Shown piece by piece: positions 1-64,000 of a stretch of DNA of 64,000 bases. A model generated the notes under the pieces. That model was not told the origin of the DNA. It saw only the letters and a list, made by a program, of their open reading frames with translations, and did no database searches. Position numbers and translations under genes: made by a program. The stretch is from Phapecoctavirus DIJ07P2, in the sequence record OZ035771.1; one strand, given 5' to 3'. Each line of letters begins with the position of its first letter. Positions within the stretch are counted from its first letter, which is position 1.

Positions 1-2625
1 TACATCTTTGATAGTGCTATTGTTACGATCAATGGTGTTATTCAGGTTCTGGGGGAAGCTTTCCGTATAGAAGATAGTAAGATCATCTTATCTGAACCTT
101 TGGGACACGATCCTGCAACAGGGCTGCCAAACAAGCTTTTTGCTTATATTGGTAAAATCGTAGCTTCAGCAGATACAGATCCTAATCTAGAGAACCGTCT
201 TGTTAGTTTAGAAACAAAAACGGAAGAACTAACAGAAAGCATGGATAAAGTCCCTCTGCAAACTATTGCTCGTAAATATGGTTTGTTAGATGATGAGGTG
301 GCTTACGCAACAGCAGGTCAATCGTTAACAGGGATTAAAGCTCTGTATGATCCAGTAGCACAGTCTTCCTACACATTACCTCCTAACATCGCAGGAACTT
401 TAACATCCTTGTCTGTTTCTGGAGTAATGACTTATTCTGGGGGGTCTGTAGATCTTTCTGCACTAGCTGTTGAACGTGGACAGTTTGTTCATTTGCCTAC
501 AAGCTTTGGTAATAACGTAACTCTGACAGCTAAAAATCAGACGATTGGACGTGGTGCTGGTCGTTATCGTTGGGCTGGAAGTTTACCAAAAAGTATTTTG
601 GCCTCTGATACATTGGAGACAAGCGGTGGATTAGGTCCAAATGCATGGGTTCTGACCAATACAGAAGGACTGTTAACCCCTCGTGGTGGAACATACAACG
701 ATTTATTCGATGTTGTCTACTTGTCAGAATTTGCTAACAACACAACAACATATACCACACCAGAAGCGGCTTTCCAAGCGGCACTGTTAGCAGCAAAAGC
801 TTCGAAAAGCAAGATTCTCGATGCTTACGGTTGCGATATGACTTTCACGACAAGCTCTTTTGATATTCAAGGTATCACTTTGCGTGGGGGTGTGTTCCGT
901 GGTCAACGCGACTATCGTGTGCAAAATGCTACAGTAGAAGGCACAACTTTCCGTAACTCTCGTGTTATGTATTGGGGTGGTGCTGTGCGCATGTTCGATT
1001 GTTTGTGGGACGGTGCTCCTCGCGCAGGTCAAGTTGGTAGCTTGGTATTCCAAGGCAACCCAATATCAGGTACTTTTGAAATTGATAATTGTACTTTTAA
1101 AAATGGGTTATATGGCATCCTTCAACAAGGAACAGGGAAACCAGTAACACGCGGTGTCTTCCGTAACCTTACCTTCATGGATATGCAAGGTGATGCAATA
1201 GAACTGAACGTCATCAATAAACATTACGATGATGGTTGTGTGATTGAGAATATTTACCTGTCTAATATCGATGGGACTAACGCTCCTATTCCTCTGTCCA
1301 ACTGGGGTATCGGTATCGGTGTAGCTGGTAAAGGACCATATGGTTACGGAATCCCTGATGATCAATATTGCAAGAATATTACAATTCGTAACGTTTTTGC
1401 AAAACGTTGCCGTCAGATTGTCCACGTAGAAGTTGGTCGTAATATTTCTATCGAAAACATTCATGGCGATCCAGATCAAACCGTATCTGTTGGGACAGGT
1501 TTGGCAACTGGCGCAGTTGTAATGTATGGAAGTAAAGATTTTACGATTGACGGTGTTTATGGAGAGCCTAAAACAGACGGTAGCACACTTGCAAGTAATA
1601 TCCGTATGATTTATTTGGAGTGGGGAACTAACGCAGTTCTGGACGAAGAGGGTAATCCGGTAGTTCCGGCACAGGGCAGACCTTCAAACCCATGCTTTAA
1701 CTATTCTGTTCGTAACATTCACACCAAAACTGGGCGTGTTTTTGCAGGAGTTTCCGCTGGGCCAGGCTATGAAAACAGAGTCAGCTTTGAGAATATCCGT
1801 TGTGCTGCGTTGCAGTTGTTCGGTGTAGCTTCTTGGCTTTCAATGTCTAACATCACCTGTAATATCTTTGATTGTGTTGGTCAACCTGAATCTGGTCCAG
1901 GAACATTTTATGACGGATTCTTCCGTAGAGAAAAATCTGTTCTTGAGATGGTTAACGTAAACTGTTACCCAGATGGCAAGACGATGGTTACTGGTCGTCC
2001 ACAGTGGAGCCGTTGCCGTTACTCGGATATTCATCGTGTCAACTGTAATGTTGAAGCTAATATGTATACCAATATCGCAGGTGGTATTGGAGCTATTGTA
2101 GGGACAACGGGCAAAGTTTATTACTTAGAGCCTAATCCTAGTCGAAACATTGATGGAATGCATTTCCCAACAGGGAAAGAGTTTGACAAAGGTGATATGA
2201 TAGTCAAAGCGGATAATACGTTCTTCCTTGTAACAACAAGTGGGGCATATATTCCAGATATCCCAGCTTTCGGTATTCGAGCTACACAGGCAGGAGATAC
2301 CTTCCTGACACAGAACTTGACTCCTAACGGGACAGCAACAAATGCTTCTTGGTTGTATCATTACCCTCTGTCAGCAGGGACACGTATCCGTATTCCTGGT
2401 GCTGGCGTAGGTGGAGCAGATTTGGACACAGTTATTACTCGTGCACCTTATCAAGATAATGATACGTGGACTAACCCAGTTAAAATAGACATTGCAGATC
2501 CAATTGTAACGCCTACAAGTGCTGGAGTTAGAATTAAAACCATACCTAATGATTCCAGTAATGTTTCTGTAGGTAATACTGCGGTTATTCGCCCAACGCC
2601 AGTAGTAGATGTGCCAACAACCTAA
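1..2625 (+). CDS. tailspike/tail fibre-like protein with parallel beta-helix-type repeats; 5' end lies upstream of window
   Basis: frame open from nt 1 into track ORF 100..2625; Gly/Asn/Thr-rich; repeated rung-like motifs (NITIRNV, ISIENIHG, VRNIHTK, VSFENIRC); hairpin terminator follows. Confidence 0.5.
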   Translation, partial: YIFDSAIVTINGVIQVLGEAFRIEDSKIILSEPLGHDPATGLPNKLFAYIGKIVASADTDPNLENRLVSLETKTEELTESMDKVPLQTIARKYGLLDDEVAYATAGQSLTGIKALYDPVAQSSYTLPPNIAGTLTSLSVSGVMTYSGGSVDLSALAVERGQFVHLPTSFGNNVTLTAKNQTIGRGAGRYRWAGSLPKSILASDTLETSGGLGPNAWVLTNTEGLLTPRGGTYNDLFDVVYLSEFANNTTTYTTPEAAFQAALLAAKASKSKILDAYGCDMTFTTSSFDIQGITLRGGVFRGQRDYRVQNATVEGTTFRNSRVMYWGGAVRMFDCLWDGAPRAGQVGSLVFQGNPISGTFEIDNCTFKNGLYGILQQGTGKPVTRGVFRNLTFMDMQGDAIELNVINKHYDDGCVIENIYLSNIDGTNAPIPLSNWGIGIGVAGKGPYGYGIPDDQYCKNITIRNVFAKRCRQIVHVEVGRNISIENIHGDPDQTVSVGTGLATGAVVMYGSKDFTIDGVYGEPKTDGSTLASNIRMIYLEWGTNAVLDEEGNPVVPAQGRPSNPCFNYSVRNIHTKTGRVFAGVSAGPGYENRVSFENIRCAALQLFGVASWLSMSNITCNIFDCVGQPESGPGTFYDGFFRREKSVLEMVNVNCYPDGKTMVTGRPQWSRCRYSDIHRVNCNVEANMYTNIAGGIGAIVGTTGKVYYLEPNPSRNIDGMHFPTGKEFDKGDMIVKADNTFFLVTTSGAYIPDIPAFGIRATQAGDTFLTQNLTPNGTATNASWLYHYPLSAGTRIRIPGAGVGGADLDTVITRAPYQDNDTWTNPVKIDIADPIVTPTSAGVRIKTIPNDSSNVSVGNTAVIRPTPVVDVPTT

Positions 2626-2631
2626 TGGAGT

Positions 2632-2656
2632 AGAGGGGGATTCCCCCTCTTCTTCC
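2632..2656 (+). terminator. rho-independent terminator
   Basis: agagggggattccccctct hairpin plus T-rich tract directly after stop 2623-2625. Confidence 0.6.
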
Positions 2657-2686
2657 AATAGAATGGTCTAATGATAGGAGAGATAA

Positions 2687-4711
2687 ATGAATTTAACAAG
2701 ACCTAATAGTGCGATAGCCGATCTGGTAGAAGCTACTTATCGAAAACGTCGCAGCTTTGAGGCAGGTTTTACATTACGTAATTCCCGTGAAGTTTTGCTG
2801 TTAGCAGCAGAAGGGAATTATTACCAATGGAAAGGAACTTTTCCTAAAGTAGTTCCAGCAAACTCTACGCCAGCCACCACAGGTGGTATTTCTTCCCTTG
2901 CATGGCAAAGTGTTGGGACCGCTGATGATATAGCAATTATCAATGCCAAGTTTACGGCAATGCAGCAACAGATTGATGATCTGTCGGAAACAATACCTGA
3001 AGCTGGTAAATCGGCTTATCAGATCGCACTTGATAATGGTTTTGTTGGAACAGAAGCACAATGGCTTGCTTCTTTGAAAGGGGATACTGGTGCTCAACTT
3101 AATATTAAAGGATCATTAGCAAGCACTAGTGAACTACCATCTACAGGTAACGTAGCAGGTGATGGTTATATTGTAGGAGATGTAATCTACGCGTGGGATG
3201 GGGCTGTTTGGAAACTTATTTCTTCTCTTGGACCAGAAGGGAAATCAGCTTACGAGGTATGGTTGGCAGAGGGTAATACAGGATCTGTTTATGACTTTCT
3301 TGCCTCTATAAAAGGTGATAAAGGAGACGTTGGTCCTACAGGTCCACAGGGTGCACCTGGTGTCAACGCTAATGGTTTTGATTACCGTGGAGATTTGCCT
3401 TCTACAAGTAACTTACCACAACCTAACTCTGAAAACGTAAGCCAAGCTTATTCTATTAATGGTAATCTTTATGTCTCTAATGGGACAGCTTGGGTCAACA
3501 TGGGTAATATTGTTGGTCCTCAAGGTCCACAAGGTGAGGCAGGTAAAGACGGTCTAGATGGAACAGATGGAGACGAAGGGAAATCTGCATATCGAAGTTG
3601 GCTGGACGCTGGTAATGAAGGGACAGAAGTAGATTTTATTGCCTCGCTTAAAGGTCCAAAAGGAGACAAGGGAGAGCAAGGAGAACGAGGACCACAAGGC
3701 GAATTAGGTCCACAAGGACCAGTGGGTGCAACAGGATCAGGTTTAGAGATTATCGGGGTTCTGAACAGCGAAGCTGAACTTCCTCCGACTGGAGAAGTAG
3801 GTGATGCATATAAAATTAATAATGATTTGTATGTTTGGGTTCAAGATGCTACAGAATGGATGAATGTTGGCAGTCTTGGAGGAACATCAATTACAGCCAA
3901 AGGTCATGTTCCGAACAGCGAGGCTCTCCCTGTTTATAATAACTATGGTGATGCCTACTTAACTGAAGACACTAGTAATCTTTACATCTATACCTACGAT
4001 CAAGACACCAATTCCGCATCTTTTGTTGACATGGGAAGTATTAAAGGTGACAAAGGTGAAAAAGGGGATAAAGGAGATAAGGGTGATCCTGGAACAAACG
4101 GAACCAACGGTACTGATGGGACCAACGGTAAGGACGGCGCACAGTGGTTTGTAGCAACAACTAATCCAGTCGCAGGAGATGGTGTTATCAATGATTACGC
4201 CTTCAATACTACCACTGGGGCAGTGTTTAAGAAAACGGACTCTTCTACGTGGACACTTATAGGAACTCTTCCTAGTATACCAGAAGCTCCTCAAGACGGG
4301 TTGACTTATGGTCGCTCTGATGGAGACTGGATAGAAATATCGGGGTCAGATCCTACGGAAGCTATAACACCAACTAGAGTTACAGCAGGTTTCATGGAAC
4401 TTGAAACAACTACTGCCAACTCTGGAGCATCTTGGACTCCTTCTGGAACTTCCAATATGTATGTTGTTACAGTAACTGACGCTTTGACAGTTGGAGCATG
4501 GCCTGGTGTTACGAGTTCTACAAAACCTAAAGCATTTTCAGCAATGATTTATTTGATTCAAGATACAACGGGACACACGGTTACACTAGATGCGTCTTAT
4601 GGAGCACTGAATGATACAGAAATAGCAACTACTGCTAACGCAGTAACAATTTTGCAATTAACGTATCCTGGTGTGGGTGATATCGTGGACATGGTTGTTG
4701 TAACACGATAG
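2687..4711 (+). CDS. tail fibre protein with collagen-like Gly-X-Y tracts and internal repeats
   Basis: ATG 2687 with SD taggagag; Gly-X-Y runs (KGDKGDVGPTGPQGAPG; KGPKGDKGEQGERGPQGELGPQGPVGATG; KGDKGEKGDKGDKGDPGTNGTNGTDGTNGKDG); 3-4 repeats of GKSAY..W...G..G...F.AS.KG. Confidence 0.6.
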   Translation: MNLTRPNSAIADLVEATYRKRRSFEAGFTLRNSREVLLLAAEGNYYQWKGTFPKVVPANSTPATTGGISSLAWQSVGTADDIAIINAKFTAMQQQIDDLSETIPEAGKSAYQIALDNGFVGTEAQWLASLKGDTGAQLNIKGSLASTSELPSTGNVAGDGYIVGDVIYAWDGAVWKLISSLGPEGKSAYEVWLAEGNTGSVYDFLASIKGDKGDVGPTGPQGAPGVNANGFDYRGDLPSTSNLPQPNSENVSQAYSINGNLYVSNGTAWVNMGNIVGPQGPQGEAGKDGLDGTDGDEGKSAYRSWLDAGNEGTEVDFIASLKGPKGDKGEQGERGPQGELGPQGPVGATGSGLEIIGVLNSEAELPPTGEVGDAYKINNDLYVWVQDATEWMNVGSLGGTSITAKGHVPNSEALPVYNNYGDAYLTEDTSNLYIYTYDQDTNSASFVDMGSIKGDKGEKGDKGDKGDPGTNGTNGTDGTNGKDGAQWFVATTNPVAGDGVINDYAFNTTTGAVFKKTDSSTWTLIGTLPSIPEAPQDGLTYGRSDGDWIEISGSDPTEAITPTRVTAGFMELETTTANSGASWTPSGTSNMYVVTVTDALTVGAWPGVTSSTKPKAFSAMIYLIQDTTGHTVTLDASYGALNDTEIATTANAVTILQLTYPGVGDIVDMVVVTR

Positions 4712-4715
4712 TAGA

Positions 4716-4740
4716 AGCCCCGAAAGGGGCTTTCTTTTTA
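4716..4740 (+). terminator. rho-independent terminator
   Basis: agccccgaaaggggct hairpin followed by ttcttttta. Confidence 0.6.
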
Positions 4741-4752
4741 TGGAGGGTTTAA

Positions 4753-7425
4753 ATGTTTCCAATTCCAATATTTACTATTATGACCAGCACTGGTGTCGTT
4801 CCTCTGCCAGCGGGTATTGTTAAAAAAGTAATCACTTTAGATTACCCAGACAATGCTGGTAATTCTAACAGCAGTTTAGCAATTTTGCTTAACGATGGTA
4901 GATTGTTTACTCAAGGTGCAAACCTTTTTGGTGAGATTGCAGATGGAACTCGTAGTGCACGATGCAACAATTTCTACTTAGCTTCTACTGTAGTAGCAGA
5001 TGTGTTTACCGCAGATCGTTGTTTTGTTATTAAAACTAACAGTGGGGGATGGCAATATTCAGGACTGACAGCAGGGTTAGTAGGATCTATAGCAGCAGGT
5101 GGTACGGATGCATGTGTAACTACTTGGACCAGCTTTCCATCTGTAATAACAGGGACTATCTCTTTAGCCAATCTTAAAGAGGTTAAGGGAGGATATAACA
5201 ACACTCTCTGGTTAATGAATAGTGGTGTTCTTTATGGATCGGGTCAAAACACAGTAGGCAGTTTAGGTGCAAGCACTACTAACGAAGTTTCTACTCCTCG
5301 TCAGATAACAAGCGCAGCAGTTGCTTTTGATGCAGGTTACAACCAATGCTCTTATGTCAACAATGTGGGAACCTTGCGTGTTTGTGGAGCTAGTAAAGGT
5401 TTAGCAGGTAATAATAACACAACAAAAGCTTTTGTAAATGCTACGATATCCACTACTGAAACAGTGTATGTCAAAGATTACATCAATACCGTTTCCCAGA
5501 CAATAGTTGTAGGAGATACCTCCGGTGGAACTGGTACAACAAACTACCTTTATGTTAGATCTAATACAGAAACAACCTACACTAAGCTGGATACCTTTGC
5601 AGCAGGTTTCTCAACATGGAAGTTTCCACCGAGCCGTCACTCTTTTTTCGTTGGGATTAATAATTCCTTGTGGGCTATCGGTAAGAACTATACGGCAAAC
5701 TTAGGTCTGGGGTATGATTCTGCGAGCGGAGATCCACTCCAAGTGGGAAAACCAGTTAAACCTGAAGGAGTGGGTTCCTGGGATATAAACAAGCTCACAA
5801 GCGTTCATACGCTGAATATGGATGTTACTAACCAATTAGGTTATCAAGGAACATTTTTCGTTTATAATGGAAGTATGTATTATTCCGGTATTTGGAAAGA
5901 TGGGAAAGCGTCATATCTGTTCAATAGCGGTCTAAACTATAATAAATTCACACCAATAGCAAGCTCCGTGATTACGGGTGATGTGCTGGCAACTAGCTTA
6001 ACTACAGATTCTTTAGGAATTTGTATTGTAGGTGGAACTAAACAGTTGACACATTCTGTTAGCCCAGAAGGAGGTAAACTTTTCAATATTAAATACACTT
6101 CTTCTGCCCCTGCAAACATGACAATATCATCTACTGGCTTAATGACTTTCCAAGCAGAAGGTGGTTTTGATGCAGGTATGACAGCCTTAAACGCTGAAGG
6201 AACAACTCTATCAGATATCTCTGGAGGATATGCTTCAACATTGAGCGTTTACACCCCTAGCTTATCTGCGATGGATGTAGGAACAACACAAACAATGGTA
6301 GCAGAAATAACGCCAACAGGAGCAGCAAGCTTACCTGGTATGGTTGTTGAGTATACAACTACAGATCCTAGTGTTGCTACAGTAGATCCTACAACTGGCG
6401 TAATAACTGGAGTTGGTGATGGTGGTTGTAGAATTGGTTGCACAGCTACGTATCAAGGTGTTGTTACCGCTTCTGATAGTTCTTATTTAACGGTGAACGC
6501 TGTTGCGGGAAAGGAGTTAGCTCCATCTCCGAGTAGTAGTTTAACGGTTCTAAACGGATATTTCAACCACTCGGCAGATGGGGCGATTACGTTCCCAACT
6601 TTATCGGGTACTGTTACACCAGCTAACTTTGTAGTTAAGGTGGATGACGTTGTAGTTCCTTCAAGTAAAGTAATATTTAGAAATAAAGCTTTCTCTACAG
6701 TGGATAGTTATCCAGCAGGAGAATATAGACTGGCTATTGAATTTGCAAGTGCTTCTGTAGTTAATAATGTTGAGGTATCTATGGAAGCAAATCCAGATCT
6801 TTTAGAATTGTGGGGCGGCAACAGGATTGGTTATTCTACAAGCCCAGCCTCACAGTTCTTAAAAGGTTGTGCTAACTTAAGACGAATAACCTCTGATTGT
6901 TTTAGTAACACATCTTACACCGGAACGTCTATAAGTGGTATTTTCTCTGGCTGCACAAGTTTGACAGCTATCCCTGAAGGATTATTCAGCGATACTTTAT
7001 TTCCTTCGATGACAACAATGTCAAGCACGTTTGAAGGTTGTACGTCTTTAACATCTATTCCTTCTGATTTATTTAAAAATTTATCAAAAGTTACAAGATA
7101 CTCTTACACCTTTAAAAATTGCACCTCTCTTGCAGAAGTTCCAGCCGGAATGTTTGACAATATTCCAACGAAAGTAACCTCTTTAACAGCTACGTTCCAA
7201 GGTTGTTTAGCACTTACAGATTTTAATAAAATCTTTAATGACAACCCAGGGTTAACGGTTTGTGGTCAACGTGGAGCATTGTCTTCTTTCTTTAGTGGAT
7301 GCACAAATCTTACAGGAACAGGAGTAACATTAACAAGCACATTAGGTGGAGCAGCTAATAGTTACCTATTCAGGTATTGCACAAAACTTTCTGATTATAA
7401 CAACATTCCTTCGGGTTATAAATAA
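4753..7425 (+). CDS. tail fibre/receptor-binding protein with Ig-like segment and C-terminal BspA-type leucine-rich repeats
   Basis: ATG 4753, SD ggaggg; C-terminal repeats FSGCTSLTAIPEGLF, FEGCTSLTSIPSDLF, FKNCTSLAEVPAGMF, FQGCLALTDF; Ig-like stretch VTVDPTTGVITGVGDGG. Confidence 0.55.
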   Translation: MFPIPIFTIMTSTGVVPLPAGIVKKVITLDYPDNAGNSNSSLAILLNDGRLFTQGANLFGEIADGTRSARCNNFYLASTVVADVFTADRCFVIKTNSGGWQYSGLTAGLVGSIAAGGTDACVTTWTSFPSVITGTISLANLKEVKGGYNNTLWLMNSGVLYGSGQNTVGSLGASTTNEVSTPRQITSAAVAFDAGYNQCSYVNNVGTLRVCGASKGLAGNNNTTKAFVNATISTTETVYVKDYINTVSQTIVVGDTSGGTGTTNYLYVRSNTETTYTKLDTFAAGFSTWKFPPSRHSFFVGINNSLWAIGKNYTANLGLGYDSASGDPLQVGKPVKPEGVGSWDINKLTSVHTLNMDVTNQLGYQGTFFVYNGSMYYSGIWKDGKASYLFNSGLNYNKFTPIASSVITGDVLATSLTTDSLGICIVGGTKQLTHSVSPEGGKLFNIKYTSSAPANMTISSTGLMTFQAEGGFDAGMTALNAEGTTLSDISGGYASTLSVYTPSLSAMDVGTTQTMVAEITPTGAASLPGMVVEYTTTDPSVATVDPTTGVITGVGDGGCRIGCTATYQGVVTASDSSYLTVNAVAGKELAPSPSSSLTVLNGYFNHSADGAITFPTLSGTVTPANFVVKVDDVVVPSSKVIFRNKAFSTVDSYPAGEYRLAIEFASASVVNNVEVSMEANPDLLELWGGNRIGYSTSPASQFLKGCANLRRITSDCFSNTSYTGTSISGIFSGCTSLTAIPEGLFSDTLFPSMTTMSSTFEGCTSLTSIPSDLFKNLSKVTRYSYTFKNCTSLAEVPAGMFDNIPTKVTSLTATFQGCLALTDFNKIFNDNPGLTVCGQRGALSSFFSGCTNLTGTGVTLTSTLGGAANSYLFRYCTKLSDYNNIPSGYK

Positions 7426-7430
7426 GAAAA

Positions 7431-7457
7431 GGAGCCATTTGGCTCCTTTCTTTTATT
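7431..7457. terminator. probable bidirectional terminator between convergent genes
   Basis: ggagccatttggctcc hairpin flanked by T-rich tract on plus strand and A-rich tract upstream. Confidence 0.55.
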
Positions 7458-7489
7458 CAGCGTTCAACCTCATACACTTGAAACAAACC

Positions 7490-8422
7490 TTAGAAGCAAT
7501 GCAGGAAGTTTCTACCATATTGCAGTCCAATAGGGGCAAATGGAATATCATCGTCGAAGTCCATTGGAGGTTCTTCTTGATTACTTGGAGTTGGTTCTGG
7601 TTGTGGTTCAGGTTTCTTAACTTCTTTCTTCTCTTCTTTCTTAGGCTGTTCTGCGGAACCACGAATGGCAGCAGCAACTTTATCAGACAGAGCCAGAACT
7701 TTACGAGCAGAATCAATCAGATCTTCTACAGAGACAGTCTTAATGGTATGGTCTTTACAAGCATTGAGAATAGCGTGACCAACAGATGCCCCAAGATCAT
7801 AATCATTAATATCAACACCACGAGATTCAGCAACTTCCGATTTCAGCGTGACGGTTGCAGATTGAACAACCCCAGCGATATCGAAAGCATCGCCTTTAAC
7901 ACCATTACGAATCAGTTCCAGTGCACCATTTACTGCGTGACCAGTTTCCAGACCTACAGTATCACGTTTTTTATAGGACTGCTTAGGAGCAGCATCGTTG
8001 GAACCTTTATTGCCAGAAGATTTGTTAGACTTCTGAACACCATCGGTAGACAATACTGTAATACGAGATTTTTTAGTATTGTAGTAAGTCTTACCGCCTT
8101 TATTATCAACGCGATCAATATCAATACTTACTTCTACACCTTTTTCAATAGTGATCCAATTATCACCTTCTTTGACTTGCAGGTTTTCATAACCTTCTTT
8201 CAGTTCAATGTCACCAAGAGAAATCCAAACACCTTTCTCATCTGGTTTAGCACCTTTCTCTTTCAGAACAAGAGAAGCTCGGTGAGTTGAAACAATCGTT
8301 TTTCCTTCCCAATGAAAAGTTTTAGGTTCAGCGAATTTATCCAGTTTAACGTAGTCTACGATACCAGTTGCATAAGTTACGGTTTTGCCTTTACGATCAG
8401 TTTCAGTATTAATTACGGACAT
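7490..8422 (-). CDS. SSB-like ssDNA-binding protein candidate carrying an E. coli SSB-type acidic tail motif
   Basis: ATG 8422 with SD gaggag; Lys/Glu/Pro-rich linker then EEPPMDFDDDIPF (last 9 residues as I recall the E. coli SSB C-terminus), followed by 15 further codons before the stop. Confidence 0.45.
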   Translation of the reverse strand: MSVINTETDRKGKTVTYATGIVDYVKLDKFAEPKTFHWEGKTIVSTHRASLVLKEKGAKPDEKGVWISLGDIELKEGYENLQVKEGDNWITIEKGVEVSIDIDRVDNKGGKTYYNTKKSRITVLSTDGVQKSNKSSGNKGSNDAAPKQSYKKRDTVGLETGHAVNGALELIRNGVKGDAFDIAGVVQSATVTLKSEVAESRGVDINDYDLGASVGHAILNACKDHTIKTVSVEDLIDSARKVLALSDKVAAAIRGSAEQPKKEEKKEVKKPEPQPEPTPSNQEEPPMDFDDDIPFAPIGLQYGRNFLHCF

Positions 8423-8438
8423 TATTATCTCCTCTATA

Positions 8439-8831
8439 TTACATTAATTTTGCACAGAAAGAGCGGAGTCTTTCCATATCATCTTGCTCTAACAGGTATT
8501 TACCTTTACCTATTCCAACTCCAATTTCACCATTAGGAAAATGAACTATTTGCACTGGGAAACCTCCGAGTTTAATTGTGGCAGCTTTGCCTTCTTCGTC
8601 TATAACGTTTCGGATTGTATCTTGCAGTGAAATGAATTCTTTGTTTGTAACAGTGGTTTCAATTATTTCAGATGTTCCAACACGAGCGGTTAGCTTCTTG
8701 TCGCCACCTTGAATAACCAAAATTTGAAAATAAAAAGAGTTGTCAAGACCTACAACATTTTTCTCAACTAGTGTCAAACTGGTGTAGTTTCCATAAACAG
8801 TTTCAACAGCTATCTTAGAACGTTCAGTCAT
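8439..8831 (-). CDS. hypothetical protein (130 aa)
   Basis: track ORF; co-directional tight packing; own promoter upstream. Confidence 0.45.
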   Translation of the reverse strand: MTERSKIAVETVYGNYTSLTLVEKNVVGLDNSFYFQILVIQGGDKKLTARVGTSEIIETTVTNKEFISLQDTIRNVIDEEGKAATIKLGGFPVQIVHFPNGEIGVGIGKGKYLLEQDDMERLRSFCAKLM

Positions 8832-8839
8832 TGAATGCT

Positions 8840-8869
8840 ATCCTATCATAAAATGTTTAATATTGTCAA
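8840..8869 (-). promoter_or_regulatory. sigma70-like promoter (TTGACA-N18-TAGGAT) on minus strand
   Basis: plus-strand tgtcaa at 8864-8869 and atccta at 8840-8845, just upstream of ATG 8831. Confidence 0.4.
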
Positions 8870-8876
8870 GCTTTAA

Positions 8877-9470
8877 TTACCAAGGAATATCATCTTCTTC
8901 CAATCGGGTATCTACTTGAGGTGGACGTGGAACCTTAACCTCTTTCACAAAACGAAGATACGGGAAACGTGTAGCAATTTTAATAACGTGTTTGGCATCT
9001 TCTCTAACATCTTTGTGCAAGAAGCAGATCCCTGTTTCCAAAGTTGTTTCAAAATCTTTAGAGTAATAACAATCCTTTCCATCAAATGCAGCCTGGCAGA
9101 TGGACAGATCAAACTCATTTAGAAAGGTTGTCATTACGCTTGGTTCCATAATCATAAGGTTGCAAAGCTGACCATCACGTTCAAACTCAAAAACGTGTTT
9201 AAGACCAGTAACACCTTCATAATTGTCAGAAGCCTCTTTGTTTCCTAGTTTACGAATATTGGTTCCCATTAAAGCAGATGCAATTAATCCTTGTATTTGT
9301 TCTTCAGTCCGATGTGCAGGAAGGGACGTATAGAAATCCAGATCACGTCCAGCAATATCAAGAATACGCCAATCACGAACAGCACCGCCAGCCAAGACAG
9401 AATTAGGATCAGCGATCTTTAATACGGTAAGAATTTCTTTGGCAATATTGATTTGTTTTGATTTAGTCAT
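8877..9470 (-). CDS. Pol-beta-superfamily nucleotidyltransferase (CCA-adding/poly(A) polymerase head-like)
   Basis: motif LAGGAVRD-x9-GRDLDF (GGxVRD...DxD); C-terminus ...RLEEDDIPW resembles an SSB-type tail. Confidence 0.45.
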   Translation of the reverse strand: MTKSKQINIAKEILTVLKIADPNSVLAGGAVRDWRILDIAGRDLDFYTSLPAHRTEEQIQGLIASALMGTNIRKLGNKEASDNYEGVTGLKHVFEFERDGQLCNLMIMEPSVMTTFLNEFDLSICQAAFDGKDCYYSKDFETTLETGICFLHKDVREDAKHVIKIATRFPYLRFVKEVKVPRPPQVDTRLEEDDIPW

Positions 9471-9681
9471 TGATACGCTCCACAGTTACTTTTACAACAT
9501 CGTCCATATTAATCTCATCCCCCAAGACCTCAATAACACCTTCCTCATAAAGTCTAGCACATTCTTCCCACACTTCAGCTTCCGTCATTCCACCTGCAAT
9601 CTTATTTGCAAGACCTTTAATAACATCTTCATTTTGTTCATCAACAAGAATTGAAACATTAAAGCTCACTAATTTACGCAT
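9463..9681 (-). CDS. hypothetical protein (72 aa)
   Basis: track ORF; ATG 9681 with SD aaggag. Confidence 0.4.
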   Translation of the reverse strand: MRKLVSFNVSILVDEQNEDVIKGLANKIAGGMTEAEVWEECARLYEEGVIEVLGDEINMDDVVKVTVERIND

Positions 9682-9691
9682 TGTTTTCTCC

Positions 9692-9859
9692 TTATACTTC
9701 TAAACGGAAAGTTTCTTTAGATACAAAATCGTATCCACCTTTTTCAAGCCAATCATTGTAAACCTCATCGGCTTGAGACTCTATCATAAAATACCGAGTG
9801 GTAACTTCGTCTCCGACAATACGCACAATTTTATAGCAAATCATGATACCATTTCCCAT
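9692..9859 (-). CDS. small hypothetical protein (55 aa)
   Basis: ATG 9859 overlapping upstream stop (TAATG), SD ggagga; stop at 9692-9694; below track length cut-off. Confidence 0.3.
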   Translation of the reverse strand: MGNGIMICYKIVRIVGDEVTTRYFMIESQADEVYNDWLEKGGYDFVSKETFRLEV

Positions 9860-10050
9860 TAATCTTCCTCCAGATCAATTTCATTATAACAATGTATACA
9901 GAAACCATCATTGTGCATATGTTGTTCATAAGACATATCTTTACCACAAGACCAACAACGGATATCCCCATCGTCCCATTCACGTTCTTCTTCGCCTTCA
10001 AATTCATCTGGTAGGTAAGGCATACCAAAATAATCTAAATCGTAACTCAT
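9859..10050 (-). CDS. small zinc-ribbon protein (63 aa)
   Basis: internal ATG 10050 with SD aggagaag preferred over track start 10155 (which would overlap the polymerase 3' end); CWSCG...CIHC. Confidence 0.4.
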   Translation of the reverse strand: MSYDLDYFGMPYLPDEFEGEEEREWDDGDIRCWSCGKDMSYEQHMHNDGFCIHCYNEIDLEED

Positions 10051-10059
10051 ATCTTCTCC

Positions 10060-10080
10060 TATAAAGGGGCAGAAGCCCCT
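10060..10080 (-). terminator. terminator/attenuator-like hairpin after DNA polymerase gene
   Basis: ggggcagaagcccc hairpin between polymerase stop (10100) and next start; followed on minus strand by TTTATAGG. Confidence 0.3.
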
Positions 10081-10099
10081 TATAAAACAATACGTTAGA

Positions 10100-12697
10100 T
10101 CAATGACAGGATGCCCAGGAATTACCCACATCATATCCGGCAGTAAGCTGAACATTAAGATTGTAAAATTCTCCAGCCTTAGTAACAGCTAAGGCAGCAA
10201 GTTCACCTGCCCGACTATAGGCTGTAAACCATCCACCTTTGGGAGATTCATGAATGTTAGCCCAAATTTGCCCTGTCTCTTTTTCCTTATTATGCTTCCA
10301 TTCTTCGACTTTAGCAAGGCATTCTTTATCAATCTTCTTTTGTTCTTCAGGATCGTCTACTTTCTTCCAACCTAATGATTCAGGTGAAAACCATTTAAAT
10401 TCTACAAGGTTACGAGAAACTTCAAGCTGGGCTTCATCGTGATATGCAATCATTTGTTGCACGAAATCTTTATTCTTCCAGTCATCTTTAAAGAAGTCAA
10501 CACTTAGTCCTTCTTCTTCGATCATGTCGTCATAAATAACCATTGCACGTTTAGCACAGATAACCCCACCACTTTGGAACAGAGAGTTAAGAATCGCGTG
10601 AGCAGAACGAGTAGGAACCTTACGACCGTCAATACCCAAAACATATTGTTTACCAGTCTTAACCCAAAAATCGTTTAAACGTTCTTTAAGACGCGCCAAT
10701 GGGAATGCAGCTTCCCAGAAAGCATCAAACACCAATTGACCTGTAAACTTATCGCTACCAATTGTTTTAGCAACCTTGTCGGCTTGTGCACCATAGGTAA
10801 TACCATACTTAACAGATTTAGCAGGACTACGTTCAAATTTACGTCCAATAGTTTCAGTGATACGTTTTGCCATCATTGTGTGAACATCGTTAGGTTTCTC
10901 TAACAACAGAGCGTTACAATATTCGTGTGGCTCCGGCTCGTACCGCCAACAGTAGTGTGATTCAATTTTTGCTTCCAAAGAGTCGAAGTCGTAGCCGATC
11001 TGGAAGTATTTAGGAACCTCTACACCAAACAAGTTACGCATCTCCCATCCAAACAAAGATGTGACACGAGGGATATTGGCTACAGACCTATGCTTCATAC
11101 GAGAGGTTGCAGCATCACATGTAGCGGCTGGGGTAGGAATACGCCCATCTGCCCTTACTGCGGCTAAGAAACCTTTATCGTATTCTTGATCTTCTTCATC
11201 TTCTTCCCAATCAGCACCGCCACCTAAAATAGAGTTCCTACGATGCTTATACGTTAAGTATTCTACAATCTGAGTAGCATAAGGAAATTTCTCACCCAAA
11301 GCTTGCAGGTTAGGACAAATTTCTTTTTCCTGACCTTTGGTAAAACATGGGTTAGTCAATACTTTAAGACCGCGACCTTTACCTTTTGCTATACGCTCTT
11401 GAATCTTCCTTTCCAAGGTTTCCGGTGTGCACTCCAGATGATCACAACGATCCTGACAAAAATTAGAAGATAGAGTTTGCTCAACGTAAGCTCGAATACC
11501 TTTCTGAAGTTCTTCCTCGCTCTTTTTAATCTTGGTGCCAGATTTAAGAGTCAAGTCTTTATCTTTATATTCAGACGGTACCCAACCTAATCCTACAAGC
11601 CAGTTTTTAATATGGGTTGTATCGTTCAATGTTGCAGGGATATTAGGATCACACAAAGGCTCATCTGCTGCAACTGGCAGTTTCCACTCTTTACCCAACA
11701 TAACTAACCACCAATCGCCATCCCTCTCTTCCAAATGACCATCATGTTTCTTAGCAAAATTGATCATATGGTTAGTTGGCTCTAAGTTCTTTTTAATTTG
11801 CAACTTAGGTGGAATAAAAGCCTTAAGATAACCTTTTGTTGCTGGTTTAGGTGGCAAAATAGGCTCAACGAGTAAACGAAGACGCTCCATTTCTGCATCC
11901 AAAAAAGCAAGGTTCTCTTCTGCTTGCTTCATGTTAAAAGCAAACCCACGGTGTTCCTGGCGTGTAATAATGTCTGCTACACGTTGTTCAAGTTCAAATG
12001 GACCTTCCCATTTATCATAATCACCCCATTCTTCCATGAGGTAATTATATACACTTGTGTTGGCTTTGTTATCATAGATACAGTAATAAAGCATATCCGC
12101 AGCAAAAGTCTTAAATCGATCTTCTTCTGGAATCTCTTTACGGAAATCTATTTTTACATCACCCCCTGCCTTTCGAGAAAGTGCTGCCAAGCTATGTCCT
12201 GATTTGCCCTCAATCTTTCGATCTGGGTTTAACACTTTACTCAAAATCAAGGAGTCAATAAGTTTTACCTTATTTTTGCCCCACGTATTATATTTAACAC
12301 TGTAATCTAAGCCATAAAACAGTTTTGTAGCCAACCAGTCATAGTTGATACCGTTGTGAGCCACAGCCATTTCAACCAGATATTCAGGCTTATCTTTAAA
12401 ATAACCTTCATGATTAATAAAGTCTGGGAAATCTTTTAGTTGAAAATGTGTGTAATCTTGCGCCACATACTCTTTAAGAACATATGTGTATTTACCATCT
12501 GACTCTTCATAAGGACGCCCATCAAAGATGTATTTAGGGCCATCGTGGAAAGCTACTATTTCTCCTGTTTCATGGTTCTCTAAGACAATACAGTGCATTT
12601 GAAATGTGTCTTTGAGACGATAAGGACTAGCTAAATAATCGATAGTATCATTATTCAACAATCCATTTGCTTCAATATCCCATGTAAACTTACTCAC
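10100..12697 (-). CDS. DNA polymerase, family A, with 3'-5' exonuclease domain
   Basis: 865 aa; Exo I-like FTWDIEANGL; motif B-like RSPAKSVKYGITYGAQ; motif C-like IAYHDEAQLEV; GTG start 12697 with SD aaaggagg. Confidence 0.85.
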   Translation of the reverse strand: MSKFTWDIEANGLLNNDTIDYLASPYRLKDTFQMHCIVLENHETGEIVAFHDGPKYIFDGRPYEESDGKYTYVLKEYVAQDYTHFQLKDFPDFINHEGYFKDKPEYLVEMAVAHNGINYDWLATKLFYGLDYSVKYNTWGKNKVKLIDSLILSKVLNPDRKIEGKSGHSLAALSRKAGGDVKIDFRKEIPEEDRFKTFAADMLYYCIYDNKANTSVYNYLMEEWGDYDKWEGPFELEQRVADIITRQEHRGFAFNMKQAEENLAFLDAEMERLRLLVEPILPPKPATKGYLKAFIPPKLQIKKNLEPTNHMINFAKKHDGHLEERDGDWWLVMLGKEWKLPVAADEPLCDPNIPATLNDTTHIKNWLVGLGWVPSEYKDKDLTLKSGTKIKKSEEELQKGIRAYVEQTLSSNFCQDRCDHLECTPETLERKIQERIAKGKGRGLKVLTNPCFTKGQEKEICPNLQALGEKFPYATQIVEYLTYKHRRNSILGGGADWEEDEEDQEYDKGFLAAVRADGRIPTPAATCDAATSRMKHRSVANIPRVTSLFGWEMRNLFGVEVPKYFQIGYDFDSLEAKIESHYCWRYEPEPHEYCNALLLEKPNDVHTMMAKRITETIGRKFERSPAKSVKYGITYGAQADKVAKTIGSDKFTGQLVFDAFWEAAFPLARLKERLNDFWVKTGKQYVLGIDGRKVPTRSAHAILNSLFQSGGVICAKRAMVIYDDMIEEEGLSVDFFKDDWKNKDFVQQMIAYHDEAQLEVSRNLVEFKWFSPESLGWKKVDDPEEQKKIDKECLAKVEEWKHNKEKETGQIWANIHESPKGGWFTAYSRAGELAALAVTKAGEFYNLNVQLTAGYDVGNSWASCH

Positions 12698-13491
12698 TAT
12701 TCCTCCTTTCTAATGTTCTCCAGAACCCACTGAAGTTCTTTTAAACTTAAACTTCTTACTCCCGCAGTTTTACTAGCTTCAGTTTTAAGTAACGGGTAAG
12801 CCTCAATGATACGTGTTTTAAGATCAGAAGTCAAGGCTTTTAAAAAATAGGTAGATGCTTCAGATAAAGAATCTTCTTCTGTTAGCACTTTACCTGCGCT
12901 TGCTCCGGCTCTCCTAACGGCTATGTCGTAGTCTTTGCTGTTACCTAATACGAACAGTCGATTCTCTCCTAAAACAACGGGAGAACGCTTCTGGCTGCGT
13001 TTAATCCATATTTGGAATACACAAGGAACATCCCAAGGTTCTCCATGAAGAATAAAAGATCCTTTGGGACACTCTTCTTCGTGAAGAAGATGCATATAAG
13101 GATTTAGTTTGTGTGCAAAAAAGATTTTTTGAAATGTGCGAGGTAAGATAAAACAAATACCACCTTCGTTATCCAGCATTTCAGCGCAATGGTTAAAGAA
13201 CTTAATGGCAAGACTAGCGTTTTTTCCGAATGGAGGATTACCAACAAAAGCCGTTACACTACCAACAGACTCAACAGATTGAGCTAAAAAATCTGCCTCA
13301 ATACAATCTTCAAACTTAGGGTCAATATCAAAAGAAGTTATGTTTTTAAAGCAAGAAGAGAAAGCTCCTTCTCCCGCAGATGGTTCTACGTAGTTAGCTT
13401 CCTCTCCAAAAATTTCTTTGATCTTATCACATAAGAACCCCGCATAAGCGGGGTTAGTGTAATATTGATCAAGTGTGTTCAACTTGCTCAA
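12697..13491 (-). CDS. DNA N6-adenine methyltransferase
   Basis: motif I-like EPSAGEGAF and motif IV NPPF; TTG start 13491 with SD aaggagg. Confidence 0.55.
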   Translation of the reverse strand: MSKLNTLDQYYTNPAYAGFLCDKIKEIFGEEANYVEPSAGEGAFSSCFKNITSFDIDPKFEDCIEADFLAQSVESVGSVTAFVGNPPFGKNASLAIKFFNHCAEMLDNEGGICFILPRTFQKIFFAHKLNPYMHLLHEEECPKGSFILHGEPWDVPCVFQIWIKRSQKRSPVVLGENRLFVLGNSKDYDIAVRRAGASAGKVLTEEDSLSEASTYFLKALTSDLKTRIIEAYPLLKTEASKTAGVRSLSLKELQWVLENIRKEE

Positions 13492-13500
13492 TAGTCCTCC

Positions 13501-13932
13501 TTAGTTGTTAGCGAACTCAATAGTGAGGTCAACTTTACCATCATCAGAAATAACCATGTTTTTGGTATTTTTAAAGATGATATCTACTTTACCTTCACTT
13601 ACACGACAGAATGCAACACCATCTGCAACTTTATCGATATAATATTTGTAAGAAAGAATACCCACTTTACTACGACCAGCACCTTTTGTGAAAGAAGGGC
13701 TTACATCGAAACGGAAACCTTTAGAAGAAACAACACGGTAAGAACGTCCAGTTGGGATATGTTCAATAACAGAGACATTGTTCTCAACAACTTTTACAGC
13801 AAACTCTTCAGGATGATCCTCAACAATCATGTGTGGGATGGCAAATGCCAACGCTTGTTTGTGTTTAATAACACCAGCACCCAGAGCACCAGCAGCTTTA
13901 ACTTTTGCATTCAGATCGATTGTCATACGCAT
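13501..13932 (-). CDS. hypothetical protein (143 aa)
   Basis: track ORF; ATG 13932 with SD aagaggag; own promoter upstream. Confidence 0.45.
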   Translation of the reverse strand: MRMTIDLNAKVKAAGALGAGVIKHKQALAFAIPHMIVEDHPEEFAVKVVENNVSVIEHIPTGRSYRVVSSKGFRFDVSPSFTKGAGRSKVGILSYKYYIDKVADGVAFCRVSEGKVDIIFKNTKNMVISDDGKVDLTIEFANN

Positions 13933-13965
13933 TTTTACTTCTCCTCTTGTTTGGTTGATGAGACA

Positions 13966-13994
13966 AGTATAAGTCCCTTCCGCAAAGTTGTCAA
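13966..13994 (-). promoter_or_regulatory. sigma70-like promoter (TTGACA-N17-TATACT) on minus strand
   Basis: plus-strand tgtcaa 13989-13994 and agtata 13966-13971; lies between terminator and ATG 13932. Confidence 0.45.
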
Positions 13995-14000
13995 CAGGTA

Positions 14001-14024
14001 TTTTTAATAAAAGGGCCGAAGCCC
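14001..14024 (-). terminator. rho-independent terminator after primase-helicase gene
   Basis: gggcttcggccc hairpin immediately after stop, followed on minus strand by TTTTATTAAAAA. Confidence 0.55.
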
Positions 14025-15803
14025 TTAGTAGTTGCTATCCGTAGGCAAATTAGCAGGATTGTTGAAATACTGCTCTTTGTCATGCAGAGTTGCAGTTCTA
14101 ATGTCATAGTAAAACTGCCCTGCTGGACCAGTCTCTGAGAACTCACGGTTTTTTAGGATAAAGCAATGAGTTGTATTACGTTCTACAGGGTCTTCAGCGG
14201 CTTTATCTCGTTCCAAAGCCAAAGTAATACCAGCGCCTTTAGCCAAGAAACTACTACCCATTGCATCGTCCTCTGTTAAGTGTTCATTGCCACCATTTGC
14301 CGATTTCTTAACGTGTGAGATGACGATAATAGTTATAGCATACTCTTTCATGATGCGCTTCAACCATGTTGCTAACTCTTCCTGGGCTTGAACATCCATA
14401 CCAGAAAGCAAATCAGAATAAGGGTCGATAACAAGAATTGTTACTCCAAAATAGATGATCATCTCCAAAACTTTTTCTTTGATAGACTCCACATCTGCTC
14501 CACGATCATCACACACATAAAAACGTGGTGATCCATCTTCTCTTTCGTAAAAATCTAGGATTTTTTCTTTATTCTCTTCCAAGATTTGAAATTTCTCTTC
14601 CGGTGTTTTCCTGTGTAGAGGAATATGCAGGAACGAGGACAACAGGTTACGAGAATATTTCTTATAAGTTGCTTCCAAGGACAGAATACCTAGGGTATGT
14701 TCTGGGTGCGCAACAATAATATGTTTGGTGATCTCGTTTACCATCAAAGTTTTACCGATACTGGTCTTTGCCAGGATGACTGTAATCTCTTCCTCTACTA
14801 AACCACCACCCAGCATATTTGCAGCAACACGCATAAAAGGAGGCAAGGTAATCATCTTGGATTCCAAGCATTCTAATGCAGCTTCATACAAGACATTAGA
14901 AGCATAAACACCTGCTGGGGTGTATAGACGAGCACTCCAAAAAGCTTTTACGAAATCTTTTGCACGACCTTCTTCCAGATACTGATTGGCATCCTTAAGA
15001 TCCATCTGCATACGGTAGACTTTGTTACGAGGCAGCACCTTAACAATATTTTCAAATGCCTCATTACCTGCTTTGTCATTATCCATGCAAACAATAATCT
15101 TCTTAAATTTTTCAAAGAAAGGGTATTGTGCCTGAACTTGTTTATACATACTGGTTTCACCAGTTGTGCCACTAACTACTGCTGGAAGTTCATATTTGTT
15201 GTCCAAGTTTTCAGACAGCATTTGATAAGCTGCCAGAGCATCGTGTTCACCACCTGTAATTACCACAGTATGAGAACGGTCTGCAAAACGAATTTGTCCA
15301 AAAAGATCTACATCTTTACCTACTTGACCAATAGGTTTACTGAAATCTTTAGGATGAATACGACGCTTAAAACCAACCAATTCTTTACCGATAGTAGTTG
15401 GATATAAACAACTTTCTACTACCATCTGATCCCCTTCCTGACGGTATTCATAACGAACACCATAGAAAGATGAAACTTTTTCTTTAATGCCTCGATAACC
15501 ACGTGGGTTGGTTGATGTTTCTTGAACAATTTTACGATGAATCTGTTTATTAAATTCCGAACCCACAATCTCCTCCTCTTCTTCTAAAACTTCACCATTT
15601 TCTCGTAACCATTCTACGCTAGGAATAGTGTATTCACACGCAAAGCACTTAGCACCTTTATGCTCTCCATTAGAATCTAATCCATAAACCATCAGGTTAT
15701 TACGAGAGCGATCCTTGCCATTTTTCATGCAGCGCGGACAACCTGTATGCCCTTCCTTGCTAAGATCAACATCAAATCCATATTTAGTTATAATGTGCGA
15801 CAC
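14025..15803 (-). CDS. bifunctional primase-helicase (T7 gp4-like)
   Basis: N-terminal Cys4 zinc ribbon (CPRC...CFAC); C-terminal Walker A ILAKTSIGKTL; GTG start 15803 with SD aggag. Confidence 0.75.
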   Translation of the reverse strand: MSHIITKYGFDVDLSKEGHTGCPRCMKNGKDRSRNNLMVYGLDSNGEHKGAKCFACEYTIPSVEWLRENGEVLEEEEEIVGSEFNKQIHRKIVQETSTNPRGYRGIKEKVSSFYGVRYEYRQEGDQMVVESCLYPTTIGKELVGFKRRIHPKDFSKPIGQVGKDVDLFGQIRFADRSHTVVITGGEHDALAAYQMLSENLDNKYELPAVVSGTTGETSMYKQVQAQYPFFEKFKKIIVCMDNDKAGNEAFENIVKVLPRNKVYRMQMDLKDANQYLEEGRAKDFVKAFWSARLYTPAGVYASNVLYEAALECLESKMITLPPFMRVAANMLGGGLVEEEITVILAKTSIGKTLMVNEITKHIIVAHPEHTLGILSLEATYKKYSRNLLSSFLHIPLHRKTPEEKFQILEENKEKILDFYEREDGSPRFYVCDDRGADVESIKEKVLEMIIYFGVTILVIDPYSDLLSGMDVQAQEELATWLKRIMKEYAITIIVISHVKKSANGGNEHLTEDDAMGSSFLAKGAGITLALERDKAAEDPVERNTTHCFILKNREFSETGPAGQFYYDIRTATLHDKEQYFNNPANLPTDSNY

Positions 15804-15815
15804 TTTGTTCTCCTG

Positions 15816-16094
15816 TTAAAATGGTTCGTTAGTCTCCATCATATATTCTGCTTCTAGTTCTTCCATGTGCTTTCTAAATTGGAAAGCAATTTCTGCTACA
15901 GTTACATTTAAATCTTTTTCAAAAACTTCTGTAGATCCTTCATAAAAACGAATACCGTCAATTAAAAGCCCTCCGTGGTAATCCCAATCACTTTCACGAG
16001 AAAGCGGATTAGGTTCTTCATAATAGTAATCCACCTCCACAACCAAGGCTTTCCCGTTATGAGTGGTGTATTCAAAATCAAAAGTGTTAATCAT
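15816..16094 (-). CDS. hypothetical protein (92 aa)
   Basis: track ORF; tight packing upstream of primase-helicase. Confidence 0.45.
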   Translation of the reverse strand: MINTFDFEYTTHNGKALVVEVDYYYEEPNPLSRESDWDYHGGLLIDGIRFYEGSTEVFEKDLNVTVAEIAFQFRKHMEELEAEYMMETNEPF

Positions 16095-17038
16095 TATAGC
16101 TCCTCAAATAAAAGTCTACGACGCTCATTCAACACATCAATGTGATAATGAGTCCTGACATACTTAGCTAATGCTAATCCTTTCTCCATGCAAACATCGG
16201 GAGCACTTAATAAGTATTCCGTAATATCTTTCCACTCGGAAGGTGTTTCAGCAAAGAATAACAAATCTTTAAACTCTTGTGTATGATAATTCTCACGAGG
16301 AGAGCAGATTAAAGGTAAACCCTTAGCACCTGCCTCAAGAATTTTAAGATTGCTTTTTGCATTATTAAACACGTTATCGACCAATGGTGCAAGACTGATT
16401 TGATGACCATCGTAAGATTCCATGTAGTTGGCATATGGTCTTACACCTTCATAAACACTAGTTGGTGCTACATTTTCTCTAATTACAGACCATTCACGAC
16501 TACTTAAAACTTCAGAATCCCTACGAAAACCACATATTGTAAGATCTTTACCAAAATCGGGCAAGATAGCCAAATCTTGTTTATGTGTTTCACTTCCAGC
16601 CCAGACTAATGGAGTTTTGGAGTAGCGATCACGGGTCAACACAAATTGACCTTCATCATAAGGAAGTCCATTAGGGATTATGTGCACATTATCATTGTAT
16701 TGTGAAAGTTCAACTTGCAAGGCAGGTGTCGTAGTTGTAACAAGATCACTGTGCTCTAAAAACCATTTTAAATGTTCACGAATACCTGATTCAAAAATAC
16801 CTTCTAACATGTGTCCTTTTGGAATAACTAAAGAGTCATCCAAATCCATAACCATTTTAAAGCCCAGGTTTTTAAGGGCTAAAAAGCCCTCTTTACCTTT
16901 TGTTGGCACTCCGTTAAAAACGAAAACGTTGTGTTTAGGTTGTGAAGAGAACTGCCTTGAGTAAGGCAGCACTACCCTATGGAAATCGCAGACACTATAA
17001 TTGATTCCGTTATGATTGTCAAGAATTATTTGTCCCAT
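16094..17038 (-). CDS. glycosyltransferase, GT-B fold (GT4-like), paralogue 1
   Basis: C-terminal motif NLKILEAGAKGLPLICS (E-x7-E-like); clear paralogy with next gene. Confidence 0.45.
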   Translation of the reverse strand: MGQIILDNHNGINYSVCDFHRVVLPYSRQFSSQPKHNVFVFNGVPTKGKEGFLALKNLGFKMVMDLDDSLVIPKGHMLEGIFESGIREHLKWFLEHSDLVTTTTPALQVELSQYNDNVHIIPNGLPYDEGQFVLTRDRYSKTPLVWAGSETHKQDLAILPDFGKDLTICGFRRDSEVLSSREWSVIRENVAPTSVYEGVRPYANYMESYDGHQISLAPLVDNVFNNAKSNLKILEAGAKGLPLICSPRENYHTQEFKDLLFFAETPSEWKDITEYLLSAPDVCMEKGLALAKYVRTHYHIDVLNERRRLLFEEL

Positions 17039-17045
17039 ACTTCAC

Positions 17046-18032
17046 CTACAAACTTTCAATAACCTGGCGTCGCAATTCGTTTGCATCTGCCAGATTATAA
17101 TGTGTTCGAACATGTTCCGCTAAGAACAAGCCGCGATCTTCCCGATAGTTCGGATTTCGAAGAAGCTTAACAATTTCGTAATGCCATTCTGCTTTATTCT
17201 CTGCATAAGCAACAGCGCGAGCATCTACAGGGTTAAAATAAGGTAATACCTTAGAACAAACAATCGGAATACCTTTTGCCCCAGCTTCAAGGATTTTGAG
17301 ATTACTTTTACAATTATTAAAATCATTATCTACCAAAGGAGCTATAGCAATAGCATGACTTTCGTAAACACTCATGTAATTATCTAAATCTTTTACAGCA
17401 GCTTTATATTTGGCATTTGGTAAATTTCTACGGATTTTAATCCACTCTTGCCCTGTGATACTCTGCGAAGCTTCATACCCCGCAATAGTAAGAAGTTCAT
17501 CATCAAAAGTGTTAGAGACTAGTCGTAAATCGGGTTCGTGACTAGCACCTCCAGCCCATACAATAGGGGTACCGGATGAACGATCATTTGACAAAGTGAA
17601 TTGTCCACTATCAAAAGGAAGTGCATTTCGGATCACAACAACATTCCTATTTAAGTGACGGATCTTATATGCCAAGTATTCCGTAGTCACAATAACCACA
17701 TCAGCAAGCTTAACCATAGCCACAATAGCATGAGTGTTTGACTCGTATAAACTTGCCAAATAATGCTCTGGATTAAGTTGGTAGAAATCATCTAAATCTA
17801 CAACAATCTTAACACCTTGACGTTTCAGGGACAGAACATATTCTGCCCCTTTAGAATGAATACGGTTAAACACGACAACATCTTTCTTAGGCTGAAAATT
17901 ATTGTTGTTAAATGGTACAACAATACGATGATAATCACAACCACTGTGAGGTTTTGCATCAATTTTCAGTTTAGTCCATTTTTTATTTGACATGTGCCAG
18001 TGCCTCCTCATAAGAAATTCGGATTTTCCCAT
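17046..18032 (-). CDS. glycosyltransferase, GT-B fold (GT4-like), paralogue 2
   Basis: C-terminal motif NLKILEAGAKGIPIVCS; similar length and shared blocks with 16094..17038. Confidence 0.45.
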   Translation of the reverse strand: MGKSEFLMRRHWHMSNKKWTKLKIDAKPHSGCDYHRIVVPFNNNNFQPKKDVVVFNRIHSKGAEYVLSLKRQGVKIVVDLDDFYQLNPEHYLASLYESNTHAIVAMVKLADVVIVTTEYLAYKIRHLNRNVVVIRNALPFDSGQFTLSNDRSSGTPIVWAGGASHEPDLRLVSNTFDDELLTIAGYEASQSITGQEWIKIRRNLPNAKYKAAVKDLDNYMSVYESHAIAIAPLVDNDFNNCKSNLKILEAGAKGIPIVCSKVLPYFNPVDARAVAYAENKAEWHYEIVKLLRNPNYREDRGLFLAEHVRTHYNLADANELRRQVIESL

Positions 18033-18666
18033 TTTTAATATCTTCTAAAGACGCTTTATATTCTTCCCAGTTAATGCCAATAGCAGCTTCTTTCTCTTCT
18101 TTTGTCAGATTAGCAAAAGGCATAGGATTGTTTCCAAAAACATCGTCTGGGTGGATATAAGCCATGATACGAAGTGGACAAGGTATTGCCTGAATACCCT
18201 GATTCAAACCAGCAGCTTTCAAACGGTGTACCCATTCAGCATCTTCAAAACCATAACCGTGAGTGTAAGGGCGGAAATAACCCATCTTCTCAACAACGGC
18301 ACGAGAATACATTGCAAATTGACACATTGCAAGTTCCCAGAGAATAACTTCTCCTTTACTCCCAACAACTTTATCTTTGAAATACTCCGGCATACCAAAG
18401 AAATCCCATCCTCCAGAGACAGCTTGATCTACAAAATATGTTTCCCATCCCTCCATGATTGGGTAGCAATCGTCGTCAAAAATAAACCAATAATCATAAC
18501 CTTCTTCATAAAACTGGTGCATAAGTTCATTCCTGGCGTAAGCTACACCTTTACGATCTGGATCGTTGAATACTCGAAAATCTGCATGTGGATCTGTTAC
18601 AAGATAGTCTTTAAGTGGACGGACACCTACAGTGATAACACCCACTCCGATTTTAATATTTTCCAT
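17983..18666 (-). CDS. putative glycosyltransferase (GT-A-like, acidic DDD motif)
   Basis: WFIFDDDCYP motif; 3' end overlaps next gene start by about 50 nt. Confidence 0.3.
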   Translation of the reverse strand: MENIKIGVGVITVGVRPLKDYLVTDPHADFRVFNDPDRKGVAYARNELMHQFYEEGYDYWFIFDDDCYPIMEGWETYFVDQAVSGGWDFFGMPEYFKDKVVGSKGEVILWELAMCQFAMYSRAVVEKMGYFRPYTHGYGFEDAEWVHRLKAAGLNQGIQAIPCPLRIMAYIHPDDVFGNNPMPFANLTKEEKEAAIGINWEEYKASLEDIKNGKIRISYEEALAHVK

Positions 18667-18674
18667 TTTCTCTC

Positions 18675-19238
18675 CTAGATAGTTTTACTGTGATCGTGAC
18701 AGTGTAATAAATGATGTATAGACCGTTGAGGATTTGTTTGACCTAATCTGTAAATGTGAAACAGATACATTCCCCGCATCAATCCTAACCTCTTTCCTTT
18801 TTCATGTAAAGTGCGAGAGAAAATTAGGTCGAATTGGATAGATTTTTCTTCGAAAGGAATTTCATTCCACAATGATTTTCTAAAAAGCAAAAAGAAACCT
18901 GCCAGAGGTGTTCCGAAAGGAACTTCTTCAACACTCACTTTATGATATTCTCTTGCAATCTTAGCATATTCTATATGGTTTAGAATATCTGGATCATCGT
19001 TAATTTGGTTAGAGAAAAGCTGATAACCACTACCTAACCTGTTACAAGTTGCACCTATTACATCAAAAGGCGGGTTTGACATAACAAGCTCTTCAAGCAT
19101 AGATGGTTGATCAGGTAGGAGGAACATTGTATCGGTATCTCTTAAGCACACCCAACTATCATCTGGAAGAACGGCAATAGCTTCATTGATAGCCTTGCCG
19201 ATATTTCCTGTCAGATAGGGAGTAATATAATAAATCAT
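18675..19238 (-). CDS. putative nucleotide-sugar transferase-like protein
   Basis: CLRDTDTMF acidic motif after N-terminal YYITPYLTGNIGKAINEAI; weak assignment. Confidence 0.3.
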   Translation of the reverse strand: MIYYITPYLTGNIGKAINEAIAVLPDDSWVCLRDTDTMFLLPDQPSMLEELVMSNPPFDVIGATCNRLGSGYQLFSNQINDDPDILNHIEYAKIAREYHKVSVEEVPFGTPLAGFFLLFRKSLWNEIPFEEKSIQFDLIFSRTLHEKGKRLGLMRGMYLFHIYRLGQTNPQRSIHHLLHCHDHSKTI

Positions 19239-19254
19239 TCTCCCCTCCGTTATA

Positions 19255-19446
19255 TTAACTGTCAGCTACAATCCCACGTTTAATCATCTCTTGTTGGATC
19301 TGGATCACACGATCTCGTGCTTCCATATATTCTTTAAAAGATTCTTGGAGATGATCACGAGCTACATCCCGTAGTTTAATCAGTTTGTCGTTTGTCACTT
19401 CTTGAAGAGAGATCTCGCCAGTTTCATTGGTCCCAAGCGTTTTCAT
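19255..19446 (-). CDS. hypothetical protein (63 aa)
   Basis: track ORF in tight gene string. Confidence 0.4.
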   Translation of the reverse strand: MKTLGTNETGEISLQEVTNDKLIKLRDVARDHLQESFKEYMEARDRVIQIQQEMIKRGIVADS

Positions 19447-19654
19447 TTACAACCTCCTTAATAGCTACTGCACAGTTCTTACAAATACATTGACCTTTGT
19501 TCTTAGAAATTTCAATGTAAGGTTCATTTTCGTTTTCTCCGCGTCGTGAGTCGTATATTACTGTATTGAAGCAGACAACGCAAATGTTTTTAATAACGAC
19601 ATATTTTTGCACTTTCTGTTTAGTGCGAAAATTGACTTCAATGACTTCTCCCAT
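19424..19654 (-). CDS. small zinc-ribbon protein (76 aa)
   Basis: ATG 19654 in ATGA overlap with upstream stop, SD ggggag; CVVC...CKNC. Confidence 0.4.
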   Translation of the reverse strand: MGEVIEVNFRTKQKVQKYVVIKNICVVCFNTVIYDSRRGENENEPYIEISKNKGQCICKNCAVAIKEVVNENAWDQ

Positions 19655-19938
19655 CAATGAATCTCCCCTAAAATGTTGTTTTGAGACATTACTGCGGAGC
19701 ATTCTACAGCATCATGAGTCCTTGCAAAACGCTCCCACAACACAGCATCTACTTTAAGAACCATACAAGGATAAATACTGTCGTTGATCATGTCAATGCT
19801 ATATTTATCTACATCCTTTTCATCTTCCATAAACAAAGTAGCGTATGCTTCTAAATGCTTACGGGTGTAGTATACATCCTCTTCAGTAAGACCGACAACC
19901 AGGTAACTTGCTACAACAACAGTATTATCTTCTTGCAT
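19654..19938 (-). CDS. hypothetical protein (94 aa)
   Basis: internal ATG 19938 with SD aggggag, directly after upstream stop; preferred over overlapping track start. Confidence 0.4.
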   Translation of the reverse strand: MQEDNTVVVASYLVVGLTEEDVYYTRKHLEAYATLFMEDEKDVDKYSIDMINDSIYPCMVLKVDAVLWERFARTHDAVECSAVMSQNNILGEIH

Positions 19939-19939
19939 T

Positions 19940-20461
19940 TTAACTCCCCTTTGGTAGATAGAAACCATGCACTTTATCTCGATAAACAAGACGCATATCA
20001 CGTTCCCAGTGTGTCCTTATATTCCGTTTCTTGAAGTATAGAGCACCTTTAGTAACATCTAAAACAGACCGCAATTCAGGAAAATGTTTCTCTAAATAAA
20101 GTAAACGCTCCGCTATTGCTTTTGCTTCCTGCCACTTATCTTTCTCTGTCACGTTAAAAGTTTTCGCATATGAGAATTGCCCTTTCTGGAACAAGACTCC
20201 TCTAACTGTGTTAGGGAAGTAGGTATCATTTCTTCTGTTGATTACCACATTCCCAACGGCATTCATTCCTTTTTTACCCAGACCGCGACCTTCTGCGTAA
20301 ATTGCACAAGCTAATAGAATTTTATCATTATATTGCTTTGTACATTTGTGAACTACTTTAGCGGTTTTTACGTTTGCAGCTTCGGCTTTCGCCACAACAG
20401 GTGTAAATGTAAAAGCAGTTAAGGATAGTAACGCAACTGTTACAAAGTTTTTTATCAGCAA
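19940..20461 (-). CDS. secreted cell-wall hydrolase (SleB/Hydrolase_2-like)
   Basis: signal peptide MLIKNFVTVALLSLTAFTFTPVVAKA; LACAIYAEGRG...NVVINR block; TTG start with SD aaaggagg. Confidence 0.5.
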   Translation of the reverse strand: MLIKNFVTVALLSLTAFTFTPVVAKAEAANVKTAKVVHKCTKQYNDKILLACAIYAEGRGLGKKGMNAVGNVVINRRNDTYFPNTVRGVLFQKGQFSYAKTFNVTEKDKWQEAKAIAERLLYLEKHFPELRSVLDVTKGALYFKKRNIRTHWERDMRLVYRDKVHGFYLPKGS

Positions 20462-20493
20462 ATTTTGCCTCCTTTTTAAGTTAACGAATTTCT

Positions 20494-20544
20494 AGTATAA
20501 CACGATAGAGGCTTTATTGCAAGAGGGGGATTTCTCCCCCCCTC
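20494..20544 (-). promoter_or_regulatory. GC-rich inverted repeat followed by sigma70-like promoter (TTGCAA-N17-TATACT)
   Basis: gagggggatttctccccccctc hairpin 20523-20544 downstream of TerD-like stop; promoter elements 20494-20522. Confidence 0.4.
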
Positions 20545-20562
20545 AAAATCATTTGTTAATTA

Positions 20563-21165
20563 TTATGGACATTCATACCATTCTTTTTTACCACCGAAGG
20601 CCATCACCACATCACAAATATCCAGACCAGCTTTACCTACACCATATGCTTTCAGCTTCCATTCCCCATCTTCACGAACCAAGGAAGCCACGTGGCAGAT
20701 TGTGTTACCAGCTACTTCAGGAGCCAGGAAGTCAAAATCCAGAATTTCCACATTACGCTCGGAGTCGAAGATTTTAAGCATACCTTCAGAAGCATGACCA
20801 AAACGTTTCAGACCTGTATCATCATCAATGGTCAGAACAAAGGCAATCTCTTGTGCATCAGGAGAGATTTTAGCCAGAGTAATATCAATCTGCTCCATGC
20901 TGCCAGTCCCATCACGAACATCGTCACCAGCGAAGGTAGAACGTTCAGGATCAAACTTGTTAGCATAGCAAACCAGATGACGTGCGGACAGCATTTCAGG
21001 ATTGCCAGCGGCATTATGACGACAAACCAGTGCACTTACATCCAGATCCAGTTTAGAATCAGATTTCCAAGAGAATTCCAGGCGCAGTTCTTTCAGAGCC
21101 GGAGCAACTTTCTTCAGGGAAATTTTTTCGCTAGAGCCTTTTTTCAGGGAAATTTTATCAGTCAT
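20563..21165 (-). CDS. TerD-family protein
   Basis: 200 aa; N-terminal ISLKKGSSEKISLKK and length typical of TerD/general stress 16U family. Confidence 0.65.
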   Translation of the reverse strand: MTDKISLKKGSSEKISLKKVAPALKELRLEFSWKSDSKLDLDVSALVCRHNAAGNPEMLSARHLVCYANKFDPERSTFAGDDVRDGTGSMEQIDITLAKISPDAQEIAFVLTIDDDTGLKRFGHASEGMLKIFDSERNVEILDFDFLAPEVAGNTICHVASLVREDGEWKLKAYGVGKAGLDICDVVMAFGGKKEWYECP

Positions 21166-21180
21166 CTTTTGTCTCCTCTA

Positions 21181-21450
21181 TTATTTAAGTGTAATACCAG
21201 TTACAGTCAATTCTACTTCCAAAAGCTTAGATGTGTTTTGGATTGATACTAATTGTGCATGATGGTTTAGTTCTACAGCAGAATAATCATTTTCCCCATC
21301 ATCTACTTTTAAATAAACAATGATTTCACTAAGGTCTAAACCATTTTCGTCAAATGCATTTTCATAGACGAAAGTATCTCCTACATCCAAATCTTTAATG
21401 GTAAGGCATCGTTTATTTACTTTTTGCTCATCAATTTCGAAGTTTAACAC
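21181..21450 (-). CDS. hypothetical protein (89 aa), paralogue of 22472..22750
   Basis: shared block DLDVGDTFVYENAFDENGLD versus DLGIGDTFMYYDAYEDAGLD; SD aggagg. Confidence 0.45.
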   Translation of the reverse strand: MLNFEIDEQKVNKRCLTIKDLDVGDTFVYENAFDENGLDLSEIIVYLKVDDGENDYSAVELNHHAQLVSIQNTSKLLEVELTVTGITLK

Positions 21451-21679
21451 TTCTTCCTCCTAATGTTATCTCCGGTTTGTATATACGAAGAATTATAGCA
21501 TTTTCATTTTCTTTGTCAACCCATTCTTCATAATCGGGCCATACATGAATCTCTACTCTACTTACAATATCTTCCATTCGCACAGTCCCAATGAAATACT
21601 CTTTGAGACTGCGCATAATGAAAGCTTCTCTCTCGCGCCAATAATTTTCTACGACTTGAGAGGCAAGCTCGTCGATCAT
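21431..21679 (-). CDS. hypothetical protein (82 aa)
   Basis: track ORF; overlaps neighbours at both ends. Confidence 0.4.
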   Translation of the reverse strand: MIDELASQVVENYWREREAFIMRSLKEYFIGTVRMEDIVSRVEIHVWPDYEEWVDKENENAIILRIYKPEITLGGRSVKLRN

Positions 21680-22470
21680 TTTTTAGCACCTACTTTAACA
21701 ACCCACTCTCCGAACTCTTCAGATAAGAGTTTGTCATAAAGCTCTGAATCTGTCAAGTCTAAATCTTTAATGCCAATAAAACCAACATTATCATAAGCAT
21801 TTGCCAGTTCTTTCAGGAAGCCAAACTTCTCATTACCAACGCCAACCATGAACCAATAAATAGGTTTATTCTTATTCTCTTCAATAAGACGACGAACAGC
21901 ACTAGGATCACCATTCTCACCATCCGTCTGGAAGAATACAACACCAGGGGTAACGTCAGCACCTGGTTCAGATACAGCTACAACTTTTTCACGCTCTACA
22001 GACACTGTTTCAGTTTTACCAAGCAGACGATTAAAGAAGCCTTTCTTTGGAGCCTCCTCTTGTACCACTTGTTTAGTGGTAATATATTTGGTAACAGTGC
22101 CAAAATACTCATCGTAGATATCTGCCATTACAGGGGCGTAATTTGTTCCACCTCCGATACGAACATTGCGCATACATTTACCAACATAGTCATCGTAAAC
22201 GTCTGCTGTTGCTGGAGTAAGCTCTTGGGAACTCGTATTGAAGGCCCACATATCAATTTGTTGATTATCGTCGAACAGCATACCAAAAGGAAGCAGTTTA
22301 CCTACAAAATCACTCACTACCCCACTAGAATATAGGCCATGCATACTACCAGAAATATCTAGAGCACATGCTACACGAAGAACAATCTTACCTTCATTCA
22401 GGTTCTTATTCTTTTTCAGAGAGAAAGCAAGGTTTTCTTGACGTTTTTTCAGGCTGATTTTCTCGGACAT
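21676..22470 (-). CDS. von Willebrand factor A (vWA) domain protein, TerY-like
   Basis: MIDAS-type DxSxS motif ALDISGSMHG; N-terminus MSEKISLKK resembles the adjacent TerD-like start. Confidence 0.55.
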   Translation of the reverse strand: MSEKISLKKRQENLAFSLKKNKNLNEGKIVLRVACALDISGSMHGLYSSGVVSDFVGKLLPFGMLFDDNQQIDMWAFNTSSQELTPATADVYDDYVGKCMRNVRIGGGTNYAPVMADIYDEYFGTVTKYITTKQVVQEEAPKKGFFNRLLGKTETVSVEREKVVAVSEPGADVTPGVVFFQTDGENGDPSAVRRLIEENKNKPIYWFMVGVGNEKFGFLKELANAYDNVGFIGIKDLDLTDSELYDKLLSEEFGEWVVKVGAKK

Positions 22471-22471
22471 A

Positions 22472-22750
22472 TTATTTCTCCTTCTTAAGTGTAATATTGG
22501 TAACTTCTAAATCTACTTCCACCATATTTGTATCTGGCGGGATGCAATGAGTATAGCCTCGTTGTGCTAGTGATCCATTAATACAGATCGCACTGTTTGT
22601 GGAATTTTTAATGAACACCAAGTTACGGTAGGTATCCAACCCTGCGTCTTCATAGGCATCATAATACATGAATGTGTCCCCTATGCCAAGGTCTTCGAAA
22701 GCAATAGGTAAATCCTGACACTTTTCTTCTTGAATATTGAATCTAAACAC
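22472..22750 (-). CDS. hypothetical protein (92 aa), paralogue of 21181..21450
   Basis: GTG 22750 with SD gaggagg matches the paralogue's N-terminus; track start 22816 would overlap upstream gene by 74 nt. Confidence 0.4.
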   Translation of the reverse strand: MFRFNIQEEKCQDLPIAFEDLGIGDTFMYYDAYEDAGLDTYRNLVFIKNSTNSAICINGSLAQRGYTHCIPPDTNMVEVDLEVTNITLKKEK

Positions 22751-23306
22751 GCATACCTCCTCTACCAATTTTGAAGCCCAAATCGTAAGCTTCCTTAGTG
22801 ATCTTTTGTAACTCACTTATAGAAAGTGTTACAAGAGGATCATCTTCTTCAATTTCCATCTTGTCATCTTCTGTTTCAATGAGAGTATTATGCACTTTGT
22901 GATAAGGGTTGTCAACACGTTTAAACTTATTCTTTTCTGTGCTGAAAAAACAATCTGGATCTTCTTCACCATCACCCCAACCTTGGTTAGGATCTCCGTC
23001 AGATTGTTCTGTAGGGATTTCACCTGTAAAGTACTTTTCCAGCACCATAGCGATACCGTCTCTTGGATTTGAGGAATGCATTAAATCACAAACCTTACCC
23101 CAATCCATAGCCCATTCGAACCGTTCACGAACGCCATTTTCATCCTCCTTTCCAGAGAAAACACAACCATAACTATCATAGTTGCCATACATCTCTTCAA
23201 TAACAACACCATCCTTCAAAAGAAAGAGATAGCAAGGTGATCCGTCGAAAGAAGTAGAAAGGGCAGCTTTGCCCGATTCCTTACACAAAAAGCTAAAACA
23301 ACCCAT
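22743..23306 (-). CDS. hypothetical protein (187 aa), acidic
   Basis: track ORF; no recognisable motif. Confidence 0.45.
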   Translation of the reverse strand: MGCFSFLCKESGKAALSTSFDGSPCYLFLLKDGVVIEEMYGNYDSYGCVFSGKEDENGVRERFEWAMDWGKVCDLMHSSNPRDGIAMVLEKYFTGEIPTEQSDGDPNQGWGDGEEDPDCFFSTEKNKFKRVDNPYHKVHNTLIETEDDKMEIEEDDPLVTLSISELQKITKEAYDLGFKIGRGGMRV

Positions 23307-23503
23307 TACAAACCCTCCTTCAGATTATCAAGAGCTATAGTGGTTTCACAAAAGTCTCCATACGCTTTATGATGTTCTAGAAAAGCTTCAGGTCCACCCC
23401 AATCATTATCTTGTGTATTCCAACCATCAATAAAAGCATCTTCAATGATTGTGATCAGTTCCTGTCGAGTCAACGTAATGGTATCAGGTTTTGGATTATG
23501 CAT
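23306..23503 (-). CDS. hypothetical protein (65 aa)
   Basis: track ORF; start overlaps upstream stop. Confidence 0.35.
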   Translation of the reverse strand: MHNPKPDTITLTRQELITIIEDAFIDGWNTQDNDWGGPEAFLEHHKAYGDFCETTIALDNLKEGL

Positions 23504-23669
23504 CTTCTTCCTCCTCTAAAATACGAAACCCATAGTTACAATAGTCCTGAAAGGTTTCGTGTGCAAGATCTTCTATATCCTCTTGAGACATATCATCTTC
23601 AATTTCGATATCCACAACCTCATTGCATCCACACCAAGCAGTTTCAATATTCACTCGTAAAGTTTTCAT
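23496..23669 (-). CDS. small acidic protein (57 aa)
   Basis: ATG 23669 in ATGA overlap with upstream stop, SD gaggaag; below track cut-off. Confidence 0.3.
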   Translation of the reverse strand: MKTLRVNIETAWCGCNEVVDIEIEDDMSQEDIEDLAHETFQDYCNYGFRILEEEEDA

Positions 23670-23872
23670 TCTTCTTCCTCATTAAATTCCACATCAGAAA
23701 TAACTTTAAATCTACCAAAGTTACGACAACCTTCATAGATATATCCATCACGACAAGCTGCAAAAATATCTGGAGTTTGTAGCTGGGTCATTGGGGCAAA
23801 GCGTTTCTCTTCGTCATAACGAACACCTATTTCTCCAGCTTGTTCGTCAAGCATGTATACACGGATTCTCAT
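23666..23872 (-). CDS. hypothetical protein (68 aa)
   Basis: track ORF; acidic C-terminus. Confidence 0.35.
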   Translation of the reverse strand: MRIRVYMLDEQAGEIGVRYDEEKRFAPMTQLQTPDIFAACRDGYIYEGCRNFGRFKVISDVEFNEEEE

Positions 23873-24981
23873 TTACCCAACCCCTTCTTAACAGCGTCAA
23901 CCATCCCATCTTCGAGAGATTGAACTTCATTGATATAATCAACACGGGCAGCACGGGCTTCCGTATTGATGCGGTTAGTTTCTTCCAACATCTTAACCAA
24001 GTTTTCCTGATCGTGACGCAGAGTTTCAATATCCAACACTTGACGGTTAGCCAGTGCTGCTGCTTCGATCTGATTCTGTGTGGCAAGATCGCTACCCAGT
24101 TTAATTGCCAGGTTAAATTCATCAAGAACGTTATTCTGTGTCTCTGCGGCTTTCATTTGACGTAAGCTCTCAATATACATTGAGAAGTTAGCAGAGTAAG
24201 CAGGAATAACATTATTTACTATGTTACGCGCAGATCGCATTAAGCTTGCAGAAACTTTTTGCATACCTTGCACACGTGGTCCCATTTGGACACACAGTAG
24301 GCGCAATGCTTTTAAATCCGCAATACGAATCTCCAGAAGATCCAAAGTATCTCGGATCGCTTGTCGCTGTTCTACCGCATCTTCTGGAAGAGCAGCCAAA
24401 GCTTGTTCTTCTTTTTCATAGGTTGCTGTTAGAAGCTGCATATCTCGGTTCAAACTTGCAGCATATTGTCCAATAGCTTGATGTAGCTTTTCAAGATATA
24501 CCAAGGAATCTTCTTCTTTGCGAATATCCATTTGAAGGTTCTTTACCAACTCTTCAATACGGTTATTAACATTATCAAACTCCCCAAACAGGTCTTCTTT
24601 CATACCCATAACTTTTTTAATGAGTTTAGTAATACCTTTGCTTTGTTTAATAGAGTTTGGATCAAGTTGTTTTGCCTGTTTAATCAAAGCTGTGAGTCGT
24701 TCACTCATCTGATCGCCTTGATTACTACGTTGATGTTTTAATACCTCGGCATTCAAGGAACGCAAGGTTGTTCCTGCCTCTGCCCCGATCTCTTCGATCT
24801 CTTGTCGTGTCATAGAAGGTAAAACTGGAACTTCTTGCGGTGCCGCTGGTGCATAAACAGGACTGGCATCTAACACGCTTGGAGCGAATACAGATTTACT
24901 TGCATCTGTTGTTGCAGCAAATACGCTCATTTCAGGTTTCTTCTGACAGCCAGTAGCTGCTTTTAAAAATGGACTTGTCAT
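23869..24981 (-). CDS. TelA-like (toxic anion resistance family) coiled-coil protein
   Basis: 370 aa, predominantly helical/charged, size and genomic context (next to TerD, vWA, TerC) fit TelA/KlaA family; weak by sequence alone. Confidence 0.4.
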   Translation of the reverse strand: MTSPFLKAATGCQKKPEMSVFAATTDASKSVFAPSVLDASPVYAPAAPQEVPVLPSMTRQEIEEIGAEAGTTLRSLNAEVLKHQRSNQGDQMSERLTALIKQAKQLDPNSIKQSKGITKLIKKVMGMKEDLFGEFDNVNNRIEELVKNLQMDIRKEEDSLVYLEKLHQAIGQYAASLNRDMQLLTATYEKEEQALAALPEDAVEQRQAIRDTLDLLEIRIADLKALRLLCVQMGPRVQGMQKVSASLMRSARNIVNNVIPAYSANFSMYIESLRQMKAAETQNNVLDEFNLAIKLGSDLATQNQIEAAALANRQVLDIETLRHDQENLVKMLEETNRINTEARAARVDYINEVQSLEDGMVDAVKKGLGK

Positions 24982-25568
24982 TCTTCATTCTCCTCTTCTG
25001 CATCTCTTATATATGGTGAAACACCGTACTCTTTAGCTACTTTAACCCAATCGTCCCATTTATACAACCATAATTTTCCTTCGGTCCCTTCTTTATCTGA
25101 TTTCAACCACATATTAGGTTGCTTACCTGGGTACATGCGATTAGGTTTACGATTATAACCTCTAACACATCTTGTCGCAAACCTATCTACCAGAACAAGA
25201 ACATATTTATATTCGTGGTTCAACGGCTCTTTGGAAGTGGCTTTAGGATTAGCCCCTAACTCTGCTGCCAGTTTTTGCCAATGAGCACCGTGTCTACTAA
25301 ACTTACCCATACAACCATCAATAGCATGAGCAATTTCGTGCTTCATTGTATCCACGATCATATCTCTTGTAGAGTTCTTATGCAAGTGCCAATTTACAAC
25401 AACAATTTTATCTCGGTAATTGCACCAACCAAAAGAGTTATTCACTTTGTTTCTAACGCAAGCTTTATATCCTGCTTCACGTAACATGTTGTAGTAAACA
25501 GGAAAATCTTCTTTTATTTCCTGCATCACTTCCCACCACAAGAGTTGCAAGTCTCTCTCGGTATGCAT
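24978..25568 (-). CDS. SprT-like zinc metallopeptidase-domain protein
   Basis: HExxH motif in MKHEIAHAIDG followed by GAHWQKLAAELG. Confidence 0.4.
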   Translation of the reverse strand: MHTERDLQLLWWEVMQEIKEDFPVYYNMLREAGYKACVRNKVNNSFGWCNYRDKIVVVNWHLHKNSTRDMIVDTMKHEIAHAIDGCMGKFSRHGAHWQKLAAELGANPKATSKEPLNHEYKYVLVLVDRFATRCVRGYNRKPNRMYPGKQPNMWLKSDKEGTEGKLWLYKWDDWVKVAKEYGVSPYIRDAEEENEE

Positions 25569-25571
25569 AAC

Positions 25572-26165
25572 TTACACCTTAAAAGTGAAATGCGTGGTCG
25601 TGGCTTCAAAATCAGGACCAGATAAACGTGCACTGAAATCTGAAATATTTGTAATTAAAAAGCTTTTATGCATACCTAACACAGCCACGCTTTCAATATC
25701 TTCTACTAACATTTCAATCATGTTAGAAACATGGCTGAACGTAGGGTTTTGTTTTTTGATGGTGTAGAAAGAAAGATTCCCACCTGCTGTATAAGATACC
25801 TCTTCAAAATCTTTAATCGTATATTGTGTGCCATCAGTAAAGAAAATGGTAGCTTTATTAGTAGCACGTTTCTTGTTTTTTGGTCCTTTTTTACGTTTAC
25901 TGCGAGTAGGCAAACCGTTTGGGAACACCATAGCTACAAATTCTTCAGGAGAAACCTCCTTACCGAAATCATAACCATAAGAAACAGCGTCTATAAACTC
26001 GTCGTCTTCATTTTTAAAATAATGAAAATAGGGCCAATTTGAGAGATTATCGAGCATCTTATGCTCATCCACAGCAGAGAACGTATCCCTCAAAGCACGT
26101 GTGATTTGCAAAGCATTAGGCAAACTTTTAACACCTGTAATGGAAGTACGAATAGAAATTGTCAT
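25572..26165 (-). CDS. hypothetical protein (197 aa)
   Basis: track ORF; basic patch RSKRKKGPKNKKR. Confidence 0.45.
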   Translation of the reverse strand: MTISIRTSITGVKSLPNALQITRALRDTFSAVDEHKMLDNLSNWPYFHYFKNEDDEFIDAVSYGYDFGKEVSPEEFVAMVFPNGLPTRSKRKKGPKNKKRATNKATIFFTDGTQYTIKDFEEVSYTAGGNLSFYTIKKQNPTFSHVSNMIEMLVEDIESVAVLGMHKSFLITNISDFSARLSGPDFEATTTHFTFKV

Positions 26166-26179
26166 TGTTTTTCTCCTTA

Positions 26180-26617
26180 TTAACGTCGCTTGCTACGAGA
26201 TGAACTCTTTTTACTTAAAGGGCTATTGTAAGATTTACGAGTTGTATAGCTACTATTTGTTTTAAAAGTTTGTCTCGGCTTTTCATAAGTTTTTGTCTCT
26301 TGTTTAGGCTTACCATAAAAATTAGTTTTCGGTTTAGGTGTATTATAATGCTTATTAATAATCGTTCTGTTATCGTTATAATCCCCGCCACTACGATTAC
26401 TACCACCGCTCATCATATGCCCTAACAACATACCTGTAGCAAACTCACCAACACCGCTACTACTAGAACCGCCACCATTGTTGATAATAGTTGTATCTCC
26501 ATCAGATCCTTGTTGGGCGTATTGTTGAGGAGGTTGTTGGTATTGTGCAGGATTTGTTTCATCCTCGCAAGCTGTTAAAAAGATACAACCAATTAAAATC
26601 AGGGCTAGTTTTTTCAT
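26180..26617 (-). CDS. lipoprotein with glycine-zipper and Gly/Ser-rich region
   Basis: start moved to ATG 26617 (SD gaggaaag); signal peptide plus lipobox MKKLALILIGCIFLTAC; GVGEFATGMLLGHMMSGG. Confidence 0.5.
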   Translation of the reverse strand: MKKLALILIGCIFLTACEDETNPAQYQQPPQQYAQQGSDGDTTIINNGGGSSSSGVGEFATGMLLGHMMSGGSNRSGGDYNDNRTIINKHYNTPKPKTNFYGKPKQETKTYEKPRQTFKTNSSYTTRKSYNSPLSKKSSSRSKRR

Positions 26618-26804
26618 ATTTGCTTTCCTCATTTTGACTATTAATACATCTGTGTTTGAAATCTCCAGAGAAGCAATAAATTTGCTCTCCATCTCGGTAT
26701 AAACTCACTTTACTGCCGTTGATTACGCTTGTCAATACAAAAATTACAACAAACAACCCTATTGCAAAACAGATATTTTCAAACACAACCAACAAGTATT
26801 TCAT
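26559..26804 (-). CDS. small membrane protein candidate (81 aa)
   Basis: track ORF; hydrophobic N-terminus; ATGA overlap with upstream stop; 3' end overlaps lipoprotein start by about 59 nt, so uncertain. Confidence 0.3.
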   Translation of the reverse strand: MKYLLVVFENICFAIGLFVVIFVLTSVINGSKVSLYRDGEQIYCFSGDFKHRCINSQNEESKYEKTSPDFNWLYLFNSLRG

Positions 26805-27151
26805 TTTAAAAATACCTCATCATCAGTTTCATTATCCCAGAAGAACAAATCCCAACCATTTGGATCGTTCCATTTGGCTGCTGGAGAAGTCCATATTTGC
26901 TCGATATCAATATTCAAAACTTCACCGTTTCGTTTTGAAACAGCTTTAGTTAATTCCCAACGGGATACAGGCTCCACTTCCCCTGAACCACTCCCACAAC
27001 AAGCTACCACATTAGGAGGCAAATTAATTGGATCTTTGGTCACGATCATAACGCTTACCCCAGGGTAAACTTTTGAAAGATAATCTAAAACGTAATCCAC
27101 ATCACCAGATAAATCCCAAACAAGTTCTTGAATTTCATCAAAATTATTCAT
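26801..27151 (-). CDS. hypothetical protein (116 aa)
   Basis: track ORF; acidic, Trp-rich. Confidence 0.45.
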   Translation of the reverse strand: MNNFDEIQELVWDLSGDVDYVLDYLSKVYPGVSVMIVTKDPINLPPNVVACCGSGSGEVEPVSRWELTKAVSKRNGEVLNIDIEQIWTSPAAKWNDPNGWDLFFWDNETDDEVFLK

Positions 27152-27193
27152 AAGTCTCTCCTATAAAATAGCCTCCCGAAGGAGGCTCATCTA

Positions 27194-28168
27194 TTAAACA
27201 GCAGCTTCTTCTTTTTCAGGGAAGATAAAGCTTGCAATAACACCAAGAGCTAATGTGCCTAGAACAATCATCAGACTTACGTTAGGGGAAATATCATGCG
27301 GGAGGAATGACCACTTGGCATGAAGTGTTTCACCGAACGGGTGATACATAAGTTTAGCACCGACAAACACCAGAACCACAGCAACAGCTTTCTCTAAGTG
27401 AACCAGATATTTCACAGCTACACTTAACACAAAGAAAAGTGCACGTAAACCAAGAACAGCCATCAACATTGCAGAATAAACTAGCAGAGGTTCTTGTGTC
27501 ACACCGATCACAGCCGGAACTGAATCAAAAGAGAAGACAATATCTGTAAGCTCAATTACAAACACACAAAGAAGAGCAGGAGTTGCATATTTAATACCAT
27601 TCTTAATGGTAATGAACTTTTCACCATCCAGTGCATTGTGCACAGGCAGAACTTTACCTACTAAACGAACAGCCCAATGCTTAGAGTAATCAATATCCTC
27701 TTCTTCGTCACCACCTTTGATGATAGCCACGGCAGACCAAGCTACAATCAAACCGAACAACACTTGGACCGACCAATGAAGGTTAAACAAAGCGGTCCCT
27801 GCTGCAACAAAAATACCTCGGAAGACAATGGCTCCTGCAATCCCCCAAAGTAGAATCTTATGTTGGAGATGTGTGCTCTTAATTCCAAAGCTTGCAAAAA
27901 TTGCCATGAACACCATTAGGTTATCTACAGAAAGACTCTTTTCCAACACATAGCCACTTAGGAAAAGCGCGGCAAACTCTTTACCATGTTCTACCCAAAT
28001 GAATGCGTAATACCCTAAAGCTAAAGCAATCCAAAAAACAGACCAAAGCAAAGCAGATTTAATTCCAATTTCTTTATTCTCTTTATGACCAAAGAAATCG
28101 ATACCAATAGACAATGCTAAAATACCAACTAAAACAACTACATCAATAATTGGGAAACCGAGTTGCAT
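27194..28168 (-). CDS. TerC-family integral membrane protein
   Basis: multiple TM helices; characteristic SLSVDNLMVF and FSFDSVPAV motifs; ATG 28168 with SD gagaggag. Confidence 0.6.
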   Translation of the reverse strand: MQLGFPIIDVVVLVGILALSIGIDFFGHKENKEIGIKSALLWSVFWIALALGYYAFIWVEHGKEFAALFLSGYVLEKSLSVDNLMVFMAIFASFGIKSTHLQHKILLWGIAGAIVFRGIFVAAGTALFNLHWSVQVLFGLIVAWSAVAIIKGGDEEEDIDYSKHWAVRLVGKVLPVHNALDGEKFITIKNGIKYATPALLCVFVIELTDIVFSFDSVPAVIGVTQEPLLVYSAMLMAVLGLRALFFVLSVAVKYLVHLEKAVAVVLVFVGAKLMYHPFGETLHAKWSFLPHDISPNVSLMIVLGTLALGVIASFIFPEKEEAAV

Positions 28169-28185
28169 TCTTTTCTCCTCTCTTT

Positions 28186-28244
28186 GCGGGGAACTATTCC
28201 CCGCTTCATGTGATATATCTTACTCTTTTTAAGAACTATGTCAA
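28186..28244 (-). promoter_or_regulatory. sigma70-like promoter plus 5' GC stem-loop cassette (same design as early-gene array) upstream of TerC gene
   Basis: minus strand TTGACA-N16-TAAGAT then atatcacatgaa and stem-loop gcggggaatagttccccgc, SD, ATG 28168. Confidence 0.5.
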
Positions 28245-28247
28245 CAC

Positions 28248-28469
28248 TTATTTTGTTGAATGAGAGGAAAAGATTCCTCGTAATACCGCCAAAATAAACG
28301 AAACACAAACCACGGTCCAGAAGGTTACTGGGACAGTGATATCTGCATGACCCATAACTTCAGCAACATAGTTGTAAGCCAGCAACAGTAACCAAGCTGG
28401 AATCAAACTAAGCATAAAAGCAATAACAAAAAAGCTTACCACTGCAACAATACCTGCAAAAACACCCAT
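28248..28469 (-). CDS. small membrane protein (73 aa)
   Basis: track ORF; two hydrophobic helices. Confidence 0.45.
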   Translation of the reverse strand: MGVFAGIVAVVSFFVIAFMLSLIPAWLLLLAYNYVAEVMGHADITVPVTFWTVVCVSFILAVLRGIFSSHSTK

Positions 28470-28481
28470 ACTAATCTCCTC

Positions 28482-28955
28482 TTAAAGTTTATAAATAGTC
28501 ACATCGTGACCTGTTTTTACTAAAGTTTCTTCAATCATCACTTGGATGATAGCCCAATTACCTCCGGCATGTCCCGCTCCAATCATAGGTAAACCGATCT
28601 TACATTTTTGGTCACGGAGAAGCAAATCATTAGCCATAGCTATTAGTGCATCGTAAAGTGCATCATAGTCCAACTGACGACCTTTACTATTGTATCCATA
28701 ACGATACTGTCCATAAAGGTTGTATACCATAGGGTTAGGATAATCTTCTGGTTCCCCTAAACTAAAAGAACCAAGCTTTTTCTGGTTTCCTGCTCCTGTA
28801 GCTAAATCTGCTTCGTATGCATATGGAAACGCATATTTTATTTGTGGGGCAATACCTGCCCCCATATTACACATACAGTTGCAACAATGAGCAATAACAG
28901 TTACTTCACCTGCTTTAGCGGCATCAATAAGATTACCTGTTTTCATTTTAAGCAT
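28482..28955 (-). CDS. macro domain-like protein
   Basis: start moved to ATG 28955 (SD taaggag) to avoid 92-nt overlap; IAHCCNCMCNMGAGIA and IGLPMIGAGHAGG resemble macro-domain glycine-rich blocks. Confidence 0.4.
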   Translation of the reverse strand: MLKMKTGNLIDAAKAGEVTVIAHCCNCMCNMGAGIAPQIKYAFPYAYEADLATGAGNQKKLGSFSLGEPEDYPNPMVYNLYGQYRYGYNSKGRQLDYDALYDALIAMANDLLLRDQKCKIGLPMIGAGHAGGNWAIIQVMIEETLVKTGHDVTIYKL

Positions 28956-28968
28956 TTTTAGCTCCTTA

Positions 28969-29796
28969 TTACAGAATGTGTTGTTTTGTGTAACGATCCA
29001 AGAATTCAAAGTTTTCAGCATACTTTGAAATTCGGTTGTAACCTTCTCCCAAGCATCCAAAGAAAAGTTGCTCTACATAGTAGTGTGGCAATTGACTAAG
29101 AATGATTTTGAAGTCTTCATGATTTTGGCCCATAAGATATTTAATAGGACGAACAAGACACTGTGCATCACGTTCTTCATTAATCATTTTAACAAACGCT
29201 TCTGGTGTATTAATGTAGTTAAAATTCAGTTTAGCTTCGGTATCTGCTTGATTACCTTCATATTTTGCAAAATACAGGAAGTAAACATCATTTTTAACTT
29301 GATTTTCATCAAGGATCTCAATCAGTTTGTCTTCATGCGTTCCAGTGATATTTACATCATCAATGAATACAAGCTTCTTATCACCCCAGAATTCTTTGTT
29401 ACAGTAGAATGTATCCCCATCAATAAGTTTCTTACGACTAGCTTTATCCAAGAAGCCATAATCGTTAATATAGCTAACTTTACGATGAATAATATCCAGT
29501 TCTGCTGAACGACCTTGATTATATTGTGATTGCAACATGTTAAAGTAATTAATAAAATGATCTGTCATCATTGTTGCAGCATTATGCACATGGTTGTAAG
29601 GAGAAGGAATGATAACAAATTGTTCCCCAATATGTTTCATTGCCACTTGAGCAAAAAACTGAAGTGCCAATTCTTTACCCATACGACGCGCGGCTTGGTT
29701 ACTACCAAATTTCAATTTTGAATAATCTTGGATATCAAAAGTAGCAGTTTCCAGGTCATCAAATTTATTTGCAAAAATTTGAGTTTGATTACGCAT
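28969..29796 (-). CDS. phosphoribosyltransferase (PRTase)-like protein
   Basis: PRPP-binding-type motif KLVFIDDVNITGTHED. Confidence 0.4.
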   Translation of the reverse strand: MRNQTQIFANKFDDLETATFDIQDYSKLKFGSNQAARRMGKELALQFFAQVAMKHIGEQFVIIPSPYNHVHNAATMMTDHFINYFNMLQSQYNQGRSAELDIIHRKVSYINDYGFLDKASRKKLIDGDTFYCNKEFWGDKKLVFIDDVNITGTHEDKLIEILDENQVKNDVYFLYFAKYEGNQADTEAKLNFNYINTPEAFVKMINEERDAQCLVRPIKYLMGQNHEDFKIILSQLPHYYVEQLFFGCLGEGYNRISKYAENFEFLDRYTKQHIL

Positions 29797-30445
29797 TTAC
29801 AATTTCTCCTCTTTTAAGTTTCTCTAGTAAGTCGTTAGGGTTCTTAATATGACAGAAGTTAAATCCTAAGTCAACACATTTTCCATCATATTCTTCACTA
29901 TCGCCTACGTGCAATACTTCGTGCCCTAACAGAGGGATCGGAGAATATGTGAGCGTGCGAGCAAAGAATCGCGGATCTGGTTTACAAAGTAAAGCTTCAT
30001 CCGAGAAATGGGTGAACTCAAAACAATTCCAACTATCAAACTTACAAGCACGACGCAGGATATCCCCTGATATAAAGTTGGTATTGCTCTTAATACTCAA
30101 ATCATAACGTCCCGAAAGATACAGCAAGTACATCGGCAGATCCACGGCTACGTGTGGTGGAAACTTAAGGAACCACTGTTCACACTCGAAACGAAGCTTT
30201 GCAGACTTCCAAGGTGTTATCCCAAGTTCAGAACCAAGTCTTTCCCAGGCGTATGCTGCACACTCGGCTTTGCCTTGAAGTGCTGCATTATCCAGTTCCT
30301 TTTTGATCTTCTTATAAGCTGCTCTTGCTTCCACTTCCGTAATATCTCCATATTTTGCGATAGTCCAGGCTCGCATGTCTGCGTAATTGGAGTTTGCTGT
30401 GATCAGTGTGTTCCATACATCAAAAGAGATATGTTTAATAGTCAT
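29789..30445 (-). CDS. HAD-superfamily hydrolase (dehalogenase-like subfamily)
   Basis: motif I ISFDVWNTLI, motif III LCKPDP, motif IV HVGDSEEYD. Confidence 0.55.
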   Translation of the reverse strand: MTIKHISFDVWNTLITANSNYADMRAWTIAKYGDITEVEARAAYKKIKKELDNAALQGKAECAAYAWERLGSELGITPWKSAKLRFECEQWFLKFPPHVAVDLPMYLLYLSGRYDLSIKSNTNFISGDILRRACKFDSWNCFEFTHFSDEALLCKPDPRFFARTLTYSPIPLLGHEVLHVGDSEEYDGKCVDLGFNFCHIKNPNDLLEKLKRGEIVNA

Positions 30446-30446
30446 A

Positions 30447-31052
30447 TTAAGCCCACCATGCGTCTAAGTTAAGATTACTGTCCACTACCACTTGTTCTAT
30501 GTGGTAGCCTTTTATCTGTATCCCACTGTTCAAGAGCATATCATACGCTTCATTGAAACGCAACTTATCTTCTGCGGAATATAAGCGAGCATTATAAAAT
30601 CGGTAATCAATTTCTTCAGCATTAGAAGAAATACGGAAGAAGTTTGTTTCTACTTCGGGATCACTTGCTGAAGTCTTAATGTGAACTTCTCCATAATTTT
30701 CTTTACTTAGATCCATGAAAAGAACACAGGCAACATGTTTAAACATTCGTTCCAGTTTGTAACGAACAACATTGAAACCTGCATTCTCAAGTTTTTCTAC
30801 ACACTGCAACATTAAAGTAGTGTCGAGATCGCTTTGATACTTTGTTAACATACGATCACGTTGAGACTTTGTATCCCGATGTAAATCAATTGTTGTGCAT
30901 TTGGCACCAATAATCTTAGCTGCTTTCATCAACTCTTCAGAACTAACGTTAGATAAAGTAAGATGAAAATGGGCTTTCCACACTTTTTTAGCAGGGACAC
31001 CAAAAGATTTATCCCCATTATTCGGCATGTTGACTACTACACTATGTTGCAT
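30447..31052 (-). CDS. hypothetical protein (201 aa)
   Basis: track ORF; ATG 31052 with SD gaggag; possible HxT-type motif AHFHLTL, too weak to assign. Confidence 0.45.
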   Translation of the reverse strand: MQHSVVVNMPNNGDKSFGVPAKKVWKAHFHLTLSNVSSEELMKAAKIIGAKCTTIDLHRDTKSQRDRMLTKYQSDLDTTLMLQCVEKLENAGFNVVRYKLERMFKHVACVLFMDLSKENYGEVHIKTSASDPEVETNFFRISSNAEEIDYRFYNARLYSAEDKLRFNEAYDMLLNSGIQIKGYHIEQVVVDSNLNLDAWWA

Positions 31053-31067
31053 TACTTATCTCCTCAC

Positions 31068-31259
31068 TTAAAATGGAAGTCTTTGAAGTTCATCTCCTCC
31101 GATATCAAGTAATTTAGCAACATCTCGATCAGAAAGCAACTCTTTTCTTTGTAAAATATCCACAAGGGTTGCAAGAATCTCCTTAACGTCCCGATCACTG
31201 TTCTTCAACAGTTCTCCTGCCGTCCCTACTCTATCTCCTACAGCAAAATATGTAACCAT
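31068..31259 (-). CDS. hypothetical protein (63 aa)
   Basis: internal ATG 31259 with SD taggaggt preferred over track start that overlaps nrdG. Confidence 0.4.
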   Translation of the reverse strand: MVTYFAVGDRVGTAGELLKNSDRDVKEILATLVDILQRKELLSDRDVAKLLDIGGDELQRLPF

Positions 31260-31272
31260 GAAACCTCCTAAG

Positions 31273-31743
31273 TTAATCTGATTGCCAACCACTTGCCGTT
31301 TTGGTCCATAATCTTTGATTATCTGACCCTCTGAAAGGTTTTGTAGTTGGATTGTTTATTTCATACTTTCCGTCTACAATAATGTCAACAAGATTTTTAA
31401 TATATAAAGGCACTTCCTCAAAAGTATATCCTGTATACACCATTATATCTTTGCTTGACCCATAAACGTCTCTAACCTTTTCTATAAGGCTTTTAACATT
31501 GTAAATATTCTGCGGATCTAATGGTTCTCCTCCTAAAATTGTTAAACCTTTTACAAACGGTCTTGACAAATCTTTTAAAACTTGCTCTACATTTTCGTGA
31601 GTAAACGGTTTCCCGTAAGAATAAGACCAGGCTTTTTGGTTAAAACAGCCACGACAACCGTGGCTACAACCACTAACCCAGAGGGAGCACCTAACTCCCT
31701 CGCCATTAATAAGATCTACAGGTTCATATCCTGCAAAATTCAA
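31273..31743 (-). CDS. nrdG: anaerobic ribonucleotide reductase activating protein (radical SAM)
   Basis: CxxxCxxC cluster CSHGCRGC near N-terminus; about 156 aa; immediately downstream of nrdD; TTG start in TTGA overlap with nrdD stop. Confidence 0.8.
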   Translation of the reverse strand: MNFAGYEPVDLINGEGVRCSLWVSGCSHGCRGCFNQKAWSYSYGKPFTHENVEQVLKDLSRPFVKGLTILGGEPLDPQNIYNVKSLIEKVRDVYGSSKDIMVYTGYTFEEVPLYIKNLVDIIVDGKYEINNPTTKPFRGSDNQRLWTKTASGWQSD

Positions 31744-32711
31744 AGATGTTTCTCCCTTTGCAAAACTTCCTGCATTTTACCTTTGTTGTAAGGGCGTGAA
31801 TTAGGGGCAGAAAGATACCCTGACACACGTCTAACTACAGAAATAGTTTCTTCTTCATGGTTGCCACAATCAGGACACTCAAACCCTTTAGCCGTTGCCT
31901 TAAATTCTCCATGAAAACCACACTTAAAGCATTGATCCACGGGCTGATTAATACCAAAATAGTGAATATGTTCATAAGCGTAGTCTACTAAAGTCTCCAA
32001 AGCTTCTAAGTTATTCTTTAAGTTTGGTGTTTCGACATAACTTATGTTACCACCATTGCTAATCTGTGCAAAACCTGCTTCATAATCCCATTTTTCAAAA
32101 GGATTTGTTACCAACCATACAGGTTGGTGAAAAGAGTTGGTAAGATAATCTCTTTCTACCAAACCTGGGTATTTTTCATTTAAAGCTGTTGCAAACTTAT
32201 AGCACAAGGATTCTGCTGGAGTTCCATAAAGACTAAACGCCAAATTAGATCGTTCTTTAAACACAGCACACACATCTTTCATATGTTGCAGAATGCTTTT
32301 ACCAAGTTCCTTTTTATCTTTTTCTTCTGGATAAAGGATTTCCAAAGCTTCGGCAAGACCTACATAACCAATACTAATAGAAGCATAACCACCTTCAAAC
32401 AAAACACCAATTTCATCATTGGCATTTAAACGCGCTAAAGCCCCTTCCATGAAAAGAATAGGGTTTTCAGATGCTTTGGTATGCCTAATACGGTTTACAC
32501 GTAACATGTGAGCATCGTAGGCTATCTCCATATGTTTATTAAGGAGGTCGGTGAAAGATTCTCCTTTACTTCTCGCTTCCGCAGCAATCAGAGGTAAATT
32601 GATAGAAACTACTCCAAGGTTGAATCGTCCATCATATTTTTCTCCTTGCTCTGTTGCATAGTATGACAAGAAACTTCTACACATTATGTTCAAAGTGGCT
32701 CGCAAGGCCAC
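31740..32711 (-). CDS. nrdD: anaerobic ribonucleotide reductase, C-terminal part (glycyl-radical domain)
   Basis: C-terminal Cys4 (CFKCG...CPDCG) and glycyl-radical motif RVSGYL; separated from N-terminal part by HNH endonuclease insertion. Confidence 0.75.
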   Translation of the reverse strand: MALRATLNIMCRSFLSYYATEQGEKYDGRFNLGVVSINLPLIAAEARSKGESFTDLLNKHMEIAYDAHMLRVNRIRHTKASENPILFMEGALARLNANDEIGVLFEGGYASISIGYVGLAEALEILYPEEKDKKELGKSILQHMKDVCAVFKERSNLAFSLYGTPAESLCYKFATALNEKYPGLVERDYLTNSFHQPVWLVTNPFEKWDYEAGFAQISNGGNISYVETPNLKNNLEALETLVDYAYEHIHYFGINQPVDQCFKCGFHGEFKATAKGFECPDCGNHEEETISVVRRVSGYLSAPNSRPYNKGKMQEVLQREKHL

Positions 32712-33442
32712 TCCCGCACCATTACGTGCTGCTGCATGTCACCATGCAGATCAGACTATATCTTCATGCTTAAAGCATGTCTACCATTTGGGGTGTCATA
32801 GGCTTACACCCTACGCTGCTACATTCATCACAGCTAGTCGTTAGGCATTTCGTAACAGAACTCATAATCATAATTATTTGGTGCTCCTTGCTTTAAGATT
32901 GCAGATATTCTTTTTCTGTCCAACCCTAAAGCGTCAGCACAACATCTCAGACTTTTAAAGTAAAAAACTTCACCAGTAGCCTTATGAGTAGCTTTTACAC
33001 TGTGACACCTTGTGTAGAAAGCATAACAGTTATTATCGTAACCCTCTTGCGTGTTGTCTGGACAAGATCCCCACTCAAGATTGTATACACTGTTGTCTTT
33101 CCTATTGTCACCTTTATGCTTCACATAAGGTAAATTGTCTGGATTGGGTAAAAACGCTTCAGCTACAAGTCTGTGCACCCGAAAGCAAACAGTTTTCTTG
33201 TTTTTACGTATTCTGACAAGTTGGTATCCTGTGTTTATTTCTTCCCACGAGCGAAGGATTCTTTCATCCTTATACCTGGTACAATAAACATTTCCAAGCT
33301 CGTCAATTTCATACCCTTCAAAATCACGAATTTGTTTTCTCATATCAGTACCCCCTTCTTCTGTGTTGGGAGTTCTGTTACGTTTAGCACGGGATTGTCT
33401 CTGTTGAGAGTTCCCCCGTTTAGGCAGATTTTACATGAGCAG
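32712..33442 (-). mobile_element. intervening sequence in nrdD carrying an HNH homing endonuclease gene (group I intron or free-standing insertion)
   Basis: about 730 nt between the two NrdD reading frames; roughly 100-120 nt of non-coding flank on each side of the HNH ORF. Confidence 0.5.
32834..33343 (-). CDS. HNH homing endonuclease
   Basis: FRVHRLVAEAFLPNP...KHKGDNRKDNSVYNLEW pattern typical of phage HNH endonucleases. Confidence 0.65.
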   Translation of the reverse strand: MRKQIRDFEGYEIDELGNVYCTRYKDERILRSWEEINTGYQLVRIRKNKKTVCFRVHRLVAEAFLPNPDNLPYVKHKGDNRKDNSVYNLEWGSCPDNTQEGYDNNCYAFYTRCHSVKATHKATGEVFYFKSLRCCADALGLDRKRISAILKQGAPNNYDYEFCYEMPND

Positions 33443-34324
33443 TTATAGTTTACCCATACTCGTAACGGTACCATCTGCTGATCCCGTAACTTCTTTGTTC
33501 AAAGGGACAGAAATAAAATCTGGATAAATACGATCAGCACAACATGCCAAAGCTTGTTGCTTAAGGTCGTAGTTAGGATCACTAGGTTTCATGTTAACAC
33601 CTTCTTGTAAAAAGAAAATAACTTTAGGGAATACAGGCGTTACATGATCTTTGCCTAGACCGTTACTATGCACTTTAAGATAGTTAGCTGTGATCATTCT
33701 GCCAAAAACAGAGGTATCCAGACCCATACTGATTGTAATAAAAGGAGATTGTCCATTAACACTCATTAAAGTGTTAACCTGATACAAAAGAGTTTGCATA
33801 GCGTCATATACATCTTGTTCGGTCATTTCTAGGGCTTCTTTCCTTGCATAACAACCGTAGCGACGTTTGGTTATCTCCATGTTTTTAAGGAAACTGGCTT
33901 CAACATAAGGACTAAGACCTTTATCAATGTGCGCACACGTCTGACCTCCATACTGACTGGAGGCAACAGCTTGAATGATTTGAGTTAGCACTGTAGTAGC
34001 TACTCCAATAGATTTTGGTTTTTCTATCTGTGCAGCACCGATCTTAAAACCATTCTCTAACATATCTTGATAATTAACAAGACAACAGTTTGTAAGAGGA
34101 GAGAGTAGGTAATCCAAGTCGTGAATATGTCCAAAACCTTCTGTATGCCATTCTGACAAGTTTTTTGGCAGTATCTGTGTCATTGCCATATGTTTGCTTA
34201 AAATCCCCGCCAAGAGATCTCTATGCGTGTTAACGAGGTGGGAAGGTTTGTTTGCATTCTCTCTAGTGTATGTTTCTGAAGTGCGATCTAAAAAAGAAAA
34301 AACATCTTGGTACAAATCTTTCAT
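33443..34324 (-). CDS. nrdD: anaerobic ribonucleotide reductase, N-terminal part
   Basis: 293 aa frame immediately upstream of insertion; combined length with C-terminal part about 616 aa, as expected for NrdD; assignment rests on context and length. Confidence 0.55.
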   Translation of the reverse strand: MKDLYQDVFSFLDRTSETYTRENANKPSHLVNTHRDLLAGILSKHMAMTQILPKNLSEWHTEGFGHIHDLDYLLSPLTNCCLVNYQDMLENGFKIGAAQIEKPKSIGVATTVLTQIIQAVASSQYGGQTCAHIDKGLSPYVEASFLKNMEITKRRYGCYARKEALEMTEQDVYDAMQTLLYQVNTLMSVNGQSPFITISMGLDTSVFGRMITANYLKVHSNGLGKDHVTPVFPKVIFFLQEGVNMKPSDPNYDLKQQALACCADRIYPDFISVPLNKEVTGSADGTVTSMGKL

Positions 34325-34390
34325 TATTAATCCTTATTTTGTGAGTAGAACTATTATTCTACCTCTTCCAACCGAAAAAAGCTTTGAGGG

Positions 34391-34417
34391 AAATCAAAAA
34401 AGGCGCAAAGTGCGCCT
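34391..34417 (-). terminator. rho-independent terminator (possibly bidirectional)
   Basis: aggcgcaaagtgcgcct hairpin flanked by A-run upstream and T-rich tract downstream on plus strand. Confidence 0.5.
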
Positions 34418-34427
34418 TTAAGTTTTA

Positions 34428-35774
34428 TCATTTGGAGAGGAATTGTCTTCCCATGATCTTACCGTTCTTCACAGCAGTCCCATCGTGTCCATTGTAATCC
34501 CAGGTTCCATCGATATTACGCAAGAAGCTATCACGAACAGTATAGGCTTTACCGTTCTCTACTTTACTTTCTTCCACAATGATTGCCATAACAAGCTTAT
34601 TTTCAATTTCGGTAGTAACCGATTCTTTGATACCCTCTGTAACTTCACGATCATATTGGATATAAACTCGCTCCTCGGTTACTTGCACGTCTACCACATT
34701 TTTAAATGTGTAGGTCTGTTGCGTAGTGTAGAGGACACGAACGACACTCTTCTTACCTACTGGCGGCTTCTGACGACGCTTGCGGTAACGTGGAGACGGG
34801 TTAAGTTTAATATAACCTACAATATCTGATCCATCTCCAGAGTGGCTCCAATACAACGTCTCTGCCAACAAACCTTTTCCTTGGTCCCCATTTCGAAAAA
34901 GAACATTAACAGGACCATCACAAGGGCGTCTACCTCCGATGTGGGCTTGGTATTTTGCTGTTCTTGGGAGAACAAAATATTCTTCAATCTGCCATTCACT
35001 ATCGTATTTCTCCCATTCAAAGTGGTTGGCTTTACATACTTCTAAAACACCATTTTTGTAACGGACTTGAACAAAGTCTTCACAAGGTTGAATACCTGTA
35101 TTAGGAATATAGGTAGGCTCTGTGTCTTCTGGTTCAAAAGTCTCTTTTTGTTGTTCCACATCTTCCACTTTTCTTACATGCTTAGTATAAAACATATCTT
35201 TAAACTCCTGTGCTTCAACCTCAACTGCAAATTCATGTTCTCTGACAGCCGGAGGCACAAGGCTTCCACACTCAAGATGTAGAGCATCCAGACCTGCCAT
35301 TTTATCGTAAAAGATAACTTTTCGATACTTCTTACCGTCTTCTGGAATAGCAGGGTCTACTCGTTTAAGACGGGAAGCATCGCTTTTAGTCCAAAAACTC
35401 TTCCCTGTTGTATTATTGAAAGTAGTAATCATTTCTTCAATTTCTTCTTCAGAAAGGTTACTAGTGTCTGTGTAAACATCTTCAATTTTTAGCGTTTTAG
35501 TTTTCTTAAAAATTAAATCTAGCATTGCATCTCCTGTAAAACGTAGTTCATTATCTCCTACTGTCGGCTCTCCAGTAAATTCATCGGTCCCAACTGTGTG
35601 ACAGATGTATGGAAAATTTGTGCAACCGTGTAAAAGAGCATATTGTCCTGTAAGTTTAGGATCTGTCTCTTTAGTCCAACCATATGCAATCTCAATAGCT
35701 TTGCAAAGCCTATCAAACAAGCCACGATTGTTTGCCGCTGTTACCAAATCCTGTTTATGTGCATATACATTCAT
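34428..35774 (-). CDS. hypothetical protein (448 aa)
   Basis: track ORF; no motif recognised. Confidence 0.5.
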   Translation of the reverse strand: MNVYAHKQDLVTAANNRGLFDRLCKAIEIAYGWTKETDPKLTGQYALLHGCTNFPYICHTVGTDEFTGEPTVGDNELRFTGDAMLDLIFKKTKTLKIEDVYTDTSNLSEEEIEEMITTFNNTTGKSFWTKSDASRLKRVDPAIPEDGKKYRKVIFYDKMAGLDALHLECGSLVPPAVREHEFAVEVEAQEFKDMFYTKHVRKVEDVEQQKETFEPEDTEPTYIPNTGIQPCEDFVQVRYKNGVLEVCKANHFEWEKYDSEWQIEEYFVLPRTAKYQAHIGGRRPCDGPVNVLFRNGDQGKGLLAETLYWSHSGDGSDIVGYIKLNPSPRYRKRRQKPPVGKKSVVRVLYTTQQTYTFKNVVDVQVTEERVYIQYDREVTEGIKESVTTEIENKLVMAIIVEESKVENGKAYTVRDSFLRNIDGTWDYNGHDGTAVKNGKIMGRQFLSK

Positions 35775-36325
35775 AATAATCCTCCTCGTTTTATTGCAAT
35801 AGATGCCCTAGGCTCTGCGATACCAGTGGCGTATAAATATGGATGACCTTGTGGAGAAGTTCTCATCCCAAACGAACCTAATTCTAACCCATACATATCT
35901 TCCACGTCAAGACCAATATCTGTCTCTATGATTTGAGTTTGAACTTTGTAATACGTCCAAAAGAAATAGCGCATAGTTTCGGCATACTCTTTGATGGACG
36001 CTCCTGGATAAAACTCAATAATTTCCAACTTCAAGAAAATGTTAAAATGAACATCATCTAATTCTTCCTCTGTTCGGTAGCAAGGTGTTAGAGCCATATA
36101 AGGATGATCTGTTGAAAATTCAAAACCATCTTTCTCCATCTGGAGGAAAGACTGCTCTGCACTGGCTACGTAGAACTTACCATTAGGATGCCCCAAGGGG
36201 CGATCCTCTTTACCTTCTGGTAATGTATATGCAAGGATATCTGCATCTACAAGATAAGGGACTTCCAACATCTCCGCAAACCGTCCATAGTAATCAATAG
36301 CTTGAGCAATAACAGCTACGTTCAT
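35771..36325 (-). CDS. hypothetical protein (184 aa), weak class-II aminoacyl-tRNA synthetase-like motifs
   Basis: ALTPCYRTEE and GLELGSFGMR stretches; not sufficient for assignment. Confidence 0.4.
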   Translation of the reverse strand: MNVAVIAQAIDYYGRFAEMLEVPYLVDADILAYTLPEGKEDRPLGHPNGKFYVASAEQSFLQMEKDGFEFSTDHPYMALTPCYRTEEELDDVHFNIFLKLEIIEFYPGASIKEYAETMRYFFWTYYKVQTQIIETDIGLDVEDMYGLELGSFGMRTSPQGHPYLYATGIAEPRASIAIKRGGLL

Positions 36326-36573
36326 GATCTTCCTCCTGTGCGGAAAGCGCGTTTAGTAATGTTGGACATAATGATTAAATCTTGTAAAGTCATATCTGGG
36401 AACTGTTGTTCTAAAACTCCCTCGACAGCCCCTATAATATCTGACAATTCAACAAGTTGCATTATTTTGCAATCCTGCTCAACAGCATCAAAAAGTTCTT
36501 CTACTTCCTCTTTAATCTTTTCTATGCTGCCATAAGGTTGTTTCTTAATGTCTGTTATGTGATACCCTGCCAT
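36322..36573 (-). CDS. MazG-like all-alpha NTP pyrophosphohydrolase
   Basis: 83 aa; EEVEE-x15-ELSD pattern (E-x2-E ... E-x2-D). Confidence 0.45.
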   Translation of the reverse strand: MAGYHITDIKKQPYGSIEKIKEEVEELFDAVEQDCKIMQLVELSDIIGAVEGVLEQQFPDMTLQDLIIMSNITKRAFRTGGRS

Positions 36574-39204
36574 TTAACGATCCTCTCTGATTTGATTAAT
36601 CTTACGAGCAAGGGCAGCTATAAGCTTATCTTCTTCAGATACAGGAGCCGTGCTCTTACCTAAACGATGCATGTCTAAAATCTCTTGAACAGTTCGGTTC
36701 CATTGCAGACATTTAATACAACGTGTATGTGCAACATACAGAAGATTTCGTTCTGATTCTTCAAGACCTACCCACTCACCCTTCTTATCGTAATTAGAAG
36801 GGAAGTCATTTGCAACAATAACCTGATCCCATTCCAAACCTTTTGATTTGTGGGCTGTAGTTAAAGTAACTTTAGCCGTTGGAGAGTTACGGTGCATACG
36901 TAAAGTGTATGCAATATTATTAGCTTTACCAGAAACAACAATGTTTAAAAGTCGTTTTGCATCAGGATCTGATTCTGCACACTCTACAAATTCTTCCCAA
37001 GAAGTGTAAGGTAGAACTGTCTCATGCTTAACTTTGTCCAAATCACCTCTACGTAAAGCATTAACACTATCAACCATAGAAATGAAATCTTTGGTATCTA
37101 CGTTAATAATAATCTCTTCTCCGTTAGCGATTCGATCCATTGCCTCCATAAGCAAGGTTAAATTCTTGCGAAAGATGATAGTGTAAGGTTTTGTATAGTC
37201 TACAACATCTGATTTGTAGCTACCTACTACAGTATCAAAGCCTTTACCAACCAAAGGATGACGCAAAGGTTCTTTATCGCTTAAAATCATATTGGCAATG
37301 TTTGCCACTTTGGGGCCAAAACGGAAGCAAGCAGTTAATGGAAGCTCTGCCCCATACTTAGCTGTTTCAATCATCATATTAGAGCTACCTCTAAATTGAT
37401 AAATGCAGTTGTGGCTAAGAATTTCATTGCCAAAGAAGTTAGCAGTATCCTCTACTTCAATATCATAATAGATACCCTCACTATCTACAATGTCCACAAT
37501 CTCTTCTGCCGTTACAGTATCACCATCTTTTACCAACACAGACATGCCTTTAAACAAACCCGCTGCCGGAATTAAGTTATATTTGGCAGTGTCTACAGAG
37601 GACATGCATTCTTTTAAAGATGCAAACGGAACTATTTCAAGGATCTTTTGTGCAAAACTCAATGCTTCACAATAAGAATTGAAATATTTACGTACACGGT
37701 AACGACCTTCCAATTTAGCAACACTTACGCTTACACCTGCTTTAATGAGTGAAGCATAGATCGGCATTTCACTTTCTGTCCACTCAAAACTGACTTGTGT
37801 TCCTTTACAACCTTGTGCTCGCAAAGTCACTGTTAACATTTTTCTTTCATCTACTGCACAATTGATGCTGTGCCAATGTGGATAAGCAAAATGATAGTCT
37901 TTATCCTCTAAAAGTTTAAAACCATTCTGTCCGAATTGTTCAAAGATGTTATTGATCCTTTCTTGATTAATGCCGCGTGAACTTGCTTCAAATACACAAG
38001 TAGGAATGCCATATTGTAAACTGTATGCCATTTCTTTTTCCATAGCAGCTTCGCGATTTTCAACAATGTCCAACACCCATAATTTCTGTGCTTTTTCAGA
38101 ACGTGTACGTTGCCCCAGTTTAGAAAAACCTTCTTTATCATCGAATTTGTTAGTGATCCCTACTCGGAAACCTAAATCTTTCCTCCACATTAGGTATACC
38201 ACCATCTGGTCATCTTTCAGAACATAAGATGAAGCCCAAATACGATGGTTATGTGTCATATCTAAAGTTTTACCTGTAGCAGTAATAATATTCCTACCTT
38301 TTGTACGTGTAGATAAAGTCTTATTTGTTACTTTTCTAAATGTAACTTTACCATTAGAATAAGACTCTACCTTATCACCGATTTGCAGGTCTTTCATTGT
38401 AACCTGACCATTCTCGGTGTTAAGTACCGTGTTTTCCGACACACATTGAAATTCATCACCCACAACAACAATACGTTTAGCCGATTTAGCATTACGAAGG
38501 ATAGACAGGAATGCAGGGTTAACATCCTGGAATTCATCTCCAAAAATAATATCGTATCCTAAATCTTCTTTGCTCAATTCAAAGAGTTTCACATAGGTGT
38601 CATGAGTCATAATGGTTTCTGATTTAGGATCAATACGCTCACGCCAAAGTTGCTTCGCATATTTAACAACTTCGTTAATAAGTTTTTGTTCGTTGATGTT
38701 TTTACGTTTTAGGTCTGACATGTGCACTTTAGGAAAATGTTTATGTCCGATATGTTCATCGTCAGAAAACTCATATTTAGCTAAAGTTTGTTTTACCATT
38801 AACCCGATCATTGCACGAGTCAGTAGCACTTTACCATTCTTATCGATCAAGTTCTGAATCTTAAATTTCTTGGCAATCTCACTACCAGTTCCAGCTACGT
38901 TAACATATTGACCTTCTGGACGAGATAATTTGTGTCGAAGGTTTTGTGGAAGACGCTGGTAACAGATAGAATGTAGCGTTCGGCACATAACATTGGGCGG
39001 CATTTTACGTCGAGCTTCCTCTGCCATACTTTTGTTAAATGCCAAATATAGAATACTATCATTTGTGCCATTAGCCAACATATACAGTGTTGACGTTTTA
39101 CCTGATCCAGATTTAGCTTGAATTGTAACGAAACGATTTTCTTTATACCCGCTTTCAATAGCGTATTGTTCATCAGTAGGTGTAAAACTCAATTGTGTAG
39201 ACAC
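36574..39204 (-). CDS. SF1 (UvrD/PcrA-like) DNA helicase containing an in-frame intein
   Basis: Walker A AKSGSGKTS; motif II FGDEFQDV; motif III VVVGDEFQ / CIYQFRGS split by a 346-aa insertion. Confidence 0.7.
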   Translation of the reverse strand: MSTQLSFTPTDEQYAIESGYKENRFVTIQAKSGSGKTSTLYMLANGTNDSILYLAFNKSMAEEARRKMPPNVMCRTLHSICYQRLPQNLRHKLSRPEGQYVNVAGTGSEIAKKFKIQNLIDKNGKVLLTRAMIGLMVKQTLAKYEFSDDEHIGHKHFPKVHMSDLKRKNINEQKLINEVVKYAKQLWRERIDPKSETIMTHDTYVKLFELSKEDLGYDIIFGDEFQDVNPAFLSILRNAKSAKRIVVVGDEFQCVSENTVLNTENGQVTMKDLQIGDKVESYSNGKVTFRKVTNKTLSTRTKGRNIITATGKTLDMTHNHRIWASSYVLKDDQMVVYLMWRKDLGFRVGITNKFDDKEGFSKLGQRTRSEKAQKLWVLDIVENREAAMEKEMAYSLQYGIPTCVFEASSRGINQERINNIFEQFGQNGFKLLEDKDYHFAYPHWHSINCAVDERKMLTVTLRAQGCKGTQVSFEWTESEMPIYASLIKAGVSVSVAKLEGRYRVRKYFNSYCEALSFAQKILEIVPFASLKECMSSVDTAKYNLIPAAGLFKGMSVLVKDGDTVTAEEIVDIVDSEGIYYDIEVEDTANFFGNEILSHNCIYQFRGSSNMMIETAKYGAELPLTACFRFGPKVANIANMILSDKEPLRHPLVGKGFDTVVGSYKSDVVDYTKPYTIIFRKNLTLLMEAMDRIANGEEIIINVDTKDFISMVDSVNALRRGDLDKVKHETVLPYTSWEEFVECAESDPDAKRLLNIVVSGKANNIAYTLRMHRNSPTAKVTLTTAHKSKGLEWDQVIVANDFPSNYDKKGEWVGLEESERNLLYVAHTRCIKCLQWNRTVQEILDMHRLGKSTAPVSEEDKLIAALARKINQIREDR
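37408..38445 (-). mobile_element. intein (346 aa) within helicase motif III
   Basis: begins with Cys (CVSENTVL), block B-like DMTHNHR, ends ILSHN followed by +1 Cys; removal restores GDEFQ-CIYQFRG. Confidence 0.65.
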
Positions 39205-39218
39205 GTATTTCTCCTCTC

Positions 39219-39734
39219 TTAATAAAAACTCTTGACAATCCTCATCATTTCCTTAGCTCTGCTGGCGTAAGGTTCTTTTAGATTAGGTGGCAAATGTGCA
39301 TTAATGTACCCCATTTGTTTTTCCCATGTCCACTTATCTTTAAATCTTGGCATGGTGTCTCCTGCTAAACTGTTTTCTTTTCGTGTTTGAATAATCCAAT
39401 TACATGGAAAATGCACACCACCTTTACGGAAGGGAATATAATGTCCCAATGTGAATGCCTTATTGTTCTTTAAACGTCCAGCTAAATTAAGATTAACAAT
39501 AAGACTACGAAACACGTAGTATTGATAAAGATTGTCAACAGTATATACAGAGTAGTATGCTCTAAGTGCATTATCTCTACTAAGATTACCAACATCCAAA
39601 CTGCACCAGTTTAAATTACTTGGATCGTAGTTGTGATTATCAATCCATTCTTCTCTTTCCTCAAATTCTGCATTAACAGCAGACTGCCCTGCTGTAGATA
39701 CAAAAAGAGAATTTGCATCAAAGAACATACTCAC
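39219..39734 (-). CDS. hypothetical protein (171 aa)
   Basis: track ORF. Confidence 0.45.
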   Translation of the reverse strand: MSMFFDANSLFVSTAGQSAVNAEFEEREEWIDNHNYDPSNLNWCSLDVGNLSRDNALRAYYSVYTVDNLYQYYVFRSLIVNLNLAGRLKNNKAFTLGHYIPFRKGGVHFPCNWIIQTRKENSLAGDTMPRFKDKWTWEKQMGYINAHLPPNLKEPYASRAKEMMRIVKSFY

Positions 39735-39742
39735 TCCCCCCT

Positions 39743-40096
39743 TTAGTTTACATCGTTTAGAGCATTACCAATCTTTAAGATAATAACATCGTTAAGAGCT
39801 TCTTCTCCATTAAGGCCAGAGAAAGCAGGAGTAACGAAAGTTACCATGTAATAATGGTCTTCTTGTAGGATTGCGATAACGCCGTCTAGTTTAACATCTC
39901 CTGTGAAACGAAAAACTTTCAACTTTTGTTCTAAAGGAAGATCTCCTTCGACATTTAAAACCATATCTCCGACACCAAACTTTTCTGCCCCGATGTAGAT
40001 GTAAGCTTGGTCCTCTTTTTTATGGTAATACAATGTTGCTTGTTTGTCTTGTAGTGTTGTGATACCAAACACATCTACATCAATAATATTTTTCAA
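39743..40096 (-). CDS. hypothetical protein (117 aa)
   Basis: track ORF; TTG start with SD aagaggag. Confidence 0.45.
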   Translation of the reverse strand: MKNIIDVDVFGITTLQDKQATLYYHKKEDQAYIYIGAEKFGVGDMVLNVEGDLPLEQKLKVFRFTGDVKLDGVIAILQEDHYYMVTFVTPAFSGLNGEEALNDVIILKIGNALNDVN

Positions 40097-40209
40097 AAAA
40101 TTCTCCTCTTATTTTGTGTTGACCTTATTTCGCATTAACCTGTGGGATACAGAGTTGCGAGATCTGTTTAGAACCTTACCAATCCCTGCATGACTATACC
40201 CTTCACTAT

Positions 40210-40572
40210 TTAACCTAAACACATACGTGCGATCAGACCCTGGATGAGTTTATCTGCTTCTTCACGATCATAGTCGGTATCTTCTATACCACCATCTTCG
40301 TCACGATAAACTTTACCTTCCAGGTACCCAGCATCGATCAAACCAATAATCAAATCGAACTGCCAACAAGAATTACCGAAAGGACGTTTTCCACTGAAAC
40401 TGTCTTCTTCTTCCCAAAGTGTAGAGAGCAGTCGTCTGAAATATTCACGCACAGTAACAGTGCCAAGATCATCGTCTTCAAAAACAACATCTAAAGCATC
40501 TGGTTCAGCTTTATCTACAACAGGCACATAACGTTGACCATTAATAACAACATCTACAATCGTTTCTCTCAT
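40210..40572 (-). CDS. hypothetical protein (120 aa), acidic
   Basis: track ORF. Confidence 0.45.
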   Translation of the reverse strand: MRETIVDVVINGQRYVPVVDKAEPDALDVVFEDDDLGTVTVREYFRRLLSTLWEEEDSFSGKRPFGNSCWQFDLIIGLIDAGYLEGKVYRDEDGGIEDTDYDREEADKLIQGLIARMCLG

Positions 40573-40928
40573 TTTTCCTCCTTCTTGTATTCTAAGAACA
40601 TGTCAACTTCATAAGCTGTCCGTTCATCAAATTTGCTAGGATCTACTAAAATAAAAAGTTGTTTATTTATATCTTGAAACTCTTTTACTACAATGTAAAG
40701 GTGTTTCTTACAAGAGAAGCCTGTTGCTTGATAAGCATCACCCCAATCATCCACACCTTTTAATGTTTCTACATACTTACATTTTATTTTATCTTTACCA
40801 TCTTGGTAAAGTGCTTCACCTCCGAACCATGTGAAGAATTTAGTGCGATCTGCCCCAACCTTGAAGCCGTCACGAGCAGAAGCACTGACAGACACCGCCA
40901 ACATTAGGACAAACAGCAACTTTTTCAT
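40569..40928 (-). CDS. secreted protein (signal peptide)
   Basis: N-terminus MKKLLFVLMLAVSVSASA. Confidence 0.45.
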   Translation of the reverse strand: MKKLLFVLMLAVSVSASARDGFKVGADRTKFFTWFGGEALYQDGKDKIKCKYVETLKGVDDWGDAYQATGFSCKKHLYIVVKEFQDINKQLFILVDPSKFDERTAYEVDMFLEYKKEEK

Positions 40929-41236
40929 TACATCTCCTCGTCAGACTTTTTGTTTTTGTCGAAGACAACGTGCCACTGGCTACCACACCCATCGTTGATG
41001 TAGAACATGATGTAGTTATCATCTTCATCTACAGCATGTCGGTATTCCAATTCGTAGCTATACAGATGAACATTACCTTCGCAACTAGGAGGATTCCAAA
41101 AGTAGACTTCATCATGAGTTTCACACCACTTGTATTGGCTTAAGTCTTCAAATACCAGTGAAGAAGGGTTTGGATGATCCTTAACAGCTTCTTCGTATGC
41201 CTGGTGAACTTCCACTGCTTTCGTTAATGTGCTCAT
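40928..41236 (-). CDS. hypothetical protein (102 aa)
   Basis: track ORF; SD gaggagg. Confidence 0.45.
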   Translation of the reverse strand: MSTLTKAVEVHQAYEEAVKDHPNPSSLVFEDLSQYKWCETHDEVYFWNPPSCEGNVHLYSYELEYRHAVDEDDNYIMFYINDGCGSQWHVVFDKNKKSDEEM

Positions 41237-41409
41237 TATGCCTCCTCATAAGCCTTACAGATGACCAAACGCCAAGTCTGCTTGTAGTGTTCTCTTTTCG
41301 CAAGAGCCTCTTTGTAAGAGGGTATACGTTGCGACAGAAGCATCCATTCACAATCTGCACCCATTCTTCCATAAAGCGCGTAACGGATGTTACTTTGTTT
41401 ATCTCCCAT
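41236..41409 (-). CDS. small hypothetical protein (57 aa)
   Basis: ATG 41409 with SD aaggagg; stop overlaps next ATG (TAATG); preferred over out-of-frame track ORF 41181..41372. Confidence 0.35.
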   Translation of the reverse strand: MGDKQSNIRYALYGRMGADCEWMLLSQRIPSYKEALAKREHYKQTWRLVICKAYEEA

Positions 41410-41452
41410 AAATGCCTCCTTAATCTTGTTTACAAGTATACCCTCTAATTAG

Positions 41453-41650
41453 TTACACTTTTTCCCAAGTACCAAAAGCACAGGAAGGGTAGATTCCAAC
41501 TTGAGGGTTTCCGTTATCATCTTTGAAAGTAAAACTGTTGTTGTCTTTATCAAGAACTGTAGAATAAATCTTACCAACAGTAACGCAGTTGGAAGCTTGA
41601 CCCAGTTCAGTGAGAGTAAGACATTTCATTTTCTGTTTCTTTGTAGCCAT
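41453..41650 (-). CDS. hypothetical protein (65 aa)
   Basis: track ORF. Confidence 0.4.
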   Translation of the reverse strand: MATKKQKMKCLTLTELGQASNCVTVGKIYSTVLDKDNNSFTFKDDNGNPQVGIYPSCAFGTWEKV

Positions 41651-41680
41651 TTATAAAATCTCCTTAGTAAGTGAATCTTT

Positions 41681-41710
41681 ATTCTACACAAAGAGCTTTG
41701 CACATGTCAA
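41681..41710 (-). promoter_or_regulatory. sigma70-like promoter (TTGACA-N18-TAGAAT) on minus strand
   Basis: plus-strand tgtcaa 41705-41710 and attcta 41681-41686 upstream of ATG 41650. Confidence 0.4.
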
Positions 41711-41732
41711 GTAACTCTTTGTCAGATTAGTC

Positions 41733-42002
41733 TTAATGATTGGTGATGTTGATCACAATCTTGGTTTCAACTTTAGCCCAACAGGAGTCTGCTTCATTAA
41801 AACGACTATTCACAATGTATTCTCCTGCACGAGAACCTGTTAAACACACTGCACCTGTATCTGTAGCCAAATAGTATTCTCGTTCTTGTTCATCTACTTC
41901 TGCAATGTAATAGTAGAAAACAGACATAGGTTCAATTTCAGATAAACGGTATAACTTTGGAACAGGGGATTTCTCGATAAACTCAACAGAAGTTTTACTC
42001 AT
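41733..42002 (-). CDS. hypothetical protein (89 aa)
   Basis: track ORF. Confidence 0.4.
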   Translation of the reverse strand: MSKTSVEFIEKSPVPKLYRLSEIEPMSVFYYYIAEVDEQEREYYLATDTGAVCLTGSRAGEYIVNSRFNEADSCWAKVETKIVINITNH

Positions 42003-42235
42003 TTGTTTTCTCCTAGATCTAAACTAATTAAGAAGTCACGAAGGATGATCATTTGTTCTGTAGACAATGATAATACACCTTCTCCATAAATATCACCAGA
42101 CCATTCAGCAGTAAAATCTAACACACCAGTACCAGGGAACCAGTCTACTGTGATCTGATTACCATTAGAATCAGGTAGTACACCATTAACTAACATAACA
42201 CACTCTCCTATTATTGTTCTTGATCTTACGATCAT
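41999..42235 (-). CDS. hypothetical protein (78 aa)
   Basis: track ORF; 135-nt leader with TTGACT promoter-like site upstream. Confidence 0.4.
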   Translation of the reverse strand: MIVRSRTIIGECVMLVNGVLPDSNGNQITVDWFPGTGVLDFTAEWSGDIYGEGVLSLSTEQMIILRDFLISLDLGENK

Positions 42236-42372
42236 CTACCGATAAGAACAAGTACTTAAATCTCTGTTCTTCGAACATCTAACGATAGAGATTAATCTAT
42301 TACATAATCTACACTCGCTATCGCTCGACCCTTCGGGGTTAGGGTAGCATATTTTTTGAAAAAAGTCAACAC

Positions 42373-42723
42373 TTATTTTTTGGTAAGTAGATAAATCAAT
42401 TGTTCACCTGCTTCTGGTGCATATAGTGCTTTAGTATCGAAGTCAAAGAAGTGAGTGACCCCTGTTACTTTGGATACCCGGATAGATAATCGTGCAAGCT
42501 TAAGCAGATTATCCATTTCCGCAATCTTTGCACGAAACACTGCACGTGTAGCGTCAAAAGCTGCATGTGGCATGTATTTACGATTTAGACTACTACGTTT
42601 AAATTTACGATAATCTGCAATGATCTTGTTGCGTTCTTTGTTCAAGTGCTTTACCAGTGCAGTGTATACATGTGGTTCTTTGTTAGCCATTGTTAATCTC
42701 CTCTTCATATGTTGGTAGTGCAT
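42373..42723 (-). CDS. hypothetical protein (116 aa), basic
   Basis: track ORF. Confidence 0.45.
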   Translation of the reverse strand: MHYQHMKRRLTMANKEPHVYTALVKHLNKERNKIIADYRKFKRSSLNRKYMPHAAFDATRAVFRAKIAEMDNLLKLARLSIRVSKVTGVTHFFDFDTKALYAPEAGEQLIYLLTKK

Positions 42724-42895
42724 GGTATGCGATCACAGGTGCCAAGTCAAAATAAAAATGACCATTGATAACAGCTATCGTGCCATTGCGTGTTTTGTTA
42801 ACTTCACAGAATCCCTTCTTGCCGTTTGCCATGATTACAAGCCACTCTCCGATAGGAACATCCTCGGTACCAGATACTTTAATCCATCCACTCAC
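42683..42895 (-). CDS. hypothetical protein (70 aa)
   Basis: track ORF; 3' end overlaps next gene, start uncertain. Confidence 0.35.
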   Translation of the reverse strand: MSGWIKVSGTEDVPIGEWLVIMANGKKGFCEVNKTRNGTIAVINGHFYFDLAPVIAYHALPTYEEEINNG

Positions 42896-43149
42896 TTTAC
42901 TTCCCCTTTGTAATCGGACACTATACCAGGTCTTACTTTTGCCTTAAGATGTTTCAACTCTACCATAGGAGTTGCCACTTGTATAGGGCTAACTTCAACC
43001 TTGTAGATAGTATATTCATAAGTCGCATATTTACCGATGGAATGCAAATACTTAATTGCGTGTTCAGGGGAATCTGCTTCAACATACCCTAAATCTTTCG
43101 TAGTACGACCTTCGGTATCGCCTTCAGTGGTTACGTGATAAAGTGTCAT
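42892..43149 (-). CDS. hypothetical protein (85 aa)
   Basis: track ORF. Confidence 0.4.
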   Translation of the reverse strand: MTLYHVTTEGDTEGRTTKDLGYVEADSPEHAIKYLHSIGKYATYEYTIYKVEVSPIQVATPMVELKHLKAKVRPGIVSDYKGEVK

Positions 43150-43469
43150 AAAACCTCCTTCTGGTTGGCTGCTTCAATCATAACGTTAAGAGTCTCCATA
43201 CCGCTTTCAACTGCTTGAGCAATCTCTTGGAACACTGTTTTCTTAAAGATGTATAAAGATCCTGCCTGTAAGCGTTGCACACAGCATAAGAGGGTTTGGT
43301 GATCCATAACAAAGTCTCCATAAGCACAATCAATTTTCCCTGTGATTGGGTTGTCTCGTGAGCGAGGATCGTATTCTAATGTGATATGCGTTACACCAGG
43401 TAAAGTAACAAACTGACAACGGATGTTGACACGTGGTGCAATTGACACGCTAAACAAACTGTTTGACAT
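43146..43469 (-). CDS. hypothetical protein (107 aa)
   Basis: track ORF; SD gaggagg. Confidence 0.45.
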   Translation of the reverse strand: MSNSLFSVSIAPRVNIRCQFVTLPGVTHITLEYDPRSRDNPITGKIDCAYGDFVMDHQTLLCCVQRLQAGSLYIFKKTVFQEIAQAVESGMETLNVMIEAANQKEVL

Positions 43470-43616
43470 TTAAACCTCCTCGTAGTAAGGCAAAGCTTTG
43501 ATCAGCTGTTCTGAAGTGCCATTCTCTGTCCATGTAACCCCGTTGTCAAGAGAAACATACCCTTTCTTATCGATAAATTTACGGAGACAACCAGTGAACT
43601 TGTTTTTGTAGATCAT
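43470..43616 (-). CDS. small hypothetical protein (48 aa)
   Basis: ATG 43616 in ATGA overlap with upstream stop; own stop abuts next ATG; below track cut-off. Confidence 0.3.
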   Translation of the reverse strand: MIYKNKFTGCLRKFIDKKGYVSLDNGVTWTENGTSEQLIKALPYYEEV

Positions 43617-44047
43617 TTCTTCTTTCCTTTCTTTAATTTGTTGTGACCTTTACCCTTATAAAGCTTGTGATTACGAGCAGATGGGTTATTTTGGTTCTCC
43701 AGTCGGCTAACAGGTGTATTCCAAAGATTTCCTGCTACAAAAGATGCTGCCACAAGTTCTTCCAGGTATACGAAATCCAAAGCAGGTATCTTTGTTTCCC
43801 TCATCTTGCGTTCTACATTAGACAACACGCCTTCTTCCTTACTGTCTTCTTTTTCAATTACAGACCAACCCTCTTCCTGCCAAGCTTCCCCTCTGAACCA
43901 AGTTTCCATGTTATAACCGTGTTCGTCGAGAATAACACCATCTCGCATCTCAAACCATTCACCACCGCAAAAATAGCTGTGCTCAACACGTCTACCTTCC
44001 TTCATTGCTTCTTTAGCTTCGGTCCAAGTCAGTTTGATGTTTTGCAT
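43613..44047 (-). CDS. hypothetical protein (144 aa), first gene of leftward block
   Basis: track ORF; ATG 44047 with SD gagaggag; Lys-rich C-terminus. Confidence 0.45.
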   Translation of the reverse strand: MQNIKLTWTEAKEAMKEGRRVEHSYFCGGEWFEMRDGVILDEHGYNMETWFRGEAWQEEGWSVIEKEDSKEEGVLSNVERKMRETKIPALDFVYLEELVAASFVAGNLWNTPVSRLENQNNPSARNHKLYKGKGHNKLKKGKKK

Positions 44048-44077
44048 TTGTTTTCTCCTCTCGTTTTGTATGAGTTG

Positions 44078-44105
44078 ATCTTAACAGGACTAAAAAGCAT
44101 GTCAA
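44078..44105 (-). promoter_or_regulatory. sigma70-like promoter (TTGACA-N16-TAAGAT) for leftward gene block
   Basis: plus-strand tgtcaa 44100-44105 and atctta 44078-44083; same -10 flavour as early array. Confidence 0.45.
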
Positions 44106-44108
44106 TAC

Positions 44109-44137
44109 TTGATCTGAAATTATTTTCAGGTATCATA
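44109..44137 (+). promoter_or_regulatory. sigma70-like promoter (TTGATC-N16-TATCAT) for rightward gene block
   Basis: back-to-back with the leftward promoter in the 114-nt divergent intergenic region. Confidence 0.35.
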
Positions 44138-44161
44138 TATGAATATTAACAAGAGAGGTAG

Positions 44162-44455
44162 ATGATGAACATTACTTTAGCAACTAAGAATATTTCTGAA
44201 ACAATTAACGGTTTTGGTGTCATTGTAGCCTTACACGGTAACAACGAGAAATGGTTGGCTTCTTTTGAAGAGGATCGTCAGCACAACATTATTTTAGATG
44301 CTCCTATAAAAATTATGCATATTGTTGGTGAAAGCAAAGTGCTCACTTCCTCCCGTTCAAAAGAACAAATTACAAATGAATTAGTAAAACTGCTTGACAA
44401 TGTTCTTAACATGTTTGATAATGCACCCATCGATACAAAACGTGTCTTAATGTGA
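44162..44455 (+). CDS. hypothetical protein (97 aa)
   Basis: track ORF; SD agagagg. Confidence 0.45.
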   Translation: MMNITLATKNISETINGFGVIVALHGNNEKWLASFEEDRQHNIILDAPIKIMHIVGESKVLTSSRSKEQITNELVKLLDNVLNMFDNAPIDTKRVLM

Positions 44456-44467
44456 GAGGAGAACAAA

Positions 44468-44752
44468 ATGTACTATTCACAAGACGAAGCAGCAAACATT
44501 AAACTGGCAGTTGGCGATCTTATTGTGTCACCTAACTACCATTGGGATAACACAGATTTGGTTGAAGTAGTAACTCATGTTGGGTTTGAGGGCGTTGTGC
44601 TCTACACCCTGGGCGGAGGTGTTGTTGGGGAAATGGAACGTTATACAACAACGAAGAAACTGGTAAGCTCTTATCGCATGTTTTTACACCAAGGTTCGGA
44701 AGAGTATACAGCTTTCTTGTTGAAATTAGACGCAGATCGGGAGAAGGCATGA
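44468..44752 (+). CDS. hypothetical protein (94 aa)
   Basis: track ORF; SD gagaggag. Confidence 0.45.
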   Translation: MYYSQDEAANIKLAVGDLIVSPNYHWDNTDLVEVVTHVGFEGVVLYTLGGGVVGEMERYTTTKKLVSSYRMFLHQGSEEYTAFLLKLDADREKA

Positions 44753-45108
44753 TGAAAATTGTACACGATGAAATTCAAATAGAAGAAAGTGACCTGATGG
44801 ATTTGGATGCAGCTTTGGGGAAGGTAATCTATGCAGGAATTAAAGCCTTCCGTGAGAAGGCAAACAATAGCACGTTTGTCATGATCCCCACTAAACTGAT
44901 GCGTGTTTTGTATCCAAATAGAAGTGCGCCGTATACAGATGAAGAAGAGGAGACAGGTAGAAGGGAGTGGTTAAATATTTTAGAAAAGATGGAGAATGCT
45001 TTTATTGATAGCGGTAATCCAGAAATCGTGTATGCTGAAGATCAAAGGAAGGCACGATTAGAGGGCCGTCTTTTATTCGCTAGTTATTTTGATAATCTTT
45101 GGAGCTAA
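44749..45108 (+). CDS. hypothetical protein (119 aa)
   Basis: track ORF; ATGA overlap with upstream stop. Confidence 0.45.
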   Translation: MMKIVHDEIQIEESDLMDLDAALGKVIYAGIKAFREKANNSTFVMIPTKLMRVLYPNRSAPYTDEEEETGRREWLNILEKMENAFIDSGNPEIVYAEDQRKARLEGRLLFASYFDNLWS

Positions 45109-45110
45109 AT

Positions 45111-45287
45111 ATGTCTGAATTCTTCACAATGGCTTTCTTAGGGATCTATCTGATTATTAGTGCTGTTGGCTTAATCATGTCTCTAATAGAAGAAATGGGA
45201 ATTAATTGGAATTGTGCATTCGGTATAGCTCTTATGCTCACTCCGGTTTGGATCTACATCTGCAAAGCAGTTGAACTAATTGGTTAA
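45111..45287 (+). CDS. small membrane protein (58 aa)
   Basis: ATG 45111 with SD ggag; two hydrophobic helices. Confidence 0.4.
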   Translation: MSEFFTMAFLGIYLIISAVGLIMSLIEEMGINWNCAFGIALMLTPVWIYICKAVELIG

Positions 45288-45298
45288 TAGGGGGTAAT

Positions 45299-45550
45299 AT
45301 GATTCAGTTCCAAAAAGGTCAAAAGATGACGGTATACGACGCAAAAGATATGGAATTTGCACTTGAACTTCTCGAAGATGCAGGTTTTGTGTGGATCAAC
45401 GGCGGAGAGAAGCCTACGGCTTGGCTTCCACATGAAAAAGTAGTCAACCACACCTTTCCTGACAGTATCAACTGGCATTCTGATGGTAAGATTTGCCGTG
45501 GAAGTTACCCAACAGGTGTCGAGTGGACCATTAAATTAGGAGGGCTTTAA
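45299..45550 (+). CDS. hypothetical protein (83 aa)
   Basis: track ORF. Confidence 0.4.
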   Translation: MIQFQKGQKMTVYDAKDMEFALELLEDAGFVWINGGEKPTAWLPHEKVVNHTFPDSINWHSDGKICRGSYPTGVEWTIKLGGL

Positions 45551-45551
45551 T

Positions 45552-45890
45552 ATGTTTAGTAAAGAGATGAGAGACGTAATTGCCACTCTGGTAGTTGATC
45601 ATGGTGTTGAAGTTGAGCGTCACGTTTGGAAAGATGAGCCTCCTTTCTTTGATTTGGCATCACGGGCTAAAAGTCACATGTATCTCCTTGAAGACGATAA
45701 GGATTTTATTCTGCGTATGCGTTATGATCGAGAGTTTAGAATTCCTCTTGACACAGATCCTGATGATGTAGTATTGTGGTTGGCAGAGCATTTCGCATTT
45801 AACGCTCTACACGGAAGAAGTTTTGGTAATGAACGTTGGGATACCATTTGTCGTAAACATAATATTGAACCAGAATACGGGAGTCTTTAA
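45552..45890 (+). CDS. hypothetical protein (112 aa)
   Basis: track ORF. Confidence 0.45.
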   Translation: MFSKEMRDVIATLVVDHGVEVERHVWKDEPPFFDLASRAKSHMYLLEDDKDFILRMRYDREFRIPLDTDPDDVVLWLAEHFAFNALHGRSFGNERWDTICRKHNIEPEYGSL

Positions 45891-46141
45891 TGCTAAATAT
45901 CAAGCCTAAGATGATTACTGAAGATCAAAAAGATTACATTTATAAATGTGGTCGGGTGTGGAAAGAATACACTAAAGGTAATGAAGTTATTGTAGTTACG
46001 GAACATGCTATTTCTTTATCAGATCTTTTTGGTGATTATTTGCAAGTCATTAAAATTGGTATTGACAGAGGTTTGGTGCAGGTGTTAACATTATCCCAAG
46101 TTGAAGCAGAACACTTAGACAAAATCATTGTCGAGTTCTAA
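45890..46141 (+). CDS. hypothetical protein (83 aa)
   Basis: track ORF. Confidence 0.4.
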   Translation: MLNIKPKMITEDQKDYIYKCGRVWKEYTKGNEVIVVTEHAISLSDLFGDYLQVIKIGIDRGLVQVLTLSQVEAEHLDKIIVEF

Positions 46142-46154
46142 GAGGAGAAAGAAT

Positions 46155-46319
46155 ATGATCTCTTTAGAATCAATAGCTTTTAAGAAGGGGTATACCGCAG
46201 GGTTCAAGTTTGGTATGTTTAATAAAGTAAATCCATATTGTCCAAAGACACACAAAAAGGAATTCGAAGAATGGGAAGATGGATTTTCTAAAGGCTACCA
46301 GGCAAAGGGTTGGTTGTAA
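46155..46319 (+). CDS. small hypothetical protein (54 aa)
   Basis: ATG 46155 with SD aagaggag, preferred over track start 46128. Confidence 0.4.
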   Translation: MISLESIAFKKGYTAGFKFGMFNKVNPYCPKTHKKEFEEWEDGFSKGYQAKGWL

Positions 46320-46328
46320 GGAGAGAAT

Positions 46329-46493
46329 ATGATTTTAAACTTCATCATCAACTTGTGTTTGACATTGGGACTACTCTGTGCAATAGTATCCCCTCTGGTT
46401 GGTGAATATTTTTCTGAACTGGCGATGTTTATAGTTCTTGGTGCGGCTGTTGCTAACATGTTTGTCGCTGCGATTTGTATGTTGTGGGAATAG
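46329..46493 (+). CDS. small membrane protein (54 aa)
   Basis: ATG 46329 with SD aaggagag; hydrophobic throughout; stop TAG 46491-46493; below track cut-off. Confidence 0.4.
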   Translation: MILNFIINLCLTLGLLCAIVSPLVGEYFSELAMFIVLGAAVANMFVAAICMLWE

Positions 46494-46504
46494 GAGGGAA
46501 GTTT

Positions 46505-46861
46505 ATGAAAAAATTAATCTTAGCCACATTGCTGGCTACCGTAAGCTTCACCACTTACGCTCAAAAATTTGTAGCAGTTAAAACAGATATTGGTAAAGAT
46601 GTTGTGATCACAGGCAACAAGTTTTACTATACACCTGGGAATGGTGTTCTAGAAGAGTGCAAAGATGTTGAGGCATATACAGGAAAAGAAGATAACACGG
46701 AACGTCCTTTTTATTCGATTATAGCTACTTGCAAAAATGAAATAGTAGCTATTAAACAATACAAAGATGCACCTGGAGGAGAGTACTTATTAATCAAGAA
46801 TATTAAGAGTGAAAAAACTGCAAAGTTTACAGTAATTATTTTAAAAGGAGAAACGTTCTAA
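46505..46861 (+). CDS. secreted protein (118 aa)
   Basis: ATG 46505 with SD aggaggg; signal peptide MKKLILATLLATVSFTTYAQ. Confidence 0.45.
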   Translation: MKKLILATLLATVSFTTYAQKFVAVKTDIGKDVVITGNKFYYTPGNGVLEECKDVEAYTGKEDNTERPFYSIIATCKNEIVAIKQYKDAPGGEYLLIKNIKSEKTAKFTVIILKGETF

Positions 46862-48000
46862 TGAAATACACTATTTTTGGAGATGTGGCTGTTGTAAATA
46901 AGGAATATGGTGTTGAAGCTAATAAACTTCCTGCTGGAGTTTGGGTTGTCAACTGCGATCCGCACGGTAACTACTCTTTAGTGCGTGGCGAAAGTTTCTC
47001 TCTTCCGAACACTCTTTATGGGGAAACTAAAGACCGCGCCGCACATATTATTAAAACATTTGCTCGTCGTAGTAAAGAAGGTAAAAATACTGGGGTGTTA
47101 CTGACAGGGACAAAGGGCAGTGGTAAGACGATGTTAGCTAAACTGATTAGCATGTCCCTAATGTCCACAGAAGGTTTAGGTATTCCAACCATTTTGGTGA
47201 CACAGCCTTACACAGATGCTGGATTCTTAGAATTTATGAGTAAAATTACAGATCGTGCTGTTGTTTTATTTGACGAGTTTGATAAAGTGTACGCTAAGAA
47301 AGAAGATCAGGAAGCACTGTTGACCTTGTTGGATGGAACAGGAAGTGGAAATAAACTTTACATCCTCACTAAAAATAGTGGCTATATCTCGGAATATTTT
47401 GTAAACCGTCCTAGTCGTATCTACTACAGTTTCAATTACGATAAACTGTCTAGTGAAACTATGTTAGATTACTTGGATAAGAACTTGGTAAATAAAAAGC
47501 ACGTAGATAACTTCCAACGTTTATGGGATGTTAGCACAGAGTTGTCTTTCGATGTTATTCAAGGCATTGTAGAAGAATTGAATTTCTATCCAAAAATGAC
47601 TTTTAAAGAATGTCTGGAAATGATGGGTATTTCTTTAGGCAACGATGCTAAATGGAATGTGGCTTCTATCGTAGCTAATGGCAAAACACTGAAGGTGAAT
47701 TGGATCAATAACTGGCACGACTTCACCCCTACTAAGTTTTTGTCGGGTGCTTGTTCCCTGAACATCTATCTGCAAAGCTTGAAAGATGATGAAGTTGAAG
47801 CAATGGAAACCAACAGTTATGTTATCCTGGATGAAGATGGTGATCCACATATTGATCTATGTGCAACGGCGGATGGTCTAACTTGTGATCTGATTGAAGG
47901 TGGTAAGATTCTGGTTATGAGCACTACACCAGGAAACACTCTGCGAGTGGTGCTGGAGCCTGTAACACAACGTTCCACCACACTGGGTAGCGTGTTCTAA
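46861..48000 (+). CDS. AAA-type ATPase
   Basis: Walker A GVLLTGTKGSGKTMLAKLI and Walker B VVLFDEFDKV. Confidence 0.55.
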   Translation: MKYTIFGDVAVVNKEYGVEANKLPAGVWVVNCDPHGNYSLVRGESFSLPNTLYGETKDRAAHIIKTFARRSKEGKNTGVLLTGTKGSGKTMLAKLISMSLMSTEGLGIPTILVTQPYTDAGFLEFMSKITDRAVVLFDEFDKVYAKKEDQEALLTLLDGTGSGNKLYILTKNSGYISEYFVNRPSRIYYSFNYDKLSSETMLDYLDKNLVNKKHVDNFQRLWDVSTELSFDVIQGIVEELNFYPKMTFKECLEMMGISLGNDAKWNVASIVANGKTLKVNWINNWHDFTPTKFLSGACSLNIYLQSLKDDEVEAMETNSYVILDEDGDPHIDLCATADGLTCDLIEGGKILVMSTTPGNTLRVVLEPVTQRSTTLGSVF

Positions 48001-48015
48001 TAAGGCTACCTTATT

Positions 48016-48042
48016 AAACCCGCTTCGGCGGGTTTTGTTATA
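48016..48042 (+). terminator. rho-independent terminator
   Basis: aaacccgcttcggcgggttt hairpin plus tgttat. Confidence 0.55.
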
Positions 48043-48077
48043 TTGATTTCAGTTTAATAGGAAGAGAATTGTTAGAT

Positions 48078-49076
48078 ATGCCAGTAAAGAAGAGTATTGA
48101 AACATATATGGAAGAATGTAAGCCGATAGCTGAGGCTAAAGGGATTACCATTCTCGGCACGTATGGAGAAGATAAAGGTGTGCATACGAAGATGATCAAT
48201 AGTTGTGAGCATGGTCATGAATGGAATACTACAACGTTTCACAGTTTTAAAGATGGTCGAGGTTGTCCTAAGTGCGCCTACAGGGAACGTTCGAAAAAGA
48301 GAAGCAAAGCTATCACTATTCCAGACCAGCAACACATACAAGATTTTATGAAGGTAGGTAAATTTAAGGAAGGCACTATTTTCACCAATACAGGGGAACG
48401 TAAAGGGTGTGATATAGTATGGATGGTTGAATGTCCTGTTTGCTCTCATGATGAATATGTGGAAGCTGGGGTGTGTGATGGTAAATTCTATGCTACCGGA
48501 AGTCATCTTAAACGTGGGTGTCTCCCTTGCCGCTGTTCTACGAGTTACAAATACACAGAGGATCAGACCACCTATAGAACAAGAAAGGAAGTAGAAAGGA
48601 GAGGATATATATTGGTAGGATGGATCGGTAAACCTTCAACAATGGGTAAGTTTAAATATAGATGTAAGGAGCACGGGGAACAGATAGGGCGTGCAGATGG
48701 TTTGCTACATAAGGGGAGTGGGTGTCCGCAGTGCGGGGGCCAAAATCAACAACAATGTTACATTAATCATATTTATGATGAAGATGGTATTCTTTGTGCA
48801 CTGAAGTTTGGTATTGCCAATAGTAGTGATCGCCGTATCAAAGAACAGAATAGCCGCAATGTGTTTACTATGAGACAAGTTCAAGTGTGGCAGTTCCCCA
48901 CTGTGAAGCAGTGTAAAAATTCAGAAAAGTATTGCAAAAAGGTGTTAGACACAGAAGCAGTGAGCAAATATGCTATGCCAGACGGCTACACAGAAACAGT
49001 GGAGCTATCTTGTCTGGCATCAATACAAAACATTTATAAACTTTATGGTGGAATATTACAGGAGGAAACATGTTAG
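48078..49076 (+). CDS. zinc-ribbon-rich protein with C-terminal GIY-YIG/T5orf172-like region
   Basis: four CxxC pairs (CPKCAY, CPVCSH, CLPCRC, CPQCGG); C-terminal YINHIYDEDGILCALKFGIANSSDRRIKEQ; ATG 48078 with SD aggaagag. Confidence 0.4.
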   Translation: MPVKKSIETYMEECKPIAEAKGITILGTYGEDKGVHTKMINSCEHGHEWNTTTFHSFKDGRGCPKCAYRERSKKRSKAITIPDQQHIQDFMKVGKFKEGTIFTNTGERKGCDIVWMVECPVCSHDEYVEAGVCDGKFYATGSHLKRGCLPCRCSTSYKYTEDQTTYRTRKEVERRGYILVGWIGKPSTMGKFKYRCKEHGEQIGRADGLLHKGSGCPQCGGQNQQQCYINHIYDEDGILCALKFGIANSSDRRIKEQNSRNVFTMRQVQVWQFPTVKQCKNSEKYCKKVLDTEAVSKYAMPDGYTETVELSCLASIQNIYKLYGGILQEETC

Positions 49077-49435
49077 TTGACGTTCAAATTATGCGCAACG
49101 AAAGAATGGACTTCTTTGAAGCAGTAGAGAAACATCTGATCAGATGGGACTATGAATTTGTTCCTGCTGGATGTGGACCAGTAGAGCATTTAGCGGAAGA
49201 CGACGATGTATACATGATCATTCGTCAAGTGTACCAGACAGACCAGTGTGAAGAAACTCCCGAACTGATTTTGTTTGAGTGTAAAGATCTTGCAAAATAT
49301 TTTGACTATGGCGGAAAAGAGGGTCATAATCTCTCCAGATACAATAAACGTCTACTTATCTTAGACTACATGCGGAACAATAAACACAAACTCATCGACG
49401 CAGACGCAGTTTATGGCTACTGGTGGATGGATTAA
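49070..49435 (+). CDS. hypothetical protein (121 aa)
   Basis: track ORF; SD aggagg. Confidence 0.45.
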   Translation: MLVDVQIMRNERMDFFEAVEKHLIRWDYEFVPAGCGPVEHLAEDDDVYMIIRQVYQTDQCEETPELILFECKDLAKYFDYGGKEGHNLSRYNKRLLILDYMRNNKHKLIDADAVYGYWWMD

Positions 49436-49448
49436 CAAAGGAGAAACT

Positions 49449-49628
49449 ATGGCACGTTTAGCAGACCATGAAATCTTTAAACCTATTCTGAACCACTATG
49501 ATGAACTTAAAGCAGTGTTGGATTGTTATAGAGAGGATGAAGAACGTTTGGAAGTCAATCTTAAGATAGTTCTGATGAAAGCTTTTCAAGACGGGCAAGC
49601 TAAAGTTTTAGAAGGCATGAAAAAATGA
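49449..49628 (+). CDS. small hypothetical protein (59 aa)
   Basis: ATG 49449 with SD aaaggag, preferred over track start 49413. Confidence 0.4.
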   Translation: MARLADHEIFKPILNHYDELKAVLDCYREDEERLEVNLKIVLMKAFQDGQAKVLEGMKK

Positions 49629-50167
49629 GAATAACTGATGAATATGTATTCTTCTTTTCACATAAAGATGTGTTTAGTAATTGGTATATTGCACCCTTTA
49701 CAGAAACTGAACCAGGTTACAATGAGACTTTCTGTTGTGTTGAGCAATATATGATGTGGCGTAAGGCTTTGCTGTTCAAGGATCATGCGATTGCAGCAGC
49801 TATCCTTGATCACTCAACTATACGTGACAACGAGAGGAAACAAGCATACTACAAACGTATGGGTCGAGCGGTATCTGGTTTTAATAATGATATGTGGGAA
49901 GAGAACCGTGAGCGTATTGTTATGCGAGGTTTATGCTTGAAATATGTACAGAATCCAGATTTGTATGCAGACTTACACCTTTACCAATACAAAACGTTTG
50001 TTGAAGCAAGTCCTTACGATAAGGTTTACGGTATTGGAATGGGAATGTATGAACCAGGGGTGCTAAATCCGGTCAACTGGAAAGGGCAAAATCTTTTAGG
50101 TAAATATCATAACAAACTGATCGAAATACTTTTCCCAGACAAAATACCGCAAAGACGATATTTGTGA
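49625..50167 (+). CDS. NADAR (YbiA-like) domain protein
   Basis: FSNWYIAPF ... VEQYMMWRKALLF ... YKRMGRAV ... WEENRERIVMRGLCLKYVQNPDL ... EASPYDKVYGIGMG matches YbiA/NADAR pattern. Confidence 0.65.
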   Translation: MRITDEYVFFFSHKDVFSNWYIAPFTETEPGYNETFCCVEQYMMWRKALLFKDHAIAAAILDHSTIRDNERKQAYYKRMGRAVSGFNNDMWEENRERIVMRGLCLKYVQNPDLYADLHLYQYKTFVEASPYDKVYGIGMGMYEPGVLNPVNWKGQNLLGKYHNKLIEILFPDKIPQRRYL

Positions 50168-50222
50168 TATTTTAACTTTTTTCATTTTTAGAACAAAGGT
50201 GTCACTTTGTAGCACAGAAATA

Positions 50223-50260
50223 AGGCTCCTACAGCACCGTAGAGAGCCTATTATTTTGTC
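50223..50260 (+). terminator. rho-independent terminator after rightward early block
   Basis: aggctcctacagcaccgtagagagcct interrupted hairpin followed by attattttgtc. Confidence 0.5.
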
Positions 50261-50390
50261 CTATACAAACCCTTGTCTTTTTCAGTTTGCATCACTAGGA
50301 TTCGATCTGAGTGGGTTCCTGAAGGTCTGCCAATAAGATTAAAGGTTATCTCAAATTCCCACTACCTATTATCTCAAAAATCCCTCAAAT

Positions 50391-50596
50391 TATTTAAACT
50401 TTTTAAGAATTTACAAAAGTGAAAGTTGAAAACCAAAATTTAAAGTTTAGGAAAATTATCTTAAAATGTCAGATACAAAACAAAACTCAAAAGTCAAGGA
50501 AAATTTTAAAAATTTTGCGCGCCCACAGTATTTAAAGTTTTTTTGCTTTTACAAAAATGAAAGTACAAAAGCAAAATTTAAAGTTTACAAAAATTT
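50391..50596. repeat. AT-rich direct repeats (two ~65-bp copies plus a degenerate middle copy)
   Basis: tatttaaaCtttttaagaatttacaaaaGtgaaagt...caaaatttaaagttta versus tatttaaaGtttttttgcttttacaaaaAtgaaagt...caaaatttaaagttta. Confidence 0.6.
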
Positions 50597-50607
50597 ATGC
50601 AGATGGG

Positions 50608-50721
50608 AATGAGAAGAGTTCTCATATGGAAATGCAAATGATAATGATTCGCATTTAGGTTTATAAATGAGATTGATTCTTATTTGATAAGGTAAATGAT
50701 AATCATTCTCATTTAGAGAAT
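50608..50721. promoter_or_regulatory. cluster of palindromic TTCTCAT/ATGAGAA-type boxes resembling Fur boxes
   Basis: atgagaaGAGttctcat (perfect IR); aaatgataatgattcgcattt; aaatgataatcattctcatttagagaatg (cattctc-N5-gagaatg). Confidence 0.45.
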
Positions 50722-50972
50722 GACGCGCAGGGGCGGTGTTTGTCTCGCGCTCCCGTGTCCCCTCGCCATGTAATAAGAATAACAGATCCAGCCAGGAAAG
50801 CAAGCGATTATTTTATCTTTACATTTCTTTACAAATATATAGCGCCCAGCCTACCGGCGATCAACCTTCCAACCAGCGCCCTGGTATGTTAGCCCCGCCT
50901 TTACGCCGTGGGGGTGGCGCTTCCTCTTCTGTATGTAAAACAGTATAAGCCCGATCCCTGGGCTTGTCAAGA

Positions 50973-51239
50973 TTATTTTTTGTTTTCTTGCCAGGTTAGG
51001 ACACCTAGCCAAAAATGAATATCACCTTTTCCCCAATGTGGTATATTGCTTTCTTTCCCACCTTCACGCGCCCAGGTAAAACCGCCCGTGTAACTTTGTA
51101 ATTGATAACTATCCTCGACCTTATAATCTGATAGGTTGAGAACTGTTTCAACCTTTAAGCCCGTTGCGCTTGCTACCTGGTGCACCGTGCCGCCTTGCCA
51201 GCCCAATGAGTGCATAAGGTGTAATGTAGTATTTGTCAT
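50973..51239 (-). CDS. hypothetical protein (88 aa), isolated leftward gene
   Basis: track ORF; only weak SD; sits inside otherwise non-coding GC-rich island, so uncertain. Confidence 0.3.
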   Translation of the reverse strand: MTNTTLHLMHSLGWQGGTVHQVASATGLKVETVLNLSDYKVEDSYQLQSYTGGFTWAREGGKESNIPHWGKGDIHFWLGVLTWQENKK

Positions 51240-51348
51240 GGTGTCGCCCTTTCTTTGTTGTGCGCCCTGGTTGGCGCGGTAGAAAGATGATAGCCCTTTC
51301 CTTTATATATAGCAAGCAAAAAGAAAATAAAAAAGATTGAAAAAGTGA

Positions 51349-51406
51349 TTGACGTTCGCCAGGTGGCGGCATAATATTTACCACGTAGGGCGGCAATGGT
51401 GCCGCT
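51349..51406 (+). promoter_or_regulatory. early promoter + 5' stem-loop cassette, unit 1
   Basis: TTGACG, N16, ATAATA; ccacgtaggg then stem-loop ggcggcaATGGtgccgct; ATG 51427. Confidence 0.55.
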
Positions 51407-51426
51407 CATTATTTGGAATTAAGATC

Positions 51427-51624
51427 ATGGCAACATTGCACATTGTGGCGAAAGCTGGACAAATCAACGTAGTAGTAAACGGTTTTACTGAGTTCAGTCA
51501 TCCCCAGGATGATCATGAAACGGTTTTATCTTTCATTGATTCACTGTTAGAAATGGGAGTCATTACAGAAGACCAGCACGCTACAAAATGCAAACGCGTT
51601 AATCAGATTGCAGGAATAGAATAA
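51427..51624 (+). CDS. small early protein (65 aa)
   Basis: first ATG downstream of cassette 1; track start 51349 lies in promoter. Confidence 0.5.
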   Translation: MATLHIVAKAGQINVVVNGFTEFSHPQDDHETVLSFIDSLLEMGVITEDQHATKCKRVNQIAGIE

Positions 51625-51630
51625 AAAGTA

Positions 51631-51690
51631 TTGACAACAACCAACAACCTGATAAGATGTATCACATAAGGCGGGAAATGGTTTCCCGCT
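51631..51690 (+). promoter_or_regulatory. early promoter + 5' stem-loop cassette, unit 2
   Basis: TTGACA, N16, TAAGAT; stem-loop ggcgggaaaTGGtttcccgc; SD gagag; ATG 51714. Confidence 0.6.
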
Positions 51691-51713
51691 CACAACAGAA
51701 GAGAGAAATCATC

Positions 51714-51986
51714 ATGGCATCATATAGCGCAACAATGATCGTAGCTGGTACCACTGGTAAACCTATGAGCGGTGGCGGATCTTTCGCTAATATTAATATT
51801 GATGGGCGTTTATCCCTGGACGCAGCGATCACCGTGGCGCGGGAAACATTTAAGAAAGAATGTGATTTCAACAAGCAAGATTATTTAGGTTTTGCTATTG
51901 AAAAAACGGCGCGTTTTGTTGATTATAAAAGTCCGAAAATGGTTGATACTACACTAAAAGCGCAAGATGTAGCCTTTTTGCTTTAA
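51714..51986 (+). CDS. small early protein (90 aa)
   Basis: ATG 51714 with SD; track start 51657 lies in -10 region. Confidence 0.5.
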   Translation: MASYSATMIVAGTTGKPMSGGGSFANINIDGRLSLDAAITVARETFKKECDFNKQDYLGFAIEKTARFVDYKSPKMVDTTLKAQDVAFLL

Positions 51987-51988
51987 GG

Positions 51989-52046
51989 CTTGACATTAAC
52001 GAATAATTTGTTAATATGTTACATAAAGCGGGAACTATTCCCGCTA
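51989..52046 (+). promoter_or_regulatory. early promoter + 5' stem-loop cassette, unit 3
   Basis: TTGACA, N16, TAATAT; stem-loop agcgggaaCTAttcccgct; ATG 52063. Confidence 0.6.
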
Positions 52047-52062
52047 TTTGTAAGGTGGTAGA

Positions 52063-52320
52063 ATGTTTTACATCAAATTAAAAGGTCACGTGATCGCGTT
52101 CAAGGATAACGCTTTTTACAGATTAGCAAAATATGCGTTAATACATCCCCATTATGTTTATATAAGGGGGCGTGATGAAATAAATATCTTTGATCAAACA
52201 ACATGCGAGAACATCGAGATCCGCAAGGTTGGCGTACGTGACTATCGTACATCTTTCTACCCTTGCAAGGATTCAGCAAGTCTTTTTAAAGTATGCCAAT
52301 TGTTGAAAAAAGGTGGTTAA
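52063..52320 (+). CDS. small early protein (85 aa)
   Basis: track ORF; SD aaggtgg. Confidence 0.5.
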   Translation: MFYIKLKGHVIAFKDNAFYRLAKYALIHPHYVYIRGRDEINIFDQTTCENIEIRKVGVRDYRTSFYPCKDSASLFKVCQLLKKGG

Positions 52321-52321
52321 T

Positions 52322-52879
52322 ATGGGCCGCGAATATGTGATCCAGTCTTGGGTAAAACATGAAGCAGATGATCCGCGCATCATTCCTGATTATCTTGTCG
52401 ATGAATCCACGGGCTATAGCGGGGAGCAAATAGGTAACAGATTAGCACGTAGTAACGGCAACGTAAAAGCGCGTTATGTGCGCCCTGGCTGGCTGGCAAA
52501 TGGTAACGCTGATTTATCCAGTGCGGAAGATGCGAGCGACGGCGCGAAAGATAATCCTTTGTACAAAGTTGATCCGGCTTTTCGTGTCCTGGATGAATAC
52601 CCCAGCAAGATAGCGGCGCTCGATCAGGCCCTGGAAAGTAAGCGCATCACCTGGACCGCTTACAACATGGCAAAAAACGTACTTGATGGTAAATTGATTC
52701 AAGCTGAAAGAAAATTAGCCAAAATTGCAGCCATAGCCCAGGAGGAAGACGAGGAGACAACGGAAGAGGAAGAGTACGAAGAGATCCCGCCGTTGTTGTG
52801 TGTTGATGCTTTTCCTGATTATCAGCCGACAGAGGAAGAAAAAAGGATCGCACTAGAAAACTTTGAAAATAGTCTTTGA
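52322..52879 (+). CDS. early protein (185 aa) with acidic C-terminal region
   Basis: ATG 52322 with SD aaaggtgg; EEDEETTEEEEYEE tract; second cistron of unit 3. Confidence 0.5.
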   Translation: MGREYVIQSWVKHEADDPRIIPDYLVDESTGYSGEQIGNRLARSNGNVKARYVRPGWLANGNADLSSAEDASDGAKDNPLYKVDPAFRVLDEYPSKIAALDQALESKRITWTAYNMAKNVLDGKLIQAERKLAKIAAIAQEEDEETTEEEEYEEIPPLLCVDAFPDYQPTEEEKRIALENFENSL

Positions 52880-52934
52880 CATATCGCCGCCACTGGCATA
52901 ATATTTACCACGTAGGGCGGCAATGGTGCCGCTC
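52876..52934 (+). promoter_or_regulatory. early promoter + 5' stem-loop cassette, unit 4
   Basis: TTGACA, N16, ATAATA; stem-loop gggcggcaATGGtgccgct; ATG 52962. Confidence 0.55.
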
Positions 52935-52961
52935 ATAGTGAAATTATGCAAGAGGCTTACA

Positions 52962-53057
52962 ATGATTAATAAAGGAAATAGCTTGACGGTTGGAACGATT
53001 AACGCTATCATTCTCGCCGTTCCATTTTGGGTTGTAGTAGCGGCTATTATTTTCTAA
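52962..53057 (+). CDS. hydrophobic micro-protein (31 aa)
   Basis: only ORF between cassettes 4 and 5; SD agagg; MINKGNSLTVGTINAIILAVPFWVVVAAIIF. Confidence 0.35.
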   Translation: MINKGNSLTVGTINAIILAVPFWVVVAAIIF

Positions 53058-53066
53058 AAAATATTC

Positions 53067-53127
53067 TTGACAACGTTTTTTAATCTGATAAGATGTATCA
53101 CATAGGGCGGCGGAATACTTCCCCGCC
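53067..53127 (+). promoter_or_regulatory. early promoter + 5' stem-loop cassette, unit 5
   Basis: TTGACA, N16, TAAGAT; stem-loop ggcggcggaatacttccccgcc; ATG 53149. Confidence 0.6.
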
Positions 53128-53148
53128 AAAACAAAAAAGGGTAACACA

Positions 53149-53511
53149 ATGAGCAAGCAAATCAATACTATCATGTTTAATCTGGTATCTTTCCGCGATG
53201 ATATGAAAAATTTACCACGTGAAACGGTTGATATTCATGTTTCAGCTTATCGCGCCCTTATTGACATGTTACCGCTAAAACGTGATCAACATGCCGCTAA
53301 TATGATGCTTAATGCTATGCTTAAAAAGATGATTCAAACGGATCTCACCCTGGCATATGAGTATCAAGGGCGCTTATATGCAAATTACAACAGAGCGGTA
53401 CCTGGTCTGGGAAGTACTGAAGAGTTGCACGGCTTAAACCTGGATCAAAACACTTGGGATAGTATGCGCCGCGTTATGGTATGGGCCGAAAGCGGTAAAA
53501 TTTACGAATAA
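53149..53511 (+). CDS. small early protein (120 aa)
   Basis: track ORF; SD aaggg. Confidence 0.5.
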   Translation: MSKQINTIMFNLVSFRDDMKNLPRETVDIHVSAYRALIDMLPLKRDQHAANMMLNAMLKKMIQTDLTLAYEYQGRLYANYNRAVPGLGSTEELHGLNLDQNTWDSMRRVMVWAESGKIYE

Positions 53512-53517
53512 AAACGG

Positions 53518-53574
53518 TTGACACTGTTTTTTATTCTGGTATAGTTTATCACGTAGGGCGGCAATGGTGCCGCC
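53518..53574 (+). promoter_or_regulatory. early promoter + 5' stem-loop cassette, unit 6
   Basis: TTGACA, N16, TATAGT; stem-loop gggcggcaATGGtgccgcc; ATG 53595. Confidence 0.6.
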
Positions 53575-53594
53575 AACAATAAAAGGTTAACATC

Positions 53595-53774
53595 ATGACC
53601 ATCATTGCAAAAACTGAGATTATAGGTTTAGATTCGATCCTCCTGGCTTATGAGGAAACTTTAAAAATGTATGTAGTGACCTATGGTGATTATGTGCGTG
53701 AATACGAATACATTGATCTTGCTTTCGAATGTTACATTCGCCAGGTCAATAAAGCCTATAACGATTATCGTTAA
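53595..53774 (+). CDS. small early protein (59 aa)
   Basis: ATG 53595 with SD aaaagg; stop 53772-53774; below track cut-off. Confidence 0.45.
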   Translation: MTIIAKTEIIGLDSILLAYEETLKMYVVTYGDYVREYEYIDLAFECYIRQVNKAYNDYR

Positions 53775-53793
53775 AAGTTTTAGTCTTATACTA

Positions 53794-53846
53794 TTGACAA
53801 TGAGTGATAGTATAAGCATAATAACTTTTATCGGGAATACTTCCCA
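53794..53846 (+). promoter_or_regulatory. early promoter + short 5' stem-loop cassette, unit 7
   Basis: TTGACA, N17, CATAAT; short stem gggaaTACttccc; ATG 53871. Confidence 0.5.
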
Positions 53847-53870
53847 CTAACCAAAAAAGAGAGTAATATC

Positions 53871-54236
53871 ATGGCTATTAATATCAATGTTTCCTCTTAT
53901 GCTACCCTGGCTGACACGGCTAAAATTGAATTATCCAGCATTGAGGCGGTGCATATTAGCGCCCGTCGTTGGTTTCAACAGTCCTACGGTAACACATATT
54001 TTTCTTTAATGGTTGACGTTGAGATCGGCGGTAAACTGATCGAGGTGGTTAACGTTCCGTTTCAATATGGTTATGGTGATCATTTTGATACCGTCGCCCT
54101 GGAAGAATTTAGCAAGGTTATTAATATGGAAGGTAAAGAGTTTTCACGCGGCGCGTATCTTTCCCGTTTTTGCCGTGATAATGGGATCACTGTATACAGT
54201 CATGCGAGCGATGTTAAACGTAAAAAAGATTTATAA
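53871..54236 (+). CDS. small early protein (121 aa)
   Basis: track ORF; SD agagag. Confidence 0.5.
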   Translation: MAININVSSYATLADTAKIELSSIEAVHISARRWFQQSYGNTYFSLMVDVEIGGKLIEVVNVPFQYGYGDHFDTVALEEFSKVINMEGKEFSRGAYLSRFCRDNGITVYSHASDVKRKKDL

Positions 54237-54242
54237 AAAGCA

Positions 54243-54302
54243 TTGACAGCACGAATAAAAAGAGTAAACTGTATTACATAGAGAGCGGGAACACTTCCCG
54301 CC
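54243..54302 (+). promoter_or_regulatory. early promoter + 5' stem-loop cassette, unit 8
   Basis: TTGACA, N16, TAAACT; stem-loop gcgggaaCACttcccgc; ATG 54327. Confidence 0.6.
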
Positions 54303-54326
54303 TCACTGAAAAAAGAGATTAACATC

Positions 54327-54566
54327 ATGGCTAAATCAAAAATGTTCTTAGGTCACAAAAATAAAACTCATTGGAATGTAAGCCTTTGGATTAATAACGA
54401 TGAATCGTTATATCGGTTGGCGAAAGAATTTATCGCCGCTAATACTAATCGTAATGATGCTGCCCGTGATATGATGTTATTCCTGGAACAAACTGGACAA
54501 GATAAAACTCCAGACGGTTTCAAGTATAGCACTACAGCGATCCGCGCCGCGATGGTTGGAATGTAA
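54327..54566 (+). CDS. small early protein (79 aa)
   Basis: track ORF; SD agagat. Confidence 0.5.
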   Translation: MAKSKMFLGHKNKTHWNVSLWINNDESLYRLAKEFIAANTNRNDAARDMMLFLEQTGQDKTPDGFKYSTTAIRAAMVGM

Positions 54567-54579
54567 AGGAGATATAAAA

Positions 54580-54660
54580 ATGAAACATCGTTCTACCTAT
54601 CTAACAAAACGTTTTAGCTTAGATCATAAATTGGGCTATTACGGAAGAAATAGAAAATAA
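54580..54660 (+). CDS. basic micro-protein (26 aa)
   Basis: ATG 54580 with strong SD aaggag 7 nt upstream; MKHRSTYLTKRFSLDHKLGYYGRNRK; second cistron of unit 8. Confidence 0.3.
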   Translation: MKHRSTYLTKRFSLDHKLGYYGRNRK

Positions 54661-54661
54661 T

Positions 54662-54722
54662 TTGACAACGTTTAAAATTAGTGTAAGATGTATCACATAG
54701 GGCGGGAAGTGGTTTCCCGCCA
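54662..54722 (+). promoter_or_regulatory. early promoter + 5' stem-loop cassette, unit 9
   Basis: TTGACA, N16, TAAGAT; stem-loop ggcgggaagTGGtttcccgcc; ATG 54744. Confidence 0.6.
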
Positions 54723-54743
54723 ACAACAGAGAGATTAAAGATT

Positions 54744-54971
54744 ATGGCTATCAATATTGTTCGCGTATCCGGCACCGTTGGCACTTCCCAAGTTATTGCA
54801 GTTGTAACAAACAAAAAGATTAATGATGTATGTGAAAGCTTGAATAAGTGGGCTATTGTTAATTTTGGGGAATATGCAAGCGTCGAGTACATCGAATCCT
54901 ACCAGGTGCCAACCATCAGCCTAACCGATCTCAACGTTGATCGCTTGTTGTGCCTGGATGAATTAATCTGA
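54744..54971 (+). CDS. small early protein (75 aa)
   Basis: track ORF; SD agagat. Confidence 0.5.
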   Translation: MAINIVRVSGTVGTSQVIAVVTNKKINDVCESLNKWAIVNFGEYASVEYIESYQVPTISLTDLNVDRLLCLDELI

Positions 54972-54981
54972 AAAAAGATTG

Positions 54982-55039
54982 TTGACACCGGAAAGAAAAA
55001 GAGTAGAATATATTACATAGGGCGGCAATGGTGCCGCTC
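54982..55039 (+). promoter_or_regulatory. early promoter + 5' stem-loop cassette, unit 10
   Basis: TTGACA, N16, TAGAAT; stem-loop gggcggcaATGGtgccgct; ATG 55063. Confidence 0.6.
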
Positions 55040-55062
55040 ACAACAGAAGAGAGATTATCACG

Positions 55063-55278
55063 ATGGCTAATATCCGCACTTTACTGAAAAATGCAAGTCA
55101 AGTTTTATTTTCAGATGATGAGTATTTCAATAAAGACATTACAGGCGTGAAAAATTTAAAAGACGTGAAGGATGTTATCGGTATTCGTGGATCTTTACGT
55201 AAAGGTGACTACTATGGTAACAAGGTGCAATATAAACTGTCAAAGGATTACAATTTTACTTTGACAATTATTTCATAA
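55063..55278 (+). CDS. small early protein (71 aa)
   Basis: track ORF; SD agagag. Confidence 0.5.
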   Translation: MANIRTLLKNASQVLFSDDEYFNKDITGVKNLKDVKDVIGIRGSLRKGDYYGNKVQYKLSKDYNFTLTIIS

Positions 55279-55284
55279 AACCGC

Positions 55285-55346
55285 TTGCAATACTGCAAAA
55301 ATAAAGTAAACTGTATTCATCAAGGCGGTGGAATAGCCAACCGCCT
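55285..55346 (+). promoter_or_regulatory. early promoter + 5' stem-loop cassette, unit 11
   Basis: TTGCAA, N16, TAAACT; stem-loop aggcggtggaatagccaaccgcct; ATG 55370. Confidence 0.5.
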
Positions 55347-55369
55347 AACAAAGAGAAGAGGAAAACATC

Positions 55370-55537
55370 ATGATCACTTTCGCTACCCGTGAAGCCGCTC
55401 GCAACGTTGCACGTAAAGTTAACGCCGCCAACCTGGGCGCTACGCTTAAAGCTCCGGTAAAAGATGAATCAGGCAAATGGATCTTCCCTGGTCTGCGTCA
55501 TGCTGACAAGTTAGGTACTTTAAGCCTTAAAAAATAA
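55370..55537 (+). CDS. small early protein (55 aa), basic
   Basis: ATG 55370 with SD gaggaaaa; stop 55535-55537; shares MITFA N-terminus with next gene; below track cut-off. Confidence 0.45.
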   Translation: MITFATREAARNVARKVNAANLGATLKAPVKDESGKWIFPGLRHADKLGTLSLKK

Positions 55538-55540
55538 TCG

Positions 55541-55580
55541 TTGACTTTTCGTTATAGCGCCTTACAATGGGCGCTATAGA
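55541..55580 (+). promoter_or_regulatory. early promoter with -10 embedded in palindrome, unit 12
   Basis: TTGACT, N16, TACAAT lying in loop of agcgccTTACAATGggcgct; ATG 55613. Confidence 0.45.
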
Positions 55581-55612
55581 GAAGAGAAACCACTACTAAC
55601 AAGGAAACCATT

Positions 55613-55834
55613 ATGATCACTTTCGCTATTGTCGCCGTTGTTGCTGGTCAAGTTTACGTAAATGAGACATTTACTACAGAAGACAAGGCAGCAGGAGATA
55701 TAACCGCCGTTTACAATGAGTGCAAGGCAGTAGAAAGGATGTTAGCGCCTTGTATGCTAATGAGTGAACGCCAGGACGGAATAACAGTATTTACTAACAT
55801 TGGAACAGGGTACCAAATGGTAGTAACAAAATAA
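55613..55834 (+). CDS. small early protein (73 aa)
   Basis: track ORF; hydrophobic N-terminus MITFAIVAVVAG. Confidence 0.5.
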   Translation: MITFAIVAVVAGQVYVNETFTTEDKAAGDITAVYNECKAVERMLAPCMLMSERQDGITVFTNIGTGYQMVVTK

Positions 55835-55837
55835 AGC

Positions 55838-55896
55838 TTGACACCGATTTAATTTTTAGTAAACTGTTACACGTAGGGCGGGAATAGTTCCCGCTC
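55838..55896 (+). promoter_or_regulatory. early promoter + 5' stem-loop cassette, unit 13
   Basis: TTGACA, N16, TAAACT; stem-loop gggcgggaaTAGttcccgct; ATG 55914. Confidence 0.6.
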
Positions 55897-55913
55897 AAAA
55901 AGAGAGAAAGATC

Positions 55914-56267
55914 ATGAAAGCACAAAATGCAATTAAAGAGTACATCCTTGCCGCTATCGGTTTTAATGATTACGGTATTACAACAGAAAAAGAGAAGATC
56001 GCGGAATTGATGCGCCGTTTTAATTCCGAGTACTGGTACCCTGATAACCAATCACGTTTTAATTATAGTATTGTTAAAGCACTTGCATCATGGTTACAAG
56101 GTTTGCCATCAGATATTAATATCGCTTTCGAATATTGGGAAGTGGATCGCTTGTTAACATCCTGGGGATACATTAAAGAGAATAGCAGCGATGATAAAAT
56201 CCAACGAGAAAGGGAAAATTATTGGCTTTATATTGCAGGCGTGATCCTTGCTTGCTCTTATGAATGA
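55914..56267 (+). CDS. small early protein (117 aa)
   Basis: track ORF; SD agagag. Confidence 0.5.
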   Translation: MKAQNAIKEYILAAIGFNDYGITTEKEKIAELMRRFNSEYWYPDNQSRFNYSIVKALASWLQGLPSDINIAFEYWEVDRLLTSWGYIKENSSDDKIQRERENYWLYIAGVILACSYE

Positions 56268-56273
56268 TAAACC

Positions 56274-56327
56274 TTGACAATTTTACAAAACAGTTTAAAT
56301 TAACAATATAGCGGCAATGGTGCCGCT
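56274..56327 (+). promoter_or_regulatory. early promoter + 5' stem-loop cassette, unit 14
   Basis: TTGACA, N16, TAAATT; stem-loop agcggcaATGGtgccgct; ATG 56347. Confidence 0.5.
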
Positions 56328-56346
56328 CATATAAAGAGGAAACAAA

Positions 56347-56493
56347 ATGAATACATCTAATCGCGCAGAAAAAATTCAATCTTCCAAGATCCGCAAGGCC
56401 TGGAACGAGGAAGTGATCCGCAAAGGCGACAAGCGTAATAAAACAAAGCGCGGGAAGAGTGACAAATATAATTGGATGGATTTAGAGGATTAA
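56347..56493 (+). CDS. basic small protein (48 aa)
   Basis: ATG 56347 with SD aagagg; Lys/Arg-rich; stop 56491-56493; terminator follows. Confidence 0.45.
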   Translation: MNTSNRAEKIQSSKIRKAWNEEVIRKGDKRNKTKRGKSDKYNWMDLED

Positions 56494-56500
56494 CATAACA

Positions 56501-56528
56501 AGGGCGCACCAAGCGCCCTTTCTTTTTA
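56501..56528 (+). terminator. rho-independent terminator (conserved caagggcgcacNaagcgccc type)
   Basis: gggcgcaccaagcgccc hairpin followed by tttctttttat. Confidence 0.6.
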
Positions 56529-56548
56529 TATGCAGAGGATAAACAAAG

Positions 56549-56734
56549 ATGACTTTAAACGAGCTTAAAACAGCCTACAACGCAACATTAAAAATAGCCG
56601 TGCGTTACCGTGATGCGTATGGTTTTATCGCGCAGGGCGTGATCCTGGGCTTTTCTGACGATGGTTTGATCTATGTTGATGCACATCACAACAAGGTTAA
56701 ACCTGAAAACGTCATTAATATAAAATATCTTTAA
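56549..56734 (+). CDS. small early protein (61 aa)
   Basis: track ORF; no cassette of its own (follows terminator). Confidence 0.4.
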   Translation: MTLNELKTAYNATLKIAVRYRDAYGFIAQGVILGFSDDGLIYVDAHHNKVKPENVINIKYL

Positions 56735-56740
56735 AAATGG

Positions 56741-56800
56741 TTGACACCATAACCGGACCTGTTAAACTGTATTACATCAGGCGGGGAATAGTTCCCCACC
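56741..56800 (+). promoter_or_regulatory. early promoter + 5' stem-loop cassette, unit 15
   Basis: TTGACA, N16, TAAACT; stem-loop aggcggggaaTAGttccccacc; ATG 56820. Confidence 0.6.
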
Positions 56801-56819
56801 ATACAAAAAGGTAAATATT

Positions 56820-57026
56820 ATGATCACCGCAAAACAAGAAAAAATCATTATCGACGTTGCAGCCGTTGCCGCTATCGCTATTATTGGATCTTATTATGAT
56901 ACCCGTTTCCCGTCGGCTATGCATGAGGTCGCCGCCGTTGCATCAGTTGGCGTACTGTTTTACGTTGGTAAACGCTATTTATCACCAATGATTAACAAGC
57001 TGACACCGTGGAAAAATAAAGGTTGA
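56820..57026 (+). CDS. small membrane protein (68 aa)
   Basis: track ORF; hydrophobic VAAVAAIAIIG and VAAVASVGVLFYV segments. Confidence 0.5.
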   Translation: MITAKQEKIIIDVAAVAAIAIIGSYYDTRFPSAMHEVAAVASVGVLFYVGKRYLSPMINKLTPWKNKG

Positions 57027-57080
57027 TCCTGTTTTACATTATGTTATAGTTATCGTGTAGGGCGGCAATGGTGCCGCGCC
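57023..57080 (+). promoter_or_regulatory. early promoter + 5' stem-loop cassette, unit 16
   Basis: TTGATC, N16, TATAGT; stem-loop gggcggcaATGGtgccgcg; ATG 57098. Confidence 0.5.
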
Positions 57081-57097
57081 CCTTTGAGGATGCAATC

Positions 57098-57382
57098 ATG
57101 AGTAAAGCTAACACCGTGCTAATGTTTTCCCTGATTAATGATCTCGCTTACTTGTCCAACATGACGCAGGAGGGTAACACATTAACGGCAACATTCACCA
57201 ATAAGCTTGACCGAGTGATCATCGTCTCACTGAAAACAGTTAGTAAAGGCTTTTACTTGTTAGCTTATCATTGTATCACTGATACCGATGAGACAAGCCA
57301 GGACTATAGCGCCCCTTTCCCTGAATCAATGGCACGGGAGATCATCGCCGCCGTTGTAAATGATGGTTTGTTTACTGCATAA
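57098..57382 (+). CDS. small early protein (94 aa)
   Basis: ATG 57098 with SD gagga; track start 57068 lies within stem-loop. Confidence 0.5.
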   Translation: MSKANTVLMFSLINDLAYLSNMTQEGNTLTATFTNKLDRVIIVSLKTVSKGFYLLAYHCITDTDETSQDYSAPFPESMAREIIAAVVNDGLFTA

Positions 57383-57400
57383 AATAATTTAGAAAAAGGC

Positions 57401-57458
57401 TTGCAATCATTTTGAGATAGTGTATATTTAATTCATAGGGCGGCGGGAATAGTTCCCA
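57401..57458 (+). promoter_or_regulatory. early promoter + 5' stem-loop cassette, unit 17
   Basis: TTGCAA, N16, TATATT; stem-loop gggcggcgggaatagttccc; ATG 57481. Confidence 0.5.
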
Positions 57459-57480
57459 AAGCAAACGAGAGGATTACACG

Positions 57481-57600
57481 ATGAGCAAGTACACAGTAGA
57501 ATACACGGTAGAGAATCCGGCAGTATCCGAAGGTAAAAAGATGACATTTACCATCAGTATAATCGCTTTCGTTGTCACTATCTTATCAATCATCTTATAA
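57481..57600 (+). CDS. micro-protein (39 aa) with C-terminal transmembrane helix
   Basis: ATG 57481 with SD gagagg; MSKYTVEYTVENPAVSEGKKMTFTISIIAFVVTILSIIL; stop 57598-57600. Confidence 0.4.
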   Translation: MSKYTVEYTVENPAVSEGKKMTFTISIIAFVVTILSIIL

Positions 57601-57610
57601 GGTGCACACC

Positions 57611-57772
57611 ATGAAAACAACAGATATTATCAAAGAGATCGCCCTTGCCGCTGGCGTTGAGATCGAGGAAGTGATCGCGCTCAATCTTACAGAAAACGAT
57701 CTGCGCAACTATGAAGCGGAAAGCGTGAAAGCAAGTGGCGCGGTCCTGGCATATAATCCGGCTAACAAATAG
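57611..57772 (+). CDS. small early protein (53 aa)
   Basis: ATG 57611 with SD aaggtg, preferred over track start 57572 which overlaps previous micro-ORF. Confidence 0.4.
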   Translation: MKTTDIIKEIALAAGVEIEEVIALNLTENDLRNYEAESVKASGAVLAYNPANK

Positions 57773-57773
57773 T

Positions 57774-57830
57774 TTGACAAGCTGAATCAACCTGATAAGA
57801 TGTATCACATAGGGGCGACAAGCGCCCCGC
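57774..57830 (+). promoter_or_regulatory. early promoter + 5' stem-loop cassette, unit 18
   Basis: TTGACA, N16, TAAGAT; stem-loop ggggcgACAAgcgcccc; ATG 57850. Confidence 0.6.
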
Positions 57831-57849
57831 CTAACAGAGAGATAGAATC

Positions 57850-58128
57850 ATGACCATCGCCAAATTATCCGCCGAAGAAATCGAACAAGTGCTAACTACT
57901 AACCTGGAACAATGGAAACGTGAGGCAGATATACAATCAGCACAATGGCTTAACGAGAAGTTAACACCGGATGATCTGAGTAAGATTATAGATCCTCAAT
58001 TCTACGAAGATATTCACGACACCGTTTTAAGCGTCGAGGATGTACTTGATAAGCATTATATTGCTACTGATTTGCAGGTTTACGGGCGTAAAAACTTTAT
58101 TACTATTCACGACATTTACAATAACTAA
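57850..58128 (+). CDS. small early protein (92 aa)
   Basis: track ORF; SD agagag. Confidence 0.5.
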   Translation: MTIAKLSAEEIEQVLTTNLEQWKREADIQSAQWLNEKLTPDDLSKIIDPQFYEDIHDTVLSVEDVLDKHYIATDLQVYGRKNFITIHDIYNN

Positions 58129-58136
58129 GGGATAAC

Positions 58137-58265
58137 ATGAATCCGAAAGATATGCAAGCATGGAAAGGGTACGACGATCTAAGCGCCTTGCGCAATAAGT
58201 CAAGCCGTAACCTTAGACGGTTAGAAGCAAAGAAAAAGAAAAAACAGTTTGACAAGTCCGCTTAA
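58137..58265 (+). CDS. Lys-rich micro-protein (42 aa)
   Basis: ATG 58137 with SD aaggg; ...RNLRRLEAKKKKKQFDKSA; 3' end overlaps next -35. Confidence 0.35.
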   Translation: MNPKDMQAWKGYDDLSALRNKSSRNLRRLEAKKKKKQFDKSA

Positions 58266-58305
58266 TCTGGTAAAGTGTATCTCGTAGGGCGGCAATGATG
58301 CCGCT
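58249..58305 (+). promoter_or_regulatory. early promoter + 5' stem-loop cassette, unit 19
   Basis: TTGACA, N16, TAAAGT; stem-loop gggcggcaATGAtgccgct; ATG 58326. Confidence 0.6.
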
Positions 58306-58325
58306 CACAAGAAGAGAGAAAAATC

Positions 58326-58610
58326 ATGAAGATCACAAAAAGCCTAACTAATTATGCAGCACGTCGCGGATTATGCTTAACCGTTGAAAACTCAGGGAAA
58401 GAAGACTTTTTGTGTTTTTGGGAGCTTGAAAATGATTGCGAGTGGATGTTTTCTTATTCTATCTGCGAAGATCAAAACGGTTGTTTGTTAACCTGGCGCG
58501 GTAATATCTATTTACCGGAAGAAATTAAAGAAGAGTTACCAGGTACGATCATGACAGAGAGACAGCTTAAGGAAGTGATCAATTTTGTAGGGCAAAACAT
58601 TAAAAAATAA
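58326..58610 (+). CDS. small early protein (94 aa)
   Basis: track ORF; SD agagag. Confidence 0.5.
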   Translation: MKITKSLTNYAARRGLCLTVENSGKEDFLCFWELENDCEWMFSYSICEDQNGCLLTWRGNIYLPEEIKEELPGTIMTERQLKEVINFVGQNIKK

Positions 58611-58612
58611 TT

Positions 58613-58673
58613 TGACAGCACGCAAACAACGTAGTAAAGTTTACCACATAGGGCGGCGGAATGGTCCACCGCT
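58613..58673 (+). promoter_or_regulatory. early promoter + 5' stem-loop cassette, unit 20
   Basis: TTGACA, N17, TAAAGT; stem-loop ggcggcggaATGGtccaccgc; ATG 58696. Confidence 0.6.
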
Positions 58674-58695
58674 CACAACAGAAGAGAAACAAATC

Positions 58696-58866
58696 ATGAT
58701 CCCGACTATGTTTTATGTATCGCGCAAAGGTCACAATATTTTTTGGTCTGAAGATTTAAATGAAGCCATGACGTTTGCCCGTGATCGTGTTGCTATCGGT
58801 GGCGTTAACATCACCGTAACCGATGAAAATGGCATTGAATACTATAACGGCGACGATGAAGAGTAA
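58696..58866 (+). CDS. small early protein (56 aa)
   Basis: ATG 58696 with SD agaga; track start 58612 lies in promoter. Confidence 0.45.
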   Translation: MIPTMFYVSRKGHNIFWSEDLNEAMTFARDRVAIGGVNITVTDENGIEYYNGDDEE

Positions 58867-58871
58867 TTAAT

Positions 58872-58893
58872 AAGGCGGGGAATACTTCCCGCC
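58872..58893 (+). promoter_or_regulatory. cassette-type GC stem-loop located downstream of a gene (terminator or RNA processing/stability element)
   Basis: ggcggggaatacttcccgcc directly after stop 58864-58866, not followed by a clean T-tract. Confidence 0.35.
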
Positions 58894-58932
58894 ACGCAGT
58901 GAATTTTCCGTTTGGGAAGTAAAAAATAAATC

Positions 58933-58994
58933 TTGACGATAATTTGTTATCTGATAGAATGTATTTCGTAGGGCGGGGCAATAAGGCAAGCCCA
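58933..58994 (+). promoter_or_regulatory. early promoter cassette with weak stem-loop, unit 21
   Basis: TTGACG, N16, TAGAAT; gtatttcgtagggcgggg then weak gggc..gccc stem; ATG 59011. Confidence 0.5.
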
Positions 58995-59010
58995 CAAAGA
59001 GGAAAATAAA

Positions 59011-59379
59011 ATGAGCAAATCAGCAATTAAAGCACTTGAAAAAGCACAAGAAGTGATCGCAACGTCAACCACTGGCGCAAAGGTTAATCTCGTTTGTTAT
59101 CTGACAGATGAAACTATCCGTAAAAATTGGCGTAATGCTGATTTACTGGCTTGCTTATTGATTAATAGTGTCGCTAATGCTTTCCAGTGTGAAACAGCCG
59201 AGAGCCTGGAGGAAAACTTGTTTGATAATATGGATCAAGCCATTGAAACCTATATACAATCAAACCTGGATAGCTGGAACAGTAAAACATGGCCCGACAA
59301 TTTACGCGATACAACTGATCAACTGATCCGCCTTGCCCTGATGGTTGAACGCGATAACGTTTACAACAGCACAAAGTAA
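59011..59379 (+). CDS. small early protein (122 aa)
   Basis: track ORF; SD agagga. Confidence 0.5.
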   Translation: MSKSAIKALEKAQEVIATSTTGAKVNLVCYLTDETIRKNWRNADLLACLLINSVANAFQCETAESLEENLFDNMDQAIETYIQSNLDSWNSKTWPDNLRDTTDQLIRLALMVERDNVYNSTK

Positions 59380-59387
59380 GATTATAC

Positions 59388-59410
59388 AAGGGCGCACTAA
59401 GCGCCCTTTA
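59388..59410 (+). terminator. rho-independent terminator (conserved caagggcgcacNaagcgccc type)
   Basis: gggcgcactaagcgccc hairpin then tttaacg. Confidence 0.5.
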
Positions 59411-59443
59411 ACGTAAAGAAATGTAAATAATGCGCTATCCCTA

Positions 59444-59475
59444 TTGACAGGGGATCGGCGTTATATTATATTTAA
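59444..59475 (+). promoter_or_regulatory. early promoter without GC stem-loop, unit 22
   Basis: TTGACA, N16-18, TATATT; ATG 59518. Confidence 0.45.
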
Positions 59476-59517
59476 CTTACTGGCAGCAAACAACGAAACG
59501 AAACAAAGGACAACATC

Positions 59518-59937
59518 ATGAACATTAAATCAAATAATCCAGCTTACTCCTTCGATAACGCTTTTTGTCACGGTAGCGCCGCCAAAGGCTTCGAAATCGA
59601 TGGTAAATTGGTTATCGTGAACGTTGACGGGGAAGAGGTTGCAGTGTATCCGGTAAACGATGTTAAAAGCCGTTTACAATGCCGCATGGATGTTACCGCA
59701 TATCAGCTTGATCCGGTCCGTGTAGTTGCCCTGGTATTAGAGGAAGAGATCAAAGCAATGCATCACAGTAATAAGTTTATTGGTGACGCGCAGGATAATA
59801 TGAACGTTTGCCGCCATAAAGTTAATGAAGCATTGAAAGAATGCGGTTTTAAGGATCTGATGATTAAACGTGATGAAAAATTCCGCTTTCGTAATGACCT
59901 GGCAAACCGGATCTACTCAATCTATGAAGCTTTATAA
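59518..59937 (+). CDS. small early protein (139 aa)
   Basis: track ORF; SD aaagga. Confidence 0.5.
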   Translation: MNIKSNNPAYSFDNAFCHGSAAKGFEIDGKLVIVNVDGEEVAVYPVNDVKSRLQCRMDVTAYQLDPVRVVALVLEEEIKAMHHSNKFIGDAQDNMNVCRHKVNEALKECGFKDLMIKRDEKFRFRNDLANRIYSIYEAL

Positions 59938-59952
59938 TCGACAACAAAACAA

Positions 59953-59980
59953 GGGGCGCACAAAGCGCCCTTTCTTTTTG
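59953..59980 (+). terminator. rho-independent terminator (conserved caaggggcgcacaaagcgccc type)
   Basis: ggggcgcacaaagcgccc hairpin followed by tttctttttg. Confidence 0.6.
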
Positions 59981-60059
59981 CCCGAACAATGTTGATAGCT
60001 TTCGCCTATGAAAAACCGACACAGAACAAAACTGAATAAATCGCGGTATCGAGCTAATC

Positions 60060-60480
60060 AACCAGCAAACGAATAACCATACCTCCCAGGGTTACAGGCT
60101 GTTAGAGAGCCATTTAGAGCGGTTAAAATCGATCAACAACCAACAACAAACCATCAAAAACACCCTTTTACCTCCTTTCTAGTGCAATGATAACCATTAT
60201 CATCTACCCATGATTATCTATGCAATATAAGCGCATAATTATAATGTTGATAATAGTTCGCAACAACTAACCAACAAACAACATAAAACAATAAGCAAAC
60301 TAATCATAATCAAAGGAATAATAGCAAGATGATTGATAACGACAAACAATCGAACCATGATGAATACTAAGCAAGATAACGATAACACGACAAAACAACC
60401 AACTAACGAACAATAACAAACGAAACCATTAAAATAATAACTATTAGCAAAATAGTGCCTGAATGAAATCATTACAAAAC
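60060..60480. repeat. strand-biased A+C-rich (plus strand) non-coding tract with short caacaa/gataacga-type repeats
   Basis: plus strand nearly devoid of G and T runs, e.g. caaccaacaacaaaccatcaaaaacaccc and gataacgacaaacaatcgaacc / gataacgataacacgacaaaacaacc. Confidence 0.5.
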
Positions 60481-60507
60481 GAATCATTCACAGAGTCATC
60501 ATTAGCA

Positions 60508-60660
60508 CGCTATGCCGGACACATAGCGAGCTAATAATAAGCCAACTACACCCCAACAATCATAACCATCGGTGACGGTTATTTCTTGTTACTGCGTAGC
60601 TTGCAATAATTGCAAGCGTAATGACGCTTACACTTATTGCGCTGGCTTATTATTAGCATT
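60508..60660. repeat. nested inverted repeats (potential cruciform / large stem-loop)
   Basis: cgctatg-N7-catagcg (60508-60528); 14-bp arms gctaataataagcc (60530-60543) and ggcttattattagc (60644-60657) flanking perfect 19-bp palindrome gcttgcaataattgcaagc (60599-60617). Confidence 0.55.
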
Positions 60661-60964
60661 ATATGTAATTACCAAGATCATAACATTAGCGCAATAACAA
60701 TAGTCATTGTAATAATTACATGAGTTATCACTATCGTTCAGTGTGATCATCATTAGCACAGTGAATAATTGCACGTAGCAACATGAGCGAATAGCGACAG
60801 GTTGCATAGTGTGCACATAGTGTATAAACATACAAGAAAATAAAGGCTAATCTTTTGGGGGCGAATACTATCGCGTAGCGATATGTTGAGCACCTTCTCT
60901 TAAACGTAAATAAAATCAGAAAATTCTTGATTTATTTTAGTTTTTATGTTAATAAACGTTTAAA

Positions 60965-60983
60965 TAATAATCATTCTCATATA
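60965..60983. promoter_or_regulatory. TTCTCAT-type Fur-box-like site
   Basis: ataataatcattctcatat. Confidence 0.4.
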
Positions 60984-61140
60984 AATAATAGTCTGCTTGT
61001 CATGAGCGGGATTAGTTGACAATGTTCCGTCATATGATGAAGTTGCCAAGCCATTGATAAATAAGTGTTTGTGTGATTTATAATCAGGTGGCCCACCTTG
61101 TCGCTATGTTGGCATGAGCCTTGCATAAGTCATTGAATAC

Positions 61141-61166
61141 GAATGATAATTATTCTCATTCGCATG
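61141..61166. promoter_or_regulatory. TTCTCAT-type Fur-box-like palindromic site
   Basis: gaatgataattattctcattcgcatg (gaatga-N9-tcattc). Confidence 0.4.
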
Positions 61167-61501
61167 ATATTTGGGAATTGTCGCTGCGTGGACCTGACGG
61201 CCCGAAAATTCGCGTTAAGCACTTCTTACGTATACGCCATGATTTTTGCCATATGATATTGATTCTATTAGATATTCTTGCCATTATTGCCATGAAACAT
61301 GGTGTCCCGAAATAATCTCTCCCCGTAGATATTTTGGGTTACTTTTTATACAAGAGTGGGGTGTCAAAAATAATCAGTATATATGGGATAATTGATAGGA
61401 ATCCCCTATGATAATTCGATTGTAATTCCCTAAGATTGATCGTATGATGTTGGTGATTGATGATTGCCATGAAAGATGGCTAACGATGAGAGGAGATTGT
61501 C

Positions 61502-61876
61502 ATGCAAGAGAGTAAAAATGTTCCGTTGAGTAGTGCAACATTGCTTCGCTTCTATAAAGCATGGATTGCCAACTATCCTGCAATGAATCGCACAACGAGT
61601 GGCTTATGTGGTTGTCTGGTAGATTATGTAAATGATTTTGTTGGTGAGACAACTAGAGAAGAAGATAGAAGATGGCGGGATAGTTTGTTGGACCGTTTGA
61701 AATATGAAATGAGGAAACAATTTACATGTGCAGGGCTGGACTATAATCTTCCGTTCAATGCAGATTGCATGGATTACCTTTCAGAGTGTATAAACTTGGC
61801 GTGTCATACCAACACGTTACGTCTTCAGTGGGTGAAAGACAGAATTGAAGATGCAAATAATGCTTGCATTGAATAA
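61502..61876 (+). CDS. hypothetical protein (124 aa), Cys-rich
   Basis: track ORF; SD gagaggag. Confidence 0.5.
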   Translation: MQESKNVPLSSATLLRFYKAWIANYPAMNRTTSGLCGCLVDYVNDFVGETTREEDRRWRDSLLDRLKYEMRKQFTCAGLDYNLPFNADCMDYLSECINLACHTNTLRLQWVKDRIEDANNACIE

Positions 61877-61925
61877 AGATGTTTGTATAATGGATGACAT
61901 AACAGATAGCCAATGAGGAGATGAA

Positions 61926-62135
61926 ATGAAGAATTTGAAAACTGTCACAATGTTCTTGACTAATCCTACACGTGTGCAAGCACTGGCTAAAGCCAGCCGT
62001 GTAGCTGTAGAATTCCAAAACTTTAAGCCGTCCGTTGTGACAGGCAGTGAAACGTGTGTTATCGATTTCATTAACGAATACTTCCGAGGGAATCCGGTTG
62101 GTCGTTACTTTATTAAGGGTCTGAAGGATGCATAA
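61926..62135 (+). CDS. hypothetical protein (69 aa)
   Basis: track ORF; SD gaggag; TTGTATAAT -10-like site upstream. Confidence 0.45.
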   Translation: MKNLKTVTMFLTNPTRVQALAKASRVAVEFQNFKPSVVTGSETCVIDFINEYFRGNPVGRYFIKGLKDA

Positions 62136-62358
62136 CATGAAACGCATGAAAATTCGTATTGAGAATGATGGTGGTTATAAAGGATTGGCACATGCAAAAT
62201 TTCCACTTGTGTTGGAAGCTACGGTGGAATACAGTGGGCTTGCTCATGTGCGATTCTCGAAGATGATGGAAGTGCAGGAATGGTTTTGGGACGAGATAGA
62301 TGCACGAGAAGGAGAAGATTATGTTTTCTTTCCTCACGAATATAACATTGTCTATTAA
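62128..62358 (+). CDS. hypothetical protein (76 aa)
   Basis: track ORF; overlaps upstream gene by 8 nt. Confidence 0.45.
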   Translation: MHNMKRMKIRIENDGGYKGLAHAKFPLVLEATVEYSGLAHVRFSKMMEVQEWFWDEIDAREGEDYVFFPHEYNIVY

Positions 62359-62361
62359 AGG

Positions 62362-62610
62362 TTGTGTGCAATGATCACACCACAACAGAATGAAGCAGCA
62401 ATGGATCTTCTTGATAGTTTGTATTTCGATAATTGGTACTCTGAATGTGAATGGATGAATATGCAAACTCTGAAAGAGAAGACAAAAGCGTTGATTACAG
62501 TAGATCAATTTCTTGCAGAGACGGAAAGAATGAATTATGATATGGCATCTCGCGCACGACGCGTTTCCATTTTCAATAAAATGTTAGCATTATGGGGAGG
62601 TAGAAAATGA
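62362..62610 (+). CDS. hypothetical protein (82 aa)
   Basis: track ORF. Confidence 0.45.
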   Translation: MCAMITPQQNEAAMDLLDSLYFDNWYSECEWMNMQTLKEKTKALITVDQFLAETERMNYDMASRARRVSIFNKMLALWGGRK

Positions 62611-62834
62611 GACAATTCACTATACTGGAAGCACATGTGCAATGTGTTGCAGATTATGTCAAAGAACATTCAAGTTTGTTGGATGTAACCTGTGCAGTGC
62701 AAAATGATGTAGGTATTGTCTGTGTGCAACATATCCTATCTGAAACTCGTTACGAAGTATTCCGTGCTACCTTGTTTGGATGTGATCGTGTGAACTGGGT
62801 AAAAGAACGTGTAGCAGAAGAAATAATTGGTTGA
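62607..62834 (+). CDS. hypothetical protein (75 aa)
   Basis: track ORF; ATGA overlap with upstream stop. Confidence 0.45.
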   Translation: MRQFTILEAHVQCVADYVKEHSSLLDVTCAVQNDVGIVCVQHILSETRYEVFRATLFGCDRVNWVKERVAEEIIG

Positions 62835-62859
62835 CAGAAGGATCTGTCTTTGTCATAAT
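62831..62859 (+). promoter_or_regulatory. sigma70-like promoter (TTGACAGAAG type, N17, CATAAT)
   Basis: ttgacagaaggatctgtctttgtcataat upstream of ATG 62889; no GC stem-loop. Confidence 0.45.
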
Positions 62860-62888
62860 CATCTCATCGAAACAGAGAGGAGAAAATC

Positions 62889-63302
62889 ATGAAAAAGTTT
62901 ATTTGCACCCGTTCCACTAACAGTGATATCCTTGTAGGTAAGGTTATCAAAGGAGAACTCTTCCATGCAAACGGTAAGAAATATATTCTGCTGAAAGATT
63001 CTTTCAACGGGGAATATCCGCGCTGCACTTTCTTCAATTACAACACTCCATTTGCTTTAGAAGGAGATGCTTGGGAATGGGCTGAACTCAATCCTTGTTG
63101 TGAGGAAGAAGAATCTATGTTCTTAGGTTTAAACGTTTACCGTGTAGATTACACCATGTGCGGAGCGGAACATTCTGTTCGCGTAGAAGCCGAATCCAAA
63201 CTACAAGCACCTTTCAAGGCAGGATTGACTTTGGGTCATTGTTTGGCAAACATTGAAGATGTTGTGATCCAAAGAGTTGTTTTAGAGAAAGAGGCTATTT
63301 GA
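62889..63302 (+). CDS. hypothetical protein (137 aa)
   Basis: track ORF; SD agagaggag. Confidence 0.5.
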   Translation: MKKFICTRSTNSDILVGKVIKGELFHANGKKYILLKDSFNGEYPRCTFFNYNTPFALEGDAWEWAELNPCCEEEESMFLGLNVYRVDYTMCGAEHSVRVEAESKLQAPFKAGLTLGHCLANIEDVVIQRVVLEKEAI

Positions 63303-63327
63303 CAGAAGACGGTACAATATTTAAAAT
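63299..63327 (+). promoter_or_regulatory. sigma70-like promoter (TTGACAGAAG type, N17, TAAAAT)
   Basis: ttgacagaagacggtacaatatttaaaat overlapping upstream stop; ATG 63357. Confidence 0.45.
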
Positions 63328-63356
63328 ATAAAGATTAACCACAAAAGGAGAGAAAC

Positions 63357-63656
63357 ATGCAAGTTGAAGACCTGATCAAGATTCTGAATAAAGCCAAAGA
63401 GAAGGGTGCTATCAAAGACTGGAAACGTGAAACAAGTGAAGATTTATCTCATTGTTGTCGAGAATTTTACATTGAAGGTATTGCTAACGATCATTATACT
63501 ATTGAATGGTATATTAACTTAATGACTCTTAAACACGGTTCATTTGAGGTTTGGTTTGATGACATTGATGTAAATGGTTTTCATCCTGGCTATAAAATCG
63601 CTATGCAGTTATCTTATCGTAGAGAAGTTGTAGCACATTTGGGTTTACATAACTAA
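63357..63656 (+). CDS. hypothetical protein (99 aa)
   Basis: track ORF; SD aaaggagag. Confidence 0.5.
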   Translation: MQVEDLIKILNKAKEKGAIKDWKRETSEDLSHCCREFYIEGIANDHYTIEWYINLMTLKHGSFEVWFDDIDVNGFHPGYKIAMQLSYRREVVAHLGLHN

Positions 63657-63666
63657 GGAGAAAAGA

Positions 63667-63990
63667 ATGCAAGCAGTTGTTAACGAAGCTATTATGAACT
63701 TATCCTTCTTGTTAGCTGGTTTAGGAGGTGTTCTCATAGGTTTGGCTCTTATCTGGTGTATTCGTCGATTAATCGGGTACCGACAAAAAGGTGTTTCATG
63801 TTTTGTATCTTACAATTTTACAACTGCTTACAGCAATGAGGTTGGATCTGGTAATGCTCAAGCATTTTTACCAACATATCCTCCTACGGTGGAGGATATT
63901 CGAAACTTGGAAGTAGAACTTATGGGACTAAGTGATAACTATACATCTCTCGTTATTCAAAATATTTTTCGACTAAAACAGGAGGCGTGA
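63667..63990 (+). CDS. membrane-anchored hypothetical protein (107 aa)
   Basis: track ORF; SD aaggagaaaag; N-terminal TM helix LSFLLAGLGGVLIGLALIWCI. Confidence 0.5.
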   Translation: MQAVVNEAIMNLSFLLAGLGGVLIGLALIWCIRRLIGYRQKGVSCFVSYNFTTAYSNEVGSGNAQAFLPTYPPTVEDIRNLEVELMGLSDNYTSLVIQNIFRLKQEA

Positions 63991-64000
63991 ATGAAGGCAC

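Follow-up and report, generated by a model that had tools for sequence, protein, structure and literature searches.

A gene-free stretch as the very likely chromosome terminus of a Phapecoctavirus: terminal repeat, covarying multi-hairpin core, and Fur-like palindromes

The window analyzed here, 64,000 nucleotides of record OZ035771.1, belongs to a Phapecoctavirus genome that is 96–98% identical to genomes of the phAPEC8 group by genome comparison. Between a rightward array of early genes and the first left-end gene lies a stretch of ~1.5 kb (Table 1) that is left without annotation in the records of phAPEC8, Schickermooser, phi92, inny, phiWec188/186, and KP13-26, and the segment 60001–61000 has the lowest GC content (34.5%) of all 1-kb bins of the window. 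An earlier note on this DNA had recognized no convincing ORF in the 1.5 kb, a reading borne out by comparison with relatives, in which a conserved protein-coding frame was sought and none was found. The longest ORF, a hydrophobic 82-aa minus-strand frame at 60239–60487, is shortened to 45–50 aa in a metagenomic contig and in five phages closely related to this one (the set includes phAPEC8, ETEC-TG, DE16, L025, and L029), and a homologous ORF of at least 40 aa occurs in none of the other lineages compared. Protein coding is rejected because relatives have this ORF only in truncated form or lack it, and conservation extends to no other frame. Very small ORFs called in the gap by some pipelines are accordingly flagged as spurious. 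Searches for tRNA and tmRNA returned none, Rfam 15 (including the phi29 pRNA) gave no match in the 64-kb window at gathering thresholds, and across 59900–61600 Rfam yielded only two chance-level snoRNA matches (E about 0.6).

Table 1. Features of the non-coding region and its borders (window coordinates; a slash within a boundary motif marks the cut; DTR, direct terminal repeat)
Feature	Position	Strand	Remarks
Bidirectional intrinsic terminator	59951–59979	.	AAGGGGCGCACAAAGCGCCCTTT, then T-run; ends rightward early-gene array; scores on minus strand too
Palindrome TGATAG-N7-CTATGA, left copy	59993–60011	.	Sole twin in window at 61393–61411
Conserved block AAATCGCGGTATCGAGCTAATCAA	60038–60061	+	Common even to Vequintavirinae (Av-05)
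G-depleted, A+C-rich tract	60060–60480	+	Minus strand C-poor, G+T-rich
Fur-box-like palindrome 1, AATGATAACCATTATCAT	60186–60203	.	15/19 to E. coli Fur consensus; in all lineages, also Av-05
Conserved palindrome TATGCAATATAAGCGCATA	60219–60237		Follows palindrome 1
Half-box TTGATAATAGTTC	60247–60259		Follows TATGCAATATAAGCGCATA
Conserved multi-hairpin core	60494–60660	-	155–175 nt; fold, covariation
Core helices (plus-strand coordinates)	60508–15/60521–28; 60530–44/60643–57 (outer); 60545–59/60586–600; 60562–70/60574–82; 60603–19/60624–40		
Variable spacer, core to DTR	60661–60888	.	ATTAGC/GCTAAT repeats; second TCATCATTAGCAC copy at 60747–59; GC hairpin before cut
Left DTR boundary motif GTTG/AGCAC	60885–60893	+	Cut between 60888 and 60889
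DTR	60889–61217	.	328–329 bp, right limit 61216 or 61217; homology to relatives' repeats
Invariant TCTTGATTT in DTR	60925–60933	+	-35-like; no conserved -10 after it
Fur-box-like palindrome 2, AATAATAATCATTCTCAT	60963–60980	.	Inside DTR
Conserved block TTGCCAAGCCATTGAT in DTR	61043–61058	+	
Fur-box-like palindrome 3, AATGATAATTATTCTCAT	61142–61159	.	Inside DTR; flanks TAAGTCATTGAAT, GATATTTG conserved
Right DTR boundary motif GTTA/AGCAC	61214–61222	+	
Left-end leader	61218–61501	+	Upstream of first gene (ATG 61502, RBS AGGAG 61491)

The terminator that closes the early-gene array is annotated in phAPEC8 and Schickermooser and kept in all nine of nine aligned lineages. TGATAG-N7-CTATGA, for which 0.66 sites would be expected in 64 kb, occurs twice; the two copies enclose the entire non-coding region and are each conserved across genera. 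The ~400-nt tract with reiterated CAACAA and GATAACGA-type motifs, described before as A+C-rich on the plus strand, is present as such: A+C amounts to 67.5% against a window mean of 50.9% (SD 3.6), or ~4.6 SD above it, with G at 11.6%, and the most A+C-biased 421-nt stretch of the whole window starts at 60141. Its motifs exceed the expectation for its length (CAACAA, 6 versus 1.4; GATAAC, 4 versus 0.6; GATAACGA, 2 versus 0.05). In every lineage G makes up 4–12% of the 300 nt that lead up to the core, so that the depletion is shared between genera while the sequence itself is not conserved, and the tract may serve as a structure-free spacer. An account of the strand bias by Chi sites or telomere-like logic was dropped, the orientation being wrong and no GCTGGTGG being present. 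In the variable spacer on the far side of the core, ATTAGC occurs 5 times versus 0.4 expected and GCTAAT 3 times versus 0.5, and a short GC hairpin (ATCGC-GTA-GCGAT, ~60869–81) lies just 5′ of the cut site, its sequence varying among lineages. The candidate genome-wide motif TTGCCATGAAAnATGG was set aside, having only two local copies.

Positions of the physical ends come from the records of relatives. Twelve listed records have one of their ends exactly at the position of 60889, and two more have one within 11–75 nt of it; the twelve represent 11 phages, one of them present in both GenBank and RefSeq. These positions are only partly independent, as some records were possibly re-oriented to a reference. 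In Schickermooser, the DTR of which has been published as 328 bp (PMC6563267), the first 329 bases are identical to the last 329. The Mt1B1_P17 record carries a 328-bp repeat at both ends, the phi92 record annotates a 343-bp DTR-L and DTR-R, and BME3 has a 342-bp DTR, determined by PhageTerm and present at both record ends; the boundaries in phi92 and BME3 are homologous to those in the window. The segment 60889–61217 aligns end to end with the repeats of Schickermooser and Mt1B1_P17 at ~97% identity. By comparison with these four Stephanstirmvirinae DTRs, the sequence is homologous, the boundaries are the same (…TGTTG/AGC… and …CGCGTTA/AGCAC), and the location is the same, within a 1.5–2-kb non-coding gap that runs from the rightward early array to the first left-end genes. 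Nothing essential differs: the window contains a single copy of the repeat, as expected of an assembly that is collapsed or circular, and it is without a homologue of phAPEC8_0018, which follows the repeat in most relatives. The start of the DE16 record, ~520 bp upstream of 59900, was also considered as a physical end and discarded, as it merely coincides with a gene boundary and the opposite end of the record carries no repeat. The motif GTTR/AGCAC stands at both DTR boundaries and is conserved in ~15 lineages, metagenomic ones included; two further copies elsewhere in the window imply that it is insufficient alone.

These comparisons make it very likely that the ~1.5 kb constitutes the chromosome terminus, or concatemer-junction region, of this Phapecoctavirus, and the ~97%-identical repeats of relatives strongly indicate that its physical ends are a short DTR at 60889–61216/7. 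It follows from this placement that 59938–60888 is a non-coding right-end arm and 61218–61501 the left-end leader of the first genes. The order of the right-end arm (bidirectional terminator, G-depleted tract, multi-hairpin core, variable spacer, DTR) is kept across 15 lineages. Among the cis-acting sites that the earlier note had proposed, a genome end and a terminase recognition site both draw strong support from the many record starts at 60889 and from the homologous 328–343 bp that the records of three relatives have at each end. That note was partly right; it missed the repeat itself and stressed the A+C tract and the nested inverted repeats, which belong to the right-end arm and lie 230–830 bp away from the DTR. 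The assignment shows annotators where Phapecoctavirus genomes should start and accounts for the unexplained "non-coding" box in rV5-type genome maps. The DTR is already known from relatives, and published Stephanstirmvirinae descriptions give repeat length only, with no boundary motif or flanking elements; that motif appears to be undescribed, as do the core and the Fur-like boxes. The roles proposed below for the core, the tract, and the boxes are suggested by position, conservation, and analogy.

The most elaborate element of the right-end arm is the multi-hairpin core. Its nested inverted repeats, listed in the earlier note, were all recovered at or within a few bases of the places given there: CGCTATG (60508–14) with CATAGCG (60522–28), 14-bp arms GCTAATAATAAGCC (60530–43) and GGCTTATTATTAGC (60644–57) separated by 100 bp, a 19-bp palindrome GCTTGCAATAATTGCAAGC at 60599–60617, and two copies of TCATCATTAGCAC at 60496 and 60747. 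The last helix of the core, 60603–19/60624–40, is an alternative to the invariant palindrome at 60599–617. Across the aligned lineages, 17 of 61 core pairs are changed on both sides. Core cells are paired in 93.3% of cases versus 26–52% in slid controls, with none of 500 shuffles as good, and the covariation score is 0.219 versus 0.093 for shuffles (again 0/500 as good) and at most 0.075 for slid controls. The fold also distinguishes the strands. As minus-strand RNA the core folds at -76.4 kcal/mol (z -7.35) versus -56.5 kcal/mol (z -5.8) for the plus strand, a difference of 20 kcal/mol, and its non-Watson-Crick cells comprise 105 G·U on the minus strand versus 1 on the plus strand; when counted as independent events, these G·U changes are few, about 6 versus 1. 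A structure derived from the plus strand contains 9 A·C or C·A cells versus 1 G·U. Because almost every mismatch reads as G·U when the minus strand is considered, the core probably acts as a minus-strand RNA or as single-stranded DNA, a reading drawn from its pattern of base changes. Pattern scans of IMG/VR, metagenomes, and GTDB genomes matched the core only in Stephanstirmvirinae-like contigs, apart from chance matches, and in 15 lineages it sits 182–329 bp left of the DTR.

These properties would suit a cis element that functions when one strand is folded on itself, for which two readings can be proposed. In the first, the core would be a fold-back/priming structure or a terminase loading site, serving repeat duplication and the initiation of packaging; in the second, it would belong to a leftward structured transcript. 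Developed further, the second reading makes the core the 5′ domain of a noncoding RNA transcribed from the minus strand, starting in the spacer or the DTR, passing through the G+U-rich tract, and ending at the bidirectional terminator near 59951, for a length of ~0.7–0.95 kb unless processed. Such an RNA could act in trans, for instance in packaging like the phi29 pRNA, or as a decoy or regulator of a host factor; it is compatible with the DTR assignment and competes only with the DNA-level cis-element reading of the core. The covarying helices, the almost exclusively minus-strand G·U mismatches, the stability of the minus-strand fold, the terminator that scores on the minus strand as well, and the lack of a conserved ORF are all consistent with it. 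Against it, a conserved promoter for the minus strand is absent upstream of the core, and the sole recurrent -10-like hexamer (AATAAT) falls within the outer helix, so that a transcript started from it would be without one outer-helix arm. Moreover, no Rfam family matches, a literature search found no transcriptome for the subfamily, DNA hairpins tolerate G·T pairs too, and the central palindrome keeps both of its 8-bp arms unchanged, a sign of sequence-specific recognition more than of structure alone. A long leftward RNA of this kind is on balance doubtful. The structured RNA locus suggested in the earlier note has a candidate in 60494–60660, supported by the covariation and the minus-strand G·U asymmetry, although no convincing promoter and no Rfam match accompany them.

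The phi29 pRNA, a packaging RNA of ~170 nt encoded near the genome end, resembles the core in size, in its multi-helix fold, and in being encoded at most a few hundred bp from where the genome ends. The core differs in having no Rfam match and only a putative transcript, and it may act as DNA. The phi29 genome is, in addition, protein-primed and without terminal cutting.

A closer comparison is offered by the concatemer junction of T7 and T3, where a terminal repeat of 160–230 bp is flanked by the short-repeat arrays SRL and SRR and packaging signals lie at the right end. A "hairpin end" intermediate was reportedly described for these phages by Chung, Nardone, and Hinkle in 1990 (cited in PMC11482910). 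The Phapecoctavirus terminus likewise has a short, non-coding, exactly cut terminal repeat and a non-coding arm rich in repeats and inverted repeats on the right-end side. It shares with T7/T3 the need to duplicate the repeat during packaging and a T7-type primase-helicase, which here is a protein of phrog_239; of the signals of a T7-type junction, a hairpin-forming element on the right-end side and a T7-like replisome are thus both present. In contrast, the sequences are not homologous, and the Phapecoctavirus is a 150-kb myovirus that has no promoters for a phage RNA polymerase. Its structured element is also the larger one, with five helices in ~160 nt, and stands ~230 bp away from the repeat; hairpin ends would be hypothetical here. 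By this analogy, replication would produce concatemers with one DTR per junction, and a terminase or associated nuclease would read the boundary motifs together with flanking context, cutting or nicking precisely there. The DTR would then be duplicated for each unit, as in exact-cut packaging of the T7/T3 type, so that virion DNA carries it at both ends. The boundary motifs are direct, with the same orientation, and by themselves leave the duplication of the repeat unexplained. Packaging by the cos or headful route is acknowledged to be better understood than the way in which terminase makes exact, terminally redundant genomes from concatemers (PMC13595956). The subfamily offers compact, conserved candidate cis signals in the form of a shared cut-site motif, a covarying strand-specific fold, and bracketing palindromes.

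Two further elements lie within the DTR itself. The TTCTCAT-type boxes that the earlier note had placed at 60965 and 61141 proved to be 18-bp palindromes (60963–80 and 61142–59), joined by a third at 60186–203, and to be members of a seven-member palindrome family that resembles Fur operators; the family has 12 matches in the window versus 0.46 expected, a number reached by none of 100 shuffles. Measured against the 19-bp E. coli Fur consensus GATAATGATAATCATTATC, the window boxes match at 14–16 of 19 positions; in phi92-like phages the box at the 60963 position is a perfect TGATAATCATTATCA, and the phi92 DTR box matches at 17 of 19 by manual count. Against the 7-1-7 unit TGATAATnATTATCA, the boxes have 1–2 mismatches. 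At up to five mismatches, the Fur consensus has 21 matches in the window versus 3.4 ± 2.1 at random, 11 of them in two non-coding regions. BLAST of one box against 5,426 E. coli genomes, with a query too short for statistics, pointed to four places (two pairs with identical alignment statistics). The only informative one, which is the best chromosomal match of the 60963 box, lies 34 nt upstream of irp2, the promoter of which binds Fur (PMC11225919). The three 18-bp palindromes may be operators to which a dimeric regulator binds, host Fur being the most plausible one, and would then control promoters in and adjoining the DTR. Compared with known E. coli Fur operators, these predicted sites stand in the terminal repeat and non-coding arms of a virulent phage rather than at an iron-uptake promoter, several copies carry G/C for T/A at one half-site position, and no clear promoter overlaps them.

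The substituted half-site position also lends itself to a different explanation, in which the phage itself encodes a dimeric repressor that uses the boxes as operators to switch terminal and early promoters, their likeness to Fur sites being convergent AT-rich symmetry. In several copies, each half-site of the family consensus AATGAGAAT-N-ATTCTCATT departs from TGATAAT-N-ATTATCA at one position, a phased 29-bp array of four copies is found at 50608–50713, and in Klebsiella phage KP13-26 an unrelated palindrome replaces the 60963 box. However, several copies agree with the Fur consensus at 14–17 of 19 positions, up to the perfect TGATAATCATTATCA of the phi92-like DTR box, the best E. coli match falls in a Fur-binding promoter, and no candidate repressor was identified in the phage. 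A dedicated phage repressor is therefore possible and not favored. If the boxes truly bind Fur, this virulent coliphage of the therapeutic type would, unusually, sense the iron status of its host; genuine Fur operators in the DTR would tie early transcription or end processing to that status. It seems rather unlikely that two propositions hold jointly, namely that the core is a new packaging or replication cofactor (either a structured RNA from the minus strand or single-stranded DNA that folds back and primes repeat duplication) and that the DTR contains genuine host Fur operators.

A replication origin, also among the earlier proposals, has little specific support. The region, especially the AT-rich, G-poor tract with its hairpins, could in principle serve as a secondary origin at the terminus, comparable to T7 phiOR/phiOL, or as a site where the T7-type primase-helicase initiates on single-stranded DNA, and the GC minimum, the repeated short motifs (GATAAC, ATTAGC), the strand preference of the folded element, and the T7-like primase-helicase itself would fit this view. 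An iteron-type origin calls for a regular array as well as AT-richness, and the repeats here are irregular, with no regularly spaced iterons. The tract sequence differs between genera, and the turns of GC skew in the window track gene orientation rather than this region. A better iteron-like candidate lies at 50168–51350, where 72-nt repeats accompany the four palindromes at 29-bp spacing noted above, making origin function at the terminus improbable.

On the far side of the DTR lies the leader of the first genes. In four lineages, scans of the region for sigma-70 promoters counted no more sites than shuffled sequences would give, and on neither strand did a promoter keep its position across lineages. 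The "PHIRE promoters" of phAPEC8 were considered as a phage-specific promoter motif and rejected, since they are actually a 5′-UTR hairpin, GGCGGCAATGGTGCCGCC, downstream of sigma-70-type promoters; this hairpin does not occur in the 1.5-kb region. The repeated TGCCAT motifs reported earlier at 61250–61480 are there (4 versus 0.6 expected), in company with TTGCCA(T) -35-like hexamers at 61246, 61278, 61287, and 61464. One promoter-like site, TTGCCA-18-AATAAT, spans 61287–61316. The leader also contains a 17-nt repeat, ATTGCCATGAAAsATGG, at 61286 and 61463, and a conserved block at 61361–61411 that includes the second TGATAG-N7-CTATGA palindrome.

By sequence relatedness the phage is a member of the genus Phapecoctavirus, subfamily Stephanstirmvirinae; a megablast search with 59900-61600 returned 79 phage records, led by phAPEC8-like coliphages at 96-98% identity. 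The non-coding region lies between a phAPEC8_0017 homologue, which has an annotated terminator behind it, and the genes that open the next rightward array, and this gap of 1.5-2 kb carries no annotation in phAPEC8, Schickermooser, phi92, inny, phiWec188/186 or KP13-26. A few automatic annotations place ORFs of 30-70 codons in it. All elements that an earlier note had listed from the sequence alone are present, and its view that the region holds no convincing ORF stands, as no protein frame is conserved in relatives. The longest ORF, 82 minus-strand codons encoding a hydrophobic peptide (MIRFVMISF…), is shortened to 45-50 codons in phAPEC8, ETEC-TG, DE16 and two metagenomic relatives, and a homologous frame of at least 40 codons was found in no other lineage compared; it is ruled out as a gene, being a compositional by-product of the G+T-rich minus strand without conservation. 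Its resemblance to a membrane protein makes it an annotation trap. A 345-bp gene that many relatives carry after the terminal repeat (phAPEC8_0018/Schickermooser_00001) is absent from the window at 61502-61534, where the alignment to Schickermooser skips from 646 to 954 (sequence L007, 614-958 compared). Phapecoctavirus/Justusliebigvirus records with odd host names (Campylobacter phage B15/A145/A150/C3, Pseudomonas phage PsgM04F, an Acinetobacter phage and Dompiswa phage TSP7_1) are 79-95% identical to the coliphage region over matched stretches, and their host labels look doubtful.

Genome ends were mapped by comparing a 700-nt query (60800-61500) with phage records. Among the matches listed, 12 records from 11 phages start or end exactly at 60889 (Ro121lw, Mt1B1_P17, three SA_NWU phages, WPEC1/2/4/6, Schickermooser in both GenBank and RefSeq, and BI-EHEC), and most of them give a second match within the same record. 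The first 329 bases of Schickermooser equal its last 329 and align to 60889-61217, the published terminal repeat being 328 bp (PMC6563267), while the two ends of Mt1B1_P17 share 328 identical bases that align to 61216-60889. Within the sister genus, direct terminal repeats of 343 bp are annotated at the left and right in the record of phi92, and the BME3 repeat is 342 bp by PhageTerm (PMC12210895). Boundaries are homologous across these four phages, reading …(A/T)TGTTG|AGC… on the left and …CGCGTTA|AGCAC… on the right. Shared ends and homologous boundaries thus identify, by homology, the direct terminal repeat (DTR) of Phapecoctavirus DIJ07P2, and with it a right-end non-coding arm and a left-end leader; the earlier suggestion of a genome end is borne out to the extent that the physical ends, as judged from relatives, fall inside the region. 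Stephanstirmvirinae genomes "terminate with direct terminal repeats" (PMC12695924), and a DTR with two non-coding arms is already known biology for the group and the ordinary main explanation of the region. In the BME3 record (L005/L006, PP239276.1), which has N's, the first 788 nt recur at 146169-146956, besides the 342-nt repeat at the record end, and the annotated 'DTR-L' (146957-147298) coincides with neither copy, probably an assembly or annotation artefact.

A shared cut-site motif, a strand-specific covarying core and Fur-like operators in the repeat appear to be undescribed secondary features. They are experimentally tractable and bear on the making of exact terminally redundant genomes, called poorly understood by field reviewers (PMC13595956).

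Coordinates of features in and around the non-coding region (window positions unless stated)
Feature	Position	Detail
phAPEC8_0017 homologue	59518-59937	left neighbour
Right-end non-coding arm	59938-60888	by homology
Bidirectional terminator	59951-79	
TGATAG-N7-CTATGA palindrome	59993, 61393	
A+C-rich tract	60060-60480	67.5% A+C, G 11.6%
AATGAkAATnATTCTCAT boxes 1, 2, 3	60186, 60963, 61142	right arm (1), within DTR (2, 3)
82-codon ORF	60239-60487	minus strand
Folded core	60494-60660	
Boundary nonamers	60885-93, 61214-22	GTTG|AGCAC, GTTA|AGCAC
DTR	60889-61216/7	by homology
Left-end leader	61218-61501	by homology
17-nt repeat	61286, 61463	ATTGCCATGAAAsATGG
Promoter-like site	61287-61316	TTGCCA-18-AATAAT
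Conserved leader block	61361-61411	
First ATG of next array	61502	right neighbour
Second non-coding region	50168-51350	1.2 kb
Four boxes, exact 29-bp spacing	50608-50713	starts 50608, 50637, 50666, 50695
PHIRE hairpin	~51340-51400	repeats near 51372, 51653, 52899, 53547, 54679, 55000, 58270
PHIRE hairpin, sequence L001	556-575, 937-956, 1787-1806, 3202-3221	

The same nonamer stands in the same orientation at both DTR boundaries, and is present there in Phapecoctavirus, the phiWec group, phi92-like phages, Klebsiella phages and metagenomic lineages; the boundary motifs predict repeats of 329-480 bp in 15 lineages. Four matches occur in the window against 1.08 expected, and because the two non-boundary copies lie elsewhere, on the other strand, the nonamer cannot by itself suffice for recognition. 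A short GC hairpin of lineage-dependent sequence (ATCGC-GTA-GCGAT here, CCGCC-ACA-GGCGG in Schickermooser, GCCCAC-GAA-GTGGGC in KP13-26) precedes the left cut site by a few bases. No mention of the motif or this hairpin was found in the published descriptions consulted. KP13-26 (L013) offers two candidate left boundaries, a hairpin followed by TATTGTTGAGCAC (~3050-3075) and later ATGTTGAGCC (~3300), so its true repeat length is uncertain; it also has an unrelated palindrome, CCACTGTTCACTTATACAGTGG, in place of box 2.

Right-arm architecture is kept in 15 lineages: terminator, TGATAG-N7-CTATGA palindrome, G-depleted tract, core (154-175 nt, 494-658 bp from the terminator), variable spacer (182-329 bp) and DTR. 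The palindrome has just two copies in the 64 kb, which bracket the whole non-coding region and are both conserved across genera. The tract, reported earlier as A+C-rich, includes the window-wide A+C maximum for 421-nt windows (mean 50.9%, sd 3.6), and the reiterated CAACAA, GATAAC(GA), ATTAGC and TGCCAT motifs of the region are 4- to 40-fold above length expectation. Its sequence is unrelated between genera while G depletion is universal (4-12% G in the 300 nt preceding the core), which indicates that the conserved property is a structure-poor strand with C over G, not the CAACAA motifs.

The nested inverted repeats described earlier correspond to the conserved folded core, which is 98-100% identical within Phapecoctavirus against 92-97% for its flanks; phi92-like and Klebsiella phages have it at 73-82% identity. 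Pattern scans of IMG/VR, metagenomes and GTDB found it elsewhere only in Stephanstirmvirinae-like contigs. RNAalifold on 18 distinct sequences predicts helices with 12 doubly changed pairs on either strand. In its minus-strand minimum-free-energy structure the window core forms five helices with 61 pairs in total; the structure is 93.3% paired across the alignment, a figure that falls to 26-52% with partners slid. In 17 core pairs both sides have changed, and shuffles give a covariation score of 0.093 where the real alignment gives 0.219 (0/500 as high). Compensatory changes convert CGCTATG/CATAGCG to CGCTACG/CGTAGCG or GCCTATG/CATAGGC, vary the inner ends of the 14-bp arms (AAGCC/GGCTT, AACGC/GCGTT, ACCGC/GCGGT, AACAC/GTGTT), and replace the small hairpin ATAACCATC…GATGGTTAT by GTGACTATT…AATAGTCAC or GGAATAATC…GATTATCCC. 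The 19-bp palindrome keeps its 8-bp arms unchanged in all aligned sequences, which argues for sequence-specific recognition of this central part. Non-Watson-Crick cells comprise 105 G·U on the minus strand versus 1 on the plus, a count biased by derivation of the structure from the minus strand; the plus-derived structure shows the same trend (9 A·C or C·A cells versus 1 G·U), and independent wobble events number roughly six versus one. The minus strand also folds 20 kcal/mol better (-76.4 kcal/mol, z -7.35, versus -56.5, z -5.8). Wobble bias and folding energy together indicate that selection probably acts on the core as a folded minus-polarity single strand, RNA or DNA.

The preferred reading is that the core is a candidate cis-acting element for end processing or packaging, consistent with its constant position left of the cut site and with the T7-type primase-helicase encoded by the phage. 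In T7, Chung, Nardone and Hinkle (1990, as cited in PMC11482910) reportedly proposed a hairpin end adjoining the concatemer junction as a processing intermediate; here, the folded core lies left of the DTR. That the core is, at least also, a transcript seems rather unlikely: the terminator scores on the minus strand too and the region lacks a coding frame, but sigma-70-like sites do not exceed chance numbers in any of four lineages, no minus-strand promoter is positionally conserved upstream, the sole recurrent -10-like hexamer falls within the outer helix, and an Rfam search of the region matched no family. No transcriptome for Stephanstirmvirinae was found in the literature.

The TTCTCAT boxes of the earlier note are members of a family of 18-bp palindromes that matches the window 12 times, where 0.46 matches would be expected. 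The palindrome coincides with the Fur 7-1-7 unit TGATAATnATTATCA; window boxes match the E. coli Fur consensus GATAATGATAATCATTATC at 14-16 of 19 positions, and the DTR box of phi92-like phages is a perfect TGATAATCATTATCA. With up to 5 mismatches, the consensus occurs 21 times in the window versus 3.4±2.1 in Markov-1 random sequence, 11 of the 21 falling in the two non-coding regions. In 5,426 E. coli genomes the sequence most like the DTR box sits 34 nt upstream of irp2, whose promoter has been shown to bind Fur (PMC11225919). Consensus scores, enrichment and the irp2 match make host Fur a serious candidate regulator; alternatively, the boxes may be operators for a phage-encoded repressor.

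That the region is a replication origin seems unlikely: it has the lowest GC of the window, but it lacks regular iterons, its AT-rich part shows no sequence conservation, and the second non-coding region is a better candidate. The latter sits just before the first early promoter (near 51340) and holds an AT-rich array of TTTAAAGTTT/TTTACAAAA repeats, including a 72-nt unit present twice (82% identical), then four boxes of the same family; it is a candidate origin or operator array. Box 1 is present also in Av-05 (Vequintavirinae), whose analogous 1.9-kb gene-free region (L046, KM190144.1, 2472-4388) has in common a terminator, a AAACGCGGTATCGAGCTAA block, an A+C-rich stretch and Fur-like boxes; its long inverted repeats differ (GCGACACAATAACGC/GCGTTATTGTGTCGC). 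The rV5 paper labels its own comparable region only 'non-coding'.

In the left-end leader, the tgccat repeats noted earlier are -35-like TTGCCA(T) hexamers, one of which forms the only 10/12 promoter-like site in the region. The hairpin-containing 17-nt repeat occurs nowhere else in the window; it and the hexamers are Phapecoctavirus-specific, and the leader block is conserved across genera. The 20-bp 'PHIRE promoters' of the phAPEC8 annotation are a conserved hairpin, GTAGGGCGGCAATGGTGCCGCC, directly downstream of sigma-70-type promoters (TTGACA-17-TAATAT). Its place 3' of those promoters marks it as a reiterated 5'-UTR stem-loop of early transcripts, not as a promoter.
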